Shown in pieces: positions 1 to 32,000 of a DNA stretch of 32,000 bases. The stretch is from NCBI RefSeq assembly GCF_000008625.1, contig NC_000918.1:1140001-1172000 (forward strand). Reading direction: 5' to 3'. The DNA is from Aquifex aeolicus VF5 (GTDB taxonomy: Bacteria; Aquificota; Aquificia; Aquificales; Aquificaceae). The first letter of the stretch is position 1. Each line of letters begins with the position of its first letter. The translations under genes were made by a program, and so were the position numbers. The notes beneath the pieces were generated by a model that saw only the letters and a list, made by a program, of their open reading frames with translations, did no database searches and was not told the origin of the DNA.

Positions 1-6
1 CGAAGA

Positions 7-756
7 GTGAAAGTAATATTCCTAGGAACAGCGGGCGGAAGAGTTGTAACCTTCAACTTAATAAGGCGTTCTGGAGGTTTCCTTTTAGAGGAAAACAGCA
101 GTTACCTTCACGTTGACCCCGGTCCCGGAGCTTTCGTTTACCTTCATCAGCTCGGTATAGATTACAAAAAAATAGATTTAATAGTCCTCTCCCACCTCCA
201 CTTGGACCACTCAGCCGATGTGAATACGCTTATAGAGGCTGCCACAAACGGCGGTAAGTACAGAAACCTCTCTCTCTTTGCTCCCAAAAGTGCCCTTGAA
301 GGAGCAGACCGAGTAGTTTTTCCCTACAACAGGCGAAGACTTGTCAAAGAAGAAACTTTCAGCGAAGGCTCGGAGCACCATTACAAAAACTGGAAAGTTA
401 AGGCGGTAATAAAACACAAACACCACAGGACGGAAACTTACGGACTTTTTCTTCAAAACAAAGTGGTTTACGTTTCCTGCGCGGGATTCGAAGAAAGGAT
501 GCTCACGCTTTACCCCAAAAACGCGGACTTGATGATAATAAATACAACCTTTTACAGGAAAAGACCCAACGTTGAACACCTTTCGGCGGAAGATGCAAAG
601 GTTTTAATCTCTCACCTGAAACCTAAAAAAGCCGTAATAACACACTACTCCATGGAGATGCTACAGATAGGCCCCGATAAAGTTGCTGAGGAGATAACAA
701 AAGAAACGGGAATTGAAACGATAGCGGCGAAAGACAACATGATTCTTGAGATATAA
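7..756 (+). CDS. MBL-fold (metallo-beta-lactamase superfamily) metal-dependent hydrolase
   Basis: The HLHLDHSAD motif (HxHxDH) follows an N-terminal beta-strand MKVIFLGTAGG typical of MBL/RNase Z-like folds. GTG start at 7. The frame is open to the window edge, but the N-terminus matches family starts. Confidence 0.75.
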   Translation: MKVIFLGTAGGRVVTFNLIRRSGGFLLEENSSYLHVDPGPGAFVYLHQLGIDYKKIDLIVLSHLHLDHSADVNTLIEAATNGGKYRNLSLFAPKSALEGADRVVFPYNRRRLVKEETFSEGSEHHYKNWKVKAVIKHKHHRTETYGLFLQNKVVYVSCAGFEERMLTLYPKNADLMIINTTFYRKRPNVEHLSAEDAKVLISHLKPKKAVITHYSMEMLQIGPDKVAEEITKETGIETIAAKDNMILEI

Positions 757-764
757 TTCAGTAA

Positions 765-1145
<381 letters not shown>

Positions 1146-1157
1146 ATTAAAAATTTC

Positions 1158-2027
1158 ATGAAAACCCTCTACATTTTGGACGGCTCTTCATTCGTTTACA
1201 GAAGTTTCTTCGCACTCCCTCCCCTCAGTACAAGTAAAGGTTTTCCCACGAACGCTATATACGGTTTCTTGAGGATGTTATTTTCCCTTATTAAGAAAGA
1301 AAGACCTCAGTACTTGGTCGTGGTCTTTGATGCTCCCGCAAAGACAAAAAGGGAAAAAATATACGCAGACTATAAAAAACAAAGACCGAAAGCCCCGGAT
1401 CCACTAAAGGTTCAAATTCCCGTAATAAAGGAAATACTAAAACTCGCCGGTATACCCCTTTTAGAACTTCCCGGATACGAAGCAGACGACGTTATAGCTT
1501 ACTTGGCAGAAAAATTTTCCCAAAAAGGTTTTAAAGTAAAGATTTACTCCCCGGACAAAGACCTTTTACAGCTCGTGTCCGAAAACGTTCTGGTCATAAA
1601 CCCTATGAACGATGAAGTGTTCACAAAAGAAAGAGTAATAAAGAAGTTCGGAGTAGAACCCCAAAAAATACCAGACTACCTCGCACTCGTAGGAGATAAA
1701 GTGGACAACGTCCCCGGAATAGAAGGCGTAGGACCAAAAACGGCTATAAACATACTTAAAAAGTACGGCAGTGTGGAAAATATCTTAAAAAACTGGGAAA
1801 AGTTTCAAAGAGAGTTTCCAAGGGCAAAAAAAGAAGACTTAGAACTCTCCTACAAGCTCGTAAAACTCTACACGGATTTAGATATTGAACTCTCCGAAGA
1901 AGATTTAAAGATAAAACGACCTGATCTGAATAAACTAAAACAAAAACTTCAAGAACTTGAGATGAAGAGCCTTTTAAAAGAAGTGGATAAGATTTTCAGA
2001 CAGGCTTCTCAGAGATCGTTGTTTTGA
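1158..2027 (+). CDS. stand-alone 5'-3' exonuclease / flap endonuclease (Pol I N-terminal domain type)
   Basis: N-terminus LYILDGSSFVYRSFFALPPL, the GYEADDVIA acidic cluster, and the H3TH segment LVGDKVDNVPGIEGVGPKTA are hallmark Pol I 5'-nuclease motifs. At 289 aa it has no polymerase domain. Confidence 0.87.
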   Translation: MKTLYILDGSSFVYRSFFALPPLSTSKGFPTNAIYGFLRMLFSLIKKERPQYLVVVFDAPAKTKREKIYADYKKQRPKAPDPLKVQIPVIKEILKLAGIPLLELPGYEADDVIAYLAEKFSQKGFKVKIYSPDKDLLQLVSENVLVINPMNDEVFTKERVIKKFGVEPQKIPDYLALVGDKVDNVPGIEGVGPKTAINILKKYGSVENILKNWEKFQREFPRAKKEDLELSYKLVKLYTDLDIELSEEDLKIKRPDLNKLKQKLQELEMKSLLKEVDKIFRQASQRSLF

Positions 2028-2857
2028 TATATCTCCCTCAGAACACTCAAATTCACCGGATCCATGTTATTCTCTTTGGGAGTTTCTATGTAGTAGGGAA
2101 GTGTTGAAAAGTACTCATCCTTCAGAAGATTTTTAAACCCTTCAAGACCTATATACCCCTTTCCTATGTGCTCGTGACGATCCTTTCTGCCCCCTAAGGG
2201 AACTTTACTGTCGTTAGCATGAACTGCCTTTACACTCTCGAGTCCTACCATTTTTTCAATTTCCCTTTTAAAGTTCTCAAATCCCTCTTTAGTGTTTATC
2301 TCGTACCCGTAGGCAAAGGCGTGGCAGGTGTCCAGACAAACGCCAAGTTTAATTCCCCTGAAAACGTTCATGATTTCCTTCAACTCTTTAAAGTTCTTTC
2401 CGAGATCTCCCCTTTCTCCTGCGGTGTTTTCCAGTAAAACGGTTGTAAACTTCGGCGTGTATTCCGAAAAAACTTCTTCCAAAGATTTTATTACGTTTCT
2501 TAAACCTTCTTCGTCGCTTATTCCCTTGGCCGTTCCAGGGTGAAAGTTGTAAAAGTGTATCCCGACCTCGTCGCAAAACTTTAACTCTTCAAGGAAAACC
2601 TTTACGGATTTTTCCCTCAGTTCTTCGTTCGGAGAGGCGAGGTTGAGAAGATAAGGAGCGTGAACCATTACGGGGTTTTTAAAGTCCTTAAGCTTTTCTA
2701 TAAAAGCCTGTTTGGTTTCTTTATCTACACCCTTCCAGTACCAGGCCCTTGGACTCCTTAAGAAAAATTGAAAGACTTCCGCTCCGATATCCTTTGCCCT
2801 TTTAAAAGTTTTTAAGATGGAACCGGCAGAGGAAACGTGGGCACCGAAGAGAGCCAT
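2009..2857 (-). CDS. nfo: endonuclease IV (AP endonuclease, TIM-barrel)
   Basis: Start MALFGAHVS, plus HAPYLLNLASP, LENTAG, CLDTCHAFAYGY and DRHEHIG match the Nfo metal-binding motifs. Confidence 0.9.
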   Translation of the reverse strand: MALFGAHVSSAGSILKTFKRAKDIGAEVFQFFLRSPRAWYWKGVDKETKQAFIEKLKDFKNPVMVHAPYLLNLASPNEELREKSVKVFLEELKFCDEVGIHFYNFHPGTAKGISDEEGLRNVIKSLEEVFSEYTPKFTTVLLENTAGERGDLGKNFKELKEIMNVFRGIKLGVCLDTCHAFAYGYEINTKEGFENFKREIEKMVGLESVKAVHANDSKVPLGGRKDRHEHIGKGYIGLEGFKNLLKDEYFSTLPYYIETPKENNMDPVNLSVLREIYQNNDL

Positions 2858-3834
2858 TAAGCGTAAACCTTTTCCAGTTTCAGTTCTTCTTTTATTGCTT
2901 CAAGGAGTTTCTTTAAAGCTTCCTCGTAAGAATTCGTCTTTATCTTTGCTCCTGAGGCGTACTTGTGACCTCCACCGCCCAGCCTTTCCGCTATCTTCCC
3001 AACGTTTACGTTGCCTTTCGCCCTTAGAGACACCTTCCACACGCCTTCTTCCGGCTTTTCTATTAGTGCGTAAGCCACCTTCACACCTTCAATGGAACGG
3101 GGGTAATTAACTAGTCCTTCCGTGTCCTCGTAAGTGGTTCCCGTCTCGTCTAAGAATTTCTTGAACACAGTTATACCCGCAACTTTTCCGTCTTCGTGGA
3201 GTTGAAGGGTTTCCAGAACTTTAGCTATTAGCTTCATCTTGTTTACCTTTTCCCTTTCCATTACCATTGTGTACACGTAGTATGGATCCGCCCCGTAAGA
3301 CACGAGTTCCTTTGCAAGTTCAAAAGTCTTTTCATTTGTATTTGAGTATCTGAAGAATCCCGTATCCGTGGCAAGTCCCGTGTATATACACGTTGCTATG
3401 TCTTTATCTATAGCGGTCTCGTCCCAGTTCTTTATTATCTCATACACTAGTGCTGCAGTTGCGGGAGCGGTCGGGTCTATGTAGTCGTGCATCCCGTAGA
3501 ACTCACCGCCCACGTGATGATCTATCCTTATCCTCTTGCCCACTTTCACTTCTTTTCCGACTCTGTAAAAACCAGAAGCATCAACTACTATACCAACGTC
3601 GTAAAACTTACCGTCGGGATTTATCACATCCTCAACACCGGGTAAAAAGTCCAGAAAGTGAGGAACTCCGTCTTTAGAACCTATGTAAACTTCCTTTCCT
3701 TTCTTCTTTAAAAACTTGTAAAGTGCCAAACCGCTTCCAAGGGAATCCCCGTCCGGATTTTCGTGCGTGAGGATCAGTATGGAACCTTTTACGTTCTTCA
3801 AGAAGTCCACAATGGGAATGTTTTCCTTCGTCAT
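2857..3834 (-). CDS. DHH/DHHA1 family phosphoesterase (NrnA / RecJ-like nanoRNase type)
   Basis: HENPDGDSLGS (DxD), IDHHVGG (DHH) and GGGGHKYASGA (DHHA1 GGGH) are present. The stop overlaps the nfo start by 1 nt (TAATG). GGAGGG Shine-Dalgarno 9 nt upstream of the ATG. Confidence 0.82.
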   Translation of the reverse strand: MTKENIPIVDFLKNVKGSILILTHENPDGDSLGSGLALYKFLKKKGKEVYIGSKDGVPHFLDFLPGVEDVINPDGKFYDVGIVVDASGFYRVGKEVKVGKRIRIDHHVGGEFYGMHDYIDPTAPATAALVYEIIKNWDETAIDKDIATCIYTGLATDTGFFRYSNTNEKTFELAKELVSYGADPYYVYTMVMEREKVNKMKLIAKVLETLQLHEDGKVAGITVFKKFLDETGTTYEDTEGLVNYPRSIEGVKVAYALIEKPEEGVWKVSLRAKGNVNVGKIAERLGGGGHKYASGAKIKTNSYEEALKKLLEAIKEELKLEKVYA

Positions 3835-3905
3835 TTCTTCAACCCTCCAAGCTTTTTAATCTACTGAAAATTTTTATCAAATAATATGATTTTTTACAAA
3901 TAAAC

Positions 3906-4397
3906 TCAGGATTCCCTTTCAAGGATTCTCTCCCCCATCTTCAGGGAAATCTCAAGGGATTGAGCAAGTTCCTCTAAACTCCTTATTATCTCTCTGGAGG
4001 AAGAAAGTTCCAGTTTCTCTATGGCGTTTTCAATTTCCGCCATAACGTCTTCAAGTTTTTCGAGTATGGGTTTCCTCTCCACCTTCATACTCTCAAGGAA
4101 AAAGGGGGCGTACTTCTCTATTGCAGGAAGAAGGAGAGAAATCAGGGATAAACTCTCGGAAGAAAGGATTAAAGCCTCTTCTTTTATGTCCCTTTCCTGA
4201 ACCTCCTCCAGCTCCCCGAGTATAAGGGAAACGAGTTTCAGGTCCGCACTTATTCTTCTGAGTGTTTCGCTAACAGTCCCGATAACTTCGGGGGAGTACT
4301 TGGGGGGACTTACCAGGTAAGTGGTTGCCATCTTCTGTTGAAAGGCTATTTCTTCTTCCAGTTTGGACAAAAGGATGTGTATGGGATAAAACTCCAT
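3906..4397 (-). CDS. hypothetical acidic, probably coiled-coil protein (163 aa)
   Basis: Intact ORF 52 nt downstream of the aminomutase gene on the same strand. Glu/Leu-rich heptad-like sequence with no recognisable catalytic motif. Confidence 0.45.
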   Translation of the reverse strand: MEFYPIHILLSKLEEEIAFQQKMATTYLVSPPKYSPEVIGTVSETLRRISADLKLVSLILGELEEVQERDIKEEALILSSESLSLISLLLPAIEKYAPFFLESMKVERKPILEKLEDVMAEIENAIEKLELSSSREIIRSLEELAQSLEISLKMGERILERES

Positions 4398-4449
4398 AAT
4401 GAATTTAAATTATACCTTTCAAAAGAAGGGAAAAGAAAAAGGGAAAATT

Positions 4450-5574
4450 TCAGGAAACGCCGGAGAGTGAGGATTTGTATTCTGCGACGAGCTCGGTATA
4501 ATCGTCAAACCAGTGAGCTTCTGGATTTCTCTTGAATACCATGAATTTACCCCTGTTTTCAGGGTCCGCAGCCCTGTGATACCTGAAGAATATATGCTCA
4601 TCGGTCTTTCCGAGGATTTCTATCTTTCCAGTTTCGTGGGACATGACGTACCTTACCCTTGCAGCAAGTCCTGACACCTCTGCCCTTACAGCTTCAACCA
4701 AGTCTATTGTTTCCTCTATCGGAGTTGAATAAGCTTTATTACCCGCGGTAGGTCTGCACTGGAACACGTAGTAAGGGGGTACTCCTATGAAGGAGAGTTC
4801 TTCAAGGAGCGTCTTTAGAGTTTCAAAGTCGTCGTTAATTCCCTTGAGTATAGGAGTCTGATTAGTAAGGGTGGTTCCCGTCTTTTGAACGAGTTCTACA
4901 GCCTTTCTTGCCTCTTTAGTTAACTCCCTTGGGTGGTTGAAGTGGTTCATGAGGTAAAGCTTTTTACCAGTTTCCGTGTTGAACCATTCAAAGAGTTCAA
5001 GGAGTTTGGGGTCGTCGAGAACTCTGAAGGGATTTACCGCGAGCATCTTAGAACCTATTCTTACTATCCTTACGTGGGGTATTTCAGCAAGAGCCTTTAA
5101 TATCTTCTCAAGTTTAAAGGTGGCAAGGATTAGCGGGTCTCCTCCGGTAAGGAGGACGTTGTTTATCTCAGGATGGTTCCTTATGTATTCAAGTCCTTCG
5201 GATACATCCCTTGCAACCTCGTCATTGTCGTTCATAAAGAGCCTCTTTCTGAAACAGAACCTGCAGTATATACCGCAAACGTCTGTCACGAGGAGCAGAG
5301 CCGTGTCGGGGTACTTGTGCTCAAGCCCGTGTACTTTCATGTACTTGCTCTCGTTTGAAGCGTCAAGCTTTCCCCACACTTCAAGCTCTTCCGTAGTGGG
5401 GATTACGATCCTCCTTATCGGGTCGTTCGGGTTGTCCCAGTTTATGAGGGAGTTGTAATAGGTGTTCGTCCTGAAGGCAAACTTTTCCGTAACCTTTTCA
5501 AGTTCCCTCCTCTCCTCCTCCGGAATTTCCTCTATGAATTTGAGGTCAATAATGTATTTAAGCTTCTTTCCCAT
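4450..5574 (-). CDS. kamA: KamA-family radical SAM aminomutase (lysine 2,3-aminomutase-like)
   Basis: CGIYCRFCFRK is a CxxxCxxC radical-SAM motif in KamA context. LTGGDPL and family-like flanks are present. Strong AAGGAGGTGA Shine-Dalgarno about 5 nt upstream of the ATG at 5574. Confidence 0.85.
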   Translation of the reverse strand: MGKKLKYIIDLKFIEEIPEEERRELEKVTEKFAFRTNTYYNSLINWDNPNDPIRRIVIPTTEELEVWGKLDASNESKYMKVHGLEHKYPDTALLLVTDVCGIYCRFCFRKRLFMNDNDEVARDVSEGLEYIRNHPEINNVLLTGGDPLILATFKLEKILKALAEIPHVRIVRIGSKMLAVNPFRVLDDPKLLELFEWFNTETGKKLYLMNHFNHPRELTKEARKAVELVQKTGTTLTNQTPILKGINDDFETLKTLLEELSFIGVPPYYVFQCRPTAGNKAYSTPIEETIDLVEAVRAEVSGLAARVRYVMSHETGKIEILGKTDEHIFFRYHRAADPENRGKFMVFKRNPEAHWFDDYTELVAEYKSSLSGVS

Positions 5575-5674
5575 ACTTCACCTCCTTTTAGGGATTTTTT
5601 TAAAAGAAAGTGTTAAGAATTTTTTAAGAAACCGATTAATATAAGACGTGCTGTCTAAAAATATACACGCTGAA

Positions 5675-5703
5675 GTTGAAAATTTCAACCTGCCCCTTAT
5701 AAT
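5675..5703 (+). promoter_or_regulatory. putative gpsA promoter (TTGAAA, 16-nt spacer, TATAAT) with the -35 embedded in a 7-1-7 palindrome GTTGAAAATTTCAAC
   Basis: TTGAAA at 5676-5681 and TATAAT at 5698-5703. The ATG at 5713 lies only 9 nt after the -10 and has no Shine-Dalgarno, implying a near-leaderless transcript. The palindrome spans 5675-5689. Confidence 0.45.
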
Positions 5704-5741
5704 TTAGAATTCATGAGATTTTTTATACTGGGTGCGGGAAG

Positions 5742-6683
5742 GTGGGGAACACCCTCGCCACGCACCTTGACAGGAAAGGACACGAAGTTCTGCTCTACGA
5801 CATAAACGAAGAAGTGGTAAAGAAGATTAACGAAGGAATACATCCCTACGTTGAAGGAATTAGGTTTAAAAATGTAAAAGCCACTACGGATTTAAATCAA
5901 ATAAATGAGTTTAAAAATCTAATTTGTGCACTTCCAGTTCAGGTAATTCCAAAAGTAATCACGAAAGTAAACCTGAAGGGAAAGAACTTTATTTCTGCTT
6001 CAAAAGGAATAATCCATGAAAATTTAAAGAGAATTTCACAGCTCGTTAAAGAAATCGAACCTAAACTTAAATTTTTTGTTCTTTCTGGACCTTCCTTTGC
6101 GGAAGAGGTTTCAAAGGGACTTCCCACGGCCATAGTGCTGGCTTACGAGGACAAAGAAGAGGCAATGAAACTCCAGGACGCACTTGATTCTGAAAACTTC
6201 AACGTTTACTTGAACGACGATATAACAGGAGTTGAACTGGGAGGTGCTTTAAAAAACGTCATAGCGATTGCGGTGGGACTTTCGGACGGAATGGGCTACG
6301 GCTACAACGCAAGGAGTGCAATCATAACCAGAGGTTTGCACGAAATGGCAAATGTAGGTGAGAAGTTCGGGGCAAGGAGGGAAACGTTTTTCGGACTTTC
6401 AGGAGCGGGAGACCTTATACTGACTTCAACCTCTGACCTTTCAAGAAACAGGACCTTTGGAAAACTCCTTGGACAGGGATACAGCGTTGAGGAAGCCCTA
6501 AAGAAGATAAACCAAACCGTGGAGGGTGTAAAAACCGCAGAAGCACTATACGAAATTATCAAAAGGGAAAACATTTTCGCACCAATATGCGAAGGAGTTT
6601 ACAGGATAATCAAGGGTGAGGATCCTAAGAAGGTTTATCCTCACTTTCTTTCGAATCATCTAAGGGAGGAATTTCAGAGATAA
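5742..6683 (+). CDS. gpsA: NAD(P)H-dependent glycerol-3-phosphate dehydrogenase, body of the gene
   Basis: GpsA-like sequence throughout ([24 protein letters not shown]). The GxGxxG dinucleotide-binding N-terminus [12 protein letters not shown] is encoded from the ATG at 5713 in a different frame (see findings). Confidence 0.85.
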
Positions 6684-6810
6684 CCTCTTCCTCAGAAATT
6701 AACTCTCCGTAGTAGTAGTACTCTTTGCACTTTTCACAGTACCAGATTCCCCCTCCGCAACACTCAACTATCACGAGAAGATTTCCGCATTTAGGACAAA
6801 GTTCCTTCAT
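6625..6810 (-). CDS. small zinc-ribbon protein with acidic C-terminal tail (61 aa)
   Basis: CPKC-x16-CEKC forms a four-Cys ribbon. The ATG lies 4 nt after the prs stop codon (TGAGGTTATG), suggesting translational coupling. The 3' end overlaps the convergent gpsA by 59 nt. Confidence 0.55.
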
Positions 6811-6814
6811 AACC

Positions 6815-7750
6815 TCAGGTAAAGAGGGAACTTACAGAAGTTCCCTCCTGTATCCTTCTTATGGCTTCTCCTATCAGGGGTGCGATGGAAACAACTTCCA
6901 GTTTACCGAACTTCTTTTCGTAAACGGGAAGCGTGTTCGTCACGATAACCTTTTCAATAGGGGAGTTTGTAAGCCTTTCTACCGCAGGACCGGAGAATAT
7001 ACCGTGCGTAGCGCAGGCTATAACCCTTTTAACACCTTTATTCACAAGAAGGTTTGCCGCAGCAACGAGCGTTCCGGCGGTGTCTATTATGTCGTCAACG
7101 ATTATAGCCTCTTTACCTTCTATGTCTCCTACAACGTCCATAACTTCCGCTTTGTTCGGTTCGGGTCTCCTTTTGAGTATTACTCCTATGCCACACCCTA
7201 GTTTGTTGGCAAGATCCCTCGCCCGCTTTACACCTCCGGCGTCCGGGGAAACGACTATTGGATTTTCTAAAACTACGTTCTTCCTGATGTAGTCGTAGAG
7301 CACGGGGATTGCGGTTAAATGCTCAACGGGTATGTCAAAAAAGCCCTGTATTTGCGGGGAGTGAAGGTCAACAACTATTACCCTGTTCGCCCCTGCCTTC
7401 TGGATAAGGTCTGCAACGAGCTTCGCGCTTATCGGAGTTCTGGGCTTGTCCTGCCTGTCCTGCCTCCCGTAGGCGTAATACGGAACTACCGCGGTAATTT
7501 CCTTGGGAGAGGAACGCTTTACAGCGTCGAGGGTAAGCAGGAGTTCCATTAAGTTATGGTTGACGGGGTTTGAGAGGGAAGTTATTACGTATACGTGATA
7601 GCCCCTGATACTTTCGTTTATTTGAACCCTTATCTCTCCGTCGGAGAAGGTGGTTATTAACGCGTCGGTAAGTCTCAGACCTAAGTATCCCGCTATCTCT
7701 TCGGAAAGGGTTTTATTGGAAGTTCCCGCAATTATTTTCACACCGTTCAT
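6815..7750 (-). CDS. prs: ribose-phosphate pyrophosphokinase (PRPP synthetase)
   Basis: N-terminus KIIAGTSNKTLSEEIAGYLG, YYAYGRQDRQ, and the PRPP-binding loop IIVDDIIDTAGT. Confidence 0.93.
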   Translation of the reverse strand: MNGVKIIAGTSNKTLSEEIAGYLGLRLTDALITTFSDGEIRVQINESIRGYHVYVITSLSNPVNHNLMELLLTLDAVKRSSPKEITAVVPYYAYGRQDRQDKPRTPISAKLVADLIQKAGANRVIVVDLHSPQIQGFFDIPVEHLTAIPVLYDYIRKNVVLENPIVVSPDAGGVKRARDLANKLGCGIGVILKRRPEPNKAEVMDVVGDIEGKEAIIVDDIIDTAGTLVAAANLLVNKGVKRVIACATHGIFSGPAVERLTNSPIEKVIVTNTLPVYEKKFGKLEVVSIAPLIGEAIRRIQEGTSVSSLFT

Positions 7751-7761
7751 GGAGGATTAAA

Positions 7762-7837
7762 TGGCTGGGGCGCCAGGACTCGAACCTGGAACCCCCGGAT
7801 CCAAAGTCCGGTGCTCTGCCAGTTGAGCTACGCCCCA
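7762..7837 (-). tRNA. tRNA-Gln (anticodon UUG), CCA encoded
   Basis: The reverse complement folds by hand into a 76-nt cloverleaf: UGGGGCG UA GCUC AACUGGCA GAGC A CCGGA CUUUGGA UCCGG GGGUU CCAGG UUCGAGU CCUGG CGCCCCA G CCA. The U1:A72 pair and G73 are typical of bacterial tRNA-Gln. Confidence 0.9.
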
Positions 7838-7854
7838 AGCCTTCCAGAAATAAT

Positions 7855-7882
7855 ATTATATACAATCCTCTCCTGTGTTCAA
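7855..7882 (-). promoter_or_regulatory. putative tRNA-Gln/prs promoter (TTGAAC, 16-nt spacer, TATAAT)
   Basis: On the minus strand, TTGAAC is at 7882-7877 and TATAAT at 7860-7855, 17 nt upstream of the mature tRNA 5' end. The -35 overlaps the stop codon of the upstream ligase-fusion gene. Confidence 0.4.
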
Positions 7883-10059
7883 GCCATCTCGTAGAACATT
7901 TCCAGCTTCTTTGAGTTTACCCCCGCAAGGGAAACGTCCGCATCGGGGTGTCCGTAGAGGGTGCAGAGAGTGACTATTTTTGTATCCGTGTACTTCTTGA
8001 GCATCCTTATGGTGAAGTCCGTTCTGTAGCAGTGTACTCCTATCATGAGGGTAAGGTCGTGCTCGCCGTACAACACGGAAAGGTGAGGATTGGGTGGGTC
8101 CACTTCTCTTGAGAAGTCCACTTTCTTGTTTTTCGGCTTGTAATCGGGTAGTAGGTGGATATTCAGGTTTGGATACTTTTCCTTCAGTCTCTTTATTATC
8201 TCACCTTTCTTTTTAGCCTCTTCGTTCCATGCCCAGAGCACCAGAGGTCCGACGATTAGAGTAGGTCTTTTTGCTTTGCTTAGAAGCTCTACGGCCACTT
8301 GAAGTGCCTCTTCAAAGGATACCTTTTGACCGTTTATGAAGCCTATTTCCGTGGAAGTTTCCCTGACTATGGGAAGCCTGCTCATGTCTTCCTGAGGACC
8401 CGGGGCGACCTTCGGAACTTTGTAGTTTTGTGGGATAAATTCTTTTAGGTTTTCGTTGGGAACAGGTTTTTGGGCACTTTGTCTCTTCTGAACTCTGGAA
8501 GTCTTTTCCTTGAGTGAAAGGAGTTTTTCACTGTCCTCCACGTAAAGGTCAAGTTCCACCTGAAACTCACCGTGGTAAGCTTTTTCCTCCTCTTCAACTC
8601 CGAGGGAGTAGCACGTAACTCCTTCTATATCTAAAAAAACTCCGTTCGCTCCCCACTCCTTCGCCTTTTTGAATATCTCGTACCTCTTTTCGTAGAACTC
8701 GTAACAGCAGTGTCCTATGTAGGTGTAGCCGTTTTCCCCGCACCACTGGAGGACGTCCCTCAGCATCTCAAAGCTCGTAATGGTTATGGGTATCATTCCC
8801 CTCTCGTAAGCCATTCTGTAAAGGTCTCCTACCGTACACCCTCCGCACTCTCCGCAGTCGTCCGTATGCCTGTAATCGCACCACGTGGGCTTTGCACAGT
8901 AGGGAAGGAGCATAACCTTAGCCTTTTTTATGTTCTCCTTCAGCCCTCCTCCTATACTGCCTATTACCCTATTGAGTTTTTTTTTATCAATTCCTAAATC
9001 CTGAGCCTCCAACTTCCTCAAGGGAAACATTACGGCTTCCACAAAATCGTCCACCGTGAGGTTCACGCTTTCAAATTCTCTTTCCTTGAAGAACTCCCTT
9101 ATCCTCTTTTCAACTTCCTGAACGGGAGTATGCTTGAGATAAGCTTCCAAGTCGTATATAAGTCTTTTGGGATTTATGAAGAAATCCCCGTTAATTATCA
9201 CCTGTTGAAGAACCTTAGTTTGGGGGTCCACTTTTGCGGAAACCCTGAAAGTTCCTCCAGGACACCTGTATATACCGTAGAGTATCTCGTCTCCCGTAAT
9301 AGCCTTCTTCACGTGGTAAATCCATTCATCACTCTTGAAGTAGTCTTTCTTTTCTTCAAAGAGTTCCAGCTCTTCCTTTGTTAGTTCTCCCCAGTAAGGT
9401 TCTATACCGAGTTCTTCCTTCAGGGCTTCAAGAATTGCGTTAAATACTTCTTCTTTTTCAGGCAGTCTTCCGATTTCCCTCTTTACCCACGTTATCCTGT
9501 CTTCCGCGGACTTTATCCCCTTGGAAGTTAGCTTCTCAACAGGTATCTGTAAGGATTTAAGCATTCTTTCCAAGTTCACGTCCATGAGGATAGTTCCCTG
9601 GTAGAGGAATGCGTTCCCCTCAAACACTCCACCCGTTCCCGAAATCTTCTTTCCCTCAACTTCTATGTCGTTCCTCGGTCTGAACTGGGCATTTACACCG
9701 AGTTTTCTGAGTGCTTTTGCCACGGTTTCGCATATGGTTCTCGTTATCTTCTCGTAGGATTTATTTCCAAAGCTTTCCCTGTCCGCTATTATTTCCCACC
9801 CTATCTGGAGCTCGTCAAAGTATATAGCTCCTCCTCCCGTAATCCTTCTGTTTACCTCTATTCCTTCTCTCTGAACGTACTCAAGTCTTACCTCTTGTTC
9901 AACAGCTTGGTGATAACCTATCAGGACGCATTCTGGTTTGAACTGTAAAAATCTTATAGTGTTTGGTATTTTCCCTTCGGACTTTAATTCTAAAAGAACG
10001 CTATCAAGTGCCATGTTTTCGTGGGCAGGTCTCTGCCCGGTGTATATTACTCTCCACAT
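7879..10059 (-). CDS. three-part fusion protein: lipoate-protein ligase (LplA N- and C-domains) + DUF116-like Cys-rich domain + unassigned about 165-aa C-terminal domain (726 aa)
   Basis: LplA motifs RRITGGGAIYFD and GKKISGTGG, and the C-terminal-domain signature GGTFRVSAKV...INGDFF (aa 1 to about 340). DUF116-like pattern LLPYCAKPTWCDYRHTDDCGECGGCTVG...GHCCYEFY (about aa 380-500). A Lys/Gln/Pro-rich linker precedes the final domain. The start was moved to the ATG at 10059 (MWRVIYTG, GGAG Shine-Dalgarno 7 nt upstream). The track's extension to 10245 overlaps the divergent gene. Confidence 0.8.
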   Translation of the reverse strand: MWRVIYTGQRPAHENMALDSVLLELKSEGKIPNTIRFLQFKPECVLIGYHQAVEQEVRLEYVQREGIEVNRRITGGGAIYFDELQIGWEIIADRESFGNKSYEKITRTICETVAKALRKLGVNAQFRPRNDIEVEGKKISGTGGVFEGNAFLYQGTILMDVNLERMLKSLQIPVEKLTSKGIKSAEDRITWVKREIGRLPEKEEVFNAILEALKEELGIEPYWGELTKEELELFEEKKDYFKSDEWIYHVKKAITGDEILYGIYRCPGGTFRVSAKVDPQTKVLQQVIINGDFFINPKRLIYDLEAYLKHTPVQEVEKRIREFFKEREFESVNLTVDDFVEAVMFPLRKLEAQDLGIDKKKLNRVIGSIGGGLKENIKKAKVMLLPYCAKPTWCDYRHTDDCGECGGCTVGDLYRMAYERGMIPITITSFEMLRDVLQWCGENGYTYIGHCCYEFYEKRYEIFKKAKEWGANGVFLDIEGVTCYSLGVEEEEKAYHGEFQVELDLYVEDSEKLLSLKEKTSRVQKRQSAQKPVPNENLKEFIPQNYKVPKVAPGPQEDMSRLPIVRETSTEIGFINGQKVSFEEALQVAVELLSKAKRPTLIVGPLVLWAWNEEAKKKGEIIKRLKEKYPNLNIHLLPDYKPKNKKVDFSREVDPPNPHLSVLYGEHDLTLMIGVHCYRTDFTIRMLKKYTDTKIVTLCTLYGHPDADVSLAGVNSKKLEMFYEMA

Positions 10060-10162
10060 ACTTTCACTCCTTAAGAAGTTTTCTTTAAAATCTCTATGAG
10101 ATATACACTCCTTTCTATAAGAAATTTTTATCATAGAATAAGCTATACCTAACCCTAAAATC

Positions 10163-11350
10163 ATGAGTATGGAAAAATTCGAGTTTCCCATAGACCTTGC
10201 CGAGAAATGCGTAAAGTGCGGACTCTGTAAATCGGTGTGCCCCACTTACCCCTTCAAAGAGGAAGAAGGAGCCTTTGCAAGGGGAAGACTCGCCCTTGCG
10301 GAAATGGTTGTAAAAGGCGAACTCCCTTTAACCAAGGAAGTCGTAGCCCAGTGGAATGAGTGTGCAATGTGTAGAAGGTGTGAGTGGATATGTCCAAACG
10401 ACGTTCAGTACAAGGAGATAATGGTTCACGCAAGAGAAATCCAAAGGAAGGAAACGGAAAGGGATTTCATATCGGAGGCCGGATTAAAAAGTCTGGAATT
10501 TATGCAGTCAAAACCAGGAAGAGTTGCGTTAAAAATTGCGGGAATACTTTCTAAACCTCTTCCCAAAGAGATAAAAGTTCCTCTCCCCACGGGAGGAGTT
10601 AAGTTCTTTCCCAAACCCTATGGAAAGCCTTTCGGTATAAGGGGAAAGACTTTTAGAGCCAAGAATGAGAAGATGAAGCTCCTCTTCTTTACGGGATGTA
10701 TGATAGACGTCTTTTACGGAAAGACGGGAGAGAACGTAATAAAGGTTTTGAATAAACTCGGTTATACGGTAATTGTTCCAAAGGACATAAAGTGCTGTGG
10801 TGCACCCCACCTTTACCACGGAAACACGGAGGCTTTTGAGAAGTTAAAGGAACACAACTTAAAGGAAATTGAGAAGTACGAGTACGACGCTCTTGTTGTT
10901 GCGTGCCCAACCTGCGGAGGAGCTCTGAAGGAAGACTACGGAAAGGACTGGAAGGTTTTCAGCTTTACTGAGATAATAGCGAATGAAGACATTGAGTTTA
11001 AAGGAAAAGGTGAGAAAGTTACCGTTCACGTTCCCTGCCACTACTACACTGCCATGAAGTTAAATCCGAACAACTTCTACAAAGCCCTCGGAAAGGTAAA
11101 AAACGCGGAGACGGTTAAAGCGGAAAAGGCTCAGAGTTGTTGCGGATTTGCAGGACTCTTCTCAATAAAGAACCCTGAGCTCTCGGAAGAAATCCAAAGG
11201 GAAAAGATGCTTGACTTTAAAAAGACTGAGGCGGACTACGTAGTTACGGAGTGCCCGGGATGCGTTCTACAACTGAGAGACGGCGTGAAGAAGTTCAAAA
11301 ACCAACAGGAAGTAAAGCACATAGCTGATTACCTGGGTGAGAGGATTTAG
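10163..11350 (+). CDS. Fe-S oxidoreductase of the HdrD/GlcF/GlpC type (two 4Fe-4S ferredoxin motifs + two CCG domains)
   Basis: CVKCGLCKSVCP and CAMCRRCEWICP ferredoxin motifs are followed by two Cys-rich CCG repeats (TGCM...CCGAP...CPTCG and VPCH...CCGFAG...CPGC). Confidence 0.85.
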   Translation: MSMEKFEFPIDLAEKCVKCGLCKSVCPTYPFKEEEGAFARGRLALAEMVVKGELPLTKEVVAQWNECAMCRRCEWICPNDVQYKEIMVHAREIQRKETERDFISEAGLKSLEFMQSKPGRVALKIAGILSKPLPKEIKVPLPTGGVKFFPKPYGKPFGIRGKTFRAKNEKMKLLFFTGCMIDVFYGKTGENVIKVLNKLGYTVIVPKDIKCCGAPHLYHGNTEAFEKLKEHNLKEIEKYEYDALVVACPTCGGALKEDYGKDWKVFSFTEIIANEDIEFKGKGEKVTVHVPCHYYTAMKLNPNNFYKALGKVKNAETVKAEKAQSCCGFAGLFSIKNPELSEEIQREKMLDFKKTEADYVVTECPGCVLQLRDGVKKFKNQQEVKHIADYLGERI

Positions 11351-11364
11351 TAGACTTTTATCAT

Positions 11365-11501
11365 ATGAAGATACTCTTCTACGCACCGAACTTTACACGC
11401 CCTCTGAAAAATGGTACAGCTTCTACAATTTTAGCATCAATGTGGGCTAACTATTTACACCGCAAGGGGAACGAAATTCTCCTTGTTAGTCAATACCCGG
11501 T
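11365..11501 (+). pseudogene. 5' fragment (about 45 codons) of a GT4 glycosyltransferase gene interrupted by an IS element
   Basis: MKILFYAPNFTRPLKNGTASTILASMWANYLHRKGNEILLVSQYPV is a typical GT-B N-terminal beta-alpha unit. The frame continues across the IS once the element and one target-duplication copy are removed. Confidence 0.65.
11493..11501. repeat. left copy of the 9-bp target-site duplication ATACCCGGT
   Basis: An identical 9-mer occurs at 12512-12520, directly flanking the inverted repeats. Confidence 0.75.
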
Positions 11502-12511
11502 GAGCCTGTTGAAAAAATCGTCATGACTTAGAGAATAAAGCGAGAGGAAGCCCATGTAATCCTCAAAAGGTTAAGACACAATAAAAGGAGCTTCAGAAGA
11601 AGGATCAAGTTGTAAAGAACAAACCTCCCTAGAACATACAAACTCGCAATCTCAAAGTCATAAACATTGTCCCTGTCCCCAAACCTGTTCTTAACTATCC
11701 CTATCACCTGCTCAACCCTGTACCTGTTCTTTCTATAAACCTTCCTCCTTATCTCATAATTCCTCTTAGCCCATAGCCTATACATGTTCCTAACTCTTGT
11801 ATGTGCAGTATCCCTCACCGGAACTATAGACTCCATCCGTAGCTTCTTTATTTCCTCTAAAACTCCTGCAGACTTCCCATAGTAGGCATCCCCAAGAAAA
11901 TACCTCGCTCTAAAGCCAAGTTCTTTGAGCATGGATCTTAGCAGCATATTCTCATCTGCATAGGATTTGCCTGTGTTTATATCCACTACTATAGCTTTGT
12001 TTCTTACAACTCCTACAAGAACTTCTGTTTTCACATGAGATTTTACATTCCTAAGTTCCTTTCCCTTCTTCCACTTGAGTTCATATGCCTGTGCATATCC
12101 AAATCCGGTTCCGTCAGCAATAAGGCAGTAAAACTCTTTTGCCTGAAGCTTTTCCATTATCTCCTTTGCGGTCCTGTGTATTAGCTCTTTGAGATAGCCC
12201 CGGTTTAGTTTTCTGAACCTGTAGTGGAGAGTGGTAAAGTCAGGTACTTTGGGGAATAGGTCTTTTAGTCTTTCTTCTAAATCTCGGAGGGAGAGGTTTT
12301 CTAAGATCTTAATCAGTAGTGCTGCTACTATGAGGTGATCTTCGTAAACTCTGGGTCTTCCTCTTTTGTTGTACTGACTTGGTCTAATGGTATTGCATAT
12401 TTCCCTGCTTTTGGTTAATATCAGTTTTATCAATTGCTTGTTATTTCTTGTTCTCATTCCCTTCCTTCTACTTCTTCTCTTCCACTGTGTCAAGATTTTT
12501 TAAACGGGCTT
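11502..12511 (-). mobile_element. IS element, 1010 bp, IS5 family (IS903-like architecture)
   Basis: 18-bp terminal inverted repeats: GAGCCTGTTGAAAAAATC at 11502-11519 versus the reverse complement of 12494-12511, AAGCCCGTTTAAAAAATC (15/18 match). It has a 9-bp direct duplication and a single DDE transposase ORF filling the element. From memory, the IR resembles the IS903 end GGCTTTGTTGAATAAATC. Confidence 0.82.
11528..12493 (-). CDS. DDE transposase (IS4/IS5 superfamily)
   Basis: Candidate catalytic residues lie in IADGTGFG, FLGDAYYG and YRVEQVIGIVKNRFG (the Y..R...E......K-type signature). The track start at 12493 is TTG. An ATG at 12457 (MRTRNNKQ) is an alternative start. Confidence 0.85.
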   Translation of the reverse strand: MTQWKRRSRRKGMRTRNNKQLIKLILTKSREICNTIRPSQYNKRGRPRVYEDHLIVAALLIKILENLSLRDLEERLKDLFPKVPDFTTLHYRFRKLNRGYLKELIHRTAKEIMEKLQAKEFYCLIADGTGFGYAQAYELKWKKGKELRNVKSHVKTEVLVGVVRNKAIVVDINTGKSYADENMLLRSMLKELGFRARYFLGDAYYGKSAGVLEEIKKLRMESIVPVRDTAHTRVRNMYRLWAKRNYEIRRKVYRKNRYRVEQVIGIVKNRFGDRDNVYDFEIASLYVLGRFVLYNLILLLKLLLLCLNLLRITWASSRFIL

Positions 12512-12520
12512 ATACCCGGT
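12512..12520. repeat. right copy of the 9-bp target-site duplication ATACCCGGT
   Basis: Identical to 11493-11501. Confidence 0.75.
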
Positions 12521-12536
12521 AGTTGAAGAAGAAGGA

Positions 12537-13487
12537 TTGATTCACTTTCCTCATATTTCCTTGAAAAGAAATAAATTGAACGGGGACATATTTTATGCAA
12601 AACGTTTAAGTGAAGTTATAAAATCAGAAAAGCCAGATATAGTTTATGCTTTCTTCAGATCTATGAGTACAATTCTTGGTTTATCAACGTTTTTTGGTAA
12701 AGAAACAGGCACTATTTATCTTGGAAGTGTTCATAATACTGATAATTACATTAAATACGGTTCCCTTAAACATATACCTTACAGAGTGATGATTAAGGTT
12801 TTACTGGAAAAACTTGATGGAATTGTATGCGTATCAAACACAGTAAAAAGAGACTTAAAACAAACTTTTTGGATTAAGGACGATAAACTTAAGGTTGTCT
12901 ATAATTTAATTGACATAGATAAAATAAGAAAACAGGCAGACGAGTCAATTAATGTGGACTTTGATTATATAATAGCAGTAGGAAGGTTAGAAGATCAAAA
13001 AGGTTATCCTTATATGCTCAGAGCCTTTAAATTGATTTCCGAAAAATTTAAAGATTTACACTTACTAATAATAGGAGAAGGATCAAAGAAGAATCAAGTT
13101 GAAAAATTGATTGAAGAGTTAGGTTTGAAAAATAAAGTGCACTTACTCGGTTATCAATTAAACCCCTACAAGTACATAAAGAGAGCAAAAGCTTACCTAA
13201 TGACCTCTATTTATGAAGGGTTTGGATTAGTTTTAGTGGAAGCTATGGCGTTAGGTATTCCTGTAATTGCTTTTGATATACCTGCTGTTAGAGAAGTGTT
13301 AAATGATGGTAAAGCAGGAGTTTTAGTACCTTTTGGAGATATAAATGCATTTGCAAAAGGATTGGAAAAATTACTTACAGATAGGAACTTAAGGGAGTAT
13401 TACATAAAGAACGGACTTATTAGGGCAAAGGATTTTGATATAAGTAAACTTGATAAGATTTTTTCAAAAGATTTCTGGGAAAAATAA
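12537..13487 (+). CDS. GT4-family (GT-B fold) glycosyltransferase, 3' portion of the IS-interrupted gene
   Basis: GRLEDQKGY, LLIIGEG and EGFGLVLVEAMALGIPVIA (the E-x7-E motif). The reading frame is open upstream to the target duplication at 12513 (YPVVEEEGLIHF). The track start is a TTG. Visibly more AT-rich than neighbouring genes. Confidence 0.8.
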   Translation: MIHFPHISLKRNKLNGDIFYAKRLSEVIKSEKPDIVYAFFRSMSTILGLSTFFGKETGTIYLGSVHNTDNYIKYGSLKHIPYRVMIKVLLEKLDGIVCVSNTVKRDLKQTFWIKDDKLKVVYNLIDIDKIRKQADESINVDFDYIIAVGRLEDQKGYPYMLRAFKLISEKFKDLHLLIIGEGSKKNQVEKLIEELGLKNKVHLLGYQLNPYKYIKRAKAYLMTSIYEGFGLVLVEAMALGIPVIAFDIPAVREVLNDGKAGVLVPFGDINAFAKGLEKLLTDRNLREYYIKNGLIRAKDFDISKLDKIFSKDFWEK

Positions 13488-13497
13488 CTTTTTCTTT

Positions 13498-13844
13498 TGG
13501 TGGAGGCGGCGGGAATCGAACCCGCGTCCGAGGACGGCGGCCACATCCGAGGCTCTACAGGCTTAGCCCGTGTTCAGGATTTCCCCTCGGGTCGCCCACG
13601 GGCAAGCTCCCCGAGGGTAGCACGGGTTAGGTGTCAGCTACTCAGCCCCGTGCGACCGAGTAGCCCGAGCGGGTGTCTCTGACGCCCTCCGGTAGGCCAC
13701 CCGCAAACCTACCGGGGACGCGCTGCCGTTTAATTAGGCAGCGAGAGCGAGTTCAGCTTCGGGAGCTGTTTTAGCGGCTGTTACGGGAGCCACCCGGCCT
13801 GCTCCTCGGGGACCGCCTGTCCCCGTCGAATCCTTTCCGCCCCC
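13498..13844 (-). ncRNA. ssrA: tmRNA (SsrA), 347 nt, tag reading frame APEAELALAA-stop
   Basis: The 5' end is GGGGGCGGAAAGGATTCGACGGGG and the 3' end is GCGGGTTCGATTCCCGCCGCCTCCACCA. The acceptor stem pairs with a G3:U alanine identity element and a T-arm is present. The tag ORF GCT CCC GAA GCT GAA CTC GCT CTC GCT GCC TAA lies at 13766-13734. Confidence 0.94.
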
Positions 13845-13864
13845 TTACCTTGACGAAATATAAA

Positions 13865-13891
13865 ATTATAACCCAAAAGAAAGGTTGTCAA
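13865..13891 (-). promoter_or_regulatory. putative ssrA promoter: consensus TTGACA and TATAAT hexamers
   Basis: On the minus strand, TTGACA is at 13891-13886 and TATAAT at 13870-13865. The spacer is only 15 nt. The -10 ends 20 nt before the mature 5' end, which is compatible with a processed precursor. Confidence 0.45.
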
Positions 13892-13903
13892 GAGGAGGGA
13901 AAA

Positions 13904-14200
13904 TTAGGGGAGTATGTCTTTTATCTCTATTTCAGTATAGGGCTGTCTATGACCCTTCCACCTTTTGTAGTTTTTCTTAGGTCTGTACTTAAAAACTATT
14001 AATTTTTTTCCTCTGCCGTGAGCCTTTACTTCCGCAATAACCTTTCCTTTATTGAACTCTATGCTTCCGTCGTCTTTCCTAAGCATAAGGGCTTCAAACT
14101 CAACAGTCTGCCCAACTTCGTAAGGGAGCTTTTCTACCTTTAACTTCATTCCCTTTTCAACCTTGTACTGCTTTCCTCCTGTTTTTATTACCGCGTACAT
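13904..14200 (-). CDS. rplU: 50S ribosomal protein L21
   Basis: MYAVIKTGGKQYKV is a classic L21 N-terminus. 98 aa. Confidence 0.92.
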   Translation of the reverse strand: MYAVIKTGGKQYKVEKGMKLKVEKLPYEVGQTVEFEALMLRKDDGSIEFNKGKVIAEVKAHGRGKKLIVFKYRPKKNYKRWKGHRQPYTEIEIKDILP

Positions 14201-14211
14201 CTCTTACCTCC

Positions 14212-14661
14212 TCAGGATATGATTTCCCACTTACCGCCCGCCTTTTCTATCTTTTCCTTCGCGGATTTGGAGAAGGCGTGAGCCTTTATAACGAACTTCT
14301 TTGTAAGCTCACCGTCTCCGAGAATCTTAACCCTGTCCTTTTCGTCGCAGAGTCCCTTGCTTGCAAGAACTTCGGGAGTGATTTCCATTCCATCTTCAAA
14401 GAGCTTATCTATAACGCCGACGTTTACGGGAGTGTACTCCTTGCGAGTGGGGTTCTTAAATCCCCTCTTAGGGATTCTCATATAGAGAGGAGTTTGTCCG
14501 CCTTCAAAGTATGGAGGCATTTTCCTGTCTCCGGAACGGGACTTCTGTCCTTTGTGTCCCCTTCCTGCAGTCTTTCCGTGACCCGAACCTATACCTCTAC
14601 CTACTCTTTTCTTTTCCTTCGTTGCTCCCCAGTGTGGTTGTAGGTCGTGAAGCTCAACCAT
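14212..14661 (-). CDS. rplO: 50S ribosomal protein L15
   Basis: [27 protein letters not shown] is the glycine- and basic-rich L15 signature. Confidence 0.92.
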
Positions 14662-14673
14662 TTCTCAACCTCC

Positions 14674-15051
14674 TTAAAGCTCTACTTCTTCTCCTTTCCA
14701 GTTCTTGTACTTTTTGTAGCCTTTCTTCCTCAGGAAGTCCTCAAGATCCGTTATCCTGGAAAAGTAGTAAACGCCTTTTCCGTTAGTGTAAACTCCATTC
14801 TTGTTTATAACCGTGTAATCCGGCTTTTCCGATAAATCCCTTTCTACGGTAGGAATATCACCGGAAAAATCTATTCTGTACGCCACACCAACAAGGTGGA
14901 ACGCCTTCCTTATGTTTCCCCAAACGAGCGGGTTGTCTTCGAGTATCCTCTCCTGTCCTCTTTTTTTAAGACCTAAGGACTTTACCGCCTGGATATGTCT
15001 TTCGCTTTCTCCCGCAAGTCCCCTGAGGAGTTTCACCTTAAGTTTGCTCAT
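14674..15051 (-). CDS. rpmD: 50S ribosomal protein L30 with an about 65-aa C-terminal extension
   Basis: Residues 1 to about 58 ([54 protein letters not shown]) align with L30. It sits between rpsE and rplO as expected. The ORF continues uninterrupted to 125 aa. Confidence 0.8.
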
Positions 15052-15664
15052 AGATACCCCTCCAAGGGTAGTAGTGCTTTATGTTCATCTTGGGAAGGGC
15101 GTACCTTCTGTACCTTCTCAGGATTTCCTCTACGGGCAGTCCTCTTTCTTCTGCTATCTGCTCGGGAGTCTTTAATTGAAGGAGTGCGTCGAACACCGCC
15201 CTTACGACGTTGTCGGGATTTGTGCTCCCTATTATCTTCGTGAGAACGTCCGTGTACCCTGCGAGTTCAAATACGGGTTTTGCTGCACCACCTGCAACAA
15301 CACCGGTTCCCCTTCTTGCGGGGAGAACGATTATCTTAGTCGCTCCGAAAGTTCCTATAACGTCGTGGGGGACTGTTCCGTCTACTATGGGAACTCTGAT
15401 TACGTTTTTCTTCGCCTTTTCAATACCTTTTGCTATGGCGAGGGTTACTTCTTTCGCTTTACCGTGTCCAAAACCGACGTGTCCCTTTCTGTCTCCTACA
15501 ACCACCAGAGTACTGAAGGAGAACCTCCTTCCACCCTTTGTAACTCTCGCCGTTCTGTTTGCGTATATGAGCCTCTCTTCAAGCTGAAGTTCGGGAAGTA
15601 TTTCTTCTATGTTCTGCTGTTTCCTCCTCTCTTCTATAAGCCTGTCTATGTCTTTACCGCCCAT
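15038..15664 (-). CDS. rpsE: 30S ribosomal protein S5
   Basis: [34 protein letters not shown] and GTGVVAGGA motifs. Modest N- and C-terminal extensions. Overlaps rpmD by 14 nt. Confidence 0.92.
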
Positions 15665-15675
15665 AACAACCTCCT

Positions 15676-16050
15676 TTAGAATTCAAGTCCCATTTCTCTG
15701 CATTTATCCGCAAAAGCCTTTATTTTACCGTGGTACTTAAATCCGCCTCTGTCAAAAACTACTTTTTTTATGCCCTTTTCAAGTGCCCTTCTTGCAATTA
15801 TTTCCGCAACTACTTCCGCGTCCTTTATTGACTTTCCGCCCCTTTTGCCCGTTATCTTTTCAAACTCAGGATCCAAGGTAGAAGCACTCACCAAGGTGTG
15901 TCCTATGGTGTCGTCGATAATCTGGGCATAAAAGTGCTTTAAACTCCTGTACACGCAGAGTCTCGGTCTTTCAGGAGTTCCGAATACTTTTTTCCTTATC
16001 CTCTTGTGCCTTCTTAATCTTTTTTCCCTTCTCGTTTTCAGCCTCGGCAT
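15676..16050 (-). CDS. rplR: 50S ribosomal protein L18
   Basis: Basic N-terminus, then [18 protein letters not shown] and [19 protein letters not shown]. Confidence 0.92.
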
Positions 16051-16062
16051 CTAATTACCTCC

Positions 16063-16614
16063 TTACTTCTTACCAACAGCTTTACCGGGTTTGAGTTTGA
16101 GCTGTTCGCCTTTATACCTAATACCTTTACCCTTGTAAGGATCGGGTTTCCTGAAGCTCCTAATCTCCGCTGCGACCTGTCCCACTCTCTGTTTGTCTAT
16201 ACCGTGGATGTGTATCTCGTTTCCTTTAACTTCTATCTTCACATCGGGCGGGATTGGGTATATATCTGGGTGAGATTTTCCGAGGTGAAGTTCTAAAACG
16301 TTTCCCTTGAGCTGTGCCCTGTATCCAAGTCCGTGTATTTCGAGAACTTCCGTAAATCCTTCCGTAACGCCTTTGATCATATTCTTTACGAGGGCTGCCA
16401 TAGTTCCGTGTATAGCCTTGTGGAAGCTCCTGTCGGTGGGACGATCCAGCTTTATCCACCTTTCCTGTTGGTTTACCGTAACCTTTATATCGGGGTGGAC
16501 GTTCAGTTCAAGCTTTCCTTTAGGGCCTTCAACTACGATTTTGTGTTCCTTTTCTACGTAATTCACTTTTACGTTTTCGGGGTACGGAATGGGTTTTTTA
16601 GCCAATCTGGACAT
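16063..16614 (-). CDS. rplF: 50S ribosomal protein L6
   Basis: [27 protein letters not shown] and [11 protein letters not shown]. Confidence 0.92.
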
Positions 16615-16626
16615 TTCTCCTCCTCC

Positions 16627-17133
16627 TTACCACACGAAGGCTATAACTTCTCCGCCCTTTCTCATTCTTCTGGCTTCGTGATCGGTCATGACTCCCGCGT
16701 CCGTGGAAACTATGGCTATTCCAAGTCCCCTCTTAACGTAAGGCATGGTTCTGACACCTGCGTACACCCTTCTTCCGCCCTTTGAGACTTTGACGATGTT
16801 CGTTATGGCGCTCTTCCTCTTCTTGGGGTCCAGGTATTTGAGGTATATCTTTATGGGGTACTGCGTTCCCTTGTTATACTCCTCAAGCTGCTTTAGGTAT
16901 CTCTTCATTTTGGGATTGGGTGACTTTTCAGCGAGTTCCTTCATCTTCTTGTACTCTTCTTCGTACTTTTCCCCTTTTAACGCTTCCCAGTCCTGAATGA
17001 AACCCTCTTTCTTTAGGACGTCGAGTATTCTCTCCTTTAACTTGGAAGACGGGACGTAGAGGAAGTCGTCTCTTCTCATAATAGCGTTCTTGATCGCGGA
17101 GAACATATCCGCTATTGGGTCAACGGCACTCAT
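16627..17133 (-). CDS. rpsH: 30S ribosomal protein S8 with an about 35-40 aa internal insertion
   Basis: DPIADMFSAIKNA at the N-terminus and GLGIAIVSTDAGVMTDHEARRMRKGGEVIAFVW at the C-terminus. There is an extra Lys/Glu-rich segment after EGFIQDWE. Confidence 0.9.
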   Translation of the reverse strand: MSAVDPIADMFSAIKNAIMRRDDFLYVPSSKLKERILDVLKKEGFIQDWEALKGEKYEEEYKKMKELAEKSPNPKMKRYLKQLEEYNKGTQYPIKIYLKYLDPKKRKSAITNIVKVSKGGRRVYAGVRTMPYVKRGLGIAIVSTDAGVMTDHEARRMRKGGEVIAFVW

Positions 17134-17173
17134 TACAAACCTCCTTCAAGCCGGCAGTTGGGCTTTAAACCCC

Positions 17174-17362
17174 TTACCAGCTTGCTTTTCTAACACCAGG
17201 TAGATCGCCCCTGAGGGCGTGTTCCCTGAAGCAAATTCTGCACATGTTAAAGTATCTGATAAAAGCCCTAGGTCTTCCGCATATGGGGCATCTATTCTTT
17301 TTCCTGCTCTTCCACTTCGGGTAATACATGAGATCTTTAGCTACCTTAGCCTTTCTAGGCAT
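17174..17362 (-). CDS. rpsZ: 30S ribosomal protein S14, zinc-binding type Z
   Basis: 62 aa, with [23 protein letters not shown] (CxxC...CxxC). It sits between rplE and rpsH. Confidence 0.9.
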
Positions 17363-17395
17363 ACCTAACTTTACCTCCTGAAGCTAAGTATTTTA

Positions 17396-17962
17396 TCACA
17401 TAGACCTTATGGGCAGTCCTAGGAGTGAAAGTAGCCAGAAAGCTTCTTCGTCCGTTTCCGCGGTCGTGTTTATGATTATGTCCATACCCCTTATACGATC
17501 CACTTTGTCGTAGTCTATTTCGGGAAAGACTATCTGTTCCGCTATACCGAAGGCGTAATTCCCTCTTCCGTCAAAAGAACGAGGACTCAAACCTTTGAAG
17601 TCCTTAACTCTGGGAAGTGCCACTGAGATAAGCTTGTCAAGGAAGTCCCACATCCTTTCTTTTCTGAGGGTTACCTTGCAGCCTATGGGCATTCCTTTCC
17701 TGAGTTTGAATCCAGCTTCGGATTTTCTCGCTCTGGTAATTACAGGTTGCTGTCCCGTTATGGCTCTGAGGTCCTCTACCGCCCTTTCAAGCTGTCTTAT
17801 ATCCTGAACGGCTTCACCTACACCCATGTTTACGACTATCTTCTGGAGTCTGGGAATTTGCATAGGGCTTTTGTAATTGAACTTCTTCTGAAGTATGGGA
17901 ACTACTTCTTCCTTGTACTTTTTGTAAAGTCTCGGGACGTACTTCGTTTCAGTTGCACTCAT
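17396..17962 (-). CDS. rplE: 50S ribosomal protein L5
   Basis: [30 protein letters not shown] and [13 protein letters not shown]. Confidence 0.92.
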
Positions 17963-17963
17963 A

Positions 17964-18362
17964 TCAGCCTCCCTTTATTACCTTTTCACTAACGAGGTCT
18001 ATGTTTTCGTTACACTTCTTACAGTACCTGTACTTTCTCCTGACATTCCCTTCCTCTACTATCCTGAAACCTACCCTTGTGGGCTTGTTGCAGTTTGGGC
18101 ATATTAACATAACGTTGCTGATGTCTATCGGTCCTTCCGTTTCTATAATTCCGCCTTCCCTTACGCCTTCTATGGGCTTTACGTGTTTCTTTATAAGCCT
18201 CACGCCTTCCACTATTACGAAGTGCCTAACATAAACGGGATTTCCCTGCTTGTCCCTTCTCTTAACCCTTTCGTAAACCTTTAGAACCTTTCCCTGCTTT
18301 CCTTTTTCCTTACCTCTTACCACTAGAACCGTATCGCCCTTTTTGATCTTTGCTGCAGCCAT
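17964..18362 (-). CDS. rplX: 50S ribosomal protein L24 (KOW domain) carrying a CxxC...CxxC motif
   Basis: KOW motif [21 protein letters not shown]. The C-terminal hairpin carries CPNC (aa 88-91) and CKKC (aa 114-117). Confidence 0.9.
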
Positions 18363-18727
18363 TACACTACCTCCGGAGCAAGTGAAGCTATCTTGGTAAA
18401 GCCTTTATTCCTCACCTCTCTCGCTATAGGTCCCAGAACACGAGTTCCCAAAGGTTCTCCGTACTGGTTCAGGAGAACGCAGGCGTTGTCGTCAAACTTT
18501 ATGTAGCTTCCATCAGGTCTCCTGACCTCTTTAGCGGTTCTTACGATAATAGCCCTGTAAATCTTTCCTTTCTTTGCGTTTCCCTGAGGCAGGGCTTCCT
18601 TTACGGTTACCGTAACAACGTCTCCTAGCGTTGCGTACTTCCTCGGAGCATAAGGTATACCTATAACCTGAACCTTTTTCGCACCGGAGTTGTCCGCTAC
18701 ATTTAAGTAAGTTTGCCTCTGTATCAT
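18362..18727 (-). CDS. rplN: 50S ribosomal protein L14
   Basis: [23 protein letters not shown] is a classic L14 N-terminus. The stop overlaps the rplX start by 1 nt. Confidence 0.93.
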
Positions 18728-18923
18728 GGCTTTTCACCCCTTTAATTAGAGTAAGGCAAATTGATATTATAACAAATTTATGTTAGAAACGCGAAGGTTT
18801 TTACAGCTCACTTTAGCCCACCGCAAACTATAATAAATTAACACTTCTTTAAGCCAGTATTGATAATTCTTATTGTTAAGTTATTGGACACAGGGTAAAT
18901 TTTTTATTTGCAGAGGTCAGGGA

Positions 18924-19421
18924 ATGGTAGGAATTAAGGATCAAATTAAAGCTCTCACGGAAGCTATAGAAAGGGAAAGTGTTCTTATTCATAGGGACGC
19001 TTTAATCGGTGCTTACAGGGATTTAAAGAAAGTCGCAAAGTTTGGGCTTGATAAGTTGATTAAGAAGGCTGCTGAATACGGGGGGAGAAAGGGAGCAAAA
19101 ACACTAAAGGAAAAGTACGCCATTTACACGGATCGCTTGGACGAAGCGATGGACGTGCTCTCCATAATAGCCGAATCTTCAAGGATGATAGGATACTTTG
19201 ATTACGATCCAAAGGCTATGGAAATAAAGATAGAGGGTTCTATTCTTGTTGAAGCTATTCCAAAGAGTGATAAACCCGTTTGCGAACCGATGGCAGGATT
19301 TTTCAAGGGATTTCTAAGTGAATTTCTGGAAAAGGACTACGAGGTTAAAGAGGTTCAGTGTCAGGCTCAAGGGTACGAGCAGTGTGTGTTCAGGATAAGA
19401 CAAAAGGGTGCTAAGAAGTAG
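18924..19421 (+). CDS. V4R-domain (4-vinyl reductase type) small-molecule-binding protein
   Basis: The C-terminal pattern CEPMAGFFKGFLSEFL...CQAQGYEQCVF is typical of V4R domains. The start was moved to the ATG at 18924 (GAGG Shine-Dalgarno 7 nt upstream) rather than the track's 18873. Confidence 0.6.
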   Translation: MVGIKDQIKALTEAIERESVLIHRDALIGAYRDLKKVAKFGLDKLIKKAAEYGGRKGAKTLKEKYAIYTDRLDEAMDVLSIIAESSRMIGYFDYDPKAMEIKIEGSILVEAIPKSDKPVCEPMAGFFKGFLSEFLEKDYEVKEVQCQAQGYEQCVFRIRQKGAKK

Positions 19422-20355
19422 CCTACTTCCCTTTTCGTACTTATACGAAAAAATTATTAACTTCAGAAACACACTTTACGATAAGGGATTTTTAAAGATA
19501 AAAAAACTTCCCGTTCCCGTGATTTCTGTAGGAAACCTCTCGGTGGGCGGAAGTGGAAAGACCTCCTTCGTTATGTACCTTGCCGACTTGTTGAAGGATA
19601 AAAGGGTTTGTATACTGTCCCGGGGCTACAAGAGAAAGAGTAAAGGTACCCTAATCGTTTCGGAGTACGGGAATTTAAAGGTTTCCTGGGAAGAGGCAGG
19701 GGACGAGCCCTACCTTATGGCCAAGTTGCTACCACATGTGAGCGTCGTGGCATCGGAGGACAGGTATAAGGGAGGACTCTTAGCTCTGGAAAAGTTATCT
19801 CCCGAGGTTTTTATTCTTGACGACGGATTTCAACACAGGAAACTCCACAGGGACCTTAATATCTTACTTTTAAAGAAAAAGGATTTGAAGGACAGGCTTC
19901 TCCCCGCCGGAAATCTGAGGGAACCTCTAAAGGAAATAAGGAGGGCAGACGCTTTAGTTCTTACCTACCAGGAAGTTGAGCCTTTTGAGTTCTTTACGGG
20001 AAAACCCACTTTCAAGATGTTCAGGGAGTTTTGCTGTTTGCTGAACTCAGACTTTGAAGAAGTGCCTTTTGATATTCTAAAGGAGAGAGAGGTTATAGCT
20101 TTCAGCGGACTCGGGGACAACGGACAATTCAGGAAAGTTTTGAAAAATTTAGGGATAAAGGTAAAAGAATTTATGTCCTTCCCCGATCACTACGATTACT
20201 CGGATTTCACACCAGAGGAGGGAGAAATTTACTTAACCACTCCAAAGGATCTAATAAAACTGCAGGGTTATGAGAACGTTTTTGCCCTGAACTTCAAAGT
20301 TAAGTTGGAAAGGGAAGAAAAGCTGAAAAAGCTCATTTATAGAATTTTTTACTGA
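19408..20355 (+). CDS. lpxK: tetraacyldisaccharide 4'-kinase (lipid A biosynthesis)
   Basis: P-loop VISVGNLSVGGSGKTS in LpxK context, plus ILSRGY and LDDGFQH. Confidence 0.87.
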   Translation: MLRSSLLPFSYLYEKIINFRNTLYDKGFLKIKKLPVPVISVGNLSVGGSGKTSFVMYLADLLKDKRVCILSRGYKRKSKGTLIVSEYGNLKVSWEEAGDEPYLMAKLLPHVSVVASEDRYKGGLLALEKLSPEVFILDDGFQHRKLHRDLNILLLKKKDLKDRLLPAGNLREPLKEIRRADALVLTYQEVEPFEFFTGKPTFKMFREFCCLLNSDFEEVPFDILKEREVIAFSGLGDNGQFRKVLKNLGIKVKEFMSFPDHYDYSDFTPEEGEIYLTTPKDLIKLQGYENVFALNFKVKLEREEKLKKLIYRIFY

Positions 20356-20824
20356 TTTGGGCTCTCTCTTCACCGCAGTTCACGTCTTCCCTTTCAATGT
20401 ATTCTTTTAGTTTTTGAACAGCTTCTTCTCCAGTAACGAGGTCCTGAAGATCCCTTTCCAAGTTTGCAGGCTTTAATTTTGCTATCCACCCTTCGCCGTA
20501 AGGATCTTCGTTTATGAGGTCAGGCTTGTCAAAGAGTTTTTCGTTCCTCTCAACAACTTCCCCTTCTATGTCCGCGGGAACGGGTCCAGCCCACTTTCCG
20601 CTTTCAAGGCTTGCCACGGGTTTTCCCTTCTTTACGTACTTTCCGGGTGGTTTAATACGTATGTTTATTATCTTTCCCGCCCTTGCCTGTCCGATGTCTG
20701 TAACTCCAACGGTTACGGTGCCGTCTTCGTTTACCTTAAACCAGACCTGATTTTCTATATCGTAGTAAAGGTCCTTCGGAATAACACAACCCCTGTATTC
20801 TTCAACCTTTTCCGCCATACTCAA
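20333..20824 (-). CDS. glycine-cleavage H-protein-like lipoyl carrier, atypical (163 aa)
   Basis: H-protein fold signatures VGVTDIGQ and EDPYGEGW are present. The lipoyl-lysine region reads SLESGKWAGPVP instead of the canonical ESVKA. An extra C-terminal segment of about 35 aa is present. Confidence 0.78.
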   Translation of the reverse strand: MSMAEKVEEYRGCVIPKDLYYDIENQVWFKVNEDGTVTVGVTDIGQARAGKIINIRIKPPGKYVKKGKPVASLESGKWAGPVPADIEGEVVERNEKLFDKPDLINEDPYGEGWIAKLKPANLERDLQDLVTGEEAVQKLKEYIEREDVNCGEERAQISKKFYK

Positions 20825-21365
20825 CCCCCAAAAGAATTTTACAAGAATTTTCCAAAACCGAAGTAATCTCGTAAGCCCTTATTAAGTTCTCCGCCCCTGC
20901 AAAAACACCGTGACCTTTAATTACCGCAATACTTTTTTCTTTTAATTCTTCCGCCAGGTTCTGCGCCAGCTCTTCACTCGCAGACGAATTTTCAAGTTCA
21001 AGAACGTTTACCTTTCCCAGAATAGCCTTACCTTCACTATCTAAGGGAGTTATCTCTTTGGTTTTGAGTGAGCACATAACGGCGTAAACAGGATGGGTGT
21101 GGAGAAGTGCTTTATGTTCTGTTTCTCTTAAAACTCTTCTATGAACTATAAGTTCCGAGGAAGCTCTCTCTTCTAGAATGCTTTCCCCTTCAAGGGGCAG
21201 TTCCAGTATGTCTCCTTCACTCAGGTTTCTGAAGTTCGCACCCGTTCTCGTTATGTAGAGTTTCCCGCTAAAAATTCTACTCATGTTTCCCGTGTAGGAA
21301 TAAGTCAGGTTTTCCTGAGATACGAGCTCAGCGCACTTTAAGAACTCTTTGAGTATAAACTCCAC
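20802..21365 (-). CDS. class II aldolase/adducin-domain protein (FucA/MtnB-like)
   Basis: GNMS, the LLHTHPVYA His pair and KGHGVF are typical of the zinc-dependent class II aldolase fold. GTG start. Overlaps the H-protein-like gene by 23 nt. Confidence 0.72.
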   Translation of the reverse strand: MEFILKEFLKCAELVSQENLTYSYTGNMSRIFSGKLYITRTGANFRNLSEGDILELPLEGESILEERASSELIVHRRVLRETEHKALLHTHPVYAVMCSLKTKEITPLDSEGKAILGKVNVLELENSSASEELAQNLAEELKEKSIAVIKGHGVFAGAENLIRAYEITSVLENSCKILLGVEYGGKG

Positions 21366-21413
21366 AAGTTTTTAGGATATCACTCAGGTCCTTACAAACC
21401 TTTAAAGATTTTC

Positions 21414-22136
21414 TTATAACTCAATTAGAACTACTTTTTGGGTGAGGCACTCAATTATCTCACTTAACTCTTTCCTGCTTACGAAGTAAACCCTTCCGCC
21501 CAAAGGATCTCCCTTTTCCTTCAAGGGAGTTATCCTGACGTATCCTATTTCCTTTCCCGAAACGTATCCCGTGACGTAATCGGGATCATCACTCCAGCAA
21601 AGCTCCGCCACAACACCGCAAAACAAGTTCTTAAAGGTCAGAGCCAGAGCGTCAACAGTTCTTAGGGTGTAGCCTTCCTTCAGGAGTTTTTCAGTTACTT
21701 TTTTCCTGTCCTTCCAGTCAAAGTGAATGGTTCTTACTCCCCTTTCCTTGTCCTCTTCAAGCCTCTCCCCTGTTTCTATATCCATAAGAACCGCACCTCT
21801 CATATTTCCGCCTTTGGGGTTTGCTCCCTTTGACAGGATTTCCACAGCCTTTTTTGCCACTTCCTCTTTTATACCTTCCTGGGTGAGTTTTTTTACTGCA
21901 AACTCCCTCGCTTCCTCCGGACTTTTGAAACTGTATGTGGATATTTTCAGGTTAAACTTCACAACTTCAAAATCCTTTACCTTTTCAACTTTTACGTTCA
22001 TAAAGTCAAATTCCTTCGGTCTGTTAAGGAGTTCTTTGACTGCGGTTTCCAGTTCCTCTTTTTTTACTATCCTTTCCGCTCCCGAGACGTGCTTTCCGTT
22101 TTTCTGTGCCCGCATTCTTACACTGAAAAGATCCAT
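21414..22136 (-). CDS. bioW: 6-carboxyhexanoate-CoA ligase (pimeloyl-CoA synthetase)
   Basis: MDLFSVRMRAQKNGKHVSGAERIV and an overall length of 240 aa match BioW as I recall it for Aquifex. Confidence 0.82.
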   Translation of the reverse strand: MDLFSVRMRAQKNGKHVSGAERIVKKEELETAVKELLNRPKEFDFMNVKVEKVKDFEVVKFNLKISTYSFKSPEEAREFAVKKLTQEGIKEEVAKKAVEILSKGANPKGGNMRGAVLMDIETGERLEEDKERGVRTIHFDWKDRKKVTEKLLKEGYTLRTVDALALTFKNLFCGVVAELCWSDDPDYVTGYVSGKEIGYVRITPLKEKGDPLGGRVYFVSRKELSEIIECLTQKVVLIEL

Positions 22137-22146
22137 AATTTTAAAT

Positions 22147-22665
22147 ATGGCGATAATTAAACCCTACAAAGGGAAGTACCCTAAAATACACGAAAGTGTT
22201 TACCTTTCCGAGAACGTCGTAGTAATTGGAGACGTGGAGATAGGAGAGGACTCAAGTATCTGGTTCGGGAGCGTGGTTCGGGGAGACGTCAATTACATAA
22301 GGATAGGGAAAAGGACGAACATTCAGGACAACTGCGTGGTTCACGTGACTCACGACACACACCCTACGATAATAGGAGACAACGTCACGATAGGACACAG
22401 AGTAGTTCTACACGGTTGCGTACTTCACAACAACATACTCGTGGGAATGGGAGCGGTTGTTATGGACGGTGTAGAGATAGAAGATTACGTAATTGTGGGA
22501 GCGGGAGCACTCGTCACTCCAAATAAAAAAATACCTTCCGGCGTTCTCGTTGCAGGTGTTCCTGCAAAGATAGTGAGGGATTTGAGAGAAGAGGAGATAA
22601 AACTCATAGAAGAGTCCGCCCAGAACTACGTGAATTACAAGAATGAGTACTTAAGAAGTGCTTAA
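22147..22665 (+). CDS. gamma-carbonic-anhydrase-like / left-handed beta-helix hexapeptide-repeat protein
   Basis: IHESVYLSENVVVIGDVEIGEDSSIWFGSVVRGDVNYIRIG, then VHVTHD and IGHRVVLHGC. The start is set at the ATG at 22147. The track's 140-aa upstream extension is antisense to bioW. Confidence 0.82.
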   Translation: MAIIKPYKGKYPKIHESVYLSENVVVIGDVEIGEDSSIWFGSVVRGDVNYIRIGKRTNIQDNCVVHVTHDTHPTIIGDNVTIGHRVVLHGCVLHNNILVGMGAVVMDGVEIEDYVIVGAGALVTPNKKIPSGVLVAGVPAKIVRDLREEEIKLIEESAQNYVNYKNEYLRSA

Positions 22666-23286
22666 GGTTCTTTTCCTTTCCTTTATCACGTCCTCGTAAG
22701 CCCACTTCTTGAGTATCTTTTGAATTTCTTCTTCCGAAAGGGAAGGCCTTGAGTACATACCCTTTTCTTCCCTCTGCCTCTGGGCTTCGTAGAGTATTAT
22801 CCCGGTGGCTACCGATACGTTCAGACTCTGGGCCATTCCGTACATGGGTATTACTATTTTCTTGTCTGCAATTTCTACTATTTCGGGGGAAACCCCTTGA
22901 AGTTCGTTTCCAACTACGAGAACGGTGGGTTTAGTGTAGTCCACTTCCCTGAAGTTTACCGACTCCTTTGAGAGCCAGGTGGCAACTATCTGAAAACCTC
23001 TATTTTTGAATTCAAGAAGTTTTTGGACGGGGTTGTCTACCTTTTCTATAAACACCCACTTGTGGGAACCCTGAGTTATTCCCTCGTTTATCTTTGCTTT
23101 TTTCCCTTCTGCGTGGTAGTAGTAAAGGTAAAGAACACCAACAGCATCGCAGGTTCTTACAATCGCGGAAAAGTTGTGCTCGTTTTTCACGTTGTCCGCA
23201 AAAACTATTAAATCTTTCTGTCTTTTCTCAAGCACTTCCCTTAGGCGCTTTAAGCGTTTTTCAAGAACGAGATATTCCATTACCAT
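22651..23286 (-). CDS. trmH: SpoU/TrmH-family tRNA (Gm18) 2'-O-methyltransferase
   Basis: SPOUT motifs NEHNFSAIVRTCDAVG, LVVGNELQGVS and IPMYGMAQSLNVSVATGIILYE. 211 aa. Confidence 0.82.
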   Translation of the reverse strand: MVMEYLVLEKRLKRLREVLEKRQKDLIVFADNVKNEHNFSAIVRTCDAVGVLYLYYYHAEGKKAKINEGITQGSHKWVFIEKVDNPVQKLLEFKNRGFQIVATWLSKESVNFREVDYTKPTVLVVGNELQGVSPEIVEIADKKIVIPMYGMAQSLNVSVATGIILYEAQRQREEKGMYSRPSLSEEEIQKILKKWAYEDVIKERKRTLSTS

Positions 23287-23327
23287 TAATTAAAATTACC
23301 CCTGAAAGTTCCGATTTAATAAATTAA

Positions 23328-23540
23328 ATGAAACTGGTGGAGAAACTCAGGGAAGTAAAGGAAAAAATCAAAAACCCTTTCAATTATGAGGGACTGGAAA
23401 AGGACTTTATGGAAATAGAAGAACTCCTTGAAAAAGCCTCAAAAGAAGAAGTGGAAAAAGCTTACAAGGAGTACGAAGAGGTAAAAAGGCTTTTCTGGAG
23501 AAACGTTGAAATTCTTAGGAAACTTTACGAGGTGGGCTAA
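23328..23540 (+). CDS. small Glu/Lys-rich helical protein, possibly a flagellar chaperone-like factor
   Basis: A 70-aa ORF ending directly before the flgK ATG (TAAATG). Predicted helical. The function is guessed from position only. Confidence 0.4.
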   Translation: MKLVEKLREVKEKIKNPFNYEGLEKDFMEIEELLEKASKEEVEKAYKEYEEVKRLFWRNVEILRKLYEVG

Positions 23541-24821
23541 ATGTTCGGAGCGAGCTTTAACATAATCTCTCAGGCACTTGAAGTTTACAAGAAGATGATA
23601 GACGTCAAAAACAGGAATATCGCAAACGCTCAGGAGGAAAACTACGTAGCGGAAGAACCCGTAGTTCAGAGCGACCTTTATTCGGGAATAACTTTTCAGG
23701 AAGTCAGGAGAATACAGAACTTTAACTTTATAAACACGAGAAACGAAAAACTCTCTTACGTAAGCTATCTGGAAGAGAGGAGGGATTATCTTTCAAAGCT
23801 TGAAAGTGTTTTTCAGGAACTCTCTCAGGGAAATGGATTAATAGATTACGTGAACAGGTTTTTCCAGTCCTATCAAGAACTCATGAAAGAACCGACAAAC
23901 GAGGGGGCAAAGAGCCAGTTTCTGGAAAGTGCTAAAATGCTTGTAAAAACGATTAAATCAAGATACGGCGAACTGACGCGGAGTTACAACGAGATTGACT
24001 ACACGATAAACGATTACGTCAGAAAAGTAAACGAACTGGTCAAAAAGATTTACAAAATTAACAAGGAAATTTTCTTCAAGTACGCTCAAACGAAAGTCCG
24101 CGGAGAGGACTACAAAACCCTTTTAGACCAGAGGGATAAATACTTAAAAGAACTTTCTCAGTACATAAACGTAAGGGCTCAGGAAGACGAGCTCGGGAGG
24201 ATAAAAGTTTACACGTCAAAGGGCTTTGTGCTCGTAGACTTTTCGGAAAATTTCTTCACCTTGAAGTACGAAGGCGGAAAATTAATATACGAAAAGGACG
24301 AGAGTGATATAACGAACGTCGTGGAAAGCGGACAAATCAAAGGCTTGATTGACGCAAAAGGAGACATAGAAAACTTGATAAACAAGTTAGACAATTTGAG
24401 AGATTACTTGGTAAACAACGTAAAAATTCCCGTAAATGGTGGCGGTGAGGCAAGTGTCTTTAGTGGAGCAAGTATAAACGATTTTGAGGTAGATGCTAAC
24501 CTTGAGACAAACTTAGGAAACCTTGACTTTTCAAGGACTCAGGATTACGCCCAAAACGCTTTAACGTGGTGGGAAGAGGCAAAAGGCAGAACGAAGGATA
24601 TAACCAATTACGTGGCTACACAGAAAAACGCTTTAGACTCGGAGTACGAAGTGGAAAAGGCACTTTACGACTCTTTAGAAAAGAAAATCCTTGAAAGGCA
24701 AGGTGTATCCATAGATCAGGAATTTATGGAGATAATGCAGATTCAGAAAAATTACGAGGCAGTAGCGAAAATTCTTCCGAGAATAGATGAGATGTTCAGG
24801 ACGCTTTTGAACATGGTGTGA
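23541..24821 (+). CDS. flgK: flagellar hook-associated protein 1
   Basis: The N-terminus FNIISQALEVYKKMIDVKNRNIANAQEENY and the C-terminal SIDQEFMEIMQIQKNYEAVAK match FlgK terminal helices. Confidence 0.85.
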   Translation: MFGASFNIISQALEVYKKMIDVKNRNIANAQEENYVAEEPVVQSDLYSGITFQEVRRIQNFNFINTRNEKLSYVSYLEERRDYLSKLESVFQELSQGNGLIDYVNRFFQSYQELMKEPTNEGAKSQFLESAKMLVKTIKSRYGELTRSYNEIDYTINDYVRKVNELVKKIYKINKEIFFKYAQTKVRGEDYKTLLDQRDKYLKELSQYINVRAQEDELGRIKVYTSKGFVLVDFSENFFTLKYEGGKLIYEKDESDITNVVESGQIKGLIDAKGDIENLINKLDNLRDYLVNNVKIPVNGGGEASVFSGASINDFEVDANLETNLGNLDFSRTQDYAQNALTWWEEAKGRTKDITNYVATQKNALDSEYEVEKALYDSLEKKILERQGVSIDQEFMEIMQIQKNYEAVAKILPRIDEMFRTLLNMV

Positions 24822-24830
24822 GGTAGTGAG

Positions 24831-26099
24831 ATGAGAGTTCCTGACCTGATTTTTTACCTCTTTTTCGAAAAGGAAAATAACAAAATTAGGAAAAATGTTG
24901 AAGATAAGTACCTAGAAATAGTGAGCGGTAAAAAAATTCAAAACCCTTCCGATGATCCCGCATCCACAAATCAAATACTGAACTTAAAAACAGAACTCAG
25001 TAAACTATCTCAGTTTTCAAGGAACAGGTTGTTTGCGGATACTGTCCTCTCGTATGCGGACACACTTCTTGCGGGAATAGAAGACCGCTTAAAGAGTCTT
25101 TACTCAAAAGTTATTCAGTTGTCAAATCAAGTTCACACTCCAGACCAGTTAAAAGCCGCAGCGAAGGAGTTTGAAGAAGCCCTGAAGCTTCTCCTGAACA
25201 CCGCAAACGAGAAGGTAGGGAATAACTACATATTTTCTGGAAATGCACTGACCACAAAACCCTTTGACGAAAACACTTTAACTTACAACGGCGGGAACGC
25301 AGAATTTGAGATTTTGATAGATGAGGGTTATAAATCTCCCGTTATCTTGAATGGAGGAAATATTTTTGACGGTATAGGAGGAATAGGTGAAACTTACACC
25401 GTGTATGAAATTGAAATAACAGGGTTTGATGATACTCCTGATAACGACGATACAGGTTTTAGAGTAGACAGTATAGAAATACGAGGTGATAATTTAGATG
25501 AAATTATTCAGAAGTTAAAAGAAAATTTCGGAGATTCCATGAACATATACCTTTACGAGAAGAGTGATGGAACACCCATCATACGCCTTGAAGCAAATAG
25601 GGATTTTACTGTGACGAATATCAACAATACAAACCCACGAGAGATAGACACAAATAGTCTCCTTATAAATAGATGGAATGCGACCAGAAATATTTTTGAA
25701 ACTATAAAATTTATTGCCGATGAACTGAGCGAAGGTAGATTGTTATTCAGTGGTCCTCTTATTTCTGAGGACTCAAACGATTACTTTAGTAATAATAGAC
25801 CTGATTACCAAGTAATCAGTAAACCCTTTAATAAGTCAACGGAAGTAAAGTTAATGGAACAAAGTGTAGAAAGAATTATAAACTTCAGAGCAAAGATTGG
25901 AAGCATTCTCAAGGAACTAAGAAATGAACAAAACTATCAGGAAGATAGAAAACTCGTCCTTGAAAAGCAAAAATCCGAGGCTGAAGACGCGGACCTTGCA
26001 AAGTCTATTTCCGAGTACGAACGCTACAGACTCGCTTACGATGCAATTATGAAACTCTTTGTAAACCACAAGAACATGAGCATACTCGATTACATTTAA
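24831..26099 (+). CDS. flgL: flagellar hook-associated protein 3 (hook-filament junction)
   Basis: Flagellin-N-like SGKKIQNPSDDPAST, and a C-terminal DADLAKSISEYERYRLAYDA helix. GAGGTAGTGAG Shine-Dalgarno region upstream. The central domain is AT-rich. Confidence 0.8.
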   Translation: MRVPDLIFYLFFEKENNKIRKNVEDKYLEIVSGKKIQNPSDDPASTNQILNLKTELSKLSQFSRNRLFADTVLSYADTLLAGIEDRLKSLYSKVIQLSNQVHTPDQLKAAAKEFEEALKLLLNTANEKVGNNYIFSGNALTTKPFDENTLTYNGGNAEFEILIDEGYKSPVILNGGNIFDGIGGIGETYTVYEIEITGFDDTPDNDDTGFRVDSIEIRGDNLDEIIQKLKENFGDSMNIYLYEKSDGTPIIRLEANRDFTVTNINNTNPREIDTNSLLINRWNATRNIFETIKFIADELSEGRLLFSGPLISEDSNDYFSNNRPDYQVISKPFNKSTEVKLMEQSVERIINFRAKIGSILKELRNEQNYQEDRKLVLEKQKSEAEDADLAKSISEYERYRLAYDAIMKLFVNHKNMSILDYI

Positions 26100-27430
26100 A
26101 CCATTATCCTTTCCACAAAGGTTATGTCGTGCTTTCCTTCTATAAACTCTTTCTGATCAAGTACCCTAAGGTGAAATTCCGTGTTGACCTTTAATCCCTT
26201 TCCTTCAATCTTTAGTTCTCCGAGAGCCCTTTTTCCTCTCGCTATCGCTTCCTGACGCGTATTTCCCCATACAATTATCTTTGCAAGCAGGGAGTCGTAA
26301 TAGGGCGGAACTGTGTAGCCTTGGTACAGGTGAGTGTCTACTCTGACTCCCGGACCTCCGGGAAGGATTAATTTTTCCACCTGCCCGGGAGAGGGAATAA
26401 AAGTTACTGGATCTTCAGCGTTTATCCTGAACTCTATAGCAAAACCATTAGTTTCCACTTTTTCAAGTTTTATCTCCTCTCCCATGGCTGCTATTAACTG
26501 GAGCTTTACTATGTCCACACCCGTTACCATCTCCGTTACCGGGTGTTCAACCTGTATCCTTCCGTTCATTTCCATAAAGTAAAAGTTCCCCTCTTCGTCC
26601 ATCAGGAACTCAACCGTCCCCGCGGAAGTGTAACCGAGTCTTTTACAAAATTCCGCTACCTTTTCGGAGATTTCCTTTCTTTTCTCTTCACTCACGGAAA
26701 CACTCGGAGCTTCTTCTATTAACTTCTGGTGTCTTCTCTGAATAGAGCATTCCCTTTCTCCGAGAACGTACACGTTTCCGTGTTCGTCCGCAATTACCTG
26801 AAACTCTATGTGTTTGGGATTTATCACGTACTTTTCTATGTAAAGCCTACCATCTCCGAAAGCACTTTCCGCCTCTTTCTTCGCTAAGGGAAACTTTTCC
26901 CTCAGTTCTTTTTCATCCCTTATTATTCTTATTCCCCTTCCTCCGCCTCCGGCCGCAGCCTTTATAACAACGGGATAACCTATCTTTGAAGCGAGTTTCA
27001 CAGCTTCAGAAAACTCAAGGGGCTCATCGCTTCCGGGAACTAAAGGGAGTCCTACTTCCTTTGCAACCTTCTTTGCCAGAACTTTATCCCCAATCTTCGC
27101 CAGAACCTCGGAGCGTGGTCCTATAAACTTCGCCCCGCTCTTTTCTACGATTTCCGCGAATTTTGGGTTCTCGGATAAAAATCCGTAGCCGGGATACACC
27201 GCATCAGCTTTACTCACTTCCAGTGCGGACATTATCCTCGGAATATCGAGATAACTCTTTGAAGGGTCGGGAGGACCTATGCATATAGCTTCGTCTGCGA
27301 GTTCTACATGGAGGCTGTTTTTGTCAGCCTCCGAGTAAATCGCCACAGTTTTCAATCCCAGTTCCCTACACGCCCTTATAGCCCTTACTGCGATTTCTCC
27401 CCTGTTGGCTATTAAAACCCTTTTGAACAT
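26096..27430 (-). CDS. accC: biotin carboxylase (AccC / pyruvate carboxylase subunit A family)
   Basis: MFKRVLIANRGEIAVRAIRAC, the ATP-grasp loop GGGGRGIR, and EMNGRIQVEHPVTE. Confidence 0.9.
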   Translation of the reverse strand: MFKRVLIANRGEIAVRAIRACRELGLKTVAIYSEADKNSLHVELADEAICIGPPDPSKSYLDIPRIMSALEVSKADAVYPGYGFLSENPKFAEIVEKSGAKFIGPRSEVLAKIGDKVLAKKVAKEVGLPLVPGSDEPLEFSEAVKLASKIGYPVVIKAAAGGGGRGIRIIRDEKELREKFPLAKKEAESAFGDGRLYIEKYVINPKHIEFQVIADEHGNVYVLGERECSIQRRHQKLIEEAPSVSVSEEKRKEISEKVAEFCKRLGYTSAGTVEFLMDEEGNFYFMEMNGRIQVEHPVTEMVTGVDIVKLQLIAAMGEEIKLEKVETNGFAIEFRINAEDPVTFIPSPGQVEKLILPGGPGVRVDTHLYQGYTVPPYYDSLLAKIIVWGNTRQEAIARGKRALGELKIEGKGLKVNTEFHLRVLDQKEFIEGKHDITFVERIMV

Positions 27431-27442
27431 TAAGAATACATT

Positions 27443-28447
27443 TTAAAGCTCATTCAGGAGTTTATCCGCTAAGCTTACCATTTCTTTTAAAGTTTTTGCA
27501 GAACGCAGAAGTTCTCTCTTTTCGTAACCGCTCAGGTTTACAAGCTCAAAGTCTTCAACTCCCTTCTTTCCGAGAACTACGGGCAGTCCTATGCACACTC
27601 CTTCTATTTCGTAGTGCTTTGCAGCTTCCCCTTCAACGTAAACGGAGCAAGGCATTACCCTTTTCCTGTCGTTGATTATAGACTCAACCATTATCACAAC
27701 CGAGGCGGCGGGTGCATAGTAGGCAGAAGTGCCCATAAGGGATACTATCTGCGCTCCACCTTTTCTGGTCTTTTCTATGAGTTCATCTATCTCGCTTGCA
27801 CTGAAAACTTCCTCTATCGGTTTGTCTCCTATAAAGCTGTGCGAGGTTACTGGCACCATTAAATCCCCGTGAGTTCCCAGAACCAGAGTCCTTATATCAG
27901 CGTTTGATATACCTATCTTTTCCTTTACGAAGTTTTTAAACCTTGCGGAATCGAGAACTCCGGCCATTCCGATAACCCTTCTCGGTTCAAATCCCGTCAA
28001 CTTTATGGTGGCGTAAGTGAGCGTATCCACAGGATTTGAAACCACTATAATTATTGAATCCTTCGCGTATTCCTTTATCGCATCCGTGAACTTTTTCAAG
28101 ATTTTTAAGTTTTCGTAGAGTAAATCCTCCCTGCTCATCCCCTCCCTTCGAGGTATTCCCGCGGTAATTACCACGATGTCTGAACCCTTTAGTTCTTCAA
28201 AACCCTCTTTGTCGTAGGAAATCCCTTTAACGTTTATATCTATGTCCATTAAAACAGCCATTTGTTTTAGATCAAGAGCCTTAGCTTTCGCAGGTTCTAA
28301 ACCTTTTTTATACCTCGCAAATAGGTAAACGTCTCCGAGGCCGAGGATCGTGAGGAGGTAGGCTACATTTTCCCCTACCTTTCCCGCACCTATTACACTA
28401 ATTTTTGGCTTTTTCATAAGAAATGAGTTTATCAATTTCCCTTTCAC
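27443..28447 (-). CDS. mdh: malate dehydrogenase (LDH-like MDH family)
   Basis: KISVIGAGKVG Rossmann motif. AGIPRREGMSREDL has Arg at the substrate-discriminating position, indicating malate. GTHGD is present. The track start is GTG at 28447. An ATG at 28417 (MKKPKISVIGAG) is an equally plausible start. Confidence 0.88.
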   Translation of the reverse strand: MKGKLINSFLMKKPKISVIGAGKVGENVAYLLTILGLGDVYLFARYKKGLEPAKAKALDLKQMAVLMDIDINVKGISYDKEGFEELKGSDIVVITAGIPRREGMSREDLLYENLKILKKFTDAIKEYAKDSIIIVVSNPVDTLTYATIKLTGFEPRRVIGMAGVLDSARFKNFVKEKIGISNADIRTLVLGTHGDLMVPVTSHSFIGDKPIEEVFSASEIDELIEKTRKGGAQIVSLMGTSAYYAPAASVVIMVESIINDRKRVMPCSVYVEGEAAKHYEIEGVCIGLPVVLGKKGVEDFELVNLSGYEKRELLRSAKTLKEMVSLADKLLNEL

Positions 28448-28979
28448 TTATAGGCTTATAATCATTCCACTCAACGTTTGCGTTTATACATTCTATTCTG
28501 TAATCCTTACAAGCACACTTTATTCCCTCTCTGTTCCAGTGGACGTGTCCGTGTATTAGGAGGTCGCAATTTTCTTTAAAGTAAATTTCTCTTACCATTT
28601 CCTGTCTGTCGGGATACCTTTCGGTTATGGGATCCTTTGCGGGGTAGTGGGAAAGGAGTATTCTCTTTCCTTTGTGTTCAATTATCTTGTAAAAGTCGTA
28701 AATTTCGTCAAAGTACTCTTTCAGGGATTCTTTGTCTTTGTCGTGGTTCCCCATAACGAGGATTTTTCTCCCCGGAAGGGCTTTCCATATTCTTAAATAC
28801 TCGTTCTTGTCGTTAAAGTGCCAAGTAAAATCTCCGAGGTGATACAAAGTGTCTTCGGGCTTTAAAACTTTCAGGAGGTTAGTAAGGATTACTATTTCAA
28901 AACCTTTGAACCTTACTTCTGGATTGAGATTTATTATGTTTTCGTGGTAGAAGTGTGTGTCGGAGATAAAGTACATCAT
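28398..28979 (-). CDS. calcineurin-like metallophosphoesterase
   Basis: The motif series ISDTHF, GDF, GNHD and GHVH is present. Confidence 0.75.
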   Translation of the reverse strand: MMYFISDTHFYHENIINLNPEVRFKGFEIVILTNLLKVLKPEDTLYHLGDFTWHFNDKNEYLRIWKALPGRKILVMGNHDKDKESLKEYFDEIYDFYKIIEHKGKRILLSHYPAKDPITERYPDRQEMVREIYFKENCDLLIHGHVHWNREGIKCACKDYRIECINANVEWNDYKPISEREIDKLISYEKAKN

Positions 28980-28998
28980 CGCTATTTATTTTAGAAAG

Positions 28999-29018
28999 GG
29001 CCTCCCGGGCGGGAGGCC
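28999..29018. other. perfect 8-bp GC hairpin GGCCTCCC-GGGC-GGGAGGCC
   Basis: Read directly from the sequence. It lies between thrS and the phosphoesterase gene. On the transcribed minus strand it is followed only by CTTTCT, so a terminator role is uncertain. Confidence 0.35.
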
Positions 29019-29025
29019 AAAAATC

Positions 29026-29053
29026 GGTGGAGGGAGGTGGGGGGAGGGAGGGG
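29026..29053 (+). repeat. 28-nt almost pure purine G-tract run GGTGGAGGGAGGTGGGGGGAGGGAGGGG
   Basis: Read directly. It contains four or more G3+ tracts separated by 1-4 nt (the G-quadruplex motif pattern) and reiterated GGAGG-like units. It is CCUCC-rich on the co-oriented transcript. Confidence 0.5.
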
Positions 29054-29231
29054 CTTTCTCACCTCTCTACTATTAAATTTATGCAATTGAAATTTTTTTG
29101 CAAGTTCTCCTAACTTCTTCATTCTCCGTAGTTTTCAAACCATTGACAGTTATAATAATATTACAATAAAATATAACTTGTTTATGACTACTATCATAAG
29201 AGGATTAATAAAAGCGGGAAAAGAGGGGAGA

Positions 29232-31148
29232 TTACTCTTTATTTTTTATCTTTTCTTTAATCCAGTCAAGGAATTTATTAAGTTCCATACTGCCGAGATT
29301 TCCTTCCTTTTTGGTTCTCACGGATACCGTATTGTTCTGAGCTTCCCTATCACCTACGACCAAGATAACCGGTATTTTCTTCAGTTCTGCGTCCCTTATC
29401 TTCGCATTCATTCTCTCTTCTCTTAAGTCCATTTCGGCCCTTATGCCGTTTTCCTTCAGGAACTCGTAGACTTTCTTAGCGTACTCGTGGTGACGATCCG
29501 CTATGGGGATAATCATTACCTGCGTTGGTGAGAGCCATATGGGAAGGAGTCCCGCGTAGTGTTCAAGGAGGATTCCCGTAAACCTCTCTATGGAACCGAG
29601 GAGTGCCCTGTGTATCATGTAAGGTCTGTGTTTCTTGTTGTCGGGCCCAACGTAAGTCATGTCAAACCTTTCGGGAAGGTTGAAGTCAAACTGTATGGTG
29701 GAGAGTTGCCACATCCTGCCTATGGCGTCCCTTATCTTTACGTCTATCTTCGGACCGTAGAAGGCTCCGCCTCCTTCGTCTATCTCGTACTCGTAGCCTA
29801 AATCTTCTATCGCCTTTTTAAGGGCGTTCTGAGAAACTTCCCACTGCTCGTCGGAACCTATTGAGTACTCGGGTCTCGTGGAGAGGTAAATCTTGAACTC
29901 GTTAAATCCGAAGTCTTTTAAGGTACTCAGGGCGAAGTCCAGAGTTTCCCTTATCACATCATTAACCTGCTCGGGTGTGCAGACTATGTGAGCGTCGTCC
30001 TGCGTAAAGCCCCTAACTCTGAGTAGTCCGTGGAGAACTCCAGAGAGCTCGTACCTGTAAACCGTTCCAAGTTCAAAGAGTTTTAGAGGTAGTTCCTTGT
30101 AGCTCCTTGTCCTGCTCTTGTATATTGCTATGTGGAAGGGGCAATTCATGGGCTTTACGTAGTACTCCTCTTCGTCTATCTTCATGGAAGGAAACATGTT
30201 CTGTTTGTAGCACTCAAGGTGTCCGCTCGTTTCCCAGAGCTTGGATTTTCCTACGTGGGGAGTGTAAACGAGCTGGTATCCTCTCTTTAGGTGTTCTTCC
30301 CTTAAATAGTCTTCCAGAACCTTTCTGTATATTGCTCCCCTCGGAAGCCACAGAATTAATCCAGCTCCCACGTTGTCGTCTATCGTGAAGAACTCCAGTT
30401 CCTTTCCGAGTCTCCTGTGATCCCTCTTCTTTACTTCCTCGTAGAACTTTAGCCTTTCCTTTACTTCTTTGTCGCTCCAGTAAGCTATACCGTAAATCCT
30501 TGTGAGCTGAGGCTGATCACTCCTTCCCTTCCAGTAAGCCCCTGAAATTGAAGTGAGTTTAAAGGCTCCTGCCTTCCCCGTTGAAGGGAGGTGAGGTCCT
30601 TTGCAGAGGTCTATAAAGTCCCCCTGTTCGTAAACGGAAATGACTTCCTCTTCTGGTATCTCCTTTATTATGTCTATCTTGTACTTTTCCTTTAATTTGT
30701 CAAAGAGTTTTATCGCCTCCTCCCTTGAGAGCTCCCTCCTCAGAATGGGATAATCCCTCTCTATTATCTCCTTCATCTTTTGTTCTATTTTGGGAAGATC
30801 CTCTTCAGTTATCTTGTGTCCTTCTACTTCAACGTCGTAGTAAAAGCCCTCCTCGGTGGTTGGCCCAACTCCTAGGTGAACCTTTTTAGCCCCGTAGAGT
30901 TCCTTTAAGGCTTGTGCCATTATGTGTGCGAGGGAGTGCCTCATTATCTCAAGGCTTTCCTTTGATCCCCTATATACGGGCTTTATCTCACCCGATTCCC
31001 TTACGGGTGTTTGCAGATCTATGATCTTTCCGTTTATTACTCCGCCGAGGGCGTCTTTTATACCTGCAAGCTCAAATATCTTTCCGAGAGGCGTTCCCTT
31101 CTCTACCTCGTACTCCTTTCCCTTAATCTTTACCTTAATCTTTTCCAT
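29232..31148 (-). CDS. thrS: threonyl-tRNA synthetase
   Basis: N-terminal TGS domain, the editing-domain motif HSLAHIMAQA, class II motifs (FRYE..SG..HGLLRVRGFTQDDAH and GGGAFYGPKID), and an anticodon-binding C-terminus. Confidence 0.95.
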   Translation of the reverse strand: MEKIKVKIKGKEYEVEKGTPLGKIFELAGIKDALGGVINGKIIDLQTPVRESGEIKPVYRGSKESLEIMRHSLAHIMAQALKELYGAKKVHLGVGPTTEEGFYYDVEVEGHKITEEDLPKIEQKMKEIIERDYPILRRELSREEAIKLFDKLKEKYKIDIIKEIPEEEVISVYEQGDFIDLCKGPHLPSTGKAGAFKLTSISGAYWKGRSDQPQLTRIYGIAYWSDKEVKERLKFYEEVKKRDHRRLGKELEFFTIDDNVGAGLILWLPRGAIYRKVLEDYLREEHLKRGYQLVYTPHVGKSKLWETSGHLECYKQNMFPSMKIDEEEYYVKPMNCPFHIAIYKSRTRSYKELPLKLFELGTVYRYELSGVLHGLLRVRGFTQDDAHIVCTPEQVNDVIRETLDFALSTLKDFGFNEFKIYLSTRPEYSIGSDEQWEVSQNALKKAIEDLGYEYEIDEGGGAFYGPKIDVKIRDAIGRMWQLSTIQFDFNLPERFDMTYVGPDNKKHRPYMIHRALLGSIERFTGILLEHYAGLLPIWLSPTQVMIIPIADRHHEYAKKVYEFLKENGIRAEMDLREERMNAKIRDAELKKIPVILVVGDREAQNNTVSVRTKKEGNLGSMELNKFLDWIKEKIKNKE

Positions 31149-31184
31149 AGAGATTTATTTTAGGCTTAGCTTATCTTTTTCAAT

Positions 31185-32000
31185 ATGAAGAAATCTCCCA
31201 AAATCAGTTTAATACTTGAAGCTTTCCAGAACCTTGAAAAGGCTTACGTTGACCTCAAAAAGAACCTTGAAATTCCAAAGGAGGAATTTGTTAAGAATAA
31301 ACTTGTTCAGGACAGGGTGAGGATAGACTTTAACCTCGCCTTTGAGAGTACAATGAGGGTGTGCAGGCACCTCTCCGCTGTTTACGGCGTAAAAACCTCT
31401 TCAAGGGACTGCCTTCCTAAAATTGCCGAGCATATAGGTCTTCCCTTTGCGGACAGGTTAAAGAAATTTTCCGAATTTTACTTCCGCTACAGGGACTTAA
31501 AAGACACCGTTTCTCCAGAAGAACTCTATGACTTTTTAAAGGAAAACCTCGTCCTTTTTAAAGAGTTTGCGAGGGGTGTTGTAGAGTACATAAAGAAGAC
31601 CACGGGCAATTACCTGTTGATAGACTTTGACCTTCTGAACGAAAAAGCGAAGTTCATAAAGGATTCCGTGAAGAAGATAGACTTCGTCCTGTCTCAGGGA
31701 GAAGAAGAGTTCAAGAAAACGCCTATGTACTACGACAGGGTGAAGTACTTCTATCAGGTGGCTTACGACTCGCTGTTTGACATATGCAAGCACCTCGCTC
31801 CAAAGTTCGGCATAAAGAAGTTCGGGGATGATTGCCTAACGAAAATGGTGGAAAAGGGGGTAATCCCTCCTGAATATTACGAAACTGTTCTGAAAATGAC
31901 GCTCCTTAAGAACAAGCTCATAAGCACGTGGGAGGTGAGTCCGGAAGAGCTTTACAGAAGTCTTAAAGAGCTAAATGACAAGTTCATCCCCGTTCTCAGG
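31185..32000 (+). CDS. tandem-duplicated DUF86/HepT-like (HEPN-superfamily) protein, partial, running off the window
   Basis: This ORF is not in the supplied track because no stop lies within the window. The ATG at 31185 opens 272 codons to the window end. My translation gives two homologous modules of about 130 aa (see findings). Confidence 0.62.
   Translation, partial: MKKSPKISLILEAFQNLEKAYVDLKKNLEIPKEEFVKNKLVQDRVRIDFNLAFESTMRVCRHLSAVYGVKTSSRDCLPKIAEHIGLPFADRLKKFSEFYFRYRDLKDTVSPEELYDFLKENLVLFKEFARGVVEYIKKTTGNYLLIDFDLLNEKAKFIKDSVKKIDFVLSQGEEEFKKTPMYYDRVKYFYQVAYDSLFDICKHLAPKFGIKKFGDDCLTKMVEKGVIPPEYYETVLKMTLLKNKLISTWEVSPEELYRSLKELNDKFIPVLR

Follow-up and report, generated by a model that had tools for sequence, protein, structure and literature searches.

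A lipoate-protein ligase fused to DUF116 and CdhB-like domains in Aquifex aeolicus, and its relatives in lipoate-assembly gene clusters

The sLpl(AB)-LipS1/LipS2(-LipT) pathway of lipoate assembly, which is linked to LbpA and the sHdr system, has been described previously (Cao et al. 2018, PMC6067878; Tanabe et al. 2023, PMC10332631). In Aquificota, 30 genomes were reported to carry both LipS1 and LipS2, and 29 and 28 of these 30 carry Lpl and LipT, respectively; sHdr was found in 31 genomes and LbpA in 35 (S4 table, PMC10332631). A term search of the text of that paper found no mention of DUF116. The stand-alone members of the DUF116 family (COG1852, arCOG02078) were predicted to bind metal, to adopt a flavodoxin-like fold and to function in electron transfer, and the canonical ones have two N-terminal transmembrane helices and sulfite-reductase-like or ArsA-like neighbours (Makarova et al. 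2015, PMC5898192). Three further groups of proteins are relevant here: the bipartite ligase LplA/LplB of the archaeon Thermoplasma acidophilum (2ars, 3r07), the LplA-LipA fusion (NF053790), and the PF02552 family, which comprises the delta subunits of 2-oxoacid:ferredoxin oxidoreductases (OFORs) and the epsilon subunit (CdhB) of archaeal ACDS, all accessory subunits of ferredoxin-using Fe-S enzymes. The literature treats Por-delta and For-delta and leaves the function of the delta subunit unassigned, and ACS genes are reported to be absent from A. aeolicus.

We analysed a 32,000-nucleotide stretch of the Aquifex aeolicus VF5 genome (the window), in which a ligase of the Lpl(AB) type, with catalytic and accessory domains as in the above pathway, is extended by two further domains. 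The features of this locus are as follows.

7879..10059, minus strand: ligase-fusion gene, complete, 726 codons and stop; Lpl(AB) ligase, DUF116, linker and CdhB-like domain in one polypeptide
9310..10059, minus strand: LplA catalytic domain, aa 1-250; PF21948, E 1.3e-50
9025..9297, minus strand: LplB-like accessory (C-terminal) domain of the ligase, aa 255-345; weak profile matches and Foldseek
8506..9006, minus strand: DUF116 domain, aa 352-518 (core aa 378-505); PF01976, 26.2-28.4 bits in the window protein
8392..8505, minus strand: Lys/Gln/Pro-rich, poorly conserved linker, aa 519-556; low pLDDT and low identity
7882..8391, minus strand: CdhB-like domain, aa 557-726; PF02552 over its full length, E 9.6e-64
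10060..10162, no strand: divergent intergenic region, 103 bp, holding the ligase Shine-Dalgarno sequence (minus-strand AAGGAG, 10068-10073)
10163..11350, plus strand: HdrD/GlcF-type Fe-S protein, 395 aa, Fer4_8 and two CCG domains; CCG E 7e-45, Fer4_8 E 1.8e-11 (Pfam)

The uninterrupted open reading frame spans 7879..10245 on the minus strand. The ATG at 10059 is the likely start, because the Shine-Dalgarno sequence (ctcctt on the plus strand) lies 8-13 nt 5′ of it and the orthologues also begin with MWRV. A single promoter-like match was found in the intergenic region, on the plus strand at 10063-10091; it comes from a consensus scan and is no evidence of function. The three-part fusion, which a preliminary description had proposed from the sequence, was confirmed by the reading frame and the Pfam matches, and every motif quoted there was located in the translation. 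Over 30 genomes and contigs of Aquificaceae share this architecture, so the fusion is a real gene and no sequencing artefact. The AlphaFold2 (AF2) model of the whole protein has a mean pLDDT of 86.4 and a pTM of 0.74; within the linker, pLDDT falls below 50 at aa 522-529, and the block means are low at 540-570.

The ligase part (aa 1-345) looks catalytically competent, as the preliminary description had supposed, at the level of profile match, motifs and fold. The LplA-B_cat profile covers aa 12-213, RRITGGGAIYFD is found at aa 71-82, and GKKISGTGG, which contains the presumed catalytic Lys138, is found at aa 136-144. LplA chains in the PDB match the catalytic domain with E values down to 3e-30, and LplA structures match it with a Foldseek E of 3e-23 and a target-normalised TM of 0.82, in alignments of about 355 columns that span full-length LplA structures. 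The accessory domain gives weaker matches: Lip_prot_lig_C at aa 265-341 (E 5.7e-4) is under the Pfam cut-off, and the NCBIfam LplB model gives 49.7 bits against a cut-off of 65. Among the T. acidophilum proteins, 2ars and 3r07_A match the catalytic domain with E of about 1e-20, the LplB chain 3r07_C matches the accessory domain with E 0.0035, and the target-normalised TM is about 0.85; unlike this bipartite enzyme, the window protein joins both parts and adds some 380 residues. The whole protein is under the NCBIfam equivalog cut-off for lipoate-protein ligase (185.7 versus 280). The LplA-LipA model matches its ligase with E 6e-37 and likewise represents a ligase joined to lipoyl-completing machinery; however, the score of 127 is far from the cut-off of 800, and the addition in the window protein is DUF116 and PF02552 instead of a radical-SAM lipoyl synthase.

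The middle segment had been called DUF116-like, and this assignment is now secure. In the window protein itself, the Pfam match is confined to the Cys-rich part (aa 378-434) and just exceeds the cut-off (26.2 versus 25 bits), whereas in relatives it is stronger and covers almost the whole model; all 15 sampled segments match PF01976, with a best E of 4.5e-13. The cysteines form the pattern LLPYC388-x5-C394-x7-C402-x2-C405-x2-C408 followed by GHC451C452. Across 57 sequences, seven cysteines (388, 394, 402, 405, 408, 452 and 483) never vary and Cys451 hardly does, and a CxxCxxC motif lies among them, as in stand-alone DUF116 proteins. The AF2 model of the domain is confident (pLDDT 92.2, pTM 0.88) and shows a flavodoxin-like alpha/beta fold, for which no match in the PDB, and thus no solved structural relative, was found at E ≤ 0.001. 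The conserved cysteines and this model agree with the COG1852 prediction (PMC5898192). DUF116 is thus predicted to be a metal-binding module, probably of the Fe-S type; unlike the canonical members, the fusion begins with a soluble ligase and has relatives in a lipoate-assembly context.

The third domain, given as unknown in the preliminary description, belongs to a known family: it is a strong PF02552 member (CO_dh, aa 558-725). As a paralogue, it has its nearest relatives among the delta subunits of 2-oxoacid:ferredoxin oxidoreductases with five subunits (OGOR/PFOR), represented in Aquificaceae by aq_1192 and aq_1166. Only 53 clusters among 1.84 billion representatives are related to it at E ≤ 0.001. 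Stand-alone relatives with 30-35% identity are first genes of OFOR operons, one of them (P0130) at about 31%; in the window, unlike in these enzymes and in CODH, the domain forms the C-terminal end of a ligase protein. The resemblance to FwdB or to the middle domain of TPP enzymes, also suggested earlier, proved weak (TPP_enzyme_M, E 0.085; FwdB 9sw6_J, E 0.14). Identity as a true ACDS epsilon subunit was considered and rejected, as the domain fails the cdhB equivalog TIGR00315 (29.3 bits, cut-off 101.2) and the solved CdhB 1ytl matches with an E of only 4.8e-4. Among everything sampled, this domain is confined to the Aquificaceae fusions.

The three-domain protein is conserved across Aquificaceae, and a two-domain LplA-DUF116 form spans over a dozen phyla of Bacteria and Archaea. 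For the latter, we surveyed 29 loci flanked by 4 kb or more in each direction and counted the genes within 6 kb. LipT-like and LipS2-like genes were each found in 86% of these loci, LipS1 in 76%, GcvH/LbpA in 72%, TusA in 28% and DsrE in 17%. The identities were checked: the LipS1 neighbours exceed the NCBIfam cut-off, the other radical SAM neighbour has LipS2 as its best match, and the LipT-like neighbour scores above the threshold of the geranylgeranyl-reductase family model. The gap between the ligase stop codon and the start of LipT is usually 0-50 bp, and in two further loci, from two genomes, LipT is fused to LplA-DUF116 in one reading frame. In a Burkholderiales MAG, Lpl(AB) and DUF116 are adjacent, overlapping genes, indicating that the partnership also holds without fusion. 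The link between DUF116 and lipoylation that had been drawn from the single fusion is therefore much strengthened by fusions in many phyla. The module is not, however, an undescribed one, as had been proposed, since these relatives sit in the clusters of the published pathway. In Aquificaceae, unlike in the two-domain loci, linkage to lipS1, lipS2, lipT or lbpA was found in none of 20 loci; thus, the window gene is assigned to the pathway on the grounds of its homology with the two-domain form and of the phylum-level co-occurrence given in the literature. Plain Lpl(AB) is also encoded in 21% of the two-domain clusters, most of which have no second ligase, and an Aquifex-like contig (L105) encodes one of 345 aa.

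We consider it rather probable that the gene is the Aquificaceae version of the ligase of the LipS1/LipS2(/LipT) pathway, with DUF116 as an electron relay and the CdhB-like domain as an adaptor. The ligase part would activate octanoate or lipoate with ATP and transfer it to a lysine of a GcvH-type carrier protein, presumably LbpA of the sHdr sulfur-oxidation system. DUF116, travelling with the ligase as an eight-cysteine, most likely Fe-S, module, would most likely relay electrons between LipT (a GGR-type flavoprotein) or ferredoxin and the radical-SAM enzymes LipS1/LipS2 at sulfur insertion, with the carrier protein kept in place by the ligase domain. The analysis shows the domain architecture and how it is conserved, the gene linkage of the relatives and the intact motifs of the ligase; from these we infer metal binding, why and in which direction electrons or sulfur are transferred, the carrier that serves as substrate and what the CdhB-like domain does. 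The LplA-LipA model is a precedent for a ligase joined to sulfur-insertion machinery. As for the CdhB-like domain, our guess is that it serves as an adaptor for, or a stabiliser of, the metal centre of DUF116, which it could, for instance, couple to low-potential ferredoxin or shield from oxygen; since Aquificota keep LipT, it is no simple replacement of LipT.

Lipoyl synthases use up an auxiliary cluster as a sulfur source, and DUF116 might instead be an NfuA-like Fe-S or sulfur carrier that supplies or rebuilds the sacrificial clusters of LipS1 and LipS2, with no electron relay. The eight conserved cysteines, the TusA and DsrE genes of some two-domain clusters and the FeoAB iron-uptake genes that adjoin the fusion in 25% of the Aquificaceae loci are consistent with this role. 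Nevertheless, we regard it as unlikely: the near-obligate adjacency of LipT and the two LipT fusions point to electron transfer, elsewhere PF02552 domains go with redox enzymes, the number of ligand cysteines is much lower in known cluster carriers, and the FeoAB adjacency may be local synteny.

The preliminary description had placed emphasis on the divergent CCG neighbour, proposing that it and the ligase are a dedicated pair, in which a lipoyl or dithiol carrier is loaded and its disulfide reduced or oxidised. The neighbour is as described, with start codons 103 bp apart and the domain architecture of HdrD, GlcF, GlpC and LdhH-type proteins; its best NCBIfam matches (LdhH, TfrB, GlcF, GlpC) are partial and all under the equivalog cut-offs, and no partner flavoprotein or membrane subunit adjoins it in the window. 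The divergent order is retained in six contigs of the genus Aquifex (L010, L011, L013, L017, L092, L105) despite different outer flanks (CysS in L010, a hypothetical gene in L013, an IS element downstream of the CCG gene in the window), and sHdr systems use CCG-domain subunits together with LbpA (PMC6067878). Moreover, 55% of the two-domain loci have HdrD-like genes of the same Fer4_8 and two-CCG architecture within 6 kb, often immediately next to a GcvH-like gene, and CCG-GcvH-CCG cassettes are often directly upstream of the ligase (L051, L055, L083, L085, L087, L075). However, the pairing itself is limited to Aquifex: a CCG gene adjoins the ligase in just one of the 20 Aquificaceae loci, and in none from Hydrogenivirga, Thermocrinis or Hydrogenobaculum. 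Orthologues of the window CCG protein at 64-70% identity have differing neighbours, and genes for a ligase, LipS, LipT or GcvH are absent within 7 kb of them. The window protein shares just about 24% identity with the HdrD-like proteins of the clusters and scores better against the LdhH, TfrB and GlcF models. A 103-bp spacer kept within one genus can be plain synteny. Thus, the recurrence of HdrD-like genes near the ligase stands, whereas the functional tie of this particular neighbour is doubtful and a dedicated pair seems improbable.

Within Aquificaceae, the mean identity is 87% for DUF116, about 59% for the ligase and the CdhB-like domain, and 44% for the linker, so that DUF116 is the most conserved domain of the fusion. 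In the Hydrogenobaculum-type proteins, the ligase domain has decayed to 28% identity, with RRxTGGG and Lys138 gone, while DUF116 is still about 86% identical and the CdhB-like domain 55.5%; these identities indicate that the C-terminal module is under selection independent of ligase catalysis. It is very improbable that the LplA part mainly serves, as a pseudo-ligase or specificity module, as a carrier-protein- or acyl-binding scaffold that brings GcvH/LbpA to DUF116 while plain Lpl(AB), as in L105 and some two-domain clusters, ligates. The window protein and all sampled relatives other than the Hydrogenobaculum type keep both signature motifs unchanged, which argues for retained catalysis, and most two-domain clusters have no second ligase. 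DUF116 is probably an uncharacterised Fe-S, redox or sulfur-relay module, and the lipoate-synthesis clusters that surround its ligase-fused relatives provide the first functional context for this family.

The three-part open reading frame claimed in the preliminary description is present, and all of the motifs quoted there were found in its translation. Its start is likely to be the ATG at 10059, as judged from an AAGGAG Shine-Dalgarno sequence located 8–13 nt 5′ of this codon and from the MWRV... N-terminus common to the window protein and its orthologues. The divergent gene had been described as encoding ferredoxin motifs and two CCG domains, and this was confirmed by Pfam; the starts of the two genes are separated by 103 bp.

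Features of the ligase-fusion gene and its divergent neighbor (domain matches from Pfam)
7879..10245, minus strand: open reading frame without interruption (ORF scan of the window)
7879..10059, minus strand: ligase-fusion gene, 726 codons plus stop, likely ATG at 10059
aa 12–213 of its product: LplA-B_cat (PF21948), E 1.3e-50
aa 265–341: Lip_prot_lig_C, below the threshold (20.2 bits, cut-off 24)
aa 378–434: DUF116 (PF01976), 26.2 bits, cut-off 25
aa 558–725: CO_dh (PF02552; CdhB, acetyl-CoA synthase epsilon subunit), E 9.6e-64, full model
10163..11350, plus strand: divergent neighbor, 395 aa, Fer4_8 (E 1.8e-11) and two CCG domains (E 7e-45, in two stretches)

The third domain, which had been regarded as unknown, is therefore PF02552 (referred to as the CdhB-like domain hereafter), matched over the full model. 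In the full-length AlphaFold model (mean pLDDT 86.4, pTM 0.74), the low-confidence parts are confined to the linker (aa 522–529) and one loop. A tRNA-Gln gene (7762–7837, minus strand) is located directly downstream of the ligase gene.

Two forms of this protein were found. One is the three-domain form, which occurs in Aquifex, Hydrogenivirga, Thermocrinis, Hydrogenobacter, Hydrogenobaculum and many Aquificaceae MAGs (44–89% identity). The other is a two-domain LplA-DUF116 form of about 515–545 aa, 40–49% identical over the shared part, which is found in more than a dozen phyla as labelled in the database records: the bacteria include Nitrospirota, Desulfobacterota, Chloroflexota, Actinomycetota, Bacillota, Sumerlaeota, Nitrospinota and Caldisericia, and the archaea include several Asgard lineages, Thermoplasmata, Thermoproteota and Methanobacteriota. 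Because the LplA-DUF116 fusion is spread over many phyla and each fetched locus contains exactly one DUF116 ORF, it is genuine and ancient; a sequencing artefact is ruled out by the retention of the architecture in more than 30 genomes. The split or truncated genes seen in a few MAG loci (L031, L035, L045) and proteins (P0069, P0126) look like assembly frameshifts or fragments. One protein (P0055, 1117 aa) carries two tandem LplA-type ligase modules before DUF116 and the CdhB-like domain.

Regarding the ligase part, only lipoate-protein ligases were matched in the PDB sequence search (1vqz, 3e-30; T. acidophilum LplA, about 1e-20; the LplB subunit of T. acidophilum, E 0.0035), and LplA structures superpose on the model over about 355 columns (Foldseek; E 3e-23, target-normalised TM about 0.82). 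The putative accessory LplB-like domain, below the Pfam threshold, scores 49.7 bits against 65 for NCBIfam LplB; the fold alignments cover full-length LplA. The acyl-AMP-binding motif RRITGGGAIYFD (RRxTGGG...) occupies aa 71–82, and K138 in GKKISGTGG, the conserved lysine before [IV]SG, is presumably the catalytic lysine by correspondence with K133 of E. coli. Both RRxTGGG and G[KR]KISGTGG are invariant in the sampled relatives, the Hydrogenobaculum type excepted. Because the protein scores 185.7 bits for the NCBIfam lipoate-protein ligase equivalog TIGR00545, where the cut-off is 280, it belongs to a divergent ligase subfamily. The assignment as a lipoate:protein ligase by itself merits much higher confidence than the overall functional reading of the protein.

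The gene context of the two-domain form was examined using 29 loci flanked by 4 kb or more on each side, in which the genes within 6 kb were counted. LipT-like (GGR-type flavoprotein) and LipS2-like genes were each found in 86% of these loci, LipS1 in 76%, the GcvH/LbpA carrier in 72%, an HdrD-like CCG protein in 55%, TusA in 28%, a second plain Lpl(AB) in 21% and DsrE in 17%; linkage of the two-domain relatives to lipS1/lipS2/lipT amounted to 76–93%. The two-domain gene is located within a lipoate-assembly cluster, typically in the order tusA-dsrE-dsrE-gcvH/lbpA-lipS1-[lplA-DUF116]-...-lipT-lipS2 in L006, L008 and L040, and lipS2-lipS1-[lplA-DUF116]-lipT in L007, L055, L062, L073 and L075. 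As for the identities of these neighbors, one radical-SAM partner exceeds the LipS1 cut-off of NCBIfam, LipS2 is the best match for the second, and the flavoprotein scores above the geranylgeranyl-reductase family cut-off. In most two-domain loci, LipT starts at most 50 bp from the ligase stop. In two further genomes, LplA, DUF116 and a LipT-type GGR-family flavoprotein form a single plus-strand ORF of about 900 aa: L060 9986–12670 (a Sumerlaeota MAG) and L081 9956–12688 (bacterium BMS3Abin01). Thus, the ligase-DUF116 unit is tightly linked or fused with LipT, LipS1, LipS2 and carrier genes in relatives, and the connection between DUF116 and lipoylation, drawn in the preliminary description from one locus, holds beyond it. 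These loci represent the sLpl(AB)-LipS1/LipS2-LipT pathway of Cao et al. 2018 (PMC6067878) and Tanabe et al. 2023 (PMC10332631). A term search of the text of PMC10332631 gave no mention of DUF116, and no paper combining DUF116 with lipoate-protein ligase was found in the literature searched.

The middle segment had been called DUF116-like from its cysteine pattern, and the profile searches agree: the window protein scores 26.2–28.4 bits (gathering threshold, 25), and PF01976 matches 15 of the 15 sampled segments (best E 4.5e-13), with near full-length coverage in L060, L081 and the Burkholderiales MAG locus L109. Cys388, 394, 402, 405, 408, 452 and 483, a set that includes CxxCxxC, are found in 57 of 57 sequences; for Cys451 the count is 56. 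Intact ligase motifs and fold are joined in the window protein to this eight-cysteine domain and the PF02552 domain, and the architecture is conserved. The domain-only model (pLDDT 92.2, pTM 0.88) matches no PDB structure at E ≤ 0.001 in Foldseek, the best being generic flavodoxin-like folds (E about 0.1), and nothing significant was found in PDB sequences with the DUF116 profile. This model result agrees with an earlier HHpred-based prediction of COG1852 as a flavodoxin-like, metal-binding, electron-transfer protein (PMC5898192). Two N-terminal transmembrane helices have been described for arCOG02078 proteins, whereas the part N-terminal to DUF116 in the window protein is a soluble ligase according to the domain matches and the model. 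The idea that DUF116 is a disguised CCG (HdrB-type) domain was rejected as far as profile and fold comparison can show: an hhalign comparison with the CCG protein of the window yielded a probability of 3.4%, there is no significant PDB match, and HdrB is absent from the best 50 Foldseek matches.

Within Aquificaceae, DUF116 has a mean identity of 87%, far above that of the ligase (59%), the CdhB-like domain (58%) and the linker (44%), and no other part of the protein is as well conserved. A clear contrast is seen in the Hydrogenobaculum-type orthologues (P0060, P0061, P0063, P0065, P0068; loci L004, L005, L032, L034). Their ligase domains are 28–35% identical, RRxTGGG is changed to K-S-L-S-G-Q-A and Lys138 to Arg, while DUF116 is still 86% identical (CdhB-like domain, 55.5%). 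Judging from these replacements, the protein has the appearance of a pseudo-ligase whose C-terminal module is conserved. The retention of DUF116 beside a decayed ligase therefore indicates that the C-terminal module has a selected function of its own, i.e., that it is under independent selection.

The only convincing split of the two parts was found in L109, where Lpl(AB) and DUF116 are separate genes overlapping by 4 nt. In the region 3052–10453, they lie between two peptidase-U32 genes and an SCP2 gene, which are presumably UbiU/UbiV-like and UbiT-like, respectively, with NrdD, its activase and a CRP/FNR-type regulator nearby; the region looks like an anaerobic gene island, and no LipS or LipT gene was seen in it. 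The loci L110 and L111, where DUF116 stands alone, gave no information on context: many genes in those contigs are fragmented, so that the split is probably artificial.

The CdhB-like domain scores 214.6 bits over positions 2–167 of the 168 of the PF02552 profile. It reaches 29.3 bits for the cdhB equivalog TIGR00315 (cut-off, 101.2) and weakly matches the solved CdhB 1ytl (E 4.8e-4). The window contains no CdhA/ACS partner gene, and A. aeolicus is reported to lack ACS genes (PMC10052474). A word-indexed search with this domain alone returned only five fragments, and an exhaustive search of 1.84 billion representatives was needed; only 53 clusters were found at E ≤ 0.001. Beyond the Aquificaceae fusions, the matches are stand-alone PF02552 proteins of 200–260 aa with about 30–35% identity. 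Among these, P0130 opens a 2-oxoacid:ferredoxin oxidoreductase (OFOR) operon adjoining rTCA genes. Two other arrangements were seen: P0147 (387 aa) has an OFOR gamma (POR) domain, CO_dh and a partial POR_N, and P0138 (543 aa) has a periplasmic-binding-protein-like domain and CO_dh. From these relationships, the domain is paralogous to an accessory subunit of Fe-S enzymes that depend on ferredoxin; the function of the delta subunits of five-subunit PFOR/OGOR has been termed intriguing (PMC10052474). Since none of the two-domain loci encodes a CdhB-like protein, the domain is found, among everything sampled, only in the Aquificaceae proteins.

In Aquificaceae, lipS1, lipS2 and lipT were found near the three-domain gene in none of the 20 loci with good flanks, and they are also absent from the 32-kb window. 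The radical-SAM gene at 4450–5574 (minus strand) was ruled out as LipS: it is a KamA-family aminomutase-like gene, passing the TIGR00238 subfamily cut-off and no specific equivalog. Phylum-level counts (S4 table, PMC10332631) give 30 Aquificota genomes with LipS1 and LipS2, of which 29 have Lpl and 28 have LipT, together with sHdr in 31 genomes and LbpA in 35. Because Aquificota keep LipT, its replacement by the CdhB-like domain in Aquificaceae is ruled out. A. aeolicus has been annotated with LipA and LplA (PMC3917532). An Aquifex-like contig encodes a separate plain Lpl(AB) of 345 aa (L105 10602–11639, minus strand), 2.4 kb past the CCG gene; its neighbors (Trbp111, ScpA and a PLP enzyme) give no clue to the division of work between the two ligases, and it has no counterpart in the window, where an IS element and a glycosyltransferase come after the CCG gene. 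The simplest inference is that lipoylation proceeds by two routes, of which the LipS1/S2 route would be the one served by the three-domain protein.

Several other genes were observed around the three-domain gene. The only recurrent neighbor in the Aquificaceae loci was FeoAB (25%): FeoA/FeoB ferrous-iron transport genes adjoin it in L001 (10172–13240), L003 (5759–7899), L021 and L026, which could reflect local synteny or hint at an iron connection. In the window, a GcvH-family protein of 163 aa (20333–20824, minus strand; PF01597, E 1e-46) is encoded about 10 kb from the ligase, adjoining a class II aldolase (20802–21365) and BioW (21414–22136). It passes the NCBIfam PRK01202 subfamily cut-off and fails the gcvH equivalog, and is a possible substrate carrier unlinked to the ligase. 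A tmRNA gene (13498–13844, minus strand; tag AKTAPEAELALAA) is also present in the window, and a SAVED-domain protein (CBASS-type sensor domain) is encoded near the ligase gene in one Aquifex MAG (L013 5229–6725, minus strand).

The preliminary description proposed that the ligase and its divergent CCG neighbor form a dedicated module. The divergent pair itself recurs, with CCG homologues of 82–90% identity, in six contigs of the genus Aquifex with differing outer flanks, but in other Aquificaceae genera the ligase gene has other neighbors. The window CCG protein has LdhH, TfrB, GlcF and GlpC as its best NCBIfam matches, all under the cut-off, and reaches no named equivalog (GlcF, GlpC, TfrB, LdhH or HdrB). 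The CCG proteins of the two-domain loci have exactly the same Fer4_8 plus two-CCG architecture and often flank a GcvH-like gene. For Aquifex, a dedicated pair of ligase and reductase is improbable, given that the adjacency is confined to this genus, that the CCG orthologues of 64–70% identity in other Aquificaceae have varying neighbors with no lipoate-related gene within 7 kb, and that the cluster-associated HdrD-like proteins share only about 24% identity with the window protein. The CCG gene is followed directly by a DDE transposase (IS element; 11528–12493, minus strand), which breaks whatever context the gene had; this position holds other genes in Aquifex-genus relatives (CysS in L010, a PLP-dependent enzyme in L105).

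The wider association among HdrD-like proteins, GcvH-like carriers and the LplA-DUF116 ligase is real and deserves separate study. HdrD-like genes (Fer4_8 plus two CCG, 370–435 aa) flank GcvH-like genes upstream of the ligase, adjoining the lipoate-assembly genes, in L051, L055, L083, L085, L087, L075, L047 and L049, which include Desulfobacterota, Methanobacteriota MAGs and a MAG labelled Nitrosopumilales. In the table of Tanabe et al., sHdr occurs in only one Desulfobacterota genome (PMC10332631). This arrangement may be an uncharacterised lipoate-dependent Hdr-like system.

Taken as a whole, the protein is somewhat more probably than otherwise a LipS1/S2-pathway ligase that carries DUF116 as an Fe-S redox or repair module and the CdhB-like domain as an adaptor. 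The ligase part would load octanoate or lipoate onto a GcvH-type carrier, probably LbpA. DUF116 would bind Fe-S and serve as an electron relay linking LipT or ferredoxin with LipS1/S2 for as long as the carrier is held, or alternatively repair the LipS1/S2 clusters, and the CdhB-like domain may adapt or protect the DUF116 center in the microaerophilic Aquificaceae. A broader proposal, which we regard as speculative and rather unlikely, makes DUF116 the missing redox or sulfur-supply part of the LipS1/LipS2 synthase: a new-fold Fe-S domain that would be wired to LipT or ferredoxin and brought to the substrate by the ligase. In that proposal, PF02552 (CdhB, OFOR delta and the window domain) would be a general ferredoxin adaptor coupling labile Fe-S centers to low-potential ferredoxin in microaerophiles and anaerobes. 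Possibly, the HdrD-like-GcvH-HdrD-like cassettes adjoining these ligases in Desulfobacterota, Actinomycetota and archaea would mark the uncharacterised lipoate-dependent Hdr-like redox system, with the Aquifex CCG neighbor as its remote relative.

The pathway and the ligase class are already known, and the domain matches are visible in databases; in the literature searched, no description was found of the consistent DUF116 add-on, its fusions with LipT, the third domain of OFOR-delta type or the pattern of ligase decay in Hydrogenobaculum. DUF116 (COG1852) has long been an orphan family; it is widely distributed across archaea and bacteria, and the sole suggestion as to its function has been a vague one of electron transfer. 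Its systematic fusion or coupling to the ligase of the LipS1/LipS2/LipT pathway gives it a concrete, testable function. It may be a missing component of this route, which was discovered recently, supplying electrons to the two radical-SAM enzymes or renewing a sacrificial cluster. In Aquificaceae, where five-subunit PFOR/OGOR enzymes with enigmatic delta subunits drive CO2 fixation, the CdhB-like domain is a third paralogue of these subunits, and its soluble single-chain context might ease the study of PF02552 delta-subunit function. Hydrogenobaculum, in which the ligase motifs have decayed and DUF116 is fully kept, provides a natural experiment showing that the add-on module matters by itself. 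Directly testable hypotheses are thus obtained for an orphan domain family and possibly for a gap in the LipS1/S2 mechanism.
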